Shown piece by piece: positions 1 to 64,000 of a stretch of DNA of 64,000 nucleotides (position 1 is its first letter; each line of letters starts with the position of its first letter). The stretch is from a virus, in the IMG/VR virus record IMGVR_UViG_3300025603_000009, positions 18,586 through 82,585 of that record. One strand, given 5' to 3'. The notes beneath the pieces are model-generated. The model was not told where the DNA came from, did no database searches, and saw nothing but the letters and a program-made list of their open reading frames with translations. Position numbers and translations under genes: made by a program.

Positions 1-3000
1 CAACAGCTTCTGTAGTATTAGTTCCTAATTTTTCTACAGTTTTTTCCGCTTTTTGTCGTTTTTCTTCTGTAGTATTGATTTTATTATCTGTACTTGAATC
101 TTGTTCAAGTTCTTCTAATAATTCATTAGCTTCTTTTAATTCTTTTTCTTTTTGTGTTAAATTATCATTTAACGTTTTAAGTTTTTCTTTAGAATCAGCT
201 GCAATCTTTTCTTCTTCTTTCTCTTTCTTTTCTTCTTCTTTTCTCTTTTTTTCTTCTTCTTTTTCTACAGTTTCCTCTACAACTTCTTCTTCTACAACCA
301 CTTCTTTTACAGTTTCTTCTTCTACTACCTTTTCTACAACTTCTTCTACAGTTTTTTCTGCAGTTTCTTCTTCAAAATTTAATTCAGTTTGATTATCATC
401 TTTTTCTTTATTAGGTGGTTTAACAGGAGTTGTTTTTGCTTTTTCAACTTCTTTTGTAGTTTCTTGAACAGCTTCAACTACAACTTCTTCGGCAACTGGT
501 GTAGGTATTGTAGTTAAATCTAAAGTAATAGACATAGGATCAGCAACATCTTCTTGTTTTATTCCCGGTACACCTTTAACATCAAATTTAATTACAGGTT
601 GTAATGTATAAGCATAATTACCATTAGGTAATTTTATAGACATTAAATTAGTTACTGTATTAAGTTTAATGTGGTCTGTGTATGTATTTTGTACACTTGA
701 TACTTTACCGTCTGAACTAATATAAGGTACAACATATTTAGTTGTACCTAATTTAGCTATATCAAATCTTGTATAATGTTCTTTAATATGAGCTTTAAAA
801 ACAGCCATAGTTGTTTCTGCCGCTTTAGTAGTCATACCTTTATAAAAACCAAGTTTACCTCCAGCACCTTTACCACGTGTAAAATCAAGACTGTTTGTTT
901 TTGTATTAACATCTAAAAGATGAATAATACTATCAACTTTTTCTGCGATTTCATTAATATCAGAACCTACACTATGAACAAATAAACCAATATAAGATTT
1001 AAGTCCGTTTGTAGTAAGTATATTGTATCCATAATTATCTAATTCTTTAGTTAAATCAGAAGGAACACCATCTATCCACGCCTGAACTGCTTGAACTATA
1101 CTTTCAGATGCTTGTTCACTAATTTTTTCTTTCTGTAATGGAACAGGCAAGTACATAGTTTCTCCATCTTTTTTACCTACAGGTAAAAGAGCATAAGTAT
1201 AACCTTCTCTTCTATTAGATGCTTTACCAATTACTTTACCTTTAAATTTACGACCTTTTCCAGTCATTAAAAAACCTTGTTTAGATATAGCAAATCCAAG
1301 ATTTTCATCAGGAAATCTTTTAGCAACACTTTCAATTTTATTTTTTGATGCTTGTATTAATTGTCCGTAACTTTTTTGAGTAACTTCTGTTTCAAAAGAA
1401 CCTTTATCCATTACATGATTACGAATACGTTGTAAAATTTCTTTTTGTTTACTAACTTCACCTAATACATTTTCTGTTTTTATCCAAGCTACATCATGCA
1501 CATATGCTACAAGTTGTCCATCAGCCCAAATACCGATAGGTACTAAACTATTTTCTCGTAAATTTTCATCTTTTTCACGTTGACGCAAACTATCATAAGA
1601 TACAATATCTCCATTATCATACGTTTTAAGAAAACTTGTAGCAGGTCTTAATGTAATTTTAGTACCAGGTTGATATTTATTAATATCAAGTATAGTTGGA
1701 TCAATTAAACCATCATTAAGAAAATCATCAATATCTTGTTTTTTAACATATACACTATCTTGAACTGCACTTATAACTTTTTCATACGCCCGTGAAAGAT
1801 ACGCAAAGTTATTAAACCCTTGTCTAGTTCTTAATCCATCATATACAACACCACCATTATCTCCCATATCAAGTGCATGAACAATTGCATGAGTTAATAA
1901 ATCAGCAGCCATTTTAGTTTCTTCTCGCACTAATCGTTCGTCACCTTTAGAATAAAATTCATCACCAACAGGACGACGATTAATTTTAGCTTGTAATGAT
2001 GCTACTTTTTCTTGTTCGCCATCATTAAGAAACACATCTTCAAAAGTTAATTCAGTTTGTACTGTAGTATCAGCAAGAGCATTAAATAAATTTTTAAATC
2101 TTGGAAAGATATTAATCATTTTATCTGTACCTACAACACTTGAAATATATTTACTAATAGCTGCAAAATCATTTATATCATAACCAATCTTTTCAAGATT
2201 ATCTACCATTTCTGCCATTTTACTTAAAGCAGCAGCATTTTTAGTCCAGTTATTAGCTTTTGATTTTGCACTATTATCTCCACTAGAAATAGCAAGATCG
2301 ACTTTACTGCCATCATCTTCGCTTTCATCATCAGAAAGAATATTACCTAATTCTTCAGCAGCTTTTCTTGCAGTTTCTTCTGCTTGATTATTATTTTTAA
2401 GTATTTTATTTTTTTCTTTTTTAGCCCAATTAACAACTTGCTGTTCAGTTTTAGTTAATTTTTTACCAGACCTAGATTGAGTATTAATAATATGATTTAA
2501 AAATTGTAATTTTGTATCTAAATCTGTATACTTATTATACTCAGCTTTAATTTTTGCTAATACTTGACCTGTAACATCAGAAGCAGCTTGAGCCGCATCT
2601 TTTTCTTTTTTGGCTTTTTCACGTTTTTTACGATTAGTATCTTCTTGTGCTTTACGTTCTTCTTCTGCTTTCTTTATATCTTTATCAGAAGGGGGTTTAG
2701 CATTTGGGTCATTTGCTTCAGCAGCAGCTTTTTTAGCATTTTTATCAGCTTCTCTTTTTGCTGCTTCGTCTGCATTTTTATTTTTATTTGCAGCGTTTTT
2801 ACTTTTATTTTTAACTTTTTCTTCTGCTGCTTTTTTCTTTTTATCTGCGGCAACTTGTCTTTTATCTTTTTTAAGTTTCTTTTTAGCGTCTTTTAACTCT
2901 TGTTTAAGTTCATCTTGTTTTTCATCTGAAATAAGAGTAGCGTAATCTTTATCAATTTCGGTTACTTTTTCAGTTGATGATGTAACAAACGTATTAAGTG

Positions 3001-4960
3001 CTTTATAATCTTCTACAGCAGCCGCAGAAGTTTCAGTCATTTTATCTTGAAGTATTTTAATTCTAGTTTTTCCTTCTTCATTAACACCTGTTAAATCAGG
3101 ATTTAACAAAGATTGCAAACTTGTATCAATAGTTTCTCTACGAACAACTTCACCATCAGGACCAACAACATCATAAAAAGTTTTTAATTCTGGTTTACCC
3201 TGAAGAATAGCTTGAAATCTTTTATTAATTTTTGCTTCAACTTCTGTACGTTCTGTTGTAGCTTCATCTATATATTTTTCTGCTTGTGTAATTTTTGCAC
3301 GATTAAAATATACTTCTCTACTATTTACAAACTCTTGTGCATTTATATATGCAGACTCTAATTGTTCAATACGTTGAATTGCAGCATCTGCACGTTTTGT
3401 ATGTGAAAGTTTAGCAGGACCGTTTTCACCTTTAGTATAACCTTTTGCCGTAGCTTCTTCTTCAGTCATTGATTTAAATGCTGTATAAGCCTCAATAAGT
3501 TGCTCTGTTGTACCGTTTTCAAAGGCAGTTAAAGATTGAGCTTCAAGTAATTTTTCAGTTAACGCTTCAGCTTTAGAATCATCACCGTTTACTCTAGCTT
3601 CTTCTATTTGACTATATAACAACATTGCATCTCTTGTAGAAAGAAATGCGTCAGTAGCATTAGGAATATTTTCAGTTTCACTAAATTCTTTTAATTTTTT
3701 AAGTTCTTCTTGTTGTCTAGTATAACGTTCTTTATCTTTTTTAGCTAAAGAAACTCTTTGCCCATTTTCATCTTTTTTACCAGAAATTTTACTATTACGA
3801 TAAGCAGCAGACAACATAGTTTGTCCACCTCCACCCATAGCACCAAGTAAACCAGCTTCAAACCCTTCAAGAGAAGCCATATCATCAAAAGCATTACTTA
3901 ATCCATAATCTTCACCATATGAATCAGCAAGTGCAGCATTTTCTGCAATCATATTAATATCTTCTTCTAAATACTCTTGTGCTGATTCGTAACCTACTTT
4001 TTTAAGTGTATTTTTTTTAGTTATATCTTTTAGTACCTGACGTGTCATATGAGGTACTTTCATAAACATTCCTGCACTAGTCATATTAAGTGCAATGTTT
4101 AATCTGTTTATATTAACTGATTGTGATGCGTGTAAAGCAGCTTTTTGTTTAGCATATTCAACTTGCGGCATACCCATTTCAGGATTCCATTCTTCAAAAG
4201 CATTAGAATAAACTTGATTGTATACACCCGTTGCAACACCTATACTTTCTGCTTGATTTAATATAGCAGAATTTAAAAATCGGCTTGTAATTTGTTCTGC
4301 TTTTAAAGCGGCATTACTACTACCTCTTGCACCTTTTTCTAAACCTCTTATCCATTTAAGAGCATTAACGCCTTTACCAACTTCGGCAAGTGTTAAAGGT
4401 CCAGTTATAGCACCCGTAAGAACAAATGCACCTGCACTTTCTACAATAGAACTACCATTTTCTGCCCACCATGCAAAATCTCCTACATCTAAAGTTTTAC
4501 CAGGATTATCACGATAAATATTAAATGTTTTATCTAAACCACGTTTTTTATAATCAAGCCAATTTGTTAACGCATTTCCTACTTCATCATCTTGATTAAA
4601 ATAATCTTCTATATCTAACATAGAAGCTAAATTACCAACAGTTGTTAATCCAACTTTACTTACTATACGACCTAAAGCATTACCAGCTTGTTGCCAATTA
4701 CTTTGATTAGCTGCTCTTAAACTATTTAATTTAGTTTTGCCATGTTCAGGACGAAATGATACCATATAATCTTCATAGTTATCACGACCATGATTATAAT
4801 TAACAGGGTCAGGAATACTTGAATTTCTACTAGCATTATTAAATACGTCCATAATACTTCCACCACTTTTAAAAGGTGATGAATTTTTCATACCTCTATT
4901 GTTATTAACAACATCACTAGGTGAAACAGTACGATTAAATAAATCTATTGGATTAGCCAT
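1..4960 (-). CDS. Giant virion cargo protein (>=1650 aa, 3' end outside window); candidate virion RNA polymerase or associated protein
   Basis: Missing from the ORF track because no stop lies in the window. ATG at 4960 overlaps the upstream TAA (TAATG). It begins MANPIDLFNRTVSPS...; the frame was spot-checked open at about 2700, 250 and 2-40. Its position after two cargo genes matches the crAss-like RNAP/cargo locus. I did not notice a catalytic motif in the parts read. Confidence 0.75.
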   Translation of the reverse strand, partial: MANPIDLFNRTVSPSDVVNNNRGMKNSSPFKSGGSIMDVFNNASRNSSIPDPVNYNHGRDNYEDYMVSFRPEHGKTKLNSLRAANQSNWQQAGNALGRIVSKVGLTTVGNLASMLDIEDYFNQDDEVGNALTNWLDYKKRGLDKTFNIYRDNPGKTLDVGDFAWWAENGSSIVESAGAFVLTGAITGPLTLAEVGKGVNALKWIRGLEKGARGSSNAALKAEQITSRFLNSAILNQAESIGVATGVYNQVYSNAFEEWNPEMGMPQVEYAKQKAALHASQSVNINRLNIALNMTSAGMFMKVPHMTRQVLKDITKKNTLKKVGYESAQEYLEEDINMIAENAALADSYGEDYGLSNAFDDMASLEGFEAGLLGAMGGGGQTMLSAAYRNSKISGKKDENGQRVSLAKKDKERYTRQQEELKKLKEFSETENIPNATDAFLSTRDAMLLYSQIEEARVNGDDSKAEALTEKLLEAQSLTAFENGTTEQLIEAYTAFKSMTEEEATAKGYTKGENGPAKLSHTKRADAAIQRIEQLESAYINAQEFVNSREVYFNRAKITQAEKYIDEATTERTEVEAKINKRFQAILQGKPELKTFYDVVGPDGEVVRRETIDTSLQSLLNPDLTGVNEEGKTRIKILQDKMTETSAAAVEDYKALNTFVTSSTEKVTEIDKDYATLISDEKQDELKQELKDAKKKLKKDKRQVAADKKKKAAEEKVKNKSKNAANKNKNADEAAKREADKNAKKAAAEANDPNAKPPSDKDIKKAEEERKAQEDTNRKKREKAKKEKDAAQAASDVTGQVLAKIKAEYNKYTDLDTKLQFLNHIINTQSRSGKKLTKTEQQVVNWAKKEKNKILKNNNQAEETARKAAEELGNILSDDESEDDGSKVDLAISSGDNSAKSKANNWTKNAAALSKMAEMVDNLEKIGYDINDFAAISKYISSVVGTDKMINIFPRFKNLFNALADTTVQTELTFEDVFLNDGEQEKVASLQAKINRRPVGDEFYSKGDERLVREETKMAADLLTHAIVHALDMGDNGGVVYDGLRTRQGFNNFAYLSRAYEKVISAVQDSVYVKKQDIDDFLNDGLIDPTILDINKYQPGTKITLRPATSFLKTYDNGDIVSYDSLRQREKDENLRENSLVPIGIWADGQLVAYVHDVAWIKTENVLGEVSKQKEILQRIRNHVMDKGSFETEVTQKSYGQLIQASKNKIESVAKRFPDENLGFAISKQGFLMTGKGRKFKGKVIGKASNRREGYTYALLPVGKKDGETMYLPVPLQKEKISEQASESIVQAVQAWIDGVPSDLTKELDNYGYNILTTNGLKSYIGLFVHSVGSDINEIAEKVDSIIHLLDVNTKTNSLDFTRGKGAGGKLGFYKGMTTKAAETTMAVFKAHIKEHYTRFDIAKLGTTKYVVPYISSDGKVSSVQNTYTDHIKLNTVTNLMSIKLPNGNYAYTLQPVIKFDVKGVPGIKQEDVADPMSITLDLTTIPTPVAEEVVVEAVQETTKEVEKAKTTPVKPPNKEKDDNQTELNFEEETAEKTVEEVVEKVVEEETVKEVVVEEEVVEETVEKEEEKKRKEEEKKEKEEEKIAADSKEKLKTLNDNLTQKEKELKEANELLEELEQDSSTDNKINTTEEKRQKAEKTVEKLGTNTTEAV

Positions 4961-7767
4961 TATTTATTGTAATTTTCTACGTGTACGTGTTTATGAGGGG
5001 CATTAACACTATCATGTATTAAATAACGCAAGCCCATTAATTGTGTATTATCACCACCCACTGTTAAAATTCTCCATCCAGGTGCATTAACATCTTCTAT
5101 AGAATTAGCTTCTAAATTAGTTTGTAAATCAGGCGTTAATTTTAAATCCATAGCATTTCCTATACTATGTTCACCACCACTATAAGCAAGATTGCCCATA
5201 CTCCGTGATAAAGATACCGCTGATGTATTAACAGGAAGTATATTATTTAACACATATAATTTTCTAGCAAAATCGGCTTTAAATTTAAAACCAGTTAATA
5301 AACTTTCACTAATTTGAGTTTCATCTATATTTATATTACTAAACGTATCGTCAGTCATAGGTACAAATACCGCATCTCTAGCAAGAGCTTCTAAACCATT
5401 TTGAAAAGATAATAAACTGCTATTAGGCACAGATTTTTCTCCAGTTTGTTTATCAATTATACTATAAGATGTTTCACCACGTTCATTAGTTTCTCTATAT
5501 GCATCTACAGATGTAACACCACCAAAACCATCATCTCCAACTATAAATTCAGTTGTTAAATTAGTATTTGGTTTTTGTTTAGTGTAATAAAAAGGGGCTA
5601 ATTGTTGTTCTGTATTATCATCTACAATTTGATACGCATAATCAACAACATTACCATATTTTTCAATTGCAACATTTCCTTTATCTGTATAATAATTAGA
5701 AAGTAATTCATTAAAGATTTTTCCTGAAACACCAGAATTTACTGTACCAAATTTTGTAGGTACAACATAAACATTACCTTCTTTACCTTTATCATTACTG
5801 TTTGTTCTATCTTTTACATTAAATTTTCCTGCTAGTAAAAAACCTTTACCGCCAGGAACCCATGTAGTAGAACCGTGTACACTAAAACTTGCATTAGCTG
5901 CTTCAGGTGTAGTACCCGAAACTTTTAAAAATTCATCATATGTTAAACTGTTACCTTCGTAAATATATGTGTATTCTTGAGGTTTATTATTTACCCATGC
6001 ACTTAAAGTTTTACTAATAGTGCTTTCTTTACCTTCTTTATCTACACTAAAATCTATTACAGTTGGTTGATGTTCATATTGACTCCTAGTAGCAAAATAT
6101 TCATCACTGTATTCTTCATTATTAACTTTATGATATGCACTTACTATAGGTTTTAAATCTTCTAGTGTTTCTCTAAGTCGGGCTAATTTATCACCATCAA
6201 AATCTCCACTAAACGCTCCTTTAAGATAACTAGGTCCAAACACACCATGATTTTTTAAATGGTGATTAGTGCTAATTATTCTACCTAAAAAAACCTGATC
6301 ACGCGAGTCACGAAGTTTTCTTTTTGCTACTTCACTTAATACAGGTGCATAATTTAAATTATCAAGTGTTATTTGTGCGTTAGCGGGGTCAGAATTTGCT
6401 AAAGCAGGATTTGTATCAACATTAAGTAAATCATCAGCCATGTTTATACTAACATCGTCGTACCTGTTAAGAGTTTCATTAAATATATCTTTTTTATACA
6501 CAGAATCATCAGAACTCACAATTTCATGTTCTAAATTAGTCAATTGCATATCTTGTATTAGATATGGGTCTATAGGGTCACCATTTTTATCTGTAGGATT
6601 TCTTAAATAATCATAATAATCTTGACCACGAATTTTAGTCATATTATTTAATTTAGCTTGTTCAAGAAGTATACTAGAAGCATATTTTTGAGCTTCTATT
6701 TCTGCATCTGCTCTTTCACGATCTGTTGCATTTGGGTCTACAGAAGTTGTATATGCTTCATTATGTGACTTAGTATATGAACCTATTAAATCTTCTTGTG
6801 TAGAATACATTTCATCATATTCTACACTAGTAGGTGGAAGTCCAGCAGGATTAGTAATAGCTTCTCCAATTGTATAACCTAAATAAGCAGATTTTGTTGA
6901 TAGTTCTTGTTCAGACGTTTTTCGTGCTTTAGTAGCTTCCGCTCGATTTAAACGTTCTAAATCACTAATATATGCTGCATCTTCTACTTTAAAAACCTTC
7001 ATTAAACCAACATCCATTAAACTTTGTTTAATGTTAGCTTCAGCCCATACAATAGGTTCGCCTTTGGAAGTATACGTACCGTCTAATTCAACTATTTTTT
7101 TGCGCTCTTGTTGACCTTCAGGAGTTTGCATATAACGTTTATACGCATAATCATTTAAATTTTTAATTTTAGTTGCACTTATTTGAGTAATTTGATTGTT
7201 TTTAATTAAAGCAAATTCTTCTTCAGTAATTAAACCTTGTGCAACTGCATCTTCTTGAATAATTCCCCAAATATCTTGTTTACGTTTGTCGTAATCTAAT
7301 CTAGGTTGAACATCAGATTGGTAAGTTTGTATATTACCTTCATCATTATATGTAGCAAATTTATCAGGATCGTTAAATACTAAAGTATCTAAACCTTGAG
7401 ATTTCATTTCACGAATAAGTTCACGATCTTTATTAATAGCGGCTTTATTTTTTACTGCGGCATTTAATCCCTCATTTGTAGCTAAATTTTTACTAGCAAA
7501 TCTAATTTCTGGTGTTAAACTTTCGTAATCTCCAGTTTTAGACATTTTGTTAATTTGTTCATTTAGAACATGAATAGCCTCGTCTTTAAGATTTTGATCA
7601 TTTTCGCTTACATCTAAATTTGCAGCTAATACTTCTATAGTATCTATAGCTTGTAAATTATCGTCATAACGATTTTGAAGAACTCCCATTGTTTCATCAA
7701 TTTGTTCAGTAGGCATACCAGCGTATGTACTTTTAGGAGTTGCGTATGATAGTTTACTATAAGGCAT
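4960..7767 (-). CDS. Virion cargo/ejected protein with C-terminal peptidase M15-like Zn peptidoglycan hydrolase domain
   Basis: 935 aa. C-terminal HSIGNAMD (H-x6-D) and HKHVHVE (HxH) motifs; synteny. Confidence 0.65.
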   Translation of the reverse strand: MPYSKLSYATPKSTYAGMPTEQIDETMGVLQNRYDDNLQAIDTIEVLAANLDVSENDQNLKDEAIHVLNEQINKMSKTGDYESLTPEIRFASKNLATNEGLNAAVKNKAAINKDRELIREMKSQGLDTLVFNDPDKFATYNDEGNIQTYQSDVQPRLDYDKRKQDIWGIIQEDAVAQGLITEEEFALIKNNQITQISATKIKNLNDYAYKRYMQTPEGQQERKKIVELDGTYTSKGEPIVWAEANIKQSLMDVGLMKVFKVEDAAYISDLERLNRAEATKARKTSEQELSTKSAYLGYTIGEAITNPAGLPPTSVEYDEMYSTQEDLIGSYTKSHNEAYTTSVDPNATDRERADAEIEAQKYASSILLEQAKLNNMTKIRGQDYYDYLRNPTDKNGDPIDPYLIQDMQLTNLEHEIVSSDDSVYKKDIFNETLNRYDDVSINMADDLLNVDTNPALANSDPANAQITLDNLNYAPVLSEVAKRKLRDSRDQVFLGRIISTNHHLKNHGVFGPSYLKGAFSGDFDGDKLARLRETLEDLKPIVSAYHKVNNEEYSDEYFATRSQYEHQPTVIDFSVDKEGKESTISKTLSAWVNNKPQEYTYIYEGNSLTYDEFLKVSGTTPEAANASFSVHGSTTWVPGGKGFLLAGKFNVKDRTNSNDKGKEGNVYVVPTKFGTVNSGVSGKIFNELLSNYYTDKGNVAIEKYGNVVDYAYQIVDDNTEQQLAPFYYTKQKPNTNLTTEFIVGDDGFGGVTSVDAYRETNERGETSYSIIDKQTGEKSVPNSSLLSFQNGLEALARDAVFVPMTDDTFSNINIDETQISESLLTGFKFKADFARKLYVLNNILPVNTSAVSLSRSMGNLAYSGGEHSIGNAMDLKLTPDLQTNLEANSIEDVNAPGWRILTVGGDNTQLMGLRYLIHDSVNAPHKHVHVENYNK

Positions 7768-7787
7768 ATTAATGTTTTTATAACGAG

Positions 7788-7815
7788 AAAAGCCCTACAC
7801 TGTATAGTGTAGAGC
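7788..7815 (-). terminator. Possible intrinsic terminator/hairpin
   Basis: ctacact-gtat-agtgtag stem with a short A tract on its left. Confidence 0.4.
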
Positions 7816-7847
7816 ATTAATATTTTTTACGTAAATAGCAATAGTAT

Positions 7848-10013
7848 TTACGTAGATTGTTCTTGATTTTTTATAAATTCTTTTAACCACGGTGTAGCTT
7901 TTCTATCCCAAACACCGCTATCACGGTATTTAATCATTATCATTTCAATAGTTTGCCTATCAAGAATACGTTGATTATTATCAATACGCGCAGCAGTTAA
8001 ATCTTCTGACATATTAGCATAATTCTCCGATTTTCTTCCTTGTATAGCATCGGGTCTTACAACCAAACTATTAGTTCTAAAATCGTTTATTGTATCTGTA
8101 TTCTTATTTATAACAGTCTGAGCATTTATCATATTACGCTCTTTTTGTTGTTGTTCAGCTCTATTTACTTGACCTTCAAGATCAGTTTGTCCTTTTATTG
8201 TGGCAGCAAGGTTAGCGGCAATTCTATTAGATTGCGCACTAGAAGACCCACCTGCATTTCTAGTAGCTTTATTAGCCGACTTTTGTGCAGATAGCATATT
8301 ATTTCTAATATCTGATGTATTAATATCACCAGATGTAGGAACAACTTTTGCTAATTCAGGAGTAGGAAATTTTGGAGTATTATTTGTAAGCGTTCTATTA
8401 AGAATATTATCACTAAATCTACCAGCCATTTCAGAAATACGATCAAAATTTATATTTTTTGCTGCATTCTCTGTAGGTGTAGTAGTTTTAGTTGTAGGTA
8501 ATTTTAAGCTTTTATCTAAGTTATTATCTAAAATTGTAGGTCCAATTTTTTCCATCTTTTTCATGGATTCTTCAGGTTTTTTACCAGGAACTAATCCACT
8601 AGTTTTAGCAAAATCTTTTCGTAGTATCTCTAAAACTTCGTCTGAAATAATACCATCTTCAGACACTGCATACGGTACATTATCTTGTTTTGCTTTATAT
8701 GGAGCATTTGTAGAAGCATCAGTATTATACTCCTTTTTAAATCTACGCATAGATGGACTCATTGACAATCCACTAATTTTAGCAAGATCTTCACGAGTTC
8801 TTGTTAATGATTCTGCAGACATAATACTATTATCTTGTGTAGCAGTAGGACCAGCCGTAGATGTTTTATAAGGTGCAGGGTCTTTAGTTTTTGTTTTATT
8901 TGGTAATTTTCCTAAACCACTTATTTTATTATACGCCCTACTTATCTCTTTAAAATCAAAATCACTATATATACTATCATCAGAAGAAGCGGGCGCACCT
9001 CTTGCTACATCAATATTATCTTGTCTAAATGGTATTCCATTGTCATTAGGCGAATCAAAACCTTCTAATCCACGAAGTAAACCATAAACAATATCGTCTT
9101 TTCCATCTTTATTATTTCCGTAAGCATACTTAGGTACACGTGTACCATAAGCACCCATAGGTGTAGCCATTTGTCCTTGTTGCGGTTGTTGTTCATTAGC
9201 ACCCATAGGTGCTTGTTGAGGTGCTTGTGGACTTTGTTGACCTTGTTGTTCTCCAGGATTACTTACACCTTCTTGCTGTTTAACCATTTCTTGCATCTGA
9301 AAAAGTTCCTCCATAGGATTTTTCATATTCTCTGCAATATGCTTACCAGAATTTATTTTATGTACATCACCTGAAGTCATATATTCTTTAGACTCCTTTT
9401 CTTCTTTTTTAAACTTAATATAAGCTGGAGATTTAGCTACTTCTGCAGCTGCATCAGCAAATGTTACACCATTAGGTAAAGTAAGTCTTGTACTAAATAC
9501 TTTATCTTCAACTACTACTTCTTTATCTTCAACTTCTACAGCAGGATTACCACTAGGATCGGATAATGTAACACCTGATCTACCATCATTATTTGTATCT
9601 TGTTCATGAGTATCTCCCACAATACGTTGCGCACCATTACCTTCAGGCACCATTTTACCACCCATAGCACCACCCATCCCCATAGTAGGAATTTTAGCAC
9701 CGTATTTAGCATAATAAGACGCACCATTAAACCCTCTTGTAGGATAATTATTTATGATTTGCCTAGACATCATTTCTTCATTTTCTAAACGCATACGTTC
9801 AGCTTCAGCTTCAACACGCATACGTTCTTGTTCTTGAGCTTTCGCATCAAAAATACTACCAATACCACCCGCTAAAAAACCAATACCTGCACCAATAGCG
9901 GCACCTTTTTTTCCAGGGGCTATAGCATTACCAACTTCAGCACCTGTACCTACACCACCCATAGCACCACTAAAGAAACTACCACCATAACTACGTTTAG
10001 GAACTGCATACAT
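7848..10013 (-). CDS. Virion cargo/ejection protein 1 (membrane-inserting)
   Basis: Gly/Ala-rich hydrophobic N-terminus; GDTHEQ...GV...VEVE...VFS motif typical of crAss-like ejected proteins; Q-rich linker; lies right after the tail stabilisation gene. Confidence 0.6.
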   Translation of the reverse strand: MYAVPKRSYGGSFFSGAMGGVGTGAEVGNAIAPGKKGAAIGAGIGFLAGGIGSIFDAKAQEQERMRVEAEAERMRLENEEMMSRQIINNYPTRGFNGASYYAKYGAKIPTMGMGGAMGGKMVPEGNGAQRIVGDTHEQDTNNDGRSGVTLSDPSGNPAVEVEDKEVVVEDKVFSTRLTLPNGVTFADAAAEVAKSPAYIKFKKEEKESKEYMTSGDVHKINSGKHIAENMKNPMEELFQMQEMVKQQEGVSNPGEQQGQQSPQAPQQAPMGANEQQPQQGQMATPMGAYGTRVPKYAYGNNKDGKDDIVYGLLRGLEGFDSPNDNGIPFRQDNIDVARGAPASSDDSIYSDFDFKEISRAYNKISGLGKLPNKTKTKDPAPYKTSTAGPTATQDNSIMSAESLTRTREDLAKISGLSMSPSMRRFKKEYNTDASTNAPYKAKQDNVPYAVSEDGIISDEVLEILRKDFAKTSGLVPGKKPEESMKKMEKIGPTILDNNLDKSLKLPTTKTTTPTENAAKNINFDRISEMAGRFSDNILNRTLTNNTPKFPTPELAKVVPTSGDINTSDIRNNMLSAQKSANKATRNAGGSSSAQSNRIAANLAATIKGQTDLEGQVNRAEQQQKERNMINAQTVINKNTDTINDFRTNSLVVRPDAIQGRKSENYANMSEDLTAARIDNNQRILDRQTIEMIMIKYRDSGVWDRKATPWLKEFIKNQEQST

Positions 10014-10016
10014 ATT

Positions 10017-13000
10017 TTAAAGAGTTTTTATTGCAATTGGTTTTACATCAAGTAAACGAAATGTTCTAGGAGTATTTGTTGTATACTCCAATCTAACTAT
10101 TATGAATTTACTAATAATTTCTGACAAATCAAACCAATTCTTCAACAAATTTATATTAGTAGTATTAACTTCACCATCATCATTAATTAAAAATACAGTA
10201 GGATCAATAACAAAATCACGTATTTCATTAAACCGCCACTCACCTTTATCAAAAGCAACGTTATTATCAAACCAAGGAACATAATCTCCATCTATAGGAA
10301 TACGTCCAGTACATTGCGTATCAGTATAAATAGTAATATGTGTAATAGTATCTTGTGGACTTGCACCTCTAGCACTATTATACACTTCTGAAATCCATTG
10401 AATAGCTTGTAATACAAATGTACCCGCATCAGGAGAATTAAACAACAAATCTATATAACTTCCAAATCTTTCGTCTTCATAAAATTGTCCTCGTTTTAAT
10501 TCAGTTTTTGAATTATGACCATAAATTTTATATTCATTACCATTAATATTATTTCTAACAGAATATAAACGTTGAGATGTTCTAAAATATAGATTAGGAA
10601 TATAGTCATGTTCACACACCCACATTTTTCTTCCAAAGTCATATGAAACAGTAAATTCACGTTCTGGTTCAGATGTTTTATTTTTAGTAACAAGAAGTCT
10701 ATTATAAACTGTATCAAAACCTACAGTAAACCCACCAACACCCATAGGATTATCAGAAGTTGAATTAGCTTTAGGTAGATTATCTTTAAAAAATACTCTA
10801 CGTCCTTCATTACTAAGAATTTTAACAGCACCATCATATTGTACTATAAAACCTTCATTAGATGATACAAACAAATAACCATGTCTACACAATACAAAAC
10901 CAAACTTATCAGCTAGTCCTAATTCCCCAATAGCATCGTTAAGAACTTCTTTTGGTTCATATTCAAAAATTTCACCGTAACCAATATTAGCATTTTCTGC
11001 ACCAACATTAATAGTAGCTCTTGCAGCAGTTACATACAACCCGTGTTCAAGATGTATCATTAACCTATCTCCAAAGGCGCATACGGCAACAATGTTACCA
11101 CGTTTTTTAGGCATTTCATAATAATCATTAATAAGAAACACACGCCATGTTAATTCATATTCTTCTCTAGTGCTAGGTATAGATAATGCAATTTTACTTG
11201 GAAATATATCTTGAATTGCTACACAATCTGTAGAAGGATTATATGGAAAAGCACTTTTTAAATAATTTAATTGTGAATAATCTTCATTATATAAATAAAG
11301 ACTATCATCAACTAATGCTAAATCATCTTCTTTAGGGTAAGATTGAATATTATTATTAACGTCATCAAATCTTAAACCAATATTTGCTGCACTTTCTACA
11401 GGTATATATGTAAAATACGTATTTCCTGCAGACCTACGTTCAAATCCATGACCGTTTATAAAAATATCACCACCATTTTCATTTTTAACTTCGTATGTAT
11501 CATTATCGTTAATAAAATAAATTTTTCCTGTACGAACTAATTGTTGATTATAAAAATCTTTATAAATATCATTTTTGTAATACATAAGATTACCAATAGT
11601 ACCATAAGGATTTAATATTACATTTACTAACAAATTATTATCTCCTCTAGACCAAGCAAATCTATGTGAATATACGGGTTTAAATCGCATATTTTCATTA
11701 AATTTTCCCCATAATATTTCTTCACTATTAGCATTATTAATATAACCTGTAGTATTTCTAGGTACATATAAAAGTTCATCAAGAATACGCAATTGAAAAG
11801 CCCCTTTATAGCCATTTCCAAAAGTTTCATTAGATGTTAAAAAATTATAATTGTTATTTACTAACAAATCAGTTTCATCTAATGCAAAACCATATAGTTG
11901 TTGCTTAAAATATGCAGGAAAATTTCCAGGTTTAGTTTTAAGAGAATCAAAACCGTGAAATCTAAAATCATCTTCTCCTGTATTTATAATACTATTACTA
12001 TCAATTCTATTATCAGTAAATGTAGTAAGAATAGATTGATCAAAAATTAATCTATTGTTAGCATCTCTTTTAGCATACAGTATTTCAAATCCTTGTATTT
12101 CTGCTTTAATTTCAGGGGGGAAATATATATCTTCTAATGCAATACCTAATACAGTTGTATCTATTTCACTCTGACTAAAATCATATGTGTTAGTAACAGC
12201 ACTAGGTACAATTTTAATAACAGGGTTCGCCCTTGAAGATGATGGTGGAACTAATTCTCCATCAGTACCATTATGATCACTTGTAAATTCGACTGTAGGT
12301 GCAGTGTGAGCAAATCTAATTTTAAAATAATCATATACACTTACGTCAATATCATTAATTCCTACACTAACATTTAAAGCAGAAGGTACTACACCACCAA
12401 CATTTTCTGCTGCGTGTGTAGCTAATAAAACACCATCTTGACTATACTGCTCTAACCGAAATACACTAATAACATTAATTGCACCACTAATAATATTAAA
12501 ATCAAAATCTATAATTAAATCTACAGTCTGTGTTGCCATACTACGACAATAAAATACTAATTCATCATCATCAAAAGACAATACCCAATTAGCATTATGA
12601 CCGTTAAGAGCTTTATCTGTAATAAGAGATGGAACACAATATGCAGTATCAAAATATCTAAATTTAATATTACGACAACTATCTACTTCAGAAGGTTGTG
12701 AAACATGATCGTCTACAAGAATATGAAATTCTCTACTTAAATTAGTACTTACAGTATTTCTTGTAACGTGCGGTATACCCCAATCACTAAGTTTTTTTAA
12801 GCTAGGCATTTTATGATGTCTAACTTTTGCACTACGAATATTACCAATTACACCACCTGAATCTACAACATCAAAATCGTCTGTATCAGGATAAATTTCA
12901 GTTTGATTTTCCCAATATCCCATACGTCTATCAATACGTGCAGTATCATAAATTTCATGTGCTTTTGCAGTATCACTTAATTCTTGTGCATATAGTCTAT

Positions 13001-14255
13001 TAATATAATTATAATTATCTGGACCAAGTTCAGTTAATAAAGCATTTTCTAAATAATTATTATCTGTATATGGTAATGCTATTGCAGACCTACCAGGGAT
13101 ATGATAAGCTTTAGTACGTTCACCATTTTTTAAAACTAGTGCAATATACAATGCGTATACTTCGTCACCTTGAAATCCTTTTTTATTATAAACTACTGTA
13201 CCTTCTTTAAATGTCTTATTTATAGTATTTAAACTTACAACAGTTTGTTTTCGCCATTTTACTTTAATATTATTGGCGTATTTTTGATAGTCTAAATCTC
13301 TTATTTCTTTAACGTGCGCTAAAACTAATCTGTCATTTATAACGTCTATAGCTTCCGCACCGTCGTATATTGCATTTGAAACTAATACACTACCTAAATC
13401 AATTAATTCAGCGTCTAAAAGCGTAGTTAAGACGTATTCAACGCTATCAGCTTGCTGTATAGCGATTTTAGTGACCCTATAGGTTTGAATTTCTTGCGCT
13501 ATAGACGTACTAATACCAATAATGATAAATTCATAGGAATTGTCGAGGTTTGAAAAATCAATTACAATAGATTTTGTACTAAATTGATCGGCAGGATCAC
13601 CATCATATTCAACAAAAGTATCACCATCATTACTTAAAACAATAGGTACAGGATTAGATAATGCAGACCAGCTTGTAATACTACCATCAGATAATTCATA
13701 TGCTGTAAATATAGAATATGAACCTGTAGCTAAGTTACCACCCGTATCTCTAATTTCTCTTACATTAATTACAGGAACAGTATAATTAGGAAAAATGTTT
13801 AATAAATTAATATCATCAGCATTAACAAAATCATTATTAATATCTAATTCAAAAGGTAAACAATCTACATTTAAAATTCTAGGTTTATTATGTCCAGTTT
13901 GAACACCATCTACCCACGCTATAACTAAATTACCATTAAACATATAACGAAAAGACCCTCGAATAGGGTTATCTGTGTTTAAAGACAATAATTGACTATT
14001 AATTATAACAGTATAAACACCACCTCTTACAACAGCAATTTCGTTATCTGTATTATTAGTAGAATAAATAATGTATTCTTTAGGCGTACCAAGAACCCCG
14101 CAAATAGGATAAGGGGCGTCTTCTAAACCGTCAAAACCAGGTTCATTTTCTACATCATTACTTTCTCCACTAAGAACAATATTCTTAGCTTTTCTCCAAC
14201 TAAGTGTTTCAGAACTTAAAGGAGAAAAATCGTCTTTATTACCTTTTAACTGCAT
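10017..14255 (-). CDS. Tail stabilisation/muzzle protein (P22 gp10-like)
   Basis: 1412 aa, beta-rich; GFQGDEVYALYI, GYWENQTEIYP and VRHHKMP motifs; crAss-like synteny. Confidence 0.75.
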   Translation of the reverse strand: MQLKGNKDDFSPLSSETLSWRKAKNIVLSGESNDVENEPGFDGLEDAPYPICGVLGTPKEYIIYSTNNTDNEIAVVRGGVYTVIINSQLLSLNTDNPIRGSFRYMFNGNLVIAWVDGVQTGHNKPRILNVDCLPFELDINNDFVNADDINLLNIFPNYTVPVINVREIRDTGGNLATGSYSIFTAYELSDGSITSWSALSNPVPIVLSNDGDTFVEYDGDPADQFSTKSIVIDFSNLDNSYEFIIIGISTSIAQEIQTYRVTKIAIQQADSVEYVLTTLLDAELIDLGSVLVSNAIYDGAEAIDVINDRLVLAHVKEIRDLDYQKYANNIKVKWRKQTVVSLNTINKTFKEGTVVYNKKGFQGDEVYALYIALVLKNGERTKAYHIPGRSAIALPYTDNNYLENALLTELGPDNYNYINRLYAQELSDTAKAHEIYDTARIDRRMGYWENQTEIYPDTDDFDVVDSGGVIGNIRSAKVRHHKMPSLKKLSDWGIPHVTRNTVSTNLSREFHILVDDHVSQPSEVDSCRNIKFRYFDTAYCVPSLITDKALNGHNANWVLSFDDDELVFYCRSMATQTVDLIIDFDFNIISGAINVISVFRLEQYSQDGVLLATHAAENVGGVVPSALNVSVGINDIDVSVYDYFKIRFAHTAPTVEFTSDHNGTDGELVPPSSSRANPVIKIVPSAVTNTYDFSQSEIDTTVLGIALEDIYFPPEIKAEIQGFEILYAKRDANNRLIFDQSILTTFTDNRIDSNSIINTGEDDFRFHGFDSLKTKPGNFPAYFKQQLYGFALDETDLLVNNNYNFLTSNETFGNGYKGAFQLRILDELLYVPRNTTGYINNANSEEILWGKFNENMRFKPVYSHRFAWSRGDNNLLVNVILNPYGTIGNLMYYKNDIYKDFYNQQLVRTGKIYFINDNDTYEVKNENGGDIFINGHGFERRSAGNTYFTYIPVESAANIGLRFDDVNNNIQSYPKEDDLALVDDSLYLYNEDYSQLNYLKSAFPYNPSTDCVAIQDIFPSKIALSIPSTREEYELTWRVFLINDYYEMPKKRGNIVAVCAFGDRLMIHLEHGLYVTAARATINVGAENANIGYGEIFEYEPKEVLNDAIGELGLADKFGFVLCRHGYLFVSSNEGFIVQYDGAVKILSNEGRRVFFKDNLPKANSTSDNPMGVGGFTVGFDTVYNRLLVTKNKTSEPEREFTVSYDFGRKMWVCEHDYIPNLYFRTSQRLYSVRNNINGNEYKIYGHNSKTELKRGQFYEDERFGSYIDLLFNSPDAGTFVLQAIQWISEVYNSARGASPQDTITHITIYTDTQCTGRIPIDGDYVPWFDNNVAFDKGEWRFNEIRDFVIDPTVFLINDDGEVNTTNINLLKNWFDLSEIISKFIIVRLEYTTNTPRTFRLLDVKPIAIKTL

Positions 14256-14647
14256 TATCGTTCTTTATATGGTAAATTTACAAGTAATATAGCATTTTTT
14301 GGAAATTGTTTTACTATATCACTATTTGATGTATTTTTAGACATTGTAATATTTAATTCTTCTGCTAAATTTACAACGTCTACAGGGTCTACAATAAAAG
14401 ATAATAAACTTACAAGTGTTTGAGAATTTACTAAATCAACATATTTATAAGTTACTTCTGGCATATTACCATCTTTTATTAAAAAATTATTATCAATTTC
14501 TTTTTCAACTCTATATTTTTTAGTGTCAGGATACGAAAAAATAGGTAGTTTAAAAGCTATACTGGCTTTGTTAATTTCAACAACAAGCCACCCTTTTGAT
14601 AACCTATTTTGGTTATTATTAATTGTACCTATATATAAACTAACCAT
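14255..14647 (-). CDS. Hypothetical protein (tail module)
   Basis: ATG at 14647 overlaps the upstream stop (TAATG coupling at both ends). Confidence 0.6.
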   Translation of the reverse strand: MVSLYIGTINNNQNRLSKGWLVVEINKASIAFKLPIFSYPDTKKYRVEKEIDNNFLIKDGNMPEVTYKYVDLVNSQTLVSLLSFIVDPVDVVNLAEELNITMSKNTSNSDIVKQFPKNAILLVNLPYKER

Positions 14648-16227
14648 TATGAATGTGTTATTGAACAACCATTATTATTTAAATAGGTAGCATCTGCAAT
14701 ACCTGTAGAAGAGGGTGCAGAATTTCCTGCTAAATCAATATCAATAGCTCTATTAACGGCATCATAACTAGTACGTGCTTGAGCAATAATTTGATCAACT
14801 TCTGATTCAGGTAAATTACAATTTAATATTTTAAATGTAACAAATGTATTTTCAACTGTATTTGTCCATGTTACTAAAGTAGCATTTGAACTAAAATATA
14901 ACGTAATTGCATTAGAAAAATCTGCACTACTGGATACATCTTCAATTTTATTGTTATCAAGTCTTATATTAGTTGCGTTTTCATAATTTAATACAGGTAC
15001 ACTTACTAATTCATTAGCACTTAATAATATGTCAGTCCAAGATGTAGATGTTGATAATGGAAAAGATATTAAATCGTTAAATTCAGCACTAACTCTTTGA
15101 ATATTGGCAAGTGTTACTGAAGGTAATGAAACAATACTATTGTTTCTAAAATATAAATCTTCAATACTATCTGTTAACCAATTAGCAGGTATAGAAGTTA
15201 ATGCACAATATTGTATATATAAATCTTTAACAGTATCTAAATCCCATGTTGAATTAAGTACAATATTATTATTATAATCTAATCTTACACGACCTATTCC
15301 ACAGTTAACATTATCAGGACAAGTTTGTAAATCACAATTCCAAAAATCATAATCTACACAAGAAGGCATTGAAGCATCAGGTGGGGCAGTAAGTAAAGAT
15401 GAAGATGTAACTCTAAATTGTAAAACACTAGCACCATTAAATGCACCTATACTAGTTATAGATTGTGTAAACATTCTTACTTGCCTTATTAAAACACCAT
15501 CAACAATATATATTTTAATAGTTTTACTAGTTGAGTCAGAATATGATTTTGTTAATGCAGGTGTTGATACACCCATACTTGAAACTTGAGATGTATCATC
15601 ACCCCACAAAACTATAACAAAATCTGTACTTGTTGTATTTATGGTATTAGTATGTGTACCAGATTTAGTTGTAGTATATTCAAATAAATTATAATTATAC
15701 TCGAAAGTATCATTCACCTCTGAAGAAAGACTTGAAGCCCCATTAGACGCTTGAATAACCATTTCTAAATTACGAGAAGGATGTGTCTCAATAGTACCAC
15801 TAGCAATAAGCCAATCAGTCATAGCAAAATTAAGTACCATACCGTTCGTTATTGTCAAAGGCGTAGTTATATTAGACTCAACATCATCTACCCAGTTAGA
15901 TTCAGCAGATGGTGCATTAGTACCTATTACATCACCTATAGCATATTCAGCAGAAGCTATTATAGTTGAATCATCTGCATCTCTAATACTAATTAAAAAT
16001 CTAGAACCATTACTTAAAGGAGCACCTTCAGCATTTTCTAAAGTAATTGTAAAATCTTGTTGATTTGTAATTCCTCCAGTAATACTAGCTACAATATTTA
16101 TTGTACCAGTAAAATCAGCTGCTCCCGTATCTGGTAATATAATATGTTTAATAGACGTAAATATACTATTTGCACTAATTTTTAGTCCATTAATAAAATT
16201 AATACTTCGAGTAATTAAATTATCCAA
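14647..16227 (-). CDS. Leucine-rich-repeat protein, probable tail fibre/receptor-binding protein
   Basis: Repeats VKDLYIQYCALTSIP, IEDLYFRNNSIVSLP, WTDILLSANELVSVP, ATNIRLDNNKI; located in the tail gene block. Confidence 0.65.
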   Translation of the reverse strand: MDNLITRSINFINGLKISANSIFTSIKHIILPDTGAADFTGTINIVASITGGITNQQDFTITLENAEGAPLSNGSRFLISIRDADDSTIIASAEYAIGDVIGTNAPSAESNWVDDVESNITTPLTITNGMVLNFAMTDWLIASGTIETHPSRNLEMVIQASNGASSLSSEVNDTFEYNYNLFEYTTTKSGTHTNTINTTSTDFVIVLWGDDTSQVSSMGVSTPALTKSYSDSTSKTIKIYIVDGVLIRQVRMFTQSITSIGAFNGASVLQFRVTSSSLLTAPPDASMPSCVDYDFWNCDLQTCPDNVNCGIGRVRLDYNNNIVLNSTWDLDTVKDLYIQYCALTSIPANWLTDSIEDLYFRNNSIVSLPSVTLANIQRVSAEFNDLISFPLSTSTSWTDILLSANELVSVPVLNYENATNIRLDNNKIEDVSSSADFSNAITLYFSSNATLVTWTNTVENTFVTFKILNCNLPESEVDQIIAQARTSYDAVNRAIDIDLAGNSAPSSTGIADATYLNNNGCSITHS

Positions 16228-17122
16228 TTGATTTAATTCTATGTACTAGTGATACTTCAATATAACAAGTACCAGTTGCTACAATTTGAAAATTACTAAG
16301 TTCAGCAACATCTCCACCAGGTCTATCAGGATGATCTCCTAAAATAATTATTGTTGCATCTCCGACAGTTTTAAAACCTAAACCCGTTGTAGTATTTGGA
16401 GTTGACCCGTCTATAGTCCATCTAACAACTTCTGAACCATTATATACAACAATCATAGCACCTGTTGCATTATTTTCTGTTAACAAATCAACAACTGTAG
16501 TAACAGTTTCAGCTACTTGACAAGTATTAAGTTTACTTGCAGTTGTAGTTAATCTTTTAGATGCTCTACTTTTTGCAGCTCTTATATATTCGTGATCTAA
16601 TATTTTAACTCTTGACATTACTAAAGTCATAGTATTAGTAGTAAATTGTTTACTAGTTATACTATAAACAAACGCTAGTGTAGTAGCATCTTGAGCAGGT
16701 GTTTCTGATAACCCTGTTTTAATACCATATACAATAACATATTCATCAGCATTAATACTACCTAAAGTACCAGTTACTTGAAACCACCCTATTTTAAACG
16801 TAGTAAACCCTTTTTTACTATATACTTGTTGCTGAAGATTAGTTATAGCAGTTATTAAACCCGTTGTATTTGTATTAATACTTTCTACAGCAGCAACAAC
16901 ATCATCTAAAAGCCCCATAGAGGTACTAGTATTTGATTCTATTCCTGTAGTATTTGTTTCTATTAGTGTATTAATATCTTCTAAATTAGAAAGACTTGCA
17001 AGTAAAGTAGTTAAATCTGCTTCAATAGCGGTGGTATCACAAGAACCACCTCCAGCTGACATATTATTAATAGCAATTTCAATTCTTTTTAATTCAAGAA
17101 ATATAGTTTTTAAATCAGACAT
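16220..17122 (-). CDS. Tail/fibre-associated structural protein with N-terminal coiled coil
   Basis: Likely start MSDLKTIFLELK at 17122; heptad-rich N-terminus, Thr-rich beta C-terminus. Confidence 0.55.
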   Translation of the reverse strand: MSDLKTIFLELKRIEIAINNMSAGGGSCDTTAIEADLTTLLASLSNLEDINTLIETNTTGIESNTSTSMGLLDDVVAAVESINTNTTGLITAITNLQQQVYSKKGFTTFKIGWFQVTGTLGSINADEYVIVYGIKTGLSETPAQDATTLAFVYSITSKQFTTNTMTLVMSRVKILDHEYIRAAKSRASKRLTTTASKLNTCQVAETVTTVVDLLTENNATGAMIVVYNGSEVVRWTIDGSTPNTTTGLGFKTVGDATIIILGDHPDRPGGDVAELSNFQIVATGTCYIEVSLVHRIKSIG

Positions 17123-17123
17123 T

Positions 17124-17873
17124 TTATGTAGATATTGTAAAAGGATTAGTAATACGAGTTCCAGGAGTAATGCCAGTAGAACCTGCACCAGCTTCTCCAT
17201 AAAATTGTCTAAACATATCTCCGCTATATGTAGGATCTAACCACCTATCCATAAAAGCATTCATATCATCAAGACTATTCCAATCTATTTCATTTCTTGC
17301 TCTTGTAGCAAAATTTTCATAAATAGAATTAACTTTTTCCCAATTTCTATTAAAAACAGGGTGATTATAACCACCTAATATCATACGACCTATAACATAA
17401 AAACCTAACGCATCAGCATAAGATTTGTTATCAGGTATCATAGGCATATTACACTTATCTAAAGGTATCCCTTGATAAAACAATTCTAATTCTCCAGTTT
17501 CAAATGTAACAGTAAACCAAGGGTCTTTAAAATTGTAATAATGATTAGGATGGTGAGAAAGTGTTTGATTATCAGGAAAACTATTCCAGTTTGTAATATC
17601 TTCTAAAGAACTAATATTAGGATTTTTATCAAGTTTCATTCCTTGATACCGCAATCCAATAAAATTATCAACTGCACAAGGCAATACAAATTTATAATTT
17701 TCTACAGTTATTTTAACACTACAAATTTCTCTTGAATAATATGCACCTATATCTTGAATAGCTTCACCTATCCATTCATAAGCATCACCTATCCACTCTG
17801 TACTTTTAGGTTTAAAATCACGTTCTATTTTAGCAATAACAGAACTAATTGAACGTTTAGTAACTTGAAACAT
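17124..17873 (-). CDS. Tail ring/tubular protein (P22 gp4-like)
   Basis: WIGEAIQDIG and YQGIPLD...PMIPD...ALGFY motifs; synteny. Confidence 0.65.
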   Translation of the reverse strand: MFQVTKRSISSVIAKIERDFKPKSTEWIGDAYEWIGEAIQDIGAYYSREICSVKITVENYKFVLPCAVDNFIGLRYQGMKLDKNPNISSLEDITNWNSFPDNQTLSHHPNHYYNFKDPWFTVTFETGELELFYQGIPLDKCNMPMIPDNKSYADALGFYVIGRMILGGYNHPVFNRNWEKVNSIYENFATRARNEIDWNSLDDMNAFMDRWLDPTYSGDMFRQFYGEAGAGSTGITPGTRITNPFTIST

Positions 17874-18654
17874 AATCTAACATTTTATAACGCAAATCAA
17901 CATTATTTTTTGATTTACGTTCAACATTTAATTCAGTAATAAATGGGGCAGACGGTTTAAATGAAAAAAAAGCTTTATTTGCAACAAACGACGTTTTTTT
18001 AACCCAAGAAATCCAACAGTTAATATTGTCAGCATATACAAACCATTTTTCTCCACCATTATCTTTAATAGGATTTCCTAATTCACATCTTTCAGTAACT
18101 TTATACGGAAGTCTATCTTGTTTAATTAGTTGACGTTTAAGAATATTTGAAGCGTTCCAATCAATTCTTTGTTTATCAGATTTTTTTCTAATAATTTCTA
18201 AACACCCTAATCTAGCGGTTAAAGCAATACGTTGTCCGTCTATTAAATTTCTACGTATAATATAATTATTAGTAAAAATAATAGTTTTAAAAACTTCAAG
18301 TGTAGGTAATACACTATTTAATTTATCAATTTCAAATTTAATAGCATTAACAGCTTTAATTTCTTTAATAAGTTTACTAAGTTTTTTTGTTACATCAGTA
18401 ATAAATGCAACATTTGTATCTAAAGAATACACTATCTTAATTTCTTTTTCAAGTTTAATAGATTTTTTTATAAACGCAAAATCAAGATTTGCTTTTTTAT
18501 TAAAGTAAATCTTGTTAGGTTCAAGTTTATTCCACATAATATCAAGAGATGTATTAATGCGTATATAATAAGATTTTAAAGATTTTAATTTCTTTATATC
18601 TTCATTATATATACGGTCATACAACATTCTTGTATTAATCATTTGTCGTTTCAT
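17857..18654 (-). CDS. IHF/HU-like protein of the crAss-like tail block
   Basis: LIDGQRIALTARLGCLEI, IDWNAS and FSFKPS segments; basic protein. Confidence 0.55.
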   Translation of the reverse strand: MKRQMINTRMLYDRIYNEDIKKLKSLKSYYIRINTSLDIMWNKLEPNKIYFNKKANLDFAFIKKSIKLEKEIKIVYSLDTNVAFITDVTKKLSKLIKEIKAVNAIKFEIDKLNSVLPTLEVFKTIIFTNNYIIRRNLIDGQRIALTARLGCLEIIRKKSDKQRIDWNASNILKRQLIKQDRLPYKVTERCELGNPIKDNGGEKWFVYADNINCWISWVKKTSFVANKAFFSFKPSAPFITELNVERKSKNNVDLRYKMLDYVSSY

Positions 18655-19261
18655 CTACTTCTATTTCTGTATTTTGTGTACTAGTACTAAACTTTTTAAG
18701 AAGCATATCTTTAATTAAAAAAACCATATCTGCGGGTATACCAACAAAAGCGTGTTGATCTAAACAATCGTTAGCTTTACATACATCTTCTACATCTATA
18801 AAAGGAGCTTTTATATGTGCATATCTTATTTTACAATTATTATATACATATAAATAACCATTTACATAATCATAACGTATAAAGTTTTGTGTATATTTAT
18901 TGTGTTTAGTGTGGCATAAAACCTCAACGGGTGTATGTATAAATGCACCCTTGCGATTTCTAGTGCTTACACTTATAAAAGGAGCGCGACCATGCAACCT
19001 TACAGGTTCAGGCAACTGTTCAATACTTCTTAACCCATCAAGTCCTGCAATATTACATAGATCGTTAGCTTGAATAGGTGCTAATTCAACAGTAATAGTA
19101 GTCATATAAATATCAGAACCGTTATTACGTTCTGAATCACGACGTAATAACAAAGCAAAAGCCTCTTTTATTTCAACAATTAAAGTTTGTTTAAGAGTAT
19201 AATTTCCTATTTGATTAAGAGCTACTAAAGTAGTATCTGCTATGTCGCTGTAAGTAGTCAT
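18635..19261 (-). CDS. Tail ring protein
   Basis: Synteny; N-terminal helix pair, YVNGYLYVYN and C-terminal IPADMV pattern. Confidence 0.5.
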   Translation of the reverse strand: MTTYSDIADTTLVALNQIGNYTLKQTLIVEIKEAFALLLRRDSERNNGSDIYMTTITVELAPIQANDLCNIAGLDGLRSIEQLPEPVRLHGRAPFISVSTRNRKGAFIHTPVEVLCHTKHNKYTQNFIRYDYVNGYLYVYNNCKIRYAHIKAPFIDVEDVCKANDCLDQHAFVGIPADMVFLIKDMLLKKFSTSTQNTEIEVDETTND

Positions 19262-19264
19262 ATT

Positions 19265-19729
19265 TTAATTATCTTTATTGTTACCTAAAATATGTATTTT
19301 CTTTGTTGTAGGTAATGTAAGGAATTTTTTTTCAGTAGCAAAGTCAATGTAAAAAGAACTGTTTTTTATATTTACAAGAATATGGTGCGTTACATATGGA
19401 GGAATTAATAAATATTCATTTTCATGAATTTTTATATCTCTAACATTTTCAACAATTGTACCTTTAATAACATATATTAATTCCCAATGATTGTGTTTAC
19501 ACAACTCTAATTCGCCTTTGGAAGTAAAAAGTAAAAGATAACGTTTAAAATTACCATTAACTTTTATATATGTAGACTTAATAAAATCTTTGCTAAGATT
19601 AGAAAAATGTTTTACGTTATTAATAATGTCTATTATAGGTATATCTATATCAACATATCTTAGCCTATTACGTGTTATTCGTAATGATTCTCTAGCTTCA
19701 ATTATCGGTTTAATTATTTTTGTTTGCAT
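19265..19729 (-). CDS. Cupin-domain protein
   Basis: HNHWELIYVIKG (HxH...E) and LLIPPYVTHHI cupin motifs. Confidence 0.7.
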   Translation of the reverse strand: MQTKIIKPIIEARESLRITRNRLRYVDIDIPIIDIINNVKHFSNLSKDFIKSTYIKVNGNFKRYLLLFTSKGELELCKHNHWELIYVIKGTIVENVRDIKIHENEYLLIPPYVTHHILVNIKNSSFYIDFATEKKFLTLPTTKKIHILGNNKDN

Positions 19730-20033
19730 TAATAGTAGCTTTTACTTCTGTTAAAACGGTATTTATATCAATAAGTGTAAGATTAATATCTTTACTAATT
19801 GAAGATTGAGCTTCCATTTTTGTTACAATTGTACTAGTAACTAATGTAACTTCAGCAGTTAAACTAATAAGTTGTTGTACAAGTTCAGACTTTTCAGTTT
19901 CATATTTATTACGTAAAATTATACCTTCTGTTTTTTCTTGTCTATACATACGTACTGTATATATAAGTATTAAACCCAGTACAACTATAATAGGAGCTTG
20001 TTCTATTAACCAGTCTAATATTAATGATTCCAT
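19710..20033 (-). CDS. Holin-like membrane protein
   Basis: One N-terminal TM helix followed by a coiled coil. Confidence 0.45.
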   Translation of the reverse strand: MESLILDWLIEQAPIIVVLGLILIYTVRMYRQEKTEGIILRNKYETEKSELVQQLISLTAEVTLVTSTIVTKMEAQSSISKDINLTLIDINTVLTEVKATINANKNN

Positions 20034-20060
20034 TTCTTAAATTAGTATTATTAGATATGT

Positions 20061-20092
20061 AAAAACATCTACAATATAAAATTGTAGATGTT
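20061..20092 (-). terminator. Intrinsic terminator
   Basis: aacatctacaat-ataaa-attgtagatgtt inverted repeat with an A tract at left. Confidence 0.6.
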
Positions 20093-20121
20093 AGTATTTT
20101 CTTTATGTTTATAGTAAAAAA

Positions 20122-20568
20122 CTATACTGGACAATCAAGAGGTTCGTAAATAGCTTCATCTTCATTAGGTGTAGTGTTTGTAAAACAAGTAACAATACCA
20201 CTATTTTCATACAAACTAGAAATATCTTCAGTTATTACAGCAGCAGGTAAATTATATGCAACATCCATGATAGGTTGTATATTAAATTTACAATTAGTAA
20301 AAAGACACTTTATTACATCATAACTTAAAATTGTATTTAATTCTACGTCCGAAGTAATATAACCATCTTTAACAGAACGATAGACATTTAATCCATACAT
20401 AACAGCAAGAAGTCTAATTAAAGCCCCTTTATTTATGCACGAACTTCCATTATATCCTTCATCAATATGGTGTTCTTTTAAATAATTTGCAACATCATTA
20501 CGAACAATAGAAAATAATTCAATCGCTTTGTTATCAATAGGTGTTAATAAACCGTAGTCAAAAAACAT
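20122..20568 (-). CDS. Hypothetical structural protein
   Basis: ORF; ATG at 20568. Confidence 0.55.
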   Translation of the reverse strand: MFFDYGLLTPIDNKAIELFSIVRNDVANYLKEHHIDEGYNGSSCINKGALIRLLAVMYGLNVYRSVKDGYITSDVELNTILSYDVIKCLFTNCKFNIQPIMDVAYNLPAAVITEDISSLYENSGIVTCFTNTTPNEDEAIYEPLDCPV

Positions 20569-20570
20569 AA

Positions 20571-22154
20571 TTAACAATCTTTACATGGGTCAGTACAACA
20601 ATAATTTTGTAATCCACTAATTATACAAGCTAAATCTAAAATTTTGTTTAGAGTTACTGAATCAATATTTTGAAGTGCTTGTGAAAATATTTCATTGTCG
20701 TGCATAGTTAACAGAAAATAACCAGCACCACTTATAGCTAATGAACCTATATCATACATAGAATCACAACCAGAACAACCATCAGAACAGCCACAATCTC
20801 CTTGACCTATTGTTATAGTTTTAGCTAAAAGACATTTTTGAAAATTACAATCTGCAACAAAATAATAATATTTAATAACTTCACCATTTGTCCATTTAAT
20901 ACGGTATACACCATCAGTTGGAGCAGTAAAAATAACAGTATCGTTAATATCATTAACAGTGTCAACAAGAACTTCAGCTATATTATTACTACTTAAATGT
21001 TGTTCTACTTTCCATGTTGCACCATCTAAAGCATAATTTGTAATATTAAATGTATTACATTCACTACGTGTAATATTAAAGTTAGGGCAGATAACAATTG
21101 TTTTTGATGTTTGACATTTCATCATTGTTTGACCACTAAGTTTAAAATAAATTTCAGCTAAAACAACTACAGTACCATATTCAGTAGGCTCATAATTAAA
21201 CAGTGTATTAGCATCATTCCAAGCCCCAGGAGTACACGCTATATCTTCCATATCTTGAACTAATAACACTTCTCCAAAAGGCGAATAGATAGTATATACT
21301 ACTTGAATAGCAGTAAACAAATATGCAGGAAGTGAAATACCTTCACCAGCATTAGTAATACGAACTTTCATTACTTTATCAAAATCCATAACCATACGGA
21401 TTTTTAAATTTTCTCCAACTATTGCCCCACAATTTTCACTACAATTTGCACAAATTGAAAGAATACTTAATTCAGGAACTTGTGTTTCTTCAGGTACAGC
21501 AATATCAAGAATACAAGGTGTAGTTACTAAAGCGTTATTATCTTGTACGCTAAATTCGTAATTAGACTCACCTTTATCACATATAAGAAATTGATCACCA
21601 TTTGTTTCAACAGCGTCAACATCAATTAATTTTTTATTCGCAGCTCCAGTAGAAGACGAGTTACAAATACGTAAATTATTTGTAAATGGTATACGGTATT
21701 TAACTACAGAAGCATACGCTTCAACAGAACTATTACCTTCAATATAAGGTGATTCAACTAATACAAGTTCAAATACAGGATGTTCTGCATGATTGTTAGC
21801 ATCTTTACCTAAGTCATAACCAGATATAGTAAATGTTTTTTCATAACTTACAACACCTAATTGTATCATTTCAATTTTAAATGTATGTTCATTTTGTAGT
21901 ACCCAATTAGGTAAAACAACCTGACAATAACCATTAACAAAACTGTGTACAAAAGCAGCAACAGTTGATATAGGGTCTGTTACAGCGGCAGTAGGAAAAG
22001 TGTCAGTATCGACATCATCATTATTATAGATGACAGTATTATTTAATGTCATTCTACAAAAAAGATCCTGTATTGATACAGCATTAATAGTGCCTCCGCA
22101 TAAATCGGAGGCACTATCTTCAGCTGTTCTTTTAATACTAATATTTAAAACCAT
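20571..22154 (-). CDS. Cys-rich structural protein (tail hub-like)
   Basis: 527 aa, beta-rich with many Cys (CGCSDGCSGC, YCCTDPCKDC); follows the capsid accessory gene. Confidence 0.5.
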   Translation of the reverse strand: MVLNISIKRTAEDSASDLCGGTINAVSIQDLFCRMTLNNTVIYNNDDVDTDTFPTAAVTDPISTVAAFVHSFVNGYCQVVLPNWVLQNEHTFKIEMIQLGVVSYEKTFTISGYDLGKDANNHAEHPVFELVLVESPYIEGNSSVEAYASVVKYRIPFTNNLRICNSSSTGAANKKLIDVDAVETNGDQFLICDKGESNYEFSVQDNNALVTTPCILDIAVPEETQVPELSILSICANCSENCGAIVGENLKIRMVMDFDKVMKVRITNAGEGISLPAYLFTAIQVVYTIYSPFGEVLLVQDMEDIACTPGAWNDANTLFNYEPTEYGTVVVLAEIYFKLSGQTMMKCQTSKTIVICPNFNITRSECNTFNITNYALDGATWKVEQHLSSNNIAEVLVDTVNDINDTVIFTAPTDGVYRIKWTNGEVIKYYYFVADCNFQKCLLAKTITIGQGDCGCSDGCSGCDSMYDIGSLAISGAGYFLLTMHDNEIFSQALQNIDSVTLNKILDLACIISGLQNYCCTDPCKDC

Positions 22155-22163
22155 GACGGTAGA

Positions 22164-23156
22164 TTATGCAGCAGTTTCACTACCAGATTCCGGCTGTGCA
22201 GCAGAATCAGTTGCGAAAACAACAGCCATTAATGATTCAAAATTGGCTTGCGAAATAGTTGAAGCACCATTTGGCATAGCTACAACATATTCATTAAGAG
22301 CACCTGGTTGGTTATTAATACCATTAAAATTAACAGTATTCCAACGAATCATATACAAATCATAAGTTCCAGTTAAACTTAAATTAGTCTCACGACTAAA
22401 ATAAAATTCAGCTAGATGTGTACGATTTCCTTGACCAAATTCAGGATTTGCGTAATTAATAAAATCTTTTACTTGTGCAACAGTACCAACACCAACAGTT
22501 CCTGCAACAGAGTTGCCTGCACCATCTTTAACAATATCTGCACTTTCAAGAATACCACCAAATCCAACATCAAAAGCAACACCTACGGCATTACCTGTAA
22601 ATGAAATACCATCAGCAGCTACAACAGCCGCAGTTACAGTAATGTCAATGAGTGCATTAATCTTTGCTACCAAAGCAGCAAGAATAACAGCAGCATCATC
22701 GCCAGTTTTTACAGTGTAACTTGCGTTCCATTTACGTCTACCACCTTGACCAGGAGATAAAAGACCCGTACTACGATCAATAACTCTAATATATGCTTCA
22801 TCACCTGCTACAAGAGTAGGTAAATTTAATGAAGGTGTTCCTGTACCATCGTCACCAAGAAAATCTACTTGAGCAAGCCCAGCAACATAAGTCTTAGCAT
22901 TATAATTAGCACCAATACGTACAATTGGATCAGAAAGAGAGGCACCACCACCAGGTTTACCTACAGCAAACTGAATCGCTTTTACGTCATTAAGACTTGT
23001 AGAGGGTGTTTCCAACGCTGGAACAACCACACCTTTATCATTAATGATAGCTAATGCACCAGGTGCTAAAAGATCAATTTCATTAATACCTGAAATTACA
23101 CCTCCACCTGTTTTAGCTAAATACGCCACATTGTTTAAAACGTGAATTTTGTTCAT
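22164..23156 (-). CDS. Auxiliary capsid/decoration protein
   Basis: Ala/Gly/Val-rich; third gene after the major capsid gene. Confidence 0.55.
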   Translation of the reverse strand: MNKIHVLNNVAYLAKTGGGVISGINEIDLLAPGALAIINDKGVVVPALETPSTSLNDVKAIQFAVGKPGGGASLSDPIVRIGANYNAKTYVAGLAQVDFLGDDGTGTPSLNLPTLVAGDEAYIRVIDRSTGLLSPGQGGRRKWNASYTVKTGDDAAVILAALVAKINALIDITVTAAVVAADGISFTGNAVGVAFDVGFGGILESADIVKDGAGNSVAGTVGVGTVAQVKDFINYANPEFGQGNRTHLAEFYFSRETNLSLTGTYDLYMIRWNTVNFNGINNQPGALNEYVVAMPNGASTISQANFESLMAVVFATDSAAQPESGSETAA

Positions 23157-23176
23157 AATAAAATAATTTTATACTG

Positions 23177-24259
23177 TTAAGAGTTAAATACATTTTCTTG
23201 AACAAACGCTTCATAACCACTACCTTTTTTTAAAGCAATGATTTTTTGAGCGACATTTTCAACTATCTTTCTAGATACATTTGTAGATAACTCAGGGTTC
23301 AAACCTAAAGATAACGAAATAGGCATCGGTTTCCTAATATAATCTATCGTAGCTTCTCTAACTACGAAATCAGGTGTGTGATGAACACTAAGTTGATTAA
23401 TATTTAAATTAGACACGGGTGAAGACCAAATTGTTTTTGTAAGACTAAATTTAAGTGTACCTCTTATATCATTTATTTCAGTTAATCTATTAAGAGATTC
23501 TAATTTTTTTTCAGTAATAGTATCTTTATATTGAGACAATATAAGCGATCTACTAGCTGTAGTAACTATTTCTTGATCATCACCAGTACCAGAAGTAGCA
23601 CTAAATGAACCTTGATCGGGACCAATTATAATAAAAGTATTAGGATAATGTGTACCCCTCCAATATTCCCAATGCGCTTCATAACCATCTAATAAATTTA
23701 TATCGTTAAGAATTAAATCTATTAATACAAATTTTTGTTTATTATCTCCAAAGCCTCCACTTAAATTAGTATAATTATCAATTGAAAATAAAATATCTTG
23801 TGATTCACCTTGTGGAGTATATGCGAGGGTATAACCATCAAATTTAGCAACATTATCTTCAAACACTAAAGAAGAATAATGTAGTTCAACATTATTTCTA
23901 TTAGTGGCAACGTTTAATGTACTACCACATTTATACTGAAGATCACTAGATATATCTTCTAACAAGTGTAAATAATTAGAGGGTAGCTGACCAGCCACCC
24001 TCTTATCATTTATATAGTATAAACTAATTGGATAATCTAATACGTACAAAGTCTGTAAATCATCTAATCTTTTTTGAGAACTATCTATAGTAGTTTTATC
24101 AGGCGTATTAGCAGGTGCAAGACGTTGACGAATAAAATCTAATTGACCTTGTGTAAAAAACCAATCTTTTTCTTCAGGTCTTATATTACCTACAGATTTA
24201 GACATTACCTCTTGAATTTTAAGGTCTAAATCAACGTGCATTTCAAAAACAGTATACAT
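23177..24259 (-). CDS. Conserved crAss-like head-tail ring protein
   Basis: PEEKDWFFTQGQLDFI, KRLDDLQTL and IDYIRKP motifs; synteny. Confidence 0.6.
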   Translation of the reverse strand: MYTVFEMHVDLDLKIQEVMSKSVGNIRPEEKDWFFTQGQLDFIRQRLAPANTPDKTTIDSSQKRLDDLQTLYVLDYPISLYYINDKRVAGQLPSNYLHLLEDISSDLQYKCGSTLNVATNRNNVELHYSSLVFEDNVAKFDGYTLAYTPQGESQDILFSIDNYTNLSGGFGDNKQKFVLIDLILNDINLLDGYEAHWEYWRGTHYPNTFIIIGPDQGSFSATSGTGDDQEIVTTASRSLILSQYKDTITEKKLESLNRLTEINDIRGTLKFSLTKTIWSSPVSNLNINQLSVHHTPDFVVREATIDYIRKPMPISLSLGLNPELSTNVSRKIVENVAQKIIALKKGSGYEAFVQENVFNS

Positions 24260-24269
24260 AGTATTTTAA

Positions 24270-25373
24270 TTACTCAGGATTAAAAGATTTTTTAGCAGTT
24301 TTATTAGAGTGTTTAGTAGTATCAGTGCCGTCAAAAATTATTTCTTTAACAACGGGTAAATCATTAACTACATCCTCTTTTATTTTATCAAGTACTTCAT
24401 TACCTGTAGTAGATTTAACCTTTACTGCTTTAATATTTCCATCATCTGTTAAAGATAATTGTGCAGGAACTGTAGGTGGATTACTAGATAATTCATCATT
24501 AAGTTTTAATCTAGTTAAAACAATAGATATAATTGGATCGTCTGCTTGTGTTTTAAACTTAGCAATTAACTCAGCAATAGAAGTTGATATAGTTTCAGTA
24601 CCATACTGTATAATTTCAGTATTCGGAACTTGAGTAATAATTTTAGCGTCTACAGCATTTTGAATTGCAGCTTTATAAATCAAATCTTTGTCATTAGCAA
24701 TAATAACAAAGTTTTTTGATTTTGTAATAGCTAAATCTTGACACAAAACAGTTAGATTTTCTTCTAATACATTCTTATATTTAGCATTATCAGGTGCAAG
24801 TAATCGCATACCGATAACAATATTTCTAAGCATTTTATTATCATTTGCTATTTCAAGATACTTTGCCATCGCCTGTGAACGGAGTTCAGTAATCTTTCTA
24901 GCGGCAGCATTTTTGGCGTCAATAGAATCCATATAAAAACGAATTTTTTCAGACTTGTGCTGTTCTTGTGGTGTGTTAGCTACACGACCATACACTAAAC
25001 AATATCTCCAAAGTACATAATCTGCAATATTTAAAGGTTTGCCAAATTCATGCTTATTTTCTTCATTTGCACTTTCTCCTAGAGAAGCATTTTTAGTGTC
25101 TGTATAACTGAACCCAGTTTCAAGAAGTAATCCTTCAACTGGTACAATTTTACCAATATTTGCCCAATAATCAGAAACAGCTTTTTCCCACCTATCACTA
25201 GAAGGGCGTGTATCAATTATCTTTACAAGATATTTATTCTCTTCTTCGTATGTAAGAGGACGTGTTTTTGTAAAAGATGCACCTATTTTTTGAACAGGTT
25301 CAATATGTTCTTGTCCAGGAAGAAAAGAACGACGACGTAAAAGTATATTAACTTTTTTAGACTTATTAATCAT
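24270..25373 (-). CDS. Conserved crAss-like structural protein following the major capsid gene
   Basis: PLNIADYVLWRYCLVYGRVAN motif; synteny. Confidence 0.6.
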   Translation of the reverse strand: MINKSKKVNILLRRRSFLPGQEHIEPVQKIGASFTKTRPLTYEEENKYLVKIIDTRPSSDRWEKAVSDYWANIGKIVPVEGLLLETGFSYTDTKNASLGESANEENKHEFGKPLNIADYVLWRYCLVYGRVANTPQEQHKSEKIRFYMDSIDAKNAAARKITELRSQAMAKYLEIANDNKMLRNIVIGMRLLAPDNAKYKNVLEENLTVLCQDLAITKSKNFVIIANDKDLIYKAAIQNAVDAKIITQVPNTEIIQYGTETISTSIAELIAKFKTQADDPIISIVLTRLKLNDELSSNPPTVPAQLSLTDDGNIKAVKVKSTTGNEVLDKIKEDVVNDLPVVKEIIFDGTDTTKHSNKTAKKSFNPE

Positions 25374-25391
25374 TGTCTTTATATTAAAAGT

Positions 25392-25422
25392 AAAAAATAG
25401 AGGCGTATTTCTACGCCTCTAT
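25392..25422 (-). terminator. Intrinsic terminator after the major capsid gene
   Basis: atagaggcgta-tttc-tacgcctctat stem with a U tract on the minus strand. Confidence 0.75.
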
Positions 25423-25443
25423 AATGAATAATTAAACTATAAA

Positions 25444-26916
25444 TTAGAATGTTTCAATGTCACACTCTAAGTTGAAACAGTGAGTTGCACGATTAATGCA
25501 AATACCCTTAGAACTTAAAAAGTGTACACTTGACATATCTTGATCGGTTGCTATGTTATTAACAGCATTACCACCAAAATCATATGGCGTATCAGCCATA
25601 CCGTGAAGAACACCAGTCTTCATTGAACGTCCACGTTCTGTAGCCATTTGAACATTACGAACACCGTCGTAATTACTCATATCTAAGAACACCATACGAT
25701 AAGACTCAAGAGGCTTACCCGATTCAGGGTGTAAATTAGATTTTTGAGCACGTCCACCTTGATCAAAAAGAGGAATTTTCTTAACAGTAATGGTATGACC
25801 ATCTACGTGACGGTACGTACTAAAGTAAGCACCATACACCATATCATAGCCTTGTCCTGTAACAAACTTATCACCGACATTAGACTGCTTAACCATTTCA
25901 AATCCACTACCATCTTCTTTAATAGCACGATCAAATTCTTCAGCACCACCTTCTCCAGTAAACAAAACAACATTCATTTGACCTGTATCAGTCGCTCCGT
26001 ACATAACGTCTGTAACAGTATTTTTCAGCTTACGTAAAGTAAGACGAGAATATGTATCGTTATTAGGAATTTGATCTAGTACACCTGCACCAATTGGAAT
26101 AGGCTTACCAGTCTTTTTATCTCTTTGCGGAATAGTACCATCTGCAAGTCTGTTATAACGAGAATACCAATAATGTTCTTCACACGCTTGTTTCCAGTTT
26201 AACATATGTTGCCACCGTTCAAAATCAATCCACTTACTAGTCTTTTTACCGTTAATATTAAATTCAACAGTTACATACTTGTTGTTAATATTACCAGCAA
26301 TACCATAAGACTTACGTAGAATTGATATTTGGTTCTTCATTTTTCCAGGAGTAACTACATTACTCTCATTTCCAAACGATAGAGATTGTGCTACAGGAGC
26401 ACCACCAACCATACCCCAAGTATTCCCAGAAGCAAGTTCAGAAGGATTACAATAAGCACTAGCATCACCATTGGCAAGAATCAGTGTGTATTGCCACCCA
26501 CCAGGAACTTGTTCACGATTACGAATAAGTGCTTGAGTATTTTCAGGAGACTCAATCATATGTTGATCACGAAGCCAATTTGTCTTAAACACAACAAAAA
26601 ATTCTGTGTGATTAAGTCCAGGTTTATCACTAGCACCATATGAATTAGAAACTACAATATCTGTAGTTTTAAGACGGTTAAAAGTATCCCATTCGTACTC
26701 AATATCATTAAGTTCAACGGGTTTTATACCACCTTTTTGACCTTCTGTTAGGAAAGACAATGGAAATCTTTTATCTTCACGACCTGCAAGGTGTGTGATT
26801 ACAGGATTTATCTTATCGGGCTTTGTTAACAATGCACGTGTAAGTGTATCCTGATCTGTAAAAGACGAACCATCATAACCATCGCTATAAAGGACACGAG
26901 CTGTATTACTAGACAT
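25444..26916 (-). CDS. Major capsid protein (crAss-like)
   Basis: 490 aa; RFPLSFLTEG, KMKNQISILRKS, IPIGAGVLDQI, LFTGEGG and YRHVDGH motifs; portal-scaffold-capsid order. Confidence 0.9.
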   Translation of the reverse strand: MSSNTARVLYSDGYDGSSFTDQDTLTRALLTKPDKINPVITHLAGREDKRFPLSFLTEGQKGGIKPVELNDIEYEWDTFNRLKTTDIVVSNSYGASDKPGLNHTEFFVVFKTNWLRDQHMIESPENTQALIRNREQVPGGWQYTLILANGDASAYCNPSELASGNTWGMVGGAPVAQSLSFGNESNVVTPGKMKNQISILRKSYGIAGNINNKYVTVEFNINGKKTSKWIDFERWQHMLNWKQACEEHYWYSRYNRLADGTIPQRDKKTGKPIPIGAGVLDQIPNNDTYSRLTLRKLKNTVTDVMYGATDTGQMNVVLFTGEGGAEEFDRAIKEDGSGFEMVKQSNVGDKFVTGQGYDMVYGAYFSTYRHVDGHTITVKKIPLFDQGGRAQKSNLHPESGKPLESYRMVFLDMSNYDGVRNVQMATERGRSMKTGVLHGMADTPYDFGGNAVNNIATDQDMSSVHFLSSKGICINRATHCFNLECDIETF

Positions 26917-26943
26917 TTTTTAAGTTTTAAAATTAATATTCAA

Positions 26944-28176
26944 TTATAAAAATTTGCCAAGATCGACATCATCTAGGCTTAACAAGCCTTCAGGATTTTG
27001 ACGTGATTGACTTTGAGTAGAAGTAGATTTACTTAGAAGTTCTCTAAGAGATTTTACTTTTTCTTTTTGAGCTAAATCTTTTGCTAAATCTGCAACACTC
27101 AATTTTTTAAACAATAGATAATCCATCATAATAGCATCTTCATCACTAAGATTTTGATAGTCAAGTCTAGCTTGACTATTACCGTTAGCATCAACAGAAG
27201 AAGCACGATACTTATGAAACGTATCAGCAGTAGTTTTATCTAATTTTATAGTACCCGCAGTAGTAACAATTTGACCACTTTTAACTTTAGCTTCTTGAGC
27301 TAACCAGTAATCTTTAATTTGTTTTGTTTCTGCTTGTTGACTTAATGCAATCTGACTTTCTTGAGCAGCCATCTTTTGTGCATCTATACCAACTAATTCT
27401 TTTTTAGCATTTGTAGCTTCAATAAAGGAATCTTTAGTTTCTACAATATTTGTAGCTACTGTACTAGCAAGTTCTTTAGGAATACCTCTAGCAACTAAAG
27501 AATCAACAATAATAGATTTATGTTGAGCAGTATCTTCTTTTGCAATATTTACACTATTCCAATCTTTACTTCCTGATAAATCTTCAAGTTTTCCACCTGT
27601 AGCAAGTGTAGTATAAATTCTACGAAATTGCGGATGTGAATCTAAAAGAGAATCTATACCACTTTGTCTTTGTGATATAGAATAATCTGATAAGTAATCT
27701 TTTACACTAGTGTATTTTTTAGGTGCATTATTTTCATCTAAAGGACTAAAACCAAGATTGCTGCTAAGAGCTTTAAGTGTTTTATCAAGACCAGTACTAT
27801 CGCTAGTATCAACATCCTTACCAAACTCTTTTTCCAGTGTGTCAATGTCTGCCAAAACAGTACCATTTGCATCAACAGCGTTTCCTTTATCATCAAATTT
27901 AATAGCTTTGTATTTCTTTAAAATACTATCACGAAATTTATCTTCTGCAGATTTATTATCGTCACTATCATCATCGTTGTTACTGTCACCATCATCGTTA
28001 GACGCTGTATATTCAGTACCATCAATGTTTACGCGTTGACCTTCTACATTTTTATATGTACCATCATCGTTTTTACTAACACCTTCACCAAGTGAAGAAT
28101 CATCTTCATTACCTGTATCAAGTGTATCTATAAGACCGTCAAGGTCTAAACCATCCAAATCTATTTCTTCTGACAT
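26944..28176 (-). CDS. Scaffold/head assembly protein
   Basis: Very acidic N-terminus, helical; between portal and major capsid genes. Confidence 0.65.
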   Translation of the reverse strand: MSEEIDLDGLDLDGLIDTLDTGNEDDSSLGEGVSKNDDGTYKNVEGQRVNIDGTEYTASNDDGDSNNDDDSDDNKSAEDKFRDSILKKYKAIKFDDKGNAVDANGTVLADIDTLEKEFGKDVDTSDSTGLDKTLKALSSNLGFSPLDENNAPKKYTSVKDYLSDYSISQRQSGIDSLLDSHPQFRRIYTTLATGGKLEDLSGSKDWNSVNIAKEDTAQHKSIIVDSLVARGIPKELASTVATNIVETKDSFIEATNAKKELVGIDAQKMAAQESQIALSQQAETKQIKDYWLAQEAKVKSGQIVTTAGTIKLDKTTADTFHKYRASSVDANGNSQARLDYQNLSDEDAIMMDYLLFKKLSVADLAKDLAQKEKVKSLRELLSKSTSTQSQSRQNPEGLLSLDDVDLGKFL

Positions 28177-28179
28177 AAT

Positions 28180-28187
28180 CAAATATA
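28180..28187 (-). promoter_or_regulatory. Bacteroidota-type -7 promoter element (TATATTTG)
   Basis: Exact TAnnTTTG match just upstream of the scaffold ATG; no clear -33 element. Confidence 0.45.
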
Positions 28188-28247
28188 TTACTTTATGTTT
28201 TTATATGAAACTTATAGTGTATTAAACTCCTAGTATATAAATCATGC

Positions 28248-30533
28248 TTACTTATTAGTAGCCTGATTAGCTTTATTTCTTTCAATTGCCATTTTATCAT
28301 TATGTTGTTGACGTTTAAAGGCTAATTCTTCATCTTTTGTAGCATTTTCATTTGCAATACCATCGTTATCTGCATCATTATCTGCGCCTTGTAAGGAACG
28401 AATATTTGCAACTTCAATTGCTTCTCTGTATTGACTATCAGCAACATATTGACTAGTTTCAGATTGTTTATCAATTTTATATTTATCGCTTTCAGATTTA
28501 ATTTTTGCTGTATTTTCGTCCATTTTCTTAAGACTCATATTATACTGACGCTCAATTTTATCTGCTTTATCAACAATAACTTTTATTTTAGCAAAATTAT
28601 CTTCATCAATTAATTCAACTAATGTATTAGCTTTTAACCCATTTTGTAATAGTGGGTGTAATGCTGCTTTCAGCATCTCAATTTTTTCTTTTTCTTTTTT
28701 ACTTACTTTATGAAATACATCATAATTATTTAAAGCATATACTTCAGGTTCAATATTTAAATAAACAGTATCTTGTAAGCTATTAACATATTTAGCTTTT
28801 TTACCATCTATCCAAGCAACACGAGAAGCATCTATTAAACCGGTTTTATCTTCTTCTTGAAATACAGTAAATTTACGAGATAATTCAGCAGTAATCATAC
28901 CACTACGATGAAGAGCTTCTTGAGTAACAGCTTTACCATCTGAAGCTTTAGCTTCACCTAAACGTTGACGATTAAATCCTACAGTATCCCACCACTCATT
29001 TTTAATGTACTCTAATAGCTTAGTAATATCGGCTATATATTGACCTGTACTTAAATCAACGTCTTTTATAGCTTGTATAATTTGTTGAAATCTATCATGT
29101 GTTTCATCCCACCATAGCATACGAGTTGAATCAGCAGTATATAACCACTTATCATAACTCCAACCTTTAGGTTTAAGTCCTTTAGGCATTAACAATAGCT
29201 TACCTTTATTAGCAGCCATCATTAACTCTAAACGATAATGATAAATATTAAACAATACTTGAAACGGTAAACCCATTTTACCGTATGACACAATTTCAGA
29301 TGAATATGTACTTTCAACAATACCTGAATAAGGCAATCTACATTTACTTGTATTATTAATATCTTGACGCTGTAAAGGAATAAGTTTCCAACAATTAGGA
29401 CGTTTTACTTTACCTTTATCTGTTTCTTCTTGAACGTCACTACCTATACCAGGATATATATTTTCATCTAAACGATAACCTTCAGCAACTGCATTAATAT
29501 ATTCTGTATCAAGTTTAATATCACCTCTTGTTTTATCTAATTTATATGTTTCATCAACTTCTTTTTCACTTTCTTCACCTAACGCTGTAGTATAAGTTAA
29601 AATTTTAATCTTTTTTTGAGTTTTCCAAACAATATGAAACTCATAAATATAACTATCAAAAGATAAAGGATCTTGAGCCGTACTTATAAAAGTACCTGTT
29701 AAATCTCCAGGAATAACACTTTCATACTTTTTATTAAGTGCCTCTAAATCTTTAGTACTTAAATGTTTTCTATGTTTGTCTATAGCTTCACTAAAAGTTA
29801 ATCTTTTTCTACGTACAGCAACATCTTTAAGTTCAACTGAACGTGTATTAGGGTCACCCGCAACCCACAATTCATCGGGTCTAACATATTCATAATGTAC
29901 ATCGTTAAAGCGTACATCTTTATATGAATAACAACGTCCTGTAATTATATAATCTTTCCAGCACTCTTGATGTTTATCATTTATACGGTTCGCATAAATT
30001 AAATACTCCAAAGCATTTTGACCTTGAATTGTAGCACTATCTTTAAAAGATTTTTTACGTTCATCCATAACTTGCGCTATAGGTGGAAGTTCTTCTTTTT
30101 CAGAACCTGTATCTATACCCAGTTCTTTTAATGTATTAGCAACACGAAGTTGAATTTCATTACGTAAGGTACTTGATAGAAATGTTAAATATTCATTTTC
30201 TGTTTCAGGATTGGTACTAATTACATTAGCACTACTAGGTTCAAATATCTTTTCTCCTGTCATTGCATCAATAACAGGTTTTAAAATATTTATACTTCGC
30301 ATTTTTGCAGGTAAATTTCTAGGTACATTTTCCTCACTGTTATAAGGATTTGTCACATACTTGTACATATCAGCATCAATCTCCCCTTCATACGCTCTAT
30401 AAATATCCGTTATTTGTGACAACGAATAATTAGAAAGTCCAGATTGTTCAACATAATAATCTATATTAGCTTTGCCCCATTCAAAACTTTTTTCTTTAAA
30501 CGGAACAGCTTGTTTTGGAAGTGTACTACCCAT
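28248..30533 (-). CDS. Portal protein
   Basis: 761 aa; YKYVTNPY, NILKPVIDAMTGE, KCRLPYSG and GFNRQRLG; follows TerL. Confidence 0.9.
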   Translation of the reverse strand: MGSTLPKQAVPFKEKSFEWGKANIDYYVEQSGLSNYSLSQITDIYRAYEGEIDADMYKYVTNPYNSEENVPRNLPAKMRSINILKPVIDAMTGEKIFEPSSANVISTNPETENEYLTFLSSTLRNEIQLRVANTLKELGIDTGSEKEELPPIAQVMDERKKSFKDSATIQGQNALEYLIYANRINDKHQECWKDYIITGRCYSYKDVRFNDVHYEYVRPDELWVAGDPNTRSVELKDVAVRRKRLTFSEAIDKHRKHLSTKDLEALNKKYESVIPGDLTGTFISTAQDPLSFDSYIYEFHIVWKTQKKIKILTYTTALGEESEKEVDETYKLDKTRGDIKLDTEYINAVAEGYRLDENIYPGIGSDVQEETDKGKVKRPNCWKLIPLQRQDINNTSKCRLPYSGIVESTYSSEIVSYGKMGLPFQVLFNIYHYRLELMMAANKGKLLLMPKGLKPKGWSYDKWLYTADSTRMLWWDETHDRFQQIIQAIKDVDLSTGQYIADITKLLEYIKNEWWDTVGFNRQRLGEAKASDGKAVTQEALHRSGMITAELSRKFTVFQEEDKTGLIDASRVAWIDGKKAKYVNSLQDTVYLNIEPEVYALNNYDVFHKVSKKEKEKIEMLKAALHPLLQNGLKANTLVELIDEDNFAKIKVIVDKADKIERQYNMSLKKMDENTAKIKSESDKYKIDKQSETSQYVADSQYREAIEVANIRSLQGADNDADNDGIANENATKDEELAFKRQQHNDKMAIERNKANQATNK

Positions 30534-32695
30534 TATATATATATTTCACGTTCAAAAAATTCATCATCATTATTATATTCACTTGCTTCAGCTTTATACA
30601 TAATGTTATACATTTGTTCTTTTAAATCAAACATACCAACTAATAAAGCTGAAACCCTATCAAAGTTACCTTTTAAATTCCATGATAGCAATTCTTCTAA
30701 GGTAGGAATGTCCGTAAAATAATGATAGTTATATACGTCATTACCATAAGCATCTTTACTTCTAACAGTGTACAACCATTCTTTTAATGCTTTTGCCGCA
30801 ACAGGTTTACGTTGAGCATTTTTACCAATAGACACACCAAATTTTCTACCTGTTTTTCCAGCTATTTCTTGATTCCATGCAATTTCTGGTTCAAGAGCTA
30901 ACCTATCAGTATGTTTAAATCGTTTTGCATAAGGATATACTTCACCACGATCATTTTCATACTGAATTTTTCCATTTACATAGTTTGCAAGACTAAATAA
31001 ATTTTCATTATAATCATCAACTTTAAATGGACGACCAACATATGCACCAACAATTACATCTCCTTTTGTTTTAGTAAATGTATTAGGTAGTTCATAAACA
31101 AAAGTAGCACCTAATGAATCTTTTAAACTACGATTATCTTCATCTTTGTCTGTAGCATATGGATCATGCCATAATCTATACAAGTCTTTAGGCGGTTTTC
31201 CATCTGCGCCTTTGAACATAGGATGGTATTCTACATAACAACCCTCTAAATCTTCACCAGTACGTGTAGGAAAATTAACAATAGGCTTATGCCTATCTGT
31301 TTCAACAAAGTTATAACCTTTATCTGTAGATATAATTTCACCATAACGGTTAGCATTTTTAAGAGTATCGTTATGCTTTATATTATCAAGATGTTCTTTA
31401 AGACCTGGGCTATAAAAGTAATTTTCTTCACTCTTAGTAAATGCTTCACTTGGACTGTTAGCACGTTGACCACACCAAATTAAATAATCTCCAGGAGTTT
31501 TAGATAGTTCTTTTTGTCGTTCTTTTGTTTTATTAAATACCTCATCAGCTTTATTAATTAAGCTGTTACCGTGTGCATCCATATAAGGAATCATATTCCT
31601 ACGTTGTGGATGAAAAAATCCACAACCTGTATTACTTGCATTTTTATCCCATACGTTAGAAAAAATTAACATATTAAACAACTCGGGAGCATAAAACACT
31701 TTTTCAAAATCAACCCAGTTAGCACCTTTAGTACCACCCGTACCAAATATTGTAATAAGACCAGTAATTAAATCTCCATCTTCCAGTGTAGGTAACGTAA
31801 CATCTAATGCTTCAATAAGATTTGGAAACTTACCAGCCTCCTCAAAGAAAATTTCTTCAGCATCTTTACCAATAGCTGCATCAGGATTATCTTGAAATGA
31901 TACACCAATAATAGAACTTTTAAAACCATGTTCTTCTTGTGTACCTTTATATTTAAACCCTGAACGATAGAAATCTTTACTATCATTTAAACGATGTTTT
32001 TTCCAAGCAGTGTGAGTATTAATCCAATCAAGATATTTACGTACCATTGTCATAGTACCATCACCTTGTGTTAAATACTTCATATCAAAGGCGCCAATAA
32101 CCGTTGTTCTATTAGGGAACATATCATACGTATTAGCAGCAACCCAAGCATTTTTATAACTATAACCCTTACGACGGGCTTTAGCTACAGTCATATGTTT
32201 ACCTAATTCTTTACTCTTTTGTCTAGCATGAAAATAATAATAATCGCCATCCCAAAAATCAGGAAACGATAAATCTTTTTTACCAACTTTACGTGCATGA
32301 ACTATATCTTTCAATGCTTCTTTAAGAACAGCTTCATCTGTACTAACTGTACGAATAATAGGCGCGTAATTTAAATAACCGTAATGTTCTCCAGTAATAT
32401 GAACTTGTTGAAGATAATAACCTTCTTTATTATTGTGCATTAACTTACCAGGAAGAGTAACACCGTACATACGTTTACGTTCTTCCCTATCCCAAAATTC
32501 TTTATAATCTCTTTTATTATACACAGAATCAGCCTTTGTATATACTCCGTACTTTTTATAATAGTTACCTGCGGCACTAAGTTCGGAAGTATTTACAAAG
32601 GCTATTTCATCAAAAGTACAATGTCCTCTATCGTTAATTTTAACAGGACTTTTGTAAATTGTATTATCTATGTGACTTATTGCTATAGTTGACAA
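30533..32695 (-). CDS. terL: Terminase large subunit
   Basis: KARRKGYSY Walker A, FFEEAGKFPN Walker B, FGTGG, nuclease HDPY and GNFDRVSAL; TTG start. Confidence 0.92.
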   Translation of the reverse strand: MSTIAISHIDNTIYKSPVKINDRGHCTFDEIAFVNTSELSAAGNYYKKYGVYTKADSVYNKRDYKEFWDREERKRMYGVTLPGKLMHNNKEGYYLQQVHITGEHYGYLNYAPIIRTVSTDEAVLKEALKDIVHARKVGKKDLSFPDFWDGDYYYFHARQKSKELGKHMTVAKARRKGYSYKNAWVAANTYDMFPNRTTVIGAFDMKYLTQGDGTMTMVRKYLDWINTHTAWKKHRLNDSKDFYRSGFKYKGTQEEHGFKSSIIGVSFQDNPDAAIGKDAEEIFFEEAGKFPNLIEALDVTLPTLEDGDLITGLITIFGTGGTKGANWVDFEKVFYAPELFNMLIFSNVWDKNASNTGCGFFHPQRRNMIPYMDAHGNSLINKADEVFNKTKERQKELSKTPGDYLIWCGQRANSPSEAFTKSEENYFYSPGLKEHLDNIKHNDTLKNANRYGEIISTDKGYNFVETDRHKPIVNFPTRTGEDLEGCYVEYHPMFKGADGKPPKDLYRLWHDPYATDKDEDNRSLKDSLGATFVYELPNTFTKTKGDVIVGAYVGRPFKVDDYNENLFSLANYVNGKIQYENDRGEVYPYAKRFKHTDRLALEPEIAWNQEIAGKTGRKFGVSIGKNAQRKPVAAKALKEWLYTVRSKDAYGNDVYNYHYFTDIPTLEELLSWNLKGNFDRVSALLVGMFDLKEQMYNIMYKAEASEYNNDDEFFEREIYI

Positions 32696-33269
32696 ATCCT
32701 TCTACAATTGATAATGCTAATTCATTTCTATACGAATCTCGTAATAGATAATTTAAATCTCTTACGTTAGTCATAAAACCACTTTCTAAAAGAATCCAAA
32801 TACCTTTTGTTCTTTTAAGCATAGCAAAATTTTGCTGACGTACACCCCTATTTTTTACAATGGTTTTATTTTCAATATTACGGTGCATAATTTTATCATG
32901 AATTGAAATACCCAATTCTTTACCAGACTTACTATAATAAAAAGTAGTAATACCATGTGCAGTAGGTTCTGTAAACGCGTCTGCATGAATACTAATACCT
33001 AATACAGTTTTTCCAGTTTCAGAAAATATACGATGTTCTTCATTAACTCGATCATTAAGATTTTCATCTTTCCAACCATTTGCTAACATAGTATAACTTA
33101 CACCAGACACACCTAACATAAAACCTACTTTGTCTTGAACAGCACTATTAAATTCATTTTCTCTTAATGAATCATCAGTGCTACGTTTTCCAGCAGTATC
33201 CCAACCATGTCCAGCATCAACAATAATATGATAATTATGTAATGCTTCTCTTATAGCTAATTTATCCAT
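32664..33269 (-). CDS. N-acetylmuramoyl-L-alanine amidase (Amidase_3 endolysin)
   Basis: IVDAGHG, E, SIHADA and LLESGFMTN Zn-binding motifs. Confidence 0.9.
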   Translation of the reverse strand: MDKLAIREALHNYHIIVDAGHGWDTAGKRSTDDSLRENEFNSAVQDKVGFMLGVSGVSYTMLANGWKDENLNDRVNEEHRIFSETGKTVLGISIHADAFTEPTAHGITTFYYSKSGKELGISIHDKIMHRNIENKTIVKNRGVRQQNFAMLKRTKGIWILLESGFMTNVRDLNYLLRDSYRNELALSIVEGFVNYSNKSHR

Positions 33270-33281
33270 ATTCTAAGGTAT

Positions 33282-33311
33282 AAAAAAAGGCTAGAATAAA
33301 CTAGCCTTTTT
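33282..33311. terminator. Bidirectional intrinsic terminator
   Basis: aaaaaggctag-aataaa-ctagccttttt. Confidence 0.7.
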
Positions 33312-33340
33312 AAAATTATTATGTAAATATTATTTAAATA

Positions 33341-34237
33341 CTATTCGCGAATAATATTCATTAAAGATGTAGTGCTAAACACAGCTTTGTTATAAACAAA
33401 AGACAACTCTAATTTACCAACATTGGTTCCAACATTTAATGGAATATTATATGAAACAGCCCCAGGATACCCAAAAGTAACATAGTTTACATTTTTCTGA
33501 ACTAAGCTACCATTCCATTTCCACTCAATTCTTGACATATGTTCACGTGGGATGATTTGCCCATTTATTGTGCTCATATTCTTAACATTGCTGGTTTTAT
33601 AATCTTTAGCAATTAACGTTTGAGAAGGCTTAAACTTTACATCAACTTTTCCGGCAACAGGTTCTAAATCAACCGCTATAGGTAAAATAGTATACACAAT
33701 AACTAAATTGTATGCTGGTAATACAATAAACATTTCTCTTTTATTGGTATCAAGATAAACATCAGCAGCAGGTAAATGGTTTAAACCAAAAGTAACGTAA
33801 TTTTTAGTTGAACCTTCATTAACAAATACGTTTGCAATTCTGCTTAAATAATTTACAGGTAAATCAAATGAGCTTACAATAGTACCAACTTGTAAAACTT
33901 CATTTACTATACCCCCGTTATATCTAGTCATTTTACTAATGAAGTATTCATTAGGGTCTAAATAATCAAGTAAAGTTAAATTAGTTTTAGGTTCTATATT
34001 AATATTTATATTATTACGTGAAGGTATAGCACTTCTAGCTGCACCAGCAGGTATAGGGAGTTCATTTACAGAGATCATATTATCTGTATCTTTGCTACCC
34101 CCTAAACTTAAAAATACAGTATTAAATACGTCTTCAAGAGGGTCATTATAATCAACATTATTTTTTGTAAGTAATTGTTTAATTTCCTCTGCAAAAAATA
34201 AAATAGTTGCAACAACAAGTAAAATAAGAATTTTCAT
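33341..34237 (-). CDS. Exported/membrane-anchored hypothetical protein
   Basis: N-terminal hydrophobic signal MKILILLVVATILFFA. Confidence 0.55.
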   Translation of the reverse strand: MKILILLVVATILFFAEEIKQLLTKNNVDYNDPLEDVFNTVFLSLGGSKDTDNMISVNELPIPAGAARSAIPSRNNININIEPKTNLTLLDYLDPNEYFISKMTRYNGGIVNEVLQVGTIVSSFDLPVNYLSRIANVFVNEGSTKNYVTFGLNHLPAADVYLDTNKREMFIVLPAYNLVIVYTILPIAVDLEPVAGKVDVKFKPSQTLIAKDYKTSNVKNMSTINGQIIPREHMSRIEWKWNGSLVQKNVNYVTFGYPGAVSYNIPLNVGTNVGKLELSFVYNKAVFSTTSLMNIIRE

Positions 34238-34249
34238 AGTAGTTTTTAA

Positions 34250-35068
34250 TTAAATATTAGATTTAGAATAAAAATAAATTTTGTAAAATTGACCTTCTTT
34301 ATAACCTTCAAAGAAAAATGTATTAATAGGACTAGGAACATTTGAATTATCTATTTCATCAATAGGTGTAACCTTAATAAAACTTGCTTCCCAATCATCC
34401 ATGTCAAGAAACCATCCAGAACTAAATTTACCTAATACACAAGCATTTTCTAAATTAGGTAATTGGTATTCAGGTGGTGCAGTATCTCCAAAAGAATTTA
34501 TTGCAATTAATAAATCAGCCGTGTTAACAATTGTGTCATCATTATAACTATATACAGGACCTTGATTTATTTCGCCATATGAAGCCATAAAATCCATGAA
34601 CGCTGCTACATCAGGTACATATACATCTTCAAATACAACATTATTATCTACATCTGTAACTTTTACGCGACCTATATAATAATTATCTAAACTATTACCT
34701 ACAAGGTCTTCTGCAACAATTGAACAATTTTCATTAAATTTAATATCAAGACCATTAATTTGTAAAGCCCCATTTATATTTCTAATGGTTTCAGAAGGTG
34801 CTTGACGTATTTTTTTTTCTTTATTAGTAGTTACTTTTGAAGAGTTTATCGACATATTGTCAAAATCACCTGACATAGCTTTATTATTATCTGACATAGC
34901 TTTATTATTATCAAGGAGGGCGTGTAAAGAATTAGCCGCCATAGTTATATTGATGTTATTAAATGTACTTTCTATATACGGTTTACCGTCTATATCTACT
35001 TTTTTATAAATCATAGCATTAGAATTAAAAAGAAAAAAAGTAATAACAGTAATCAATAAAATTTTCAT
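34250..35068 (-). CDS. Secreted protein with dockerin/EF-hand-like segment
   Basis: Signal peptide ending SNA; segment YNDDTIVNTADLLIAINSFG. Confidence 0.5.
   Translation of the reverse strand: MKILLITVITFFLFNSNAMIYKKVDIDGKPYIESTFNNINITMAANSLHALLDNNKAMSDNNKAMSGDFDNMSINSSKVTTNKEKKIRQAPSETIRNINGALQINGLDIKFNENCSIVAEDLVGNSLDNYYIGRVKVTDVDNNVVFEDVYVPDVAAFMDFMASYGEINQGPVYSYNDDTIVNTADLLIAINSFGDTAPPEYQLPNLENACVLGKFSSGWFLDMDDWEASFIKVTPIDEIDNSNVPSPINTFFFEGYKEGQFYKIYFYSKSNI
34871..34912. repeat. Perfect 21-bp tandem duplication (DNNKAMS x2)
   Basis: tgacatagctttattattatc repeated twice. Confidence 0.9.
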
Positions 35069-35139
35069 AACTTTAGTATTTAGAGTGAAAGTTTCAGCAC
35101 TATTAAAAAGTTAGTCCGTCTTATTAATTACTGTATTTT

Positions 35140-35604
35140 TTACAGGTAAATAGTTGATTTTGTGTCTTTAATTGCTCTTAATGCAAAACCAAGCATAAAT
35201 CTAGCTTCAACTAAATTAGAATAAATATTATTAAAACAAACTTTTTGTAAAGGTGTAACTTTAACAGCCGTATATTGATCAGTAAATTCTGCAATTAATT
35301 CAGCTATTCCTTGTTTAGTATCATCAATAAACTTAACACCATCTCCTACTTCAACACCTAAAGGATAAGTTTTAGCATCTGCATCTTCAATATCTTTTAC
35401 AGTTTGACGTTTACCGTCATTTGCATACGGGGATGTACCACCGTAATAACTACACATATTACCAGTCCATGCTTTTGCTACAAACATACAACGTATAGCA
35501 GAAGTAAGTTCTTGCGTACATGATGGTAATGATTCTCTTGCAGAAACAAGTATTCTACCTTGCGCATCTAAACTTTTACGATAGTTTTCTAAAAACTCTT
35601 TCAT
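35140..35604 (-). CDS. Hypothetical protein with internal pseudo-repeat
   Basis: ORF; halves resemble each other (AKAWTG / ARFMLG). Confidence 0.6.
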   Translation of the reverse strand: MKEFLENYRKSLDAQGRILVSARESLPSCTQELTSAIRCMFVAKAWTGNMCSYYGGTSPYANDGKRQTVKDIEDADAKTYPLGVEVGDGVKFIDDTKQGIAELIAEFTDQYTAVKVTPLQKVCFNNIYSNLVEARFMLGFALRAIKDTKSTIYL

Positions 35605-35610
35605 AGTAAT

Positions 35611-36642
35611 TTATTTTATTGTGTTTAAATATTTAACTCCTTCAGTATTACAATTTTTTTCACAAAAGTCAACTAACATATTTTTAACCTCTTCTTTTAA
35701 ATATGGTATTTGATAAAACAAAGGAGAAAATTCTACATCTTCATTTCTTCTAATATGACATAGTTGTAAATCTAACTGTACCATACCCCAACATTCACAT
35801 AGAAAAGCATACAAACTTAATTGCATACTATAAACTGAACCTTTACATTCATCTAAATGACCAATAGGATATAACAATCTATTCTCATTTTTAATCCAAT
35901 GTTCAGTACGTACCTTACGACGAACACCATTAACATCTTTCCACGCTTTTTTATAGTACCCAGATTCAAAACGAAGTAAATCTTTATTAGTTTTCCAATC
36001 AAGTATTATAAAGTGTTTTCCTTTAGCCAAGAATACATCAATCATACCCGCAAGTCCTAAAATAGGGTTGTATACACGTTTTTCAGCGTATAGGGTGAAG
36101 CCTTGCATAATAGCGTTATATATATACTCGTATACAGTAGGGTACTTTAATTGCATAGGAGAATTTTCAAGTTCTTCTATATTAGTGATTTTAAGAGCAT
36201 ACCCGTCAGTATTTATACCGGGTTTTGACACATTCAAATCTTTTATATCTGCAATATTATAAGACCCACTATTACTAAACATATTTATACTATCTTCAAG
36301 ATAGTCATGAGTTTCATTTCCACGGGCGCAAGCATCGGCAGTAATTTTAGCCCACTCTGCTTTTAATTCTTCAACAGTATATTTAAAAGATAATACGCTA
36401 GATGTTATAACTTCTTCTAGTGTATAATGCTTATTATTAATTATAATTTCACGGGTTTCAGGAGAAGGCTTACATGGTAAACCACTATCTCTAACCATAC
36501 TCCATGCAGCCCAATATTCACTGTCAAAAGCTTTTTTATAAAAACCTATTACAGTTGTTACTGAAGTATATACAGTATTTTTTTCGTCTGAATATTTATG
36601 TTCTTTTGCATTAAAAGAAATTGTCCGTTTTTCTAATTGCAT
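35611..36642 (-). CDS. PD-(D/E)XK nuclease (Cas4/RecB-like)
   Basis: GNETHDYLE, AEKRVY, LAGMIDVF, ILDWKTNK and QLSLYA motifs. Confidence 0.85.
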   Translation of the reverse strand: MQLEKRTISFNAKEHKYSDEKNTVYTSVTTVIGFYKKAFDSEYWAAWSMVRDSGLPCKPSPETREIIINNKHYTLEEVITSSVLSFKYTVEELKAEWAKITADACARGNETHDYLEDSINMFSNSGSYNIADIKDLNVSKPGINTDGYALKITNIEELENSPMQLKYPTVYEYIYNAIMQGFTLYAEKRVYNPILGLAGMIDVFLAKGKHFIILDWKTNKDLLRFESGYYKKAWKDVNGVRRKVRTEHWIKNENRLLYPIGHLDECKGSVYSMQLSLYAFLCECWGMVQLDLQLCHIRRNEDVEFSPLFYQIPYLKEEVKNMLVDFCEKNCNTEGVKYLNTIK

Positions 36643-37379
36643 TAATCCATTTTTATTACTATTTTTTGATCTAGTTTTTCTAGTCCAATATCTACTATTC
36701 CTTCATTTTCTTTTAATCTTTTTCTATATCCTGGAAGTTCTCTATCACTTATAGCACCACCTCCAGCTTTTTCACGTTTTTCAGATGCTTCAAGTCTTAC
36801 TTTCTTTCTAACATTTTCTAAGCTATCAACTAACTTAGGGATGTCAGCACTAATAGATTGTATTTTTCCAATATTGCCCATCAATGTTCCCATTTTTGTA
36901 GCAATTAAATCTTTGTCTACTGCATTTTCAGTATTAGGATCAATTTGTCTAAGTTCATCTAAAGTTTTTTGCATAACTTCAGTAAGGTACTCAATAGTAT
37001 CATTACTTAAAGCTAATCCTTTTAGTGAACTTTTAAGTAGACGTAAAGAAGACACATTTTGTAATTCTGTATACTTTTCAATCGCCGTTTGAAGGGTGTC
37101 TGTAATCGAGAACTTATCCTTACTTTGAAAGCCAGCTTCTTTAGCACATTTTTGAATAAGTACGTTGTATGTAAAACCAGCTTCAAAATAAGGAGACTGG
37201 TAATCACACATAAAGTATATAAAACGTATAGCTTTTCTATTATACAATTTCTTTCTACCGTATGCATCGTCTTTACTCTTTTTTACAACGCGCCACAAAG
37301 CATCAAATTCTTTATGTAAAAGAACTTCATCTCTATTGAATGTAACTTCATCATCTTTAAGTACAAAAAGCTTAACCAT
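36642..37379 (-). CDS. Conserved crAss-like helical protein (possible terminase small subunit)
   Basis: FIYFMCDYQSPY motif, coiled coil; upstream of the nuclease and TerL. Confidence 0.45.
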   Translation of the reverse strand: MVKLFVLKDDEVTFNRDEVLLHKEFDALWRVVKKSKDDAYGRKKLYNRKAIRFIYFMCDYQSPYFEAGFTYNVLIQKCAKEAGFQSKDKFSITDTLQTAIEKYTELQNVSSLRLLKSSLKGLALSNDTIEYLTEVMQKTLDELRQIDPNTENAVDKDLIATKMGTLMGNIGKIQSISADIPKLVDSLENVRKKVRLEASEKREKAGGGAISDRELPGYRKRLKENEGIVDIGLEKLDQKIVIKMD

Positions 37380-37698
37380 AGTATTCTCTAAATATATTTA
37401 AATGATGCTTTCTTAAATATGTAATGTGAGTATTATGTTTAATATTATAATCAATTTCATCAGGAGTTAATTTATTCTCCATTAATTCCTTATACTTATA
37501 AATTAAATAACCATCACTATTAAATTGGAATCTTCCCAACTTAGCTAAATCAACAGACTCTTTACATTTTAAACATTTAGCAACTTCATTATAATATTTA
37601 ATTAAAGTAGCTTTAATTACAACAGTAGATACGTCAACATCATGTTCACGTTTCACATCTCTATTTATTGCATTAAGTATATCTACTTCATTATTCAT
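37372..37698 (-). CDS. HU/IHF-like DNA-binding protein
   Basis: LKCKESVDLAKLGRF resembles the HU 'V.L.GFG.F' signature. Confidence 0.55.
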   Translation of the reverse strand: MNNEVDILNAINRDVKREHDVDVSTVVIKATLIKYYNEVAKCLKCKESVDLAKLGRFQFNSDGYLIYKYKELMENKLTPDEIDYNIKHNTHITYLRKHHLNIFREYYG

Positions 37699-37702
37699 AC
37701 TA

Positions 37703-37734
37703 TAAATATACGATTTATATTTGCTAATTACAAA
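37703..37734 (-). promoter_or_regulatory. Bacteroidota-type promoter for the late module
   Basis: Minus strand TTTG-N20-TATATTTA just upstream of the ATG at 37698. Confidence 0.5.
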
Positions 37735-37772
37735 TATTATATGTATCTTAAAGTAGATAAAATCTCAATGTT

Positions 37773-38072
37773 ATGGAGAATTTTGATCATATTGTAGAAC
37801 AAATTAGTTATAATACTAATTGGATAAAAACACTTATAGTTCCTAAAGATGAACTAATAAACTTTCATGCTGTATTTTATAATTTTAATATAAATATAGT
37901 AGCATCTAGTAGACTTACTAATATGAATCAATTTGCACCTATTATAATGTCTGCTAAAACTATAATTAAAGAAGATGTTGATTTTGCCGCTACTCGCGCT
38001 TTATTAACTACTGCATATCATAGTCAAATGTCTGAAGGTAATCTTTTATATAAACAAGTTTTATTTAATTAA
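37773..38072 (+). CDS. Hypothetical protein
   Basis: 99-aa ORF with ATG start. Confidence 0.5.
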   Translation: MENFDHIVEQISYNTNWIKTLIVPKDELINFHAVFYNFNINIVASSRLTNMNQFAPIIMSAKTIIKEDVDFAATRALLTTAYHSQMSEGNLLYKQVLFN

Positions 38073-38182
38073 AAATACTAGTTTCATAGCTGGTGATTTG
38101 TGTTTTAAGTTGTCTAAGTTAGAGGGGGAAGTAGTGACTCCCCCTTATACTTAACTCACTACTATGAATTATGAGTATCTCA

Positions 38183-38210
38183 TATATGAGGGTATATGAG
38201 GGTATATGAG
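38183..38210. repeat. Tandem 10-bp repeat (tatatgaggg x2.8)
   Basis: Read directly in the non-coding divergence region. Confidence 0.85.
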
Positions 38211-38227
38211 TGGTTTTGGTTAACAAG

Positions 38228-38263
38228 AAAAGATGGTGGAAACGTTCACCATCTTTTTCTTTT
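38228..38263 (+). terminator. Intrinsic terminator-like hairpin
   Basis: aaaagatggtg-gaaacgtt-caccatctttt followed by a T-rich tract. Confidence 0.55.
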
Positions 38264-38753
38264 ACATACTTATTCAAAGGCGCAACTAAATAATAATGTA
38301 ATATAAATTAGGTATTTTAATAAATATAACTTAACTTGTATATCTAGTTTAAAGAGTATGTCCGTACTCTATAAGTGCTGTCTAACACGAATACTATTAA
38401 ACGTAGTAGTATTTTGTTTACTATTTATTATGTGGTTTTGTCATGATTTTTCCACATACATGAAAAAGGTTATAAAGTTTAATACTTTGTAGCCTTTTTT
38501 TGTGTCTTATATATTTATATAAATACTAATATGGATGGGACTTAAAAAAATTATATAAATTATATTATAAATGTTGTTAGTTCGCTTTATGTTTGTAGTC
38601 GCATTGTTTGTATACCCCCGTATGTACATATGATTACTAAGTGTACTACCCACCTTGATTCAACCCCCCTTACTTATTTTTGACATGAAAGTACCCGTGG
38701 GTATTCGAGCGTCATCACTATTTATTCACATTATCTTAATACACACAAATCTT

Positions 38754-39359
38754 ATGAATACTTTTACCATTACTAACGTGCGTCTGTTACCTCAGATTGG
38801 AACTAACGCGCCTGCTATGATTATTGATGTTGCTAACCATACTACTGGTATTTACCGTAGTGAGAAGGTGGCACTGATTGACCTTCGTGATGCAGGCATC
38901 ACTGCTACTAGATTAGCTGACGTTGAACTCGTTGAACTACGTGAACGCTTCATTGGCGGTAGAGTTAGTGGAGACATTATCTTCCACAATGCTGGTAGCA
39001 CATACATTGCTGATGCAAACTCTACTGCTGTCGTTAGCGGTGCTGTCGAAGTTGGTGCTACACTCAAACGTAAGGCTGACCAATTTCGTGTTGAACGCTT
39101 TCTTACCATCTCCCGTAGTGATAACGCGATGCTGCGTTCTGCTATTGCAAAGGAAGCTGGTCAGGCAATGGCACAGCTATGCGGAGGGTTTGTTCCTTCT
39201 GCTAACGTTGGTGCTAGTGCGCAACCAGCATTAGAGGTTGGCGGTAATCATCCTGATGAAGATGATACTGTTGATGGTGACGCTGAAGAAGCTACTGAAG
39301 AAGCTACTGAAGAAGCTACTGCTCCTGTTGGACGTAGAAGCCGTCGCAAGACAGCATAA
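38754..39359 (+). CDS. First early gene, hypothetical (acidic then basic C-tail; possible nucleic-acid-binding protein)
   Basis: ATG at 38754 after an AT-rich leader; GC-richer codon usage; EEAT x3 repeat at 39285-39320. Confidence 0.7.
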   Translation: MNTFTITNVRLLPQIGTNAPAMIIDVANHTTGIYRSEKVALIDLRDAGITATRLADVELVELRERFIGGRVSGDIIFHNAGSTYIADANSTAVVSGAVEVGATLKRKADQFRVERFLTISRSDNAMLRSAIAKEAGQAMAQLCGGFVPSANVGASAQPALEVGGNHPDEDDTVDGDAEEATEEATEEATAPVGRRSRRKTA

Positions 39360-39361
39360 TA

Positions 39362-39433
39362 TGCGAAACGACGATAGTAGCGATACTATCGTCGTCTATC
39401 ACACGTGATGGTGTGGTACTGATGAGCAGTCAC
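39362..39433 (+). ncRNA. Type II hammerhead ribozyme with pseudoknot
   Basis: UGC-GAAA, 12-bp stem III with GCGA loop, GUC site (C39396), 8-bp stem I, CUGAUGA, GCA; loop I GUGA can pair with UCAC at 39430-39433. Confidence 0.9.
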
Positions 39434-39573
39434 TAATGTACGCATACGTAGTTATTACGTGTGTGTACGTAAGCATAGTCTAATCATACTTACAGCGCGA
39501 ACACTGTAATGTCTCAGACTTGTCTCTTTATTAATGTCTTAGAATTAACAACACAAATAATACCACAGAAATT

Positions 39574-39945
39574 ATGATTAAGTTTTCTAAAGTGATTAGA
39601 ACTATACTACTATCAATAGTATTAATAATATTATTCATACAATTGTATGGTGATGTATTCAGTACTACTATGCCAGTATTACTTATGGCTCAATTGATGG
39701 CTTGTATTGGTATTGCATTCATATTCTTTACAGATCATAACGAATATGATGATTGGACTCAAGTAAAACCTAAAGACTGTGATGAATCTCGTAGATATTG
39801 CAATGATATAAAATGTATTAGTGGCAATACTACATTTCTTGGTAGTAGATATGATTCCAGTGATGCAGTTGTATACAAGTATAGGTGTTATGATTGCAAT
39901 ACTACATATGAAATTGCAGAAGTACGTTTAAGAAAGAGGTTGTAG
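39574..39945 (+). CDS. Membrane protein with C-terminal zinc ribbon
   Basis: Two TM helices; CNDIKC...CYDC. Confidence 0.65.
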   Translation: MIKFSKVIRTILLSIVLIILFIQLYGDVFSTTMPVLLMAQLMACIGIAFIFFTDHNEYDDWTQVKPKDCDESRRYCNDIKCISGNTTFLGSRYDSSDAVVYKYRCYDCNTTYEIAEVRLRKRL

Positions 39946-40554
39946 ATTAACAATGATAGTAGTATTTGCATGATTAATGATATTGTGCAGATACTACTTG
40001 ATTTAATACTTATAATAATACTAGTATCTTAGCATTGACATTGATCGAAAGAAAACGAATGTGTTAGTGTATATTCATACCATACTAATTAGTATATGTC
40101 AATATTTAGTGTATATTATATATAAGGTATAGATACATTGACAAGTCTACGTACACATACAATACTATATTCAATAGTATTTGCATACACACAATCCCTA
40201 ATTATAAGTTTATACTATACTTGTACACATAATATAGTGACATATACTCACTGTATTTATGCAATTACTCAAGATAAGCGTATAACTAACAGTATTAGAG
40301 TAGCTATTTGCATTAATAATAATAATGTATTAATACTATTCACACTATTTATTACTACTTCAGATACTTGAACTAATGATAGTATCAGAGTTTATTATGT
40401 ATTAACTTTCACAAGCGTTTCCTTATAACTTTGGAATGTTAGTCTTACTCTTATGCTTTAGTCGGCAATAACATTTATTACAATTAGAAGAAATACCTAG
40501 TGTATAGAACAGCACACTAATTGTAGTATTTGTATCATCATAAAAATTAGCATT

Positions 40555-40761
40555 ATGAAACTTAGTATGAAAAGATATACTGTAACTATTAATTTCATTT
40601 TTAATAAGACAGGTAATGTAAAGAGTATTGTTGAGAATGTAAAAACATTAAAAGAAGCATTGTCTTATAAAGATATACTTGATGAAACTGTATCTACAGC
40701 ACGTATTAAAAATAATGTTACAGGTAGAATTAAATGGTTAATACCTCACACAATTAAATAA
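40555..40761 (+). CDS. Small early hypothetical protein
   Basis: ORF with AT-rich leader. Confidence 0.6.
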   Translation: MKLSMKRYTVTINFIFNKTGNVKSIVENVKTLKEALSYKDILDETVSTARIKNNVTGRIKWLIPHTIK

Positions 40762-40773
40762 ATAATAAGAATT

Positions 40774-40941
40774 ATGAGCAAGCGAGTAACAGCAAAGTTT
40801 TTACCTGAAGAAAAGAAAATGAAATTCTTAACAGTATCTAAAGAATACATAGTATTGCGAACAGATGCAGGTGATAATGTATTTATTACAGCCGACGATG
40901 GTACTGTTCGTCCTTATGCACGTAGTATGTTCGAGAATTAG
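40774..40941 (+). CDS. Small early protein (55 aa, SH3-like beta pattern), not in ORF track
   Basis: MSKRVTAKFLPEEKKMKFLTVSKEYIVLRTDAGDNVFITADDGTVRPYARSMFEN. Confidence 0.65.
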   Translation: MSKRVTAKFLPEEKKMKFLTVSKEYIVLRTDAGDNVFITADDGTVRPYARSMFEN

Positions 40942-40980
40942 TATCATCATTTCAATTCATTGTTTTAATACCTACAACAG

Positions 40981-41145
40981 ATGAAAAAAATATTAGTATT
41001 AGTAGTAGTATCTATGATGGTAACATCATGTGTAACTAAACACACAACACAGGGATACAAAAATGTGTGGGAAACTAAAGATGGTAAGATGCGCAAAATG
41101 CGTACAACTGAACGTCCGTTATGTATTGATTCTTGGAAGCCATGA
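40981..41145 (+). CDS. Small lipoprotein (54 aa), not in ORF track
   Basis: MKKILVLVVVSMMVTSC lipobox; stop overlaps the next ATG (ATGA). Confidence 0.7.
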   Translation: MKKILVLVVVSMMVTSCVTKHTTQGYKNVWETKDGKMRKMRTTERPLCIDSWKP

Positions 41146-41354
41146 GTGACAACACGAGACATATATGGGAGGGTTGGACAGTCCAAAACTTCATTGATGA
41201 ACTGGAAATAACTTTCGGTTATCAAAAGCTAAAAGATCTTAATGCACTAAAAAAATGGTGTATGAGTGAGCAACCATACTACAAAAAGCATATACCAGAA
41301 GTGTACAATCACTTCAAACAAAAGTTTGTGCCTGCGGTTGATATGTGGGACTAA
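41142..41354 (+). CDS. Small early hypothetical protein
   Basis: MSDNTRHIWEGWTVQNFIDEL...QPYYKKHIPEV; ATGA coupling. Confidence 0.7.
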   Translation: MSDNTRHIWEGWTVQNFIDELEITFGYQKLKDLNALKKWCMSEQPYYKKHIPEVYNHFKQKFVPAVDMWD

Positions 41355-41367
41355 TCATTAAACATTT

Positions 41368-41449
41368 AAAATGTCTCTTTTATGGGCGAGGTTAATAATC
41401 CACTTTTAAATAAGCATTATTAATAGTGGTTCAAGTCCACTGCATTTTT
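41368..41449 (+). ncRNA. tRNA-like cloverleaf with enlarged anticodon loop
   Basis: 7-bp acceptor AAAAUGU/GCAUUUU, weak D-like arm, 8-bp stem with 16-nt loop, canonical T arm AGUGG-UUCAAGU-CCACU. Confidence 0.55.
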
Positions 41450-41450
41450 T

Positions 41451-41567
41451 ATAGTAACTTTCATCCAATTGCGGGTGATTAACCATATCAGATAAACATT
41501 GTTATTGCTCAATCTAGTTATAGAGCCTTTGTTTCTTGTCAAGGTGCAACCTTGTGAGAGTTATTAT
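41451..41567 (+). ncRNA. Structured RNA with D-arm-like and T-arm-like hairpins
   Basis: 13-bp closing stem 41451-41463/41555-41567; GCUC-AAUCUAGUUAUA-GAGC; CAAGG-UGCAA-CCUUG. Confidence 0.45.
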
Positions 41568-41602
41568 TTATTTAAGTATTTATAATCATTAAAGAAAAAG
41601 AA

Positions 41603-41833
41603 ATGGAAAAAATGCACGTTCAAATAAACGAAGAACAACCTCTTGCAGCAATAGAAGAAGTATTAAAAGCAGCAGATGTTGCAAAAATAGACCCTTCTTA
41701 TCCAAACGAAAAACAAGTTTTATTAGTTATTTATTCAGATGCTTTTTACTGCACTTATAGACATGATGTAAGACTATTTGACGAGGAATTAACTACATTA
41801 CCACAACTACTAAACATTTTAAAAGATGCTTAA
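41603..41833 (+). CDS. Small early hypothetical protein
   Basis: ORF in a tightly packed array. Confidence 0.65.
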   Translation: MEKMHVQINEEQPLAAIEEVLKAADVAKIDPSYPNEKQVLLVIYSDAFYCTYRHDVRLFDEELTTLPQLLNILKDA

Positions 41834-42140
41834 TTTAGGAATAGAACAAATACTAGCATTTTTATTGGGTGTTTTATTTATGTTTACTTGCATATTTGTA
41901 TCAAGTGTAATTAACTACAGACGCAAAAAAGATTCAAGTGAATCTACAAGTACATCAATGGTAGACAGTGTAAATGCAGTTAAAGTACAACAACAGAAAG
42001 TTAATTCATTACTAATTTCGCCTTTGAATGATGAATTAGTGGGAATACATAAAGATGTAAACTCAACTACATTTGTACAAGACCAAATAATAGAATCTGC
42101 AATAGAAGATGTGTTATCAAACTACTTACAAAAACTATAA
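41826..42140 (+). CDS. Membrane-anchored hypothetical protein
   Basis: N-terminal TM helix followed by RRKK. Confidence 0.65.
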   Translation: MLNLGIEQILAFLLGVLFMFTCIFVSSVINYRRKKDSSESTSTSMVDSVNAVKVQQQKVNSLLISPLNDELVGIHKDVNSTTFVQDQIIESAIEDVLSNYLQKL

Positions 42141-42145
42141 ACAAA

Positions 42146-42352
42146 ATGGAACAATCAGAAGAATTAAAAAGATTGTTAGTAGATGCAAGTTATATAGGTG
42201 ACGGTGCATATGTAACTTTAGGAGCATCTGCAATTGAAATAATTGTATTTACTTCAAATGGTATTGATGTACAAAATCAAATACATTTAGATTTAGTAAA
42301 TCTAACATTAATATCAGATTTTTATCACTTGCATAATAACGATGTCTTATGA
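42146..42352 (+). CDS. Small early hypothetical protein
   Basis: YIGDGAYV motif; coupled to the next gene. Confidence 0.65.
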   Translation: MEQSEELKRLLVDASYIGDGAYVTLGASAIEIIVFTSNGIDVQNQIHLDLVNLTLISDFYHLHNNDVL

Positions 42353-42861
42353 AACCAAGAACAGAACTTTCAATAAACGTATTTTTAAAAGCATTAGAAA
42401 CAGACACTATTGTAAAAGGTACGTGTTCAGCTTGTGCAGTAGGTAATATGATAGCAGCAGCAAATTCTGTACGTGTACGTAAACATCCAACACAACAATT
42501 TGGTAAGGATATGTTAAATTACGTAACAGACAACTTTATACCAAACTGGGTACGAGTGTTTGTAACAACACACAAGGGTGTACAACGATATTATCCAGAA
42601 AAATTAACAGGTGCAATAGAAAAAATGTTACTTAAAACAAATTTTACTATTGACGAATTAAGAATAATTGAACACACATTTGAAACAACTGCTAAACATC
42701 ATTATCTATCTTATCCTACATTACATCCAAACATTGTACGTCAAGATATACTCAATGGTTTAATTGCTGTAGTAGAAGAAATGTTATTATTTGACAAATC
42801 TACAAAAGATGTTAAAGATGTATTTACATCTAAAGCTCTATTAATTCCAGTTAATTCTTAA
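42349..42861 (+). CDS. Hypothetical protein with CxxCAVGN motif
   Basis: KGTCSACAVGNMIA. Confidence 0.7.
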   Translation: MKPRTELSINVFLKALETDTIVKGTCSACAVGNMIAAANSVRVRKHPTQQFGKDMLNYVTDNFIPNWVRVFVTTHKGVQRYYPEKLTGAIEKMLLKTNFTIDELRIIEHTFETTAKHHYLSYPTLHPNIVRQDILNGLIAVVEEMLLFDKSTKDVKDVFTSKALLIPVNS

Positions 42862-42863
42862 TT

Positions 42864-43160
42864 ATGAAAAAGCAAGATATAGTAGCCTTAATAAGTAGGC
42901 ATTGTTTAAAAACTACTAATACAAAGAAACACGGATTAGTAGGTTCAGAAATATCTATAAACACTTTTGCTGATGCATTACTTGAAGAATTAGACTTTTC
43001 TTCTACACCCATGCAAAAACTTCACAAGCTGATGGCAGAACATGACGGTGTAGCACTACATCTACGTCATTTATTTGAGAACAAACAGTACGACAGAATA
43101 TGCTATATTACAGGCATTGATGTTGCATATATTCATAAACCAATAGTACCAAAAACATAG
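42864..43160 (+). CDS. Hypothetical protein
   Basis: ORF in array. Confidence 0.6.
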   Translation: MKKQDIVALISRHCLKTTNTKKHGLVGSEISINTFADALLEELDFSSTPMQKLHKLMAEHDGVALHLRHLFENKQYDRICYITGIDVAYIHKPIVPKT

Positions 43161-43164
43161 TATT

Positions 43165-43359
43165 ATGCAATGGACACCAACAACAGCATGGATAGATGAA
43201 TGTGTATTTATGTTAGTATTTGTTCCAATAGGTATTATTCGCTCTATATGGTATAATGTATCAATATGTTATACTAATATGTATCCACTTAAACATACTC
43301 ATGTATGTTTATTAACACTGCTATTAATTTTTATTCTCGTTTTAACTTTAACCATTTAA
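43165..43359 (+). CDS. Small two-TM membrane protein
   Basis: Two hydrophobic segments. Confidence 0.55.
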   Translation: MQWTPTTAWIDECVFMLVFVPIGIIRSIWYNVSICYTNMYPLKHTHVCLLTLLLIFILVLTLTI

Positions 43360-43369
43360 ATTTTTAATT

Positions 43370-43828
43370 ATGAGTAAGTCGTTAGAAAATGCAGTTCAAT
43401 TAGAAGCGCACGAAATATTACTTTTAACTCCATTTCAAAAAGCAACTAATGCTATAATATGGATAAAAGAATTGTTAGCAACAAAAGCTAAACAAGGAAA
43501 TAGTAAACTTGGAAATGCAAAAGTAGGTTTTTGTTGTTTAGGTGTAGGGTGTACAATTTTAAACATAAAAGATTATAGCTTTGTTGCAGGTACAGATGCA
43601 AGATTTACAGCAAGCGTAGGATTAATAACTCACGTTGGTTATCCACACTATCCTGATCATAAAGACCCATTTTTACGGTCATTAACAGAGTTAAATGATA
43701 ATGAAAAGTACACGTTTAAACAAATTGCTGTACATCTTTGTAAGCATCATTTATACTATTTTCATAAAGATGTATCTGATCAAATAGGTATATTATTAAA
43801 AGAAGAAAATTTAATACAAACCTCTTAA
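43370..43828 (+). CDS. Phage hypothetical protein (CCLGV...ND...TFxxIA)
   Basis: GFCCLGVGC and LNDNEKYTFKQIA. Confidence 0.7.
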   Translation: MSKSLENAVQLEAHEILLLTPFQKATNAIIWIKELLATKAKQGNSKLGNAKVGFCCLGVGCTILNIKDYSFVAGTDARFTASVGLITHVGYPHYPDHKDPFLRSLTELNDNEKYTFKQIAVHLCKHHLYYFHKDVSDQIGILLKEENLIQTS

Positions 43829-43838
43829 TTCTATTCTC

Positions 43839-44027
43839 ATGTTTACATTATTTGTTATTTGTTTAATAATTGGAGTAGTTGCATCGGTTGTATTACTTAT
43901 AGCTGCAGGAAATTCTTCTGATTCTATACCATCAAGTAAGCATCTTAAAATGTTATTATTTATTGTTGTACTTATGTATGTTATTGGATGCATCGCGTAT
44001 TCAAATGTATATCCACCACTTGATTAA
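43839..44027 (+). CDS. Small two-TM membrane protein
   Basis: Two hydrophobic segments. Confidence 0.6.
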   Translation: MFTLFVICLIIGVVASVVLLIAAGNSSDSIPSSKHLKMLLFIVVLMYVIGCIAYSNVYPPLD

Positions 44028-44038
44028 TATTTACAATT

Positions 44039-44521
44039 ATGAATATCCAAAACTTAAAAAGAATACGTAATTACATTCAATCAATACCAGAAGATCGTAT
44101 TGATATGAGAACATTTGGAAGTTCTTCTAATATACTTTTAGATTTCAGAACAAAAGAAATTGACCCAGAAGCAGTAAAAGAACTTACAGACTGTAATACA
44201 GTAGCCTGTATAATAGGTCATTCTATAATATTAGATTTAGATTTGTATGCAGAAATAGCAAAAGAAAACGCATACAAATCTACAAATTGTACAGAATGGG
44301 CTACAAAATTTTGTGAACTTGATAATACGTATCAATTTTCATGGTTATTTGGACCAACATGGCACGCCAGTTTTAAAACTGTTGCTGATATAACTGTACG
44401 ATTGAATTATGCAATAGAACATAATTCAATACCAATAAATGCGTTAAAGCAAATAAAAAGCGGAGTTTTTTATAATGTAATGTACATTTTATTTAAGCAC
44501 AATTTAAAATATATACCATAA
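44039..44521 (+). CDS. Phage hypothetical protein (CNTVACIIGH)
   Basis: IDMRTF...CNTVACIIGH...WLFG. Confidence 0.7.
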   Translation: MNIQNLKRIRNYIQSIPEDRIDMRTFGSSSNILLDFRTKEIDPEAVKELTDCNTVACIIGHSIILDLDLYAEIAKENAYKSTNCTEWATKFCELDNTYQFSWLFGPTWHASFKTVADITVRLNYAIEHNSIPINALKQIKSGVFYNVMYILFKHNLKYIP

Positions 44522-44844
44522 TGGAAATTCAATCTTCTATACAAGCAGTGTTAACATTTTTTTTAATACTATTAACAGGTGCTTTTATTTACACATCGGA
44601 CAAAAGTGTTGAAAATGTTACAACAAAACCTGTTATTACTTCTCATGTAATAGTAGCTACAGTGGTTTTAAAAAAAGATACTGTAAAAATACCATTTAAA
44701 TTACAAGGGAAGCCTTATTATGATATAAACGATGCTATAACTGTACGTTTTATCAATGATACAGCTATAATTATTAACAATAGACTTACAACTTTAGATG
44801 GTATTGCCACTTATAAAGGAGTAGTCGTAAAAATCGTAGAATAA
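44521..44844 (+). CDS. Membrane-anchored hypothetical protein
   Basis: N-terminal TM helix; stop/start overlap with neighbours. Confidence 0.6.
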   Translation: MEIQSSIQAVLTFFLILLTGAFIYTSDKSVENVTTKPVITSHVIVATVVLKKDTVKIPFKLQGKPYYDINDAITVRFINDTAIIINNRLTTLDGIATYKGVVVKIVE

Positions 44845-45071
44845 TGGCTATTATATTGTTACCTACAACACACGAAAAAATGATGTGTTTGATAAAGGAT
44901 TTTAAGCACACAAAAAAACTTCTTATTATAAATGTAAGTGCAGCTAATTATTTTAGAAAAGCATTTATAAATGCAATGGTAGATGGTGATTCACAAACTG
45001 TTAAATTGTTATATATTGAATATTGTGATCGCAAACACAATGTTAATTATATTAAAACATTGTTAAATTAA
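44844..45071 (+). CDS. Hypothetical protein
   Basis: TAATG coupling. Confidence 0.55.
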   Translation: MAIILLPTTHEKMMCLIKDFKHTKKLLIINVSAANYFRKAFINAMVDGDSQTVKLLYIEYCDRKHNVNYIKTLLN

Positions 45072-45102
45072 CAATAAAATAAATACTGAATTACTATAAA
45101 TT

Positions 45103-45354
45103 ATGGCTTACGATATAGAAATAAAAAAAGAAACACCCAACTTAAAAGATGTTAAAGTAGCTGATTTACCTTGTTTAGGTAAAAATAAGATTACTGGGAA
45201 TATTTCCCAATTAATAGGTGTAAATGGTAATCAATTTATTACACATAGCCGTAGATCTAGTGCAGTGTGTGGTGATAGTAGTAAGGGTGTTAGATTGTTA
45301 TCAAACTACACTTTAGCACCTCCTAACACCTCAATAACAATCACCCAACCCTAA
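45103..45354 (+). CDS. Hypothetical protein
   Basis: ORF. Confidence 0.6.
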   Translation: MAYDIEIKKETPNLKDVKVADLPCLGKNKITGNISQLIGVNGNQFITHSRRSSAVCGDSSKGVRLLSNYTLAPPNTSITITQP

Positions 45355-45402
45355 TACCAATAATAATCTATATACTTACTATAAACAACACAAATAAAAT
45401 AG

Positions 45403-45433
45403 TTGGTATTGTAAAATTAATTTAGTATCTTTG
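45403..45433 (+). promoter_or_regulatory. Bacteroidota sigma70-type promoter (middle genes)
   Basis: TTG at 45403, 20-nt spacer, TATCTTTG at 45426-45433. Confidence 0.65.
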
Positions 45434-45453
45434 ATACTGTAACATTAAAAAAA

Positions 45454-45747
45454 ATGGCTAAGATTAAAAGCAAACCGAACAAGAATGTTGTATTAAATAC
45501 TAACATTCGTCGTAGTAAAATTGCATTACGTAATTTTAAATCTAAATTTGACAAAGTTGAACACGCATTACGTGTTGTTGGTAACAATGGGGGTAAACTT
45601 CCTGGTCAAGTAATGGGTAATGAAAGACTAGGTGCTACGGAATTTTCTATATCTGATGGTGTAGGTATTTACGTACTTGGTAAAGTAGATTACCTTCAAA
45701 AAGTAGGTATGCGAAAAGTACCTTTTGTAGTAAAAAAGAAATACTAA
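45454..45747 (+). CDS. Small basic protein (own promoter and terminator)
   Basis: Lys/Arg-rich, 97 aa. Confidence 0.7.
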   Translation: MAKIKSKPNKNVVLNTNIRRSKIALRNFKSKFDKVEHALRVVGNNGGKLPGQVMGNERLGATEFSISDGVGIYVLGKVDYLQKVGMRKVPFVVKKKY

Positions 45748-45749
45748 AT

Positions 45750-45787
45750 AATATAGGCTAGTAATTATTAATTGCTAGCCTATATTT
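45750..45787 (+). terminator. Intrinsic terminator/hairpin
   Basis: aatataggctagtaat...attgctagcctatatt. Confidence 0.6.
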
Positions 45788-45800
45788 AATTTTAAATGTT

Positions 45801-46157
45801 ATGTTTCAACCTAAAGGTACGTTAAATCAACAAAGTAATAGTAAGTCTAATCCTACTGTTAAACGTGTAACTACATCTAATACACATAATAAAAAATTAG
45901 ATGCTGCTTTAAAACAAAGTCTTATAAGTGAAAAAGAAGCTGTAATGGTTAAAGCTGAATATAGTAAACTTGACGATATGGTTAAAAACATTGTTAAGAA
46001 AGGAAAAGAAATTAGCTTTACTGTATTACAAGAAAACCCTACTTTTAATTATTCAATTAATGTAGATAGATATGTTATTGAAGTAAAAGAAACTATTAAA
46101 GTTTTATTATATAACGAATGTTTTTTAGAGTATAATAGAGAATCTATTGTAAAATAA
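45801..46157 (+). CDS. Hypothetical protein
   Basis: ORF. Confidence 0.65.
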   Translation: MFQPKGTLNQQSNSKSNPTVKRVTTSNTHNKKLDAALKQSLISEKEAVMVKAEYSKLDDMVKNIVKKGKEISFTVLQENPTFNYSINVDRYVIEVKETIKVLLYNECFLEYNRESIVK

Positions 46158-46175
46158 CATTATAATATTTAAATT

Positions 46176-46361
46176 ATGACTAGTAAAATAGATCAATTAC
46201 TTAACGATGCAAAATTGCACGTAAAACAAGCTGAAGAAAAAGTACAACATTGGAAGGCAATACACAATGAAAGAAAAAGATATTTAAGTACAATAGAGAT
46301 TATAAAGGACGTTAAGAAACCTACAAGTACAAGTGTAAATACTGATAAAGATACTTTTTAA
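46176..46361 (+). CDS. Small coiled-coil protein
   Basis: ORF. Confidence 0.55.
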   Translation: MTSKIDQLLNDAKLHVKQAEEKVQHWKAIHNERKRYLSTIEIIKDVKKPTSTSVNTDKDTF

Positions 46362-46413
46362 CCCTTTGTATACTGCTCTGTAGCATACTAACCTTACCAT
46401 TTACCCGTAATAC

Positions 46414-47088
46414 ATGATTTATTCAGTACATACCGAACACGGAAAAGACGTATTGACGCATAAATTAGACGTTAAACTGCACGAATGTATAGATTTAGAA
46501 GACTTTTGCTGCCTTGTGTACGGTTATAACGATAAAATGTCACCAACAATACGGTTAACGTGTGATTCAGATTATGAGAAAGCCTATAGTCAATTTTATA
46601 ACACTGTAAAAGCGATTATTAAGATTTGGCGTAATCCAAATAATTTAACAGAATTGTCTTTAAATGCTATTATGGAACTAGCTGAAGCATTGATGTATAA
46701 TAACTCTTATTTATGTAGATTAAGAGTTGGTAATATTGAAGCTAATATATTAGGCAATAAATTTTTATTTACAAACATTGTAAAATATGTTGTAGATAAA
46801 GATGATAAAATTATAGCAAATTTTGATAAAGAAATTGCTAAAGAAATTAAGCAAATATTTCCTCTAACTTTAGATAAAGTATCAGATGTAAAGAATGCTG
46901 CTAAATATTATACAAAATGGATGAGTATACTTCCATTCACAGGCGCAAATACTATAATAGCAAATGTGTGTATAATGTTAATCTACTATTATAGATACAA
47001 TAAAATAATTTGTTTCACGGACAACTACTCAAAAAACTATTCCTATGTCTATAACATTAACAAGCGGGCAAACACTAGCGGTAAATAA
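46414..47088 (+). CDS. Degenerate Fic/Doc-like protein
   Basis: SILPFTGANTIIAN aligns by eye to IHPFxDGNGRxxR; upstream LSLNAIMELAEALM...RLRVGNI resembles the Fic helix and flap. Confidence 0.5.
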   Translation: MIYSVHTEHGKDVLTHKLDVKLHECIDLEDFCCLVYGYNDKMSPTIRLTCDSDYEKAYSQFYNTVKAIIKIWRNPNNLTELSLNAIMELAEALMYNNSYLCRLRVGNIEANILGNKFLFTNIVKYVVDKDDKIIANFDKEIAKEIKQIFPLTLDKVSDVKNAAKYYTKWMSILPFTGANTIIANVCIMLIYYYRYNKIICFTDNYSKNYSYVYNINKRANTSGK

Positions 47089-48436
47089 ATTGTTAGAATT
47101 TGAAAAATCAGATCATTTGTCTGCTTCACTGATAGGTTTTGCTGGTACTGGCAAAACTACTATTATTGACGACTATTTAAGACGTACTGCTAAAATGCAA
47201 AAACTTATTTTTGTAAGTGCTCCTACACATAAAGCTAAATCAGTTATACAAGCAATAACTTCTCGTAAAGGATTGACTATTCAATCTTTACTTGGACTTA
47301 GACCTACTGTTGATTTAGAAAATTTTGACTATAATAATCCAAAATTTAAAAGAACAGAAGATGCTAAAATAGGTGAATTTAGTAATGGTGTTGGTATTAT
47401 TGATGAAAGCTCAATGTTATCTAAACAACTTACTTTATATCTTAAAGAAGAAGCTGCTAAATGTAGAGTTAAACTTATTTTTGTAGGTGATGATTATCAA
47501 TTGCCGCCCGTGAAAGAAAGTTATTCTACTGCACTTCGTGATTCAGATATTATTATAAAACTTACTGAAATAGTACGTCAATCTGAATTAAATCCTACTG
47601 TAAATCTTATCAAAAGAATTATTAATGATATTGATACTGGTGGGTCTACTATGATAGATTATCTTAAAGAGAACAGAAATGGGATAGTTGAAGATGAAGG
47701 TTATAGTGTATTAGACGATTTATCTTTTGCTACAGAAGCAAAAAAGTTATTTAAATCCGATCATTTTGATTTAAATAAACAATATGCTAAATATATTGCT
47801 TGGACTAATGTAGATGTATCTGGTTTTAATGAGAAGATTAGAAAACTAATGTTTGATGAACCTGAATATATTGAAAATGGAGAACTGTTATTTGGTTATA
47901 AGCATATACTATTAAATGACAATAGTGCATTAATTGTAAATTCCGAAGAATACTTAGTTACTAGTTGTAAACTAATGGAATATGATAGTAGACTGGAAGA
48001 AGAAGGTTACTCAAAAATAGATATGTATAGAGTAAGTATTAAACCTTTAACAGGTACAGAAGCTAATACTAAAATAATAACTATTGTTGCGCCTGAAGGT
48101 GTTCAAGAATTTAAACGTGTATTCAATTTAAATTTAAAAGAAGCTCTTGTTGATAGAACTGGTTGGAAACAGTTTTATAACTATAAACAATATAAAATAG
48201 TTTTAGGGCAACTTAATAATACTGCTGGAGAAAAGTATCATAAAAAACCTTCTTACATCGGTAAAGATATTGATTACGGTTATGGTATAACTGTACATAA
48301 ATCGCAAGGTAGTACATATACCAATTGTATTGTTAATTTACGTAATATTATGCGTCAAAGAGACCCTATTGAAAGAAATAAATTAATTTATGTTGCAATT
48401 ACTAGAGCTAGTAATAAAACATTGTTATATATTTAA
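47045..48436 (+). CDS. SF1B helicase (Dda/RecD-like)
   Basis: GFAGTGKT, APTHKA, IIDESSM, GDDYQLPPV, TVHKSQGST and YVAITRA. Confidence 0.92.
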   Translation: MSITLTSGQTLAVNKLLEFEKSDHLSASLIGFAGTGKTTIIDDYLRRTAKMQKLIFVSAPTHKAKSVIQAITSRKGLTIQSLLGLRPTVDLENFDYNNPKFKRTEDAKIGEFSNGVGIIDESSMLSKQLTLYLKEEAAKCRVKLIFVGDDYQLPPVKESYSTALRDSDIIIKLTEIVRQSELNPTVNLIKRIINDIDTGGSTMIDYLKENRNGIVEDEGYSVLDDLSFATEAKKLFKSDHFDLNKQYAKYIAWTNVDVSGFNEKIRKLMFDEPEYIENGELLFGYKHILLNDNSALIVNSEEYLVTSCKLMEYDSRLEEEGYSKIDMYRVSIKPLTGTEANTKIITIVAPEGVQEFKRVFNLNLKEALVDRTGWKQFYNYKQYKIVLGQLNNTAGEKYHKKPSYIGKDIDYGYGITVHKSQGSTYTNCIVNLRNIMRQRDPIERNKLIYVAITRASNKTLLYI

Positions 48437-48565
48437 GCTAGCAAAAAAATTCATTGAGAAATTATAGTCACCTATAAAACAAATGTTATAAAGGGTGTTA
48501 ATGTGGTAAACCACGATGAATAGCTAGTTTATGCTAATTTTTATTAATCTACAAAAACTGTTGTT

Positions 48566-48865
48566 ATGAAAGAATCTAAGAATTTTGATAAACCTGAAAA
48601 GTATTGGAAATTTAATAGCCATTTGGTTAGTAAAGGTGTTCCTACAGGTACTAGACGAAAATTACCAGGCGCAGCGTATTTTGTACTAGTAAATACTCAA
48701 GTACAACCAGGTGGTTATAGAGCCAGAGATTCAGGTAATCTTATGCTAAATAATAGCCAAAATAACCGAAAAAAAACATTGCGTAGTTCTTCAAAAAGAG
48801 TAACTACATTTCGTAAACGTGCATTTAGCTGGTCTACACGTAAATCTTTTCGGAATGAAAAATAA
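48566..48865 (+). CDS. Small basic hypothetical protein
   Basis: ORF, Arg/Lys-rich. Confidence 0.6.
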   Translation: MKESKNFDKPEKYWKFNSHLVSKGVPTGTRRKLPGAAYFVLVNTQVQPGGYRARDSGNLMLNNSQNNRKKTLRSSSKRVTTFRKRAFSWSTRKSFRNEK

Positions 48866-51152
48866 ACTATATTTTGTTACAGACGGTGAATATACTGATA
48901 CGTCTATTGTAACAAATTATAGTAATACAGATCAAGAATTATCTGAAGTTATTATAATATCAGGTGATGCAGGACTTACTATGTTAAGCTATGAATTTAG
49001 TAAAATAGTAGGTTCTGCAGAGCCTGTGTTTGCAATGGATTTTGAAACTACTGGACTTGATAGTTATGTAAATGATGTATTAGCAGCTGGAATATGTACT
49101 AGAAATAGTCCTCTTTTTGCTGTTGATATGCAAACTGTAAATTTACTTCCTTTATTAGAAAAGTGTTTTAAAGACGGACTAGTGTGGTTAAATCATAATG
49201 TTAAGTTTGATTATAAGTTTTTACAAAACAAAGGTATTGTATGTAAAAACTTTTATGATACTATGATAGCTGATCAAAGAACTACACAAAATACAGGGTA
49301 TTCTCGTAGTCTTGTAGGGTTACTTCAACGTAAATTGGGTATTGTACCTTATGAAATGGACAAACGTATAAGAATAGAATTTGTTGGAAAAACACTTGGT
49401 AAATTTGTTTTTAAAGATAAACACATCCATTATATTGGTGGAGATGTAAAATTACTATTTCTTCTTAAAGATAAACTTGATGAAAGTATTAAGAAGTATA
49501 ATATGAATTTTCTACTTCATGGTATTGAATTTCCATTAATTCACGTACTTGCAAAAGGTGAAAATGATGGTGTTAATATTAATGAAGAAAAGTGGTTAGC
49601 AAAATATAAGAAAAATTCTGATTTAGTTTTTGAATTAGAAAGTAATATGGATAAATTGCTAATAACTTATCGAGATGAATATTTAAAAGATGAAAATAAA
49701 TTGTATTTACTTGGAGGTAAATTTGATAGAGAACGTGTAAGACAAGAACCTCTTGATCAAGTTGACTTATTTGGTAATACAGTATCTTTTGAAAAATCTT
49801 TACAGGGTAATAAAAAACACCCACCTAAAGTAAAGTTTAATGCTGGTAATGTTAATTGGGGAAGTTCTACTCAAGTTGTTGAAATAATGGCTAAATTAGG
49901 ATTTCCTTTACCTAATAAATTAGATGAAATATCTACACCACGACTAAATAAAAAAGGTAAAGTAACTAATGATAGTTATACAACAGGTAAAGATGCACTT
50001 AATTTATATGTAACTGCAAGTCCTGATATACCACATCGTGAATTTATTGACTTGTTAATTACATACAACTCTACTAAAACTAGAATGAATACATTTGGTA
50101 AAGTTTTTCTTGATAATAAGAACCCTGTTAGTAAAAAGTTTCATACAATATATCGTCAAGCAAATGCTGCAAATAGTAGATTTCAAAGTGGTGGAGGTTT
50201 ATCACAACCCGATAAATTTAATAGTCAAAATATACCTAGAGATTCTGAGTATCGTACTTGTATATATGGTAGAAAAGGTTATAAAGTAGTTACTGCTGAT
50301 TTATCAGGAGCAGAAGTAACTATTATGGGAGATAAAGCTAAAGATAAACGATTGTTAGCTTTAACTAATAAAGATATTCATAGTCACATGGCAACACAAG
50401 GTTGGAAAAATATATTTCTATATCGTGCTGGAAAGTCTATGAATTTGTGGAGAACAGTTGAAACGTATAGAGTAAAACGTAAAGACCCAGAAACACTTTA
50501 TAAAATTGAAAATTCAACTAATGCAAATGCTTTAGAATTTATTAGAAAGTATTTTACTTACAATGTTAGCAAAACTGAAAACAGTAGTAAACGTCAATCT
50601 GGTAAAAATTTAACATTTGGTAGTGTATACGGCTGTAAAAGAACTAAAGCCGCTAAAACTATAAATGTAAATGAAGATGAAGGTCAAATTTATATTGACA
50701 GTATTAGAAATGAAATTTTTCCCACTTTTAAGTATGTTGAAAATAATGTAAGATTAGCTCTTAAACAAGGGTTTCTTGTAATTAACGAACGTACTAATTC
50801 TCGTGTATGGTTTATTGATGTAATTTACGCTTTACAAAATAATGCACAATTAGATTGGAAAGCTAAAAAAGATATTGATGGAGCTGCACGTAATATTCCT
50901 ATTTCTGGTACACAAGCTGACATGATTAAAGAAGTTATGGTAGTAATGGACAGAAAAATTGATGAAGAACATTGGGATGCTAATTTTATGATGCAAGTTC
51001 ATGATGAACTTGTTTATGATATACATCCTTCTCAAGCTATTGAATTTGGCAAAATATTAGCTGATGTAATGGTATCTGTTCCAAATAAATATTTAAGTTT
51101 CACAAAAATGGGTGTTGATTATAGTATTAACGACACTTGGATAAAAGACTAA
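48855..51152 (+). CDS. polA: DNA polymerase family A with 3'-5' exonuclease
   Basis: DFETTGLD, HNVKFD, motif A DLSGAE, motif B RQSGKNLTFGSVYG, motif C VHDE; likely ATG at 48855. Confidence 0.93.
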   Translation: MKNKLYFVTDGEYTDTSIVTNYSNTDQELSEVIIISGDAGLTMLSYEFSKIVGSAEPVFAMDFETTGLDSYVNDVLAAGICTRNSPLFAVDMQTVNLLPLLEKCFKDGLVWLNHNVKFDYKFLQNKGIVCKNFYDTMIADQRTTQNTGYSRSLVGLLQRKLGIVPYEMDKRIRIEFVGKTLGKFVFKDKHIHYIGGDVKLLFLLKDKLDESIKKYNMNFLLHGIEFPLIHVLAKGENDGVNINEEKWLAKYKKNSDLVFELESNMDKLLITYRDEYLKDENKLYLLGGKFDRERVRQEPLDQVDLFGNTVSFEKSLQGNKKHPPKVKFNAGNVNWGSSTQVVEIMAKLGFPLPNKLDEISTPRLNKKGKVTNDSYTTGKDALNLYVTASPDIPHREFIDLLITYNSTKTRMNTFGKVFLDNKNPVSKKFHTIYRQANAANSRFQSGGGLSQPDKFNSQNIPRDSEYRTCIYGRKGYKVVTADLSGAEVTIMGDKAKDKRLLALTNKDIHSHMATQGWKNIFLYRAGKSMNLWRTVETYRVKRKDPETLYKIENSTNANALEFIRKYFTYNVSKTENSSKRQSGKNLTFGSVYGCKRTKAAKTINVNEDEGQIYIDSIRNEIFPTFKYVENNVRLALKQGFLVINERTNSRVWFIDVIYALQNNAQLDWKAKKDIDGAARNIPISGTQADMIKEVMVVMDRKIDEEHWDANFMMQVHDELVYDIHPSQAIEFGKILADVMVSVPNKYLSFTKMGVDYSINDTWIKD

Positions 51153-51154
51153 TT

Positions 51155-51343
51155 ATGGCTCATTCAAAATTAACACACTATGCGTATTCAGCATTTGAAT
51201 ACGATCAATATGAACTAGCAAAAATACTTAATGACTATAGAGATAATTCTAATGTAGCAGCTGCTGATATTATTACAAGTTCATTTAAACCTAACGCTGG
51301 TACTTTTGTAGGTGTTATAAAAATAACATATTATTACAAGTGA
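51155..51343 (+). CDS. Hypothetical protein
   Basis: ATG at 51155. Confidence 0.55.
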   Translation: MAHSKLTHYAYSAFEYDQYELAKILNDYRDNSNVAAADIITSSFKPNAGTFVGVIKITYYYK

Positions 51344-51735
51344 GTAATTTTCAATCTATATTTAATAAACGTGTTGATGGGGAGTATAAAAGGCTTAATA
51401 AAGCCCTCCCTTTCAGTACGTCTAATGACTTTTCTGCATCTTATTGGAAAGGTTGGACTGTAGCTATATTTAGATACGCTGAAGAATGTAATATGCCTGA
51501 CGATGTATTTAAACGACAACTCTTGTTAATTGAAAATGAAATTACAAGTACACCTAAAGATAACCCTTTAAAGTTTTATTGGGGTGGTTATAAATCTGCA
51601 TTTGCGTTTTCACGTAGATTGTATATTGAGTATGTTGAAGATTGTATTAAAAATGATACTTATGTTAAAACTGAATATATCCCTAGAAAGAGGAATCCTA
51701 ATCCTGTTATTGGTGGCGATGATTGTCCTTATTAA
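51340..51735 (+). CDS. Hypothetical protein
   Basis: GTGA coupling; internal YWKGW/YWGGY repeat. Confidence 0.55.
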   Translation: MSNFQSIFNKRVDGEYKRLNKALPFSTSNDFSASYWKGWTVAIFRYAEECNMPDDVFKRQLLLIENEITSTPKDNPLKFYWGGYKSAFAFSRRLYIEYVEDCIKNDTYVKTEYIPRKRNPNPVIGGDDCPY

Positions 51736-52387
51736 AAAAGGCTGTAACGATAAAGGTAAACTTGATAACATGATTGCAAACAATCATATTTTAAGTGATA
51801 CTTTAATTACGTACAAAAACAAACTTGGACAAGAAGTAGCTAAAACTGGTGTACTTGTTGTTGAAAATGCAAGTTTAGTAGATAATCTTGCTGAAGTAGA
51901 TAGTAGTGTTATAGCATTAAAAACATTAGTTAAAAAAAATTCTAAACTATTTAAAAGTGGAGGAATAGCTTCTGTTATTGCAACTACTACATATTTACAA
52001 GGTAGTAATGATACAGTATATGTTGATAAATATGGTTCTTATCACGCTAATATAACACAATTTAGTAAATGGGTTACTGGTCGTCATATGCTTTCATTTG
52101 ATAGTTCATATATAGATATAACTATAGAAAATGAGTTTACACTCGCCTTTGGATATGAACGTGAAAGTGGCTTAAAAAATATCTTTAAACCTAAAAAACC
52201 TATTGCATATCTTACTAATAAAAACCCTTATACTAATACTGAAAATTTTCGTATTGTTAATATTAAACAAAATGATAAATTGCTTGGATTAAATGTAGGC
52301 TTTGGTATTATGTATGGATTAACTCCACAACTTACTCCTAATCTTGTAGTAGGTTTATCTTTAACTAAATCATTAATTAAGTTATGA
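51662..52387 (+). CDS. Membrane-anchored protein, possible spanin-like
   Basis: N-terminal TM helix, coiled coil, C-terminal amphipathic beta strands. Confidence 0.45.
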   Translation: MLKLNISLERGILILLLVAMIVLIKKGCNDKGKLDNMIANNHILSDTLITYKNKLGQEVAKTGVLVVENASLVDNLAEVDSSVIALKTLVKKNSKLFKSGGIASVIATTTYLQGSNDTVYVDKYGSYHANITQFSKWVTGRHMLSFDSSYIDITIENEFTLAFGYERESGLKNIFKPKKPIAYLTNKNPYTNTENFRIVNIKQNDKLLGLNVGFGIMYGLTPQLTPNLVVGLSLTKSLIKL

Positions 52388-52617
52388 CATTTTTTAAATA
52401 CTATCTCAGAAATTTTAGTATAGCTACTATTTTTATAGTTGCTATTGCTATTGCGTGTTATTATACACGTGAAGAATTTACTACACCTGCTGTAGTTACA
52501 TCAAGCATATTGTTAATATTCTGTATTTTACTTCCATTATTACTCCTTATAAAAGGGTATATAAGTTATTTAAAATATAAAAAAAATATAAAAAAACTGA
52601 ACATAAATGACATCTGA
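52384..52617 (+). CDS. Two-TM membrane protein
   Basis: Hydrophobic segments with a basic tail. Confidence 0.55.
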   Translation: MTFFKYYLRNFSIATIFIVAIAIACYYTREEFTTPAVVTSSILLIFCILLPLLLLIKGYISYLKYKKNIKKLNINDI

Positions 52618-53098
52618 AATAATAACTCTAATAATATGTACATTAGCGTATTTAGTGTATATTAATGGAACTGTATATTTTGAAGCATATGCGTTCCATT
52701 TAAAAAACCACGATAAAATACAACCATATAATCCACATTATTTTTTAATAAAACAAAGAATAGTGGTTATACTTGCACTTTCTTTTATAATGACTGGTCT
52801 ATCTTTTTTTACACTTGCAAATATTGTAGGGTTAAGTATGATTTATCCGTATTTTCATGATGGTCAGTATTATAAACTTCGTAATAAACTACATAAAAAA
52901 CACAATATTATCGAAGAAAAATATATGTTTAATGAAATAAAAGACATATATCCTGACAATGATATTGAAGAAGTGTTACCTAATGGTGACCCATACAAAG
53001 CTAAATTTTCTTATAATGCAAATCAGCGGTTTGATTTAGCTATAGTAGGTTTAGGAATACTAGTTTGTGTTGTTCTAGTAAAACTATTATTAGCATAA
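52607..53098 (+). CDS. Multi-TM membrane protein
   Basis: Hydrophobic segments; YFHDGQYY. Confidence 0.6.
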   Translation: MTSEIITLIICTLAYLVYINGTVYFEAYAFHLKNHDKIQPYNPHYFLIKQRIVVILALSFIMTGLSFFTLANIVGLSMIYPYFHDGQYYKLRNKLHKKHNIIEEKYMFNEIKDIYPDNDIEEVLPNGDPYKAKFSYNANQRFDLAIVGLGILVCVVLVKLLLA

Positions 53099-53109
53099 TT
53101 GTGCTAATA

Positions 53110-53193
53110 GGTCAGATGGCGAAATTGGTAAATGAGCAATGCGTTTGTGTTGTGATACAATGTATCTTGTAGGTTCGAATCCTACTCTGACCA
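53110..53193 (+). tRNA. Leu-type (class II) tRNA body with non-canonical anticodon arm; anticodon undetermined, no encoded CCA
   Basis: Acceptor GGUCAGA/UCUGACC plus A73, UGGCGAAAUUGGUA D region, variable arm GAUAC-AAU-GUAUC, T arm GUAGG-UUCGAAU-CCUAC. Confidence 0.75.
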
Positions 53194-53207
53194 CAAAAAA
53201 TAATGTT

Positions 53208-53348
53208 ATGAGAGACATAAAAACTTTTTATTTGATAGCAGCTACATTAAGTATGGATTCTGCTTGTTGTGTAGCTCATTCAAAATGTAATGATAATTTT
53301 AAAAGAATAAAATTAACCAAAAAACAAAAGACTGCAAAAATGGTTTAA
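53208..53348 (+). CDS. Small hypothetical protein
   Basis: ATG at 53208, downstream of the tRNA. Confidence 0.35.
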   Translation: MRDIKTFYLIAATLSMDSACCVAHSKCNDNFKRIKLTKKQKTAKMV

Positions 53349-53447
53349 AAAGTCATATAATACCTATAAAGTTTAATAGTGAACCTATAAAAAATATTAT
53401 TGACGGAAAATCTAAACCACAGGAAAAATATTTAAAATAACTTAAAT

Positions 53448-54917
53448 ATGAATATTGACGCTAAAAAATCTGCTCGACAAGCTGAAGGTGCGCAAAAATG
53501 GCGTACTTCAAAAAAGCATGGAGCTATTAAAAATGGTAGTGGTGTTCTTAATTATGTTTATGGATTTGGTAAAACATATGGCACAATTAATTATATTATT
53601 AAACCTGTTTTACTTCAAGATTTACTTAATCAGAATGTAATAATTGTTGTTCCTTCTGATGCTATTAAAAAACAATGGCGTATAGAGATTTCTAAATTTA
53701 TAACATACGAATGTAATATTCAAATATTTAGTGCTGATGAACTTATTAACGCTAAAGAAATTCATGTATGTACATTATTAGTTGTAGATGAATTACATTT
53801 ATTTTATTCTGAAGAACGAGAAAAACTTATCAATAAAACTCTTATTAAATTCAAATATAATGTTGGTTTAACTGCCACTTATGAAGATAGTACGGGTAGA
53901 CACAAAAAACATAATAAATTGTGGCATGTTATTGATAAAATAGATGAAGCTGAAGGTATTAAAGAAGGTTATATTTCTAAATTTATAGAATATAATATTA
54001 GTGTTGATTTTACGCAACTTGAAAAACTTGAATACGATCAACATACTGTAGCTATTGGTTTACATCTTCCTAAATTTAATAACAATCTTAAGTTTGTTAT
54101 ATTGTGTCTCACAGGTGGCGAAGATAAAAATGGCAATTTTCATAAAGCTATTCAATGGGCTACTTCATTAGCTGTAAGTAATGGTTGGAAAAGTTCACTT
54201 GATTTATCAATTGATAATAATATACAAATAAATAATTTATGGAATCCAAGTAAAATTATTGGATATGCTAAGTTGTTAATGGACGCTATTAGATTAAGAA
54301 AAGATATTGTTTATAATGCACATAATAAAATTAGCATTACTACAGATATTATTGAAAAATTTAAAGAGTTAAAAACTATTTGTTTTAGCCAATCTACTGC
54401 ATTTGCAGACAAAGTTGCATTATCTATTAATGAACGTATGGGTTCTGATTATTGTGTAGTATATCACTCTAATGTCAGTTCTCGCCCTTTGAAAGGAGAT
54501 GATGGACATTGGATTACTTACAAAAGTGGTAATAAAGAAGGTCAGATTAAACTGTTTGGTAAAACCACATTAAAAAATATTGCTATTGATGCAATTAAAA
54601 ATGGAAAAGCAGGTGCTATATCTAGTTCTTCTGCGTTAGATGCAGGATTTAATGTAGAAAGTATTAGAATGTCTATTACTACTAGTGGTACTGCTAATGT
54701 TATTCAACAAAAACAACGTCGTGGACGTGTTGTTAGAATAGAAAAAGGGTACAATGACAATGTACTAATTATTAATGTTTATATAAAAGATAGCGTAGAT
54801 GAAAACTGGTTAAGAAAACGACAACAAAAAAGCTCTACTATACCGTATTCAATACATAGTATCGAGCAAATACGAATTAAAAACACTAAAAAAATTAATC
54901 CATTTACTATACAATGA
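53448..54917 (+). CDS. SF2 DExH helicase
   Basis: GFGKT, VVDELH, GLTAT, LDAGFNV and QRRGRVVR. Confidence 0.85.
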   Translation: MNIDAKKSARQAEGAQKWRTSKKHGAIKNGSGVLNYVYGFGKTYGTINYIIKPVLLQDLLNQNVIIVVPSDAIKKQWRIEISKFITYECNIQIFSADELINAKEIHVCTLLVVDELHLFYSEEREKLINKTLIKFKYNVGLTATYEDSTGRHKKHNKLWHVIDKIDEAEGIKEGYISKFIEYNISVDFTQLEKLEYDQHTVAIGLHLPKFNNNLKFVILCLTGGEDKNGNFHKAIQWATSLAVSNGWKSSLDLSIDNNIQINNLWNPSKIIGYAKLLMDAIRLRKDIVYNAHNKISITTDIIEKFKELKTICFSQSTAFADKVALSINERMGSDYCVVYHSNVSSRPLKGDDGHWITYKSGNKEGQIKLFGKTTLKNIAIDAIKNGKAGAISSSSALDAGFNVESIRMSITTSGTANVIQQKQRRGRVVRIEKGYNDNVLIINVYIKDSVDENWLRKRQQKSSTIPYSIHSIEQIRIKNTKKINPFTIQ

Positions 54918-55492
54918 TTATTTTATCTGAATATATTGATTTTTTAGTTCATCATAATTTAACTCAACGTCAATTTCTATTGTTACTTTGTATTAAAAAT
55001 GCTGATCAAATTACTCTTAATAAGTATGCTAAATTATATGGAATTAATGATGGGGTAACGCCTATTATTGGTGAAATAGAACTTGATGAACTTATAGATA
55101 GAAAATATTTGGTACAAATGAACGATAACGGATTCTTACAAGATTACGTTGTTGGTAGCGCATTTGTAAGTGCATTTGCTAATGAAGAAATAGCTAATGA
55201 GTTTTTAGATGAATATCCTCTTTATGTTGTAATAAATAAGAGAAGAACATCACTTTCTTTATGGGATTTAAATGAATTTCGTAAAGTGTATTTAGAACGT
55301 ATTAAGTATAGTCGCAAAGAGCATAATAAAATTATGCTTGATTTACAGTATGCAAAAGCGCACAATTTAATTAATTGCAAACTTGAAAAATTTGTTTGTA
55401 GTGAACAATGGAGAGTAATTCGTAAAGAACGTTTAAATGAAGATGCAATAACCACAATAACTCCAAGTAATGAAGCAACCTTTGAACTCTAA
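54914..55492 (+). CDS. Putative replication initiator/helicase loader (wHTH-like)
   Basis: LDELIDRKYL and FLDEYP segments; directly upstream of dnaB. Confidence 0.4.
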   Translation: MIILSEYIDFLVHHNLTQRQFLLLLCIKNADQITLNKYAKLYGINDGVTPIIGEIELDELIDRKYLVQMNDNGFLQDYVVGSAFVSAFANEEIANEFLDEYPLYVVINKRRTSLSLWDLNEFRKVYLERIKYSRKEHNKIMLDLQYAKAHNLINCKLEKFVCSEQWRVIRKERLNEDAITTITPSNEATFEL

Positions 55493-56522
55493 TAATGATA
55501 AAGTTTATTTAGCTTTAAAAACTAGTGAACAAGCTGTTAATGAAGCCTTAGAACAAATTGAAGCAGAACGTAGTGGTATACAACGTGGTTTGTTTTCTAG
55601 ATTTCCTTTACTAAATTTAGGTTTACTTAAATATTGGAGATTTGATACAGTTACCTTAATTGCTGCTATGTCAGGAGCTGGAAAATCTTATTTTTTGGGT
55701 ATGTTAAAACAAGATTTTACTAACCCGAGAATAAATGGTAGATTTGATAGTAAAGTTATTATTTTACACGCTTGTTATGAAATGTCTGCTTCTAATGAGA
55801 TAGTAAGGATTCTTGCTTCTGATGTAGAAGTTAGTTATGCGCACGTATTAACTGCTGAATATGACAAAGATACAAAAGGTTACAAAGGATTAAATGATGA
55901 AGAATATGTACGATTAAAAGATGAAGCTGAAAAGATGAAGAAGTTGCCAATATATTATATTGAAACTGCTGGAAGTCTTGAAGCTTTAGGTAATACTCTT
56001 GATTCTGTTATAGAAAAATTTCCAAAACATAAAGTTGTATTAATGATCGATCATACATTATTATCTAGAAAAACACGTGAAATGCGTGATGATTTAGCTC
56101 TTGTTGCTGCTACTGCACAATTTTGTATTGATAAGAAAAAAAAGTATAATAAGAATCTTATGATTATTATGCTTGGACAACTTAATGGAAATATTGAAAG
56201 AGATGAACGTATACAAACACCTGCTTTACATTTTCCAAAGAAAACTGATATTCATGCTCAAGCACAGTTGTATTGGGCTTGTGATAATGTTATGGTTTTA
56301 CATAGACCTGAGTTATTAGGTATTAGACTTTATAGTAGTAAAAAATACCACACTGCAAAACTAGTTCATTTGTATTTACTTAAATCTAGGTTTGGTAATA
56401 TTGGTAGTATTTATTTATATGAACAGTTACATAAAGGTGTATTTCAAAATATACCTAGTAATTTAATTAATGGTGAAAATCCACCACTTCAACAAAAATC
56501 GTTATTTGAACTAATGTCATAA
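55470..56522 (+). CDS. dnaB: Replicative DnaB-like helicase (ATPase domain)
   Basis: AMSGAGKS, YEM, MIDH, GQLN, LHRPE and KSRFG. Confidence 0.85.
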   Translation: MKQPLNSNNDKVYLALKTSEQAVNEALEQIEAERSGIQRGLFSRFPLLNLGLLKYWRFDTVTLIAAMSGAGKSYFLGMLKQDFTNPRINGRFDSKVIILHACYEMSASNEIVRILASDVEVSYAHVLTAEYDKDTKGYKGLNDEEYVRLKDEAEKMKKLPIYYIETAGSLEALGNTLDSVIEKFPKHKVVLMIDHTLLSRKTREMRDDLALVAATAQFCIDKKKKYNKNLMIIMLGQLNGNIERDERIQTPALHFPKKTDIHAQAQLYWACDNVMVLHRPELLGIRLYSSKKYHTAKLVHLYLLKSRFGNIGSIYLYEQLHKGVFQNIPSNLINGENPPLQQKSLFELMS

Positions 56523-56644
56523 TTTTTTAATATTAATCATTGTGATTGTGAATAATTGTTGTATCTTTACCCTATGGAATGATACGGCAAAGAAGCATCA
56601 AGTTTTCTTCTCATTCATAATCATATATCAAATAGTATAGCGGA

Positions 56645-57568
56645 ATGGATAACCCTAAGAATACTAAAACTTCTAAAGAGGTCGTTAAGAAAGAAACAGA
56701 AACAAATCCTGTTACTAATTTACTTTCTTTTCGATCTCTTGACGAAGCTATGGTGATGTGTGATAAATTAGCAAAGTCTAATTTTAATCCCCTAAAAAAA
56801 GCTGAAGATGTACTAGCTGCAATCCTTATGGGAAAGGAGCTTGGAATTGGTCAAATGATGGCATTAAACAATATTTATATAGTTGATGGTAAAGGTTCAA
56901 TTGGCTATCATGTTGCAAATGCACTTATACTTAAAGCTGGTATACATTACGAAATTGAAAAAGATTCTTTACCTGTTTATGAATACTATGATGTTTTAAA
57001 TAAAGGTGCAAAATACACTTTTGATGAACTTATAGAAATTAAAAATGTTACGGGTCAAGAATATCGTATAGTAGCTTTTGCAGGTTCTAAAGAACAACAA
57101 TCTACACAGCTTAATAAATATATCAAAGAAACACCTGATAAAATTCTTATCATCAAACATAAAACTGATGATTTAGAATGTATAATTAACTTTACTCGTA
57201 CATATAAAGACGGTAGAACACCTATGAAACTTAGACAAGTTTATAGATTGAGTGATTTACCTGTAACGTATATGGAAAAACGAGATAATTGGAAAGGTCA
57301 TACTCGTGTAATGCTTACTAATAGAACTACTCTTGTTGGTAGTAGACGTATTGGTGGAGATATACTGCATGGTATGTTAGAAACTACTGAATTATTAGAT
57401 TTTAAAGAAATACCGTATACAATTGATGATGAAGGTGCAGTTACTATTCAAGATAAAAATGGTAACCAAGTTCACAAAGTTGAAACAAGAATTGATATTG
57501 ACAAATCTGACGTTGATAGGGAAGTTATAGTTGATGAAACTGAAACAGAAACTACTACAAAAGATTAA
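56645..57568 (+). CDS. RecT-like single-strand annealing protein
   Basis: AAILMGKELGIGQMMALNNIYIVDGK and NWKGHTRVML. Confidence 0.7.
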   Translation: MDNPKNTKTSKEVVKKETETNPVTNLLSFRSLDEAMVMCDKLAKSNFNPLKKAEDVLAAILMGKELGIGQMMALNNIYIVDGKGSIGYHVANALILKAGIHYEIEKDSLPVYEYYDVLNKGAKYTFDELIEIKNVTGQEYRIVAFAGSKEQQSTQLNKYIKETPDKILIIKHKTDDLECIINFTRTYKDGRTPMKLRQVYRLSDLPVTYMEKRDNWKGHTRVMLTNRTTLVGSRRIGGDILHGMLETTELLDFKEIPYTIDDEGAVTIQDKNGNQVHKVETRIDIDKSDVDREVIVDETETETTTKD

Positions 57569-57631
57569 CCCCCGCCTATTCTAGGCAATTATTTAATTAT
57601 TTTTTATTAATCATTTAACACTTTTATTATT

Positions 57632-58132
57632 ATGTTTAATCCTACTGGAACTCTAACCAATCAAAAGCCTGCTAAGGATAGCAAGCCTGTGATTACATTG
57701 ACACCAACTAAAGGAATCATCCGTGTGAATACTCACGTGGCAAAATTAATGAACGTTACTGCTGAACAGTATCTTGCTGTTGAAGGTGGTACTGATGCAG
57801 AAGGTAAAGTTGTGTTTGCTTTGTATCTTGGTCATAAGTCTGATGAAGAGCAAGGTTTGTCACAAGTTGGTTCTAAACTAGCTTTTCCTTCTAGTCGTAA
57901 CGCTGGAAATCTTCAAATGTCTTCTTCTAATGCTTGGATTTCTATGGGCGGTGTAGAGAAAGAAAAATCTTCTTTCGTCGTAAGTGACGAAACTGTTGAA
58001 TTTGAAGGTGTAGTTTATTTTCCACTTATTCCCCGTTCTAAAGAAGAAGATCTTGCAGAAGATCTTGATGATCTTGAACAAGGTGTAACTGAAGAAGGTG
58101 GTGCTGAAGTTGATTACGAAGAAGAAGATTAA
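57632..58132 (+). CDS. Putative ssDNA-binding protein (acidic tail)
   Basis: Beta-rich core, highly acidic C-terminus; replication block. Confidence 0.45.
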   Translation: MFNPTGTLTNQKPAKDSKPVITLTPTKGIIRVNTHVAKLMNVTAEQYLAVEGGTDAEGKVVFALYLGHKSDEEQGLSQVGSKLAFPSSRNAGNLQMSSSNAWISMGGVEKEKSSFVVSDETVEFEGVVYFPLIPRSKEEDLAEDLDDLEQGVTEEGGAEVDYEEED

Positions 58133-58167
58133 GTTTTTTTAAGTATTGTTTATTATCCATTTTTATT

Positions 58168-58201
58168 AGAAGTGGTAGTGTTAAAACTACCACTTCTTTT
58201 T
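58168..58201 (+). terminator. Intrinsic terminator
   Basis: agaagtggtagt...actaccacttct followed by a T tract. Confidence 0.75.
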
Positions 58202-58230
58202 CTCTAATTTTTTCTAATTGATATAAGATT

Positions 58231-58929
58231 ATGTTTGGTATTACTAAAGAAACCAAAGCTAATAATAGAATACAATGGATGCCAAATCCTGATTCTCCTA
58301 TTCAGCTTGGATACCTTAAAAAAGTAAGTATTGATGAAATAGAAGTTGATTCTGAAAAGAAGAAGGTTCTTAATTTTACTTTTGAAGATAAAGCAGGTGA
58401 AAGAGAACACGTTCATACTGAATGGGTTATTGATTACGATGATCAAAAACTTGAAAAGAAGTTAAAAGCGTGTCAACAACGTATTAAACATATGTATGTA
58501 TGTTATACAGGTGATGTTAATGCTGCTCTTGCAACTAAAATTAAGTATGCGGAAATTGATGATTCAGCTTCAAAAGAAATAATTGATAAAACGCACACTA
58601 CAAATTTTGTCAAGTTCTTTGAAGGTATTGTTAAGCATTTTAATGAAGATGGTGACAAAAAAGATGCTATTTTCACTGCTGATAGTAAATCAATCCCAGT
58701 ATGGGTGTTACTTACTATTAATACATATAATGATAAACCAGGATTGCCGTATTCCCCTAATTTTTTAGAGGTGTATCGTGCAAATAAACCTCCTGTTATG
58801 CAAGTTGATAAACGTTATCATACACTTGTTCAAGAAGGTAAATCGAGTAAAAGTGGTGGCGGTAATGTTGCTACTGATAATAACATTGGAAGCGGTGGCG
58901 CACCAATGATTCCTGATTTACCTATGTAA
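58231..58929 (+). CDS. Putative SSB-like/OB-fold replication protein
   Basis: VLNFTFEDK strand; Gly-rich tail ending DLPM (cf. DDLPF). Confidence 0.5.
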   Translation: MFGITKETKANNRIQWMPNPDSPIQLGYLKKVSIDEIEVDSEKKKVLNFTFEDKAGEREHVHTEWVIDYDDQKLEKKLKACQQRIKHMYVCYTGDVNAALATKIKYAEIDDSASKEIIDKTHTTNFVKFFEGIVKHFNEDGDKKDAIFTADSKSIPVWVLLTINTYNDKPGLPYSPNFLEVYRANKPPVMQVDKRYHTLVQEGKSSKSGGGNVATDNNIGSGGAPMIPDLPM

Positions 58930-58948
58930 ATTAATATGTCAAATATAT

Positions 58949-58978
58949 AAAAGGGTACAGAAATGTACCCTTTTTTTT
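58949..58978 (+). terminator. Intrinsic terminator
   Basis: aaaagggtaca-GAAA-tgtaccctttttttt. Confidence 0.85.
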
Positions 58979-58993
58979 ACTCTTTTATTAACT

Positions 58994-60115
58994 ATGAGTT
59001 TTGAAATACTACCCGATTTAACAAAAGAGTATGTACTAAAATTTGTATCACAAGAAGATATATTTGAACACTTTTCTGGTATTCCTGTAACTGTAGGAGA
59101 ACGCATATGTTCTCCGTTTAGAGATGATCCTAATCCTACGTGTGAGTTTTATTATAATAGTCATGGTAAAATAAAATTTAGAGATTTTAATGGTGATTTT
59201 TGGGGTGATTGTTTTGATGCAGTTGTTAGAATGACACCTACTATAACAGACTTAAAAGGTAGAAACTTTAAACTTGTTTTAGAAGAAATTGCAAAAGCTT
59301 TTTCTTTACATAAATTTAAGTACAATTCTAATGTTATTCCAAGAACGTTTATAAATAAACGTAATCTTGACACTACGATTAAAGATGTAAATCAGATTCA
59401 AATAAAAATTCGTCATTGGGATGAATCTGATATGAAGTATTGGAGAAAAATTGGTAAAAATATTACTCCTGAAATACTTAAATACTTTAATATTTATCCT
59501 GTACAAACAGTATGGGTAAATGGTTTATTAAAGTATGGTTATAAACGTAACGATCCTGCGTACAGTTATTATACTGGTGAATATCCCGATGGTAATCCTA
59601 AATGGCGTGTTTATTTTCCTAAAAGGGATTTTACTAGATTTTATACTAATAATACTTCAGTGCAAGGACTTAAACAAGTTTTTCCTGCTAAGTTTGGATT
59701 AGTTACAAAATCACTTAAAGATATTGTCTGTGCTTTTTCTTTTGGTATTACTGCTATTGCACCTGCGGGAGAATCTATACCACTTTCTAAAAATAGTATT
59801 TTTACGCTTAAAAGTAATGCACATTATACAGCATCATTATATGATTATGATAATGCTGGAATCCGTGGTGCAATAAATTTAAAAAAACAACACGGAATAA
59901 TTCCTATACTTTTTACTGATTCTATACATAATAGAAATAAAGGATATAAAGGTTGTAAAGACCTTTCTGATTATTGTGTTAAATATGGTGTAAACTATAC
60001 AGAAACAATGATTAAAGAATATATAGAATCTTACGATGAAATAATTAATTTATATGACAGCTATGAACGAGAACTCTTTAGACCAAGTAACCACTATTAC
60101 TTCAATAGGCAATAA
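58994..60115 (+). CDS. dnaG: DNA primase (DnaG-like)
   Basis: ICSPFRDDPNPTC Zn-finger-like region, TKSLKD, YDYDNAG TOPRIM, KDLSDY. Confidence 0.85.
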   Translation: MSFEILPDLTKEYVLKFVSQEDIFEHFSGIPVTVGERICSPFRDDPNPTCEFYYNSHGKIKFRDFNGDFWGDCFDAVVRMTPTITDLKGRNFKLVLEEIAKAFSLHKFKYNSNVIPRTFINKRNLDTTIKDVNQIQIKIRHWDESDMKYWRKIGKNITPEILKYFNIYPVQTVWVNGLLKYGYKRNDPAYSYYTGEYPDGNPKWRVYFPKRDFTRFYTNNTSVQGLKQVFPAKFGLVTKSLKDIVCAFSFGITAIAPAGESIPLSKNSIFTLKSNAHYTASLYDYDNAGIRGAINLKKQHGIIPILFTDSIHNRNKGYKGCKDLSDYCVKYGVNYTETMIKEYIESYDEIINLYDSYERELFRPSNHYYFNRQ

Positions 60116-60611
60116 ACTTTTACCTATATACGGTGAAAAACAACCTAAAACATACGGTTATTATTTTACACCATTAACAGAAGATGAGTATAAAAAAATC
60201 ATAAAAAATATAAATAAATATCTTAAATTACAAGGAGATGTTTATGTTGTTAACATTAAATATGATAACAAAGTTAATTGTATTAATATTAATGATATTC
60301 AACTTATCGGATTAATAAACAATGTTCGAGAATCTGACATTAAAAAATACTTTGGTGTAAGTTATGAAGATGCACAAAATGGTGTATTACGTAATAGTGG
60401 AATAACAAAACGTGAATACTATCAAAATTTTGCTAATGAACGAGCTGCTAATGGAGAAAATCCAAAAATGCAAGAAGTTGCTGAAAAAGATAATGTTTTA
60501 ATGCAATCTATATATTATCCTAACAATGTTAAATTATTGAAAGAATTTTGTATAGATAATTATAATAAAGTACCGTCACATGGTATAATTTATCGTAAAC
60601 ACCATGATTAA
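60063..60611 (+). CDS. Hypothetical protein
   Basis: ORF. Confidence 0.6.
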   Translation: MNENSLDQVTTITSIGNKLLPIYGEKQPKTYGYYFTPLTEDEYKKIIKNINKYLKLQGDVYVVNIKYDNKVNCININDIQLIGLINNVRESDIKKYFGVSYEDAQNGVLRNSGITKREYYQNFANERAANGENPKMQEVAEKDNVLMQSIYYPNNVKLLKEFCIDNYNKVPSHGIIYRKHHD

Positions 60612-61467
60612 AATAATTATACCTAACTACATCAGGCAAGTAAAACTTAGTGAAAAACAACGTGCTATTTATTATAAATATGATAAAGATACACATACGG
60701 TTTCTTGCTCTAAAAAAATACTTTTAAAGTATTTAAAATCATCAACTTTAAATCTTATTGACAATCGAAAACGTATTAATTTTGAATATTTTAATACAGG
60801 TTTAAGTATTGATAAAGTTGGTAAACATGATGTAGTGTTTGATATGGATGATAAACCTATTATTGCAAATACTACTAAAGTAGGTAAACCTCGATATGAA
60901 ATTATTAGTGGTCAATCAATCTATTCATCTAATACACAGCAGTTTCAACGATTAAAGGTTATGGAAGCTATAAAGTATAGTTTCCTACCTTATATCAAAG
61001 ATATAGCCGCGTTTGATGCTGAATTGTACCCTATTAGAGTCAAATTATATATTTATGACACTGTTAAAAATATGTTTGATAAAACTAAAGACCCTGATAA
61101 ACCTGGTATTAGATGGGATTTAAATAATCGTGCATATCCTTATTCAAAGGCAATATTAGATATACTGACTACAGGAATGATAGGTAGTGATTGTGTTATA
61201 CCTAATCCGCCTTTGATAGATGATGATAGACTTCATGTTACAGAAGATGGCGGTGCTATTTTTTGTCCTATTGATAATACTGAAGACAGAAAACTTGTAT
61301 TTATATTATTTAAAGATACATATAAAAGTTTAATTGCTGCTACTGAAAGTATTGAAAAAGAACGAGAAATTTTAATTCGTAATAACAAACATTATCGTTA
61401 TTTAATTAATGATATAAAAATTCATTTAAACATTGTAGATTATGACAACGACAGCGCACCATTCTAA
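60604..61467 (+). CDS. RusA-like Holliday junction resolvase
   Basis: WDLNNRAYPYSKAILDIL...LIDDD resembles DxDN..K...D.L...DD. Confidence 0.5.
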   Translation: MIKIIIPNYIRQVKLSEKQRAIYYKYDKDTHTVSCSKKILLKYLKSSTLNLIDNRKRINFEYFNTGLSIDKVGKHDVVFDMDDKPIIANTTKVGKPRYEIISGQSIYSSNTQQFQRLKVMEAIKYSFLPYIKDIAAFDAELYPIRVKLYIYDTVKNMFDKTKDPDKPGIRWDLNNRAYPYSKAILDILTTGMIGSDCVIPNPPLIDDDRLHVTEDGGAIFCPIDNTEDRKLVFILFKDTYKSLIAATESIEKEREILIRNNKHYRYLINDIKIHLNIVDYDNDSAPF

Positions 61468-62569
61468 TATTGATCTTGAGTATCAAAAACTTATTAAACA
61501 TATACTTGATAATGGCGAAAATGTTGAACCTGCTCGTATTGGATTAGCCGGAACTAGAAAAATATTTGGGTATCAATATAAAGTAGATTTATTAGATAAT
61601 AATAATAATTTTATTTTACCTATGATTACTGTTAACGCTTTAAAATTTGCAGATTTAACTACTGAACTTGATTGGTTTATTAGTGGAGATACTAACATAA
61701 AGTTTTTAGTAGATAGAGGTTGTAATTTTTGGACTGATGATGCTTATGCTTATTATTGTAACAAATTTAAAAAGAACGATAAAACTCCTAAAGATTTTAA
61801 TGTTTGGAAAGCAAGTATTGGATTAAAAACTGACATAATAGAAGATGTTAATAAAATCACTCACACTTATGGCGATTGTGGTTCACAATATGGTAAAATT
61901 TGGCGTGGTATAAAAAGTGGTGATATTGACCAACTTTATACTTTAATAGATAATATTAATAAGAATCCTACAAGTCGAAGACATTTACTTGTTTCTGATT
62001 TACCTAATGAACGTGAAAATCTTGCTTTATATTGGTGTCATTCATTATTTCAAGTAAATTGTACAGAAATTGATCCTGTAACTAGGTTAAAATTGTGGTC
62101 TAAAAAAATGAAACATAGTGAAACTTTTGCTGATTCTTATTTAAGTAACCATAGTATTGAACAAGTGTCTGCATATTGTGAATTATTAGGCGCACCTAAA
62201 TATTATATTGATGGTCATTTATATCAACGTAGTGCTGATGTAATGCTTGGTGTTCCATATAATACTGCTAGTTATAGTTTACTTTTAAATTTTATAGCTA
62301 ACATTACTAATATGATTCCTCGTCGTTTTATACACAGTTTTGGTGATGTACATATTTATAATGATCATATATTAAAAGCTAAAATAATACTTGACAGAAA
62401 ACCCAAAATCCTGCCAAAATTAATAATAAAAAAAGATTTAAAAAATTACGATATTAAAGACAGTCTTACTTTAATTAAACAAGAAGGTTTAGTTAGTATA
62501 TTTAAACTTATTAATTATAATCCCGAATTAAGAATAAATTTTAAACTTCATACACAAGCAAAAAAATGA
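61442..62569 (+). CDS. thyA: Thymidylate synthase
   Basis: ELDWFISGDTN, QYGKIWR, PTSRR, ALYWCH, YQRSADVMLGVPYN and GDVHIY. Confidence 0.93.
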   Translation: MTTTAHHSNIDLEYQKLIKHILDNGENVEPARIGLAGTRKIFGYQYKVDLLDNNNNFILPMITVNALKFADLTTELDWFISGDTNIKFLVDRGCNFWTDDAYAYYCNKFKKNDKTPKDFNVWKASIGLKTDIIEDVNKITHTYGDCGSQYGKIWRGIKSGDIDQLYTLIDNINKNPTSRRHLLVSDLPNERENLALYWCHSLFQVNCTEIDPVTRLKLWSKKMKHSETFADSYLSNHSIEQVSAYCELLGAPKYYIDGHLYQRSADVMLGVPYNTASYSLLLNFIANITNMIPRRFIHSFGDVHIYNDHILKAKIILDRKPKILPKLIIKKDLKNYDIKDSLTLIKQEGLVSIFKLINYNPELRINFKLHTQAKK

Positions 62570-63822
62570 GTCAAATTATATACAAATCTGGTACTATTTA
62601 CGCTGTAAATAAAGCTGGAAAACCTAAAATGTATTTTAGTGAAGCTACTTTAAATGACGATTTTAGTGTAACTATGGTACGTTATAGTGGTCAAGTAGGT
62701 GGAAAAATGCGTACACAAACTTCTACTATTAGTAAAGGAAAAAACATTGGAAAAGCTAATGAAACATCTGCGACACAACAAGCTGTTCTTGAATTAAAAT
62801 CGCACAATGCTAAAAAATATATAGAAGGATATAAAACAGCTTCTTATTATATTACCAGTTATAATCTTAAACATCCGAAACAAAATTTAGTAGATTCAGT
62901 ATATGATACAAATATACCTGATAAACTTGTTGGTGAGATTATTGTGGAACTTGGAGTAATTATGAATACTGATCACAATAATAGGTTAAAACCTATGCTT
63001 GCAGAAAAATATAAAGGTAGTAAAAAAGATAAATTTCAATTTCCTGCTTTTGCTCAACCTAAATACAATGGTATGCGTTGTATAGCAAGTGTTAGAGGTG
63101 GTAAAGTTGAACTTAGAAGTAGAGAAGGTGAGTCTATTAATTTACCACATATTCAAGAACAGCTTAGATTGTGTGTTACATTTATACACATGGCTAAGAT
63201 GTATAATCTTGAGTTAGATGGTGAACTATATGTACATGGTATGCCATTACAAGATATTATACATAATGTTAGAACAACTAATTTACAAACTGTAGAAGTA
63301 AAGTATATGGTATATGATATACTATCAGATGCTAAATTTCTTTCTAGAATAAATTGGTTAACAAATGCTTTTCATGCGCAAGATTTAGCTAATAACAATT
63401 TTAATATAGTAGTTTCTGAAACTGTTAATATTAAAGATGAAAAAGAGGCTTTAGAGTATTTTAGATTGTGTCGTCAAGAAGATTATGAAGGGGCTATGCT
63501 TAGAAATAGAAACAGTTTATATGAATTTGGTTTTAGAAGTAATGATCTTTTAAAACTTAAAGAAACTCTTTCTGCTGAATTTCCAATTGTGGGTGCAAGT
63601 TTAAAACATGGTTCAGATGATTCTGATTTTGTTTGGGAGTGTAAAACAAGTAGAGGTCTAGTGTTTCAGGTTAAACCTCATGGCACTGTTGAACAACGTG
63701 AAGAATATTATTCTAAACGTAATACATATATTGGTAAATTGTTACAACTAAGTTTTTACGAATATACTAAAGACAAAATACCTTTTCATATAACAGAAGT
63801 TACTGTAAGAGATTACGAATAA
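62566..63822 (+). CDS. ATP-dependent DNA ligase with N-terminal WGR-like domain
   Basis: PMLA, QPKYNGMRC, LDGELY, YEGAMLR and LLKLK. Confidence 0.9.
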   Translation: MSQIIYKSGTIYAVNKAGKPKMYFSEATLNDDFSVTMVRYSGQVGGKMRTQTSTISKGKNIGKANETSATQQAVLELKSHNAKKYIEGYKTASYYITSYNLKHPKQNLVDSVYDTNIPDKLVGEIIVELGVIMNTDHNNRLKPMLAEKYKGSKKDKFQFPAFAQPKYNGMRCIASVRGGKVELRSREGESINLPHIQEQLRLCVTFIHMAKMYNLELDGELYVHGMPLQDIIHNVRTTNLQTVEVKYMVYDILSDAKFLSRINWLTNAFHAQDLANNNFNIVVSETVNIKDEKEALEYFRLCRQEDYEGAMLRNRNSLYEFGFRSNDLLKLKETLSAEFPIVGASLKHGSDDSDFVWECKTSRGLVFQVKPHGTVEQREEYYSKRNTYIGKLLQLSFYEYTKDKIPFHITEVTVRDYE

Positions 63823-63908
63823 TCATTAAAATGTATCTATTTTATATTGTGTAAAATAGGTACATTTTTTAATACTTATTAAGGCACACCCAACAAACAA
63901 CTAAGAAA

Positions 63909-64000
63909 ATGAACAGACAAGAGAAGTTGGATTTTTTAAATAAAACAGCAAAGCCTAGCCAATGGATTGAAGGTGCAAAGTATAGGCAAAAAAATTGCTG
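63909..64000 (+). CDS. Partial ORF running off the window
   Basis: ATG at 63909, MNRQEKLDFLNKTAKPSQWIEGAKYRQKNC..., open to the window end. Confidence 0.45.
   Translation, partial: MNRQEKLDFLNKTAKPSQWIEGAKYRQKNC

Follow-up and report, generated by a model that had tools for sequence, protein, structure and literature searches.

Hammerhead ribozymes cut 3′ of C17 to leave a 2′,3′-cyclic phosphate and a 5′-OH, and the hammerhead insulators of the RiboJ type are engineered. Type II hammerheads in which loop I forms a pseudoknot with the 3′ tail are a known architecture (Perreault et al. 2011, PMC3088659). They cluster around single genes in prophages, and a role in processing long phage transcripts has been suggested (PMC3088659). 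For phage hammerheads, unproven roles in mRNA processing and differential stability have been proposed (PMC3088659; PMC6765202), and a 2019 review regards their function as still open (PMC6765202). Haloviruses HF1/HF2 carry a hammerhead termed HHphage, and primer extension there has mapped the 5′ end of an RNA close to the site of cleavage (Perreault et al. 2011). Its core is a variant that requires very high Mg2+, and the motif lies 13 nt before the start codon of a helicase. Twister ribozymes in 3′ UTRs are cited in the 2019 review (PMC6765202). For the Crassvirales, ribozymes are mentioned once in a review, in the context of self-splicing introns (PMC10136315).

The hammerhead described here lies within 64,000 nucleotides of viral DNA, termed the window, corresponding to bases 18586-82585 of an 82,585-bp IMG/VR record that is rated complete by CheckV. 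The GC content of the genome is about 30%. The major capsid protein is 37-40% identical to those of the Intestiviridae over 96-99% of the length, with PF23898 present in the homologs, and the portal and large terminase proteins match crAss-type PHROGs with E = 7e-85 and 3e-108 respectively. Judged by these three proteins, the genome is that of a crAss-like phage (Crassvirales). It is part of a large environmental clade, with capsid proteins that are 46-69% identical and genomes of about 80-90 kb. DNA of the phage is found in 24 sequencing runs, all of which are DNA metagenomes from salt lakes, and no RNA run is among those listed for it.

Structural genes occupy the minus strand up to position 37698. 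From 37773 the plus strand carries small ORFs, followed by helicases and DNA polymerase. By analogy only with crAss001 and phi14:2 (PMC10136315), the genes on this plus-strand block would belong to the early or middle class, with a virion RNA polymerase transcribing them. The ribozyme lies within this block. It would share with HHphage both a hypersaline habitat and a location in an early or replication gene region. It differs from HHphage in having a consensus core, and in its position at the 3′ end of a gene. Further into the window ARAGORN finds a tRNA-Thr (UGU) with an unusually long body at 53110-53194. It scores 35.2 bits against the Rfam tRNA model, the pairs of the D stem are mismatched and a 27-nt stretch replaces the usual anticodon arm region. 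This may be an insertion-bearing or atypical tRNA gene. At 41368-41567 neither ARAGORN nor Rfam (E up to 1) gives a match.

Searching the window with Rfam cmscan gives a match to Hammerhead_II (RF02276) at 39361-39435 on the plus strand, with a score of 53.3 bits against a gathering score of 37. The E value is 3.7e-8 for the 64-kb window, and model positions 1-66 of 66 are aligned. This is the single RF02276 site in the whole 82.6-kb genome (E = 1.1e-11), and Rfam finds no other class of ribozyme in the window at E up to 1. The elements of the structure are collected in Table 1. The topology is type II, with loops closing stems I and III and with stem II open, according to the Rfam alignment, the minimum free energy (MFE) fold and a descriptor that we constructed for all three hammerhead topologies. 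The descriptor finds one site in the window, at 39362-39433. The MFE fold recovers stems I and III with a z-score of -3.5, and none of 200 shuffled sequences folds equally well.

The core-adjacent pairs required by Perreault et al. (2011) are all present as G39426-C39364, U39397-A39418 and A39368-U39395, the last being the A15.1-U16.1 pair, and the H17 position is C39396. In the pseudoknot, positions 2-5 of the loop (UGAU) pair with positions 1-4 of the tail (GUCA), with an additional pair between G1 and C5. On these grounds of sequence and predicted fold we assign the site to the common phage subfamily of type II hammerhead ribozymes. It is complete, stem II being open and 3 bp long, stem I having 8 bp and a hexaloop, and the pseudoknot comprising 4-5 bp. 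It is predicted to be catalytically competent, with self-cleavage expected from the chemistry of the family. A preliminary description of this DNA had assigned the coordinates, core, stems and GCGA loop by inspection, and on checking the sequence all are exact to the base. Its identification of a complete type II hammerhead with a loop I/3′-tail pseudoknot is upheld by the full-length RF02276 match above the gathering score, and by a pseudoknot in the register of the family.

Table 1. Positions of the hammerhead, its surrounding features and a candidate in a related phage. Coordinates are those of the window unless a locus is given.
Feature	Position	Strand	Basis or remark
ORF	37773-38072	+	First ORF on the plus-strand block
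Terminator-like hairpin, 14 bp	38227-38258	+	Terminator scan, sequence
Terminator-like hairpin with T run	38462-38500	+	Terminator scan, sequence
Upstream gene, 201 aa	38754-39359	+	Ends 2 nt before the ribozyme
TAA stop codon of upstream gene	39357-39359	+	Sequence check; followed by UA, then the ribozyme
Stem II, 5′ strand UGC	39362-39364	+	Sequence, Rfam; C39364 is position 11.1; 2 nt after TAA
GAAA	39365-39368	+	Sequence; core G12-A13-A14 (GAA) at 39365-39367
Stem III	39368-39379/39384-39395	+	12 perfect bp, from A15.1 (39368) to U16.1 (39395)
Stem III loop GCGA (GNRA)	39380-39383	+	Sequence
GUC	39394-39396	+	Sequence
C17	39396	+	Predicted cleavage C39396/U39397, from Rfam alignment and family chemistry
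Stem I UAUCACAC/GUGUGGUA	39397-39404/39411-39418	+	8 bp including one G-U pair
Loop I GUGAUG, hexaloop	39405-39410	+	Sequence, Rfam, MFE fold
Core C3-U4-G5-A6-U7-G8-A9 (CUGAUGA)	39419-39425	+	Sequence, Rfam
Stem II, 3′ strand GCA	39426-39428	+	Sequence, Rfam; G39426 is position 10.1
3′ tail GUCAC	39429-39433	+	Pseudoknot partner of loop I GUGAU (39405-39409)
Hairpin, 15 bp with G-U pairs	39436-39470	+	MFE and centroid fold; 3 nt after the ribozyme tail
Next ORF, 123 aa, no family	39574-39945	+	Presumed to lie on the 5′-OH cleavage product
Candidate type I hammerhead in relative G018	L209 2105-2168 (G018:C1, about 2776-2839)	-	Custom descriptor

We have compared this hammerhead with those in viral contigs that match the pattern with the same stem II, UGCGAAAC...GUC...CUGAUGAGCA, found in at least 120 contigs. 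Among the matches listed the dominant build has an 8-bp stem I closed by a 6-nt loop, GUGGYG. An 8-bp stem I with a 6-nt loop is present in at least 75 unique copies, and the hammerhead in the window has these same lengths. Loop positions 2-5 can form all four pairs with the four bases immediately following stem II in 67 of these 75 listed copies. The pseudoknot in the window is in the same register as in the listed copies, with four of four pairs formed and one extra G-C pair, and relative to the common UGGY/RCCA combination it bears a compensatory change of G-C to A-U. Stem III is usually 7-10 bp with a maximum of 11 bp among the 107 phage type II hammerheads listed, compared with 12 bp here. 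When 114 unique phage type II hammerheads from this listing are placed relative to ORFs of at least 60 aa on the same strand, 53% have their start no more than 5 nt from a stop codon and 77% no more than 20 nt, compared with 3% and 7% respectively of random positions. The median distance to the next start codon among those listed is 56 nt. Placement flush with a stop codon is thus typical of the phage type II hammerheads.

The RF02276 hammerheads of PMC3088659 have the same core, a 3-bp open stem II, loop-closed stems I and III and a pseudoknot of 4-5 bp, and they take the same intergenic position in phages, flush with an upstream stop codon. The hammerhead in the window is therefore another example of a known arrangement, and is structurally nothing new. 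It differs in setting. The hammerheads of Perreault et al. were clustered around cassette genes, whereas this one is present as a single copy. Its host is a crAss-like phage of lytic type with about 30% GC, while most of the comparable loci listed have about 59% GC, with many on contigs of about 35-40 kb.

The ribozyme follows an ORF encoding 201 amino acids. Searching exhaustively with HMMER gives 32 remote homologs, which are similar in length and 28-52% identical, and the family alignment contains conserved motifs that include GGxVxGD, AGxxY and RVEGFL. The protein has no match in Pfam, PHROGs or the ESM Atlas. Three perfect tandem 12-nt units CTGAAGAAGCTA at 39283-39318 encode EEAT repeats, and a population contig contains a natural variant in which one EEAT unit has been lost by an in-frame deletion of 12 nt; the variant protein is 98% identical and 4 residues shorter. 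An AF2 model calculated with the family alignment has a pLDDT of 83, compared with 42 for a model from the single sequence. Because of the 32 homologs, the in-frame variant and the confident model we conclude that the ORF is a real gene, in agreement with the preliminary description, which placed the ribozyme against the 3′ end of a protein-coding gene.

The predicted fold is a beta-barrel with a long helix at residues 123-144, an acidic disordered tail that contains the EEAT repeats and a short basic C-terminal end. Foldseek comparison of the model with the PDB gives E > 0.1. VIA-align gives Z values of 5.5 or less, mostly to the OB-fold nucleic-acid binders SSB, RPA, PriB and Stn1. In BFVD the best matches are uncharacterised crAss-like proteins (E = 6e-4), with a crAss 'SSB' at 0.03 and several phage SSBs. 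From these models the protein family is possibly SSB-like, with a weak resemblance to the OB fold, at less than even odds.

The gene has a GC content of 46.7% in a genome of 30%, and gene and ribozyme together make a GC-rich island of 46-49% compared with 22-30% in the flanks. The homologs are likewise richer in GC than their own genomes. Since this elevation is found in every relative, the island is mostly a property of the gene, and is no proof of recent transfer. The locus has no match to GenBank phages by megablast or blastn. Related loci were sought with the 201-aa protein alone, giving none, and with the family alignments, giving two viral and three metagenome loci.

This gene had been called the first early gene. 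It is not the first of the plus-strand block, as it is preceded by the ORF at 37773-38072 and by two terminator-like hairpins (Table 1). Since these hairpins lie before the gene, it probably has its own promoter within 38500-38753. The Bacteroidota-type promoter element TAnnTTTG occurs at chance level, with 43 matches against 48 expected. The stretch of about 680 nt at 38073-38753 contains no convincing ORF. It includes a hairpin GGGGGAAGTAGTGACTCCCCC at 38123-38145, 3′ of the first ORF, and a direct repeat ATATGAGGGT at 38184-38203 that runs on as ATATGAG to 38210. Closer to the gene there are C-rich inverted-repeat motifs, TATACCCCCGTATGTA and TACCC-GT-GGGTA, at 38611-38628 and 38691-38704. 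Three similar motifs, ATACCCCCGTG, GTACCCCGTGGGGT and ATACCCCGTATGT, lie upstream of the homolog in the relative G015 (locus L211). The rest of the window has few such motifs, and a promoter or operator element of the gene unit is one possible function for them.

We have examined what the relatives carry at the same place. Searching 47 related crAss-like contigs, of which three are complete and several about half complete, gives no match to RF02276, with a method that recovers the copy in the window's own genome. The five reference genomes crAssphage ZA, PhiCrAssBcn24, crAss002, FpV4 and cr271_1 likewise have none. In this sample of 53 crAss-like genomes or fragments, a type II hammerhead is therefore found in the window's genome alone. 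As no homologous copy is found in the relatives or the references, the ribozyme is clearly dispensable in the clade. The preliminary description had proposed looking for covariation in related phages. The 47 contigs and five reference genomes contain no orthologous copy to compare, and the compensatory change in the pseudoknot is seen against the wider hammerhead family only. Low-coverage population contigs from four runs are identical across it, without a variant in the ribozyme, and are therefore uninformative on selection.

The family of the upstream gene is present in five of 23 longer relatives. No Rfam family is found near the five copies (E up to 1 over seven homolog loci), and all five have a strong hairpin downstream of the homolog, beginning some 10-26 nt beyond its stop codon. 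At loci L210 and L212 the hairpins are called terminator-like on the strand of the gene, and at L213 an 11-bp stem is followed by TTTTT. Those at L209 and L211 are without a clear U tract, so that the term terminator is uncertain for these two. In the window, stem III of the ribozyme begins 9 nt after the stop codon and is followed by CUAUCACAC rather than a U tract. A terminator scan of the plus strand from 39360 to 41000 finds no terminator-like site, as the preliminary description had anticipated in stating that there was no classical terminator here. The locus resembles an intrinsic terminator in that the stop codon is directly followed by a stable hairpin containing GC pairs, and relatives have such hairpins after the homologous gene. 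It differs in having no U tract; the 3′ end would arise by self-cleavage, and transcription may continue. From this comparison the ribozyme appears to take the place of the relatives' 3′ hairpin, in an apparent replacement of a terminator hairpin.

We think it fairly probable, from the arrangement of the locus, that the hammerhead is transcribed as the 3′ end of the 201-aa gene and cuts co-transcriptionally, giving the mRNA a defined, hairpin-protected 3′ end without stopping transcription. The main reason for favoring 3′-end formation as its role is that the ribozyme occupies the place of the relatives' 3′ hairpin. Gene and ribozyme are only 2 nt apart and would be on the same transcript. During synthesis the RNA would be cut between C39396 and U39397, which is 37 nt beyond the stop codon. 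This codon would be retained in the upstream message, which would end in the 12-bp GNRA-capped stem III plus one C carrying the 2′,3′-cyclic phosphate. The polymerase would read on, and the downstream RNA would begin with a 5′-OH at the base of the stem I hairpin. Assuming co-transcription, synthesis would continue into a leader of 177 nt and then the ORF at 39574-39945. The ribozyme would thus do the job of the terminator hairpin of the relatives without ending transcription. As cleavage would not end transcription, the stability and yield of this message would be uncoupled from the genes behind. A ribosome terminating at the stop codon would occlude both the 5′ strand of stem II and the first bases of stem III, so that folding of the ribozyme and termination of translation would not be simultaneous. 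The earlier functional reading, in which the phage self-cleaves its upstream transcript, is plausible and gains some support from the comparison of sequences.

The engineered insulators, and the 3′-UTR ribozymes cited in PMC6765202, act in a comparable way in that self-cleavage parts adjacent cistrons and the hairpin-bounded ends alter expression. Those are synthetic constructs, whereas the hammerhead in the window is a natural phage element whose effect is predicted.

How do other explanations of the site fare? A chance resemblance, with no ribozyme at 39362-39433, is scarcely credible given the E value of the RF02276 match in the window and the presence of a complete core, all three stems and the pseudoknot. 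Moreover, the descriptor, applied loosely with minimal stem lengths, gives only 0.2 matches per shuffled 64-kb window, and the actual stems I, II and III are of 8, 3 and 12 bp. A ribozyme that is active but a neutral passenger, recently acquired alone or with the surrounding sequence and without adaptive value, would explain why there is one copy in the genome and none in the 47 related contigs and five references. The GC island that it forms with the gene, and the sporadic scatter of hammerheads over phages, could be read in the same way. Yet the gene is an old resident of the clade. In relative G026 a comparable distance separates its homolog from the capsid gene and, as in the window genome, the two are on opposite strands. 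The GC elevation in every relative makes the island largely a property of the gene. Furthermore the ribozyme is intact at every defining position, and it replaces the relatives' hairpin rather than adding to it. A search for flanking repeats that could mark a mobile cassette finds nothing convincing. On this evidence we consider a neutral passenger unlikely.

The main purpose might instead concern the downstream RNA, where cleavage would provide a defined 5′-OH behind stem I for the 177-nt leader, as an insulator or stabilizer, or would release a small structured RNA. The 15-bp hairpin directly 3′ of the ribozyme contains strand-specific G-U pairs, the candidate type I hammerhead in G018 (below) would act on the 5′ side of the gene, and the median of 56 nt to the next start codon among the phage type II hammerheads listed also accords with such a purpose. 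Against this, the structure of the leader as a whole is unremarkable (z = -1.9) with no Rfam family match, the ribozyme directly adjoins the stop codon of the upstream gene but is 138 nt from the next start, and the comparative evidence links the site to the 3′ hairpin of the upstream gene. A primarily downstream role is in our view improbable. More doubtful still is a translation-coupled switch, in which translation of the upstream gene would control cleavage or be signaled by it. A ribosome terminating at the stop codon, 2 nt before stem II, would cover the GAAA in addition to the adjoining strands of stems II and III, and placement flush with a stop codon is strongly enriched among the phage type II hammerheads listed. 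The coupling itself is wholly inferential, and rapid co-transcriptional cleavage would usually precede arrival of the first ribosome at the stop codon, making a switch very unlikely.

Downstream of the ribozyme the sequence has some further features. The 3′ strand of stem I, GUGUGGUA (39411-39418), has 7 nt of complementarity to UACCACA at 39561-39567, which we judge to be within chance given the many comparisons possible. UACCACA lies 7-13 nt before the start of the next ORF and is paired with GUGUGGUA in the MFE fold of the cleaved 3′ product; such pairing could mask the start region of that gene. The stretch of about 600 nt at 39946-40554 contains no convincing ORF (only one of 77 codons that starts with TTG) and no Rfam match. 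It is rich in direct and inverted repeats, for example ACTATACTACTATCAATAGTATT and ACAATACTATATTCAATAGTATT (39601, 40159).

A second candidate is found beside the homologous gene of another relative, G018. The descriptor identifies a complete candidate type I hammerhead there (Table 1), with an 8-bp stem I, the core CUGACGA, a 4-bp stem II with a 7-nt loop, GAAA, a stem III of 8-9 bp and GUC. The 5′ strand of the candidate overlaps the TGA stop codon that ends a 33-codon ORF, and about 32 nt separate its 3′ end from the start codon (ATG) of the homolog. The covariance model RF00163 scores 20.2 bits against a threshold of 34 (E = 0.013 in a 201-nt search), and RF03152 gives 25.6 bits against 56.3. 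When 48 genomes were searched with RF00163 as one family, this candidate was the sole match (16.9 bits, E = 0.0046). In the two phages of the sample that have a hammerhead or a candidate, it is therefore next to the same gene, on the 3′ side in the window and on the 5′ side in G018. As there are only two cases, we regard this as a lead rather than a result.

The two observations together would allow a more specific interpretation, in which the exchange of terminator for ribozyme is specific to a single gene family. Recruitment would have taken place independently for the two topologies, with type II behind the gene here and type I in front of it in G018, and these hammerheads would serve to release the mRNA for a single abundant SSB-like protein from a longer transcript. 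In the window the ancestral terminator hairpin would have been replaced, with the polymerase, possibly the virion RNA polymerase, reading on. We regard this as possible, but rather doubtful. What is new in the present locus is modest, comprising a crAss-like host from salt lakes, the apparent replacement of a terminator hairpin and a second hammerhead candidate beside the homologous gene. If the exchange is real, it would give a phage hammerhead a concrete and testable role, something that is listed as open in the literature. The locus also provides a clean natural comparison, in which the same gene is followed by a strong hairpin in five relatives, terminator-like in three of them, and by a ribozyme with an extra-long stem III here.
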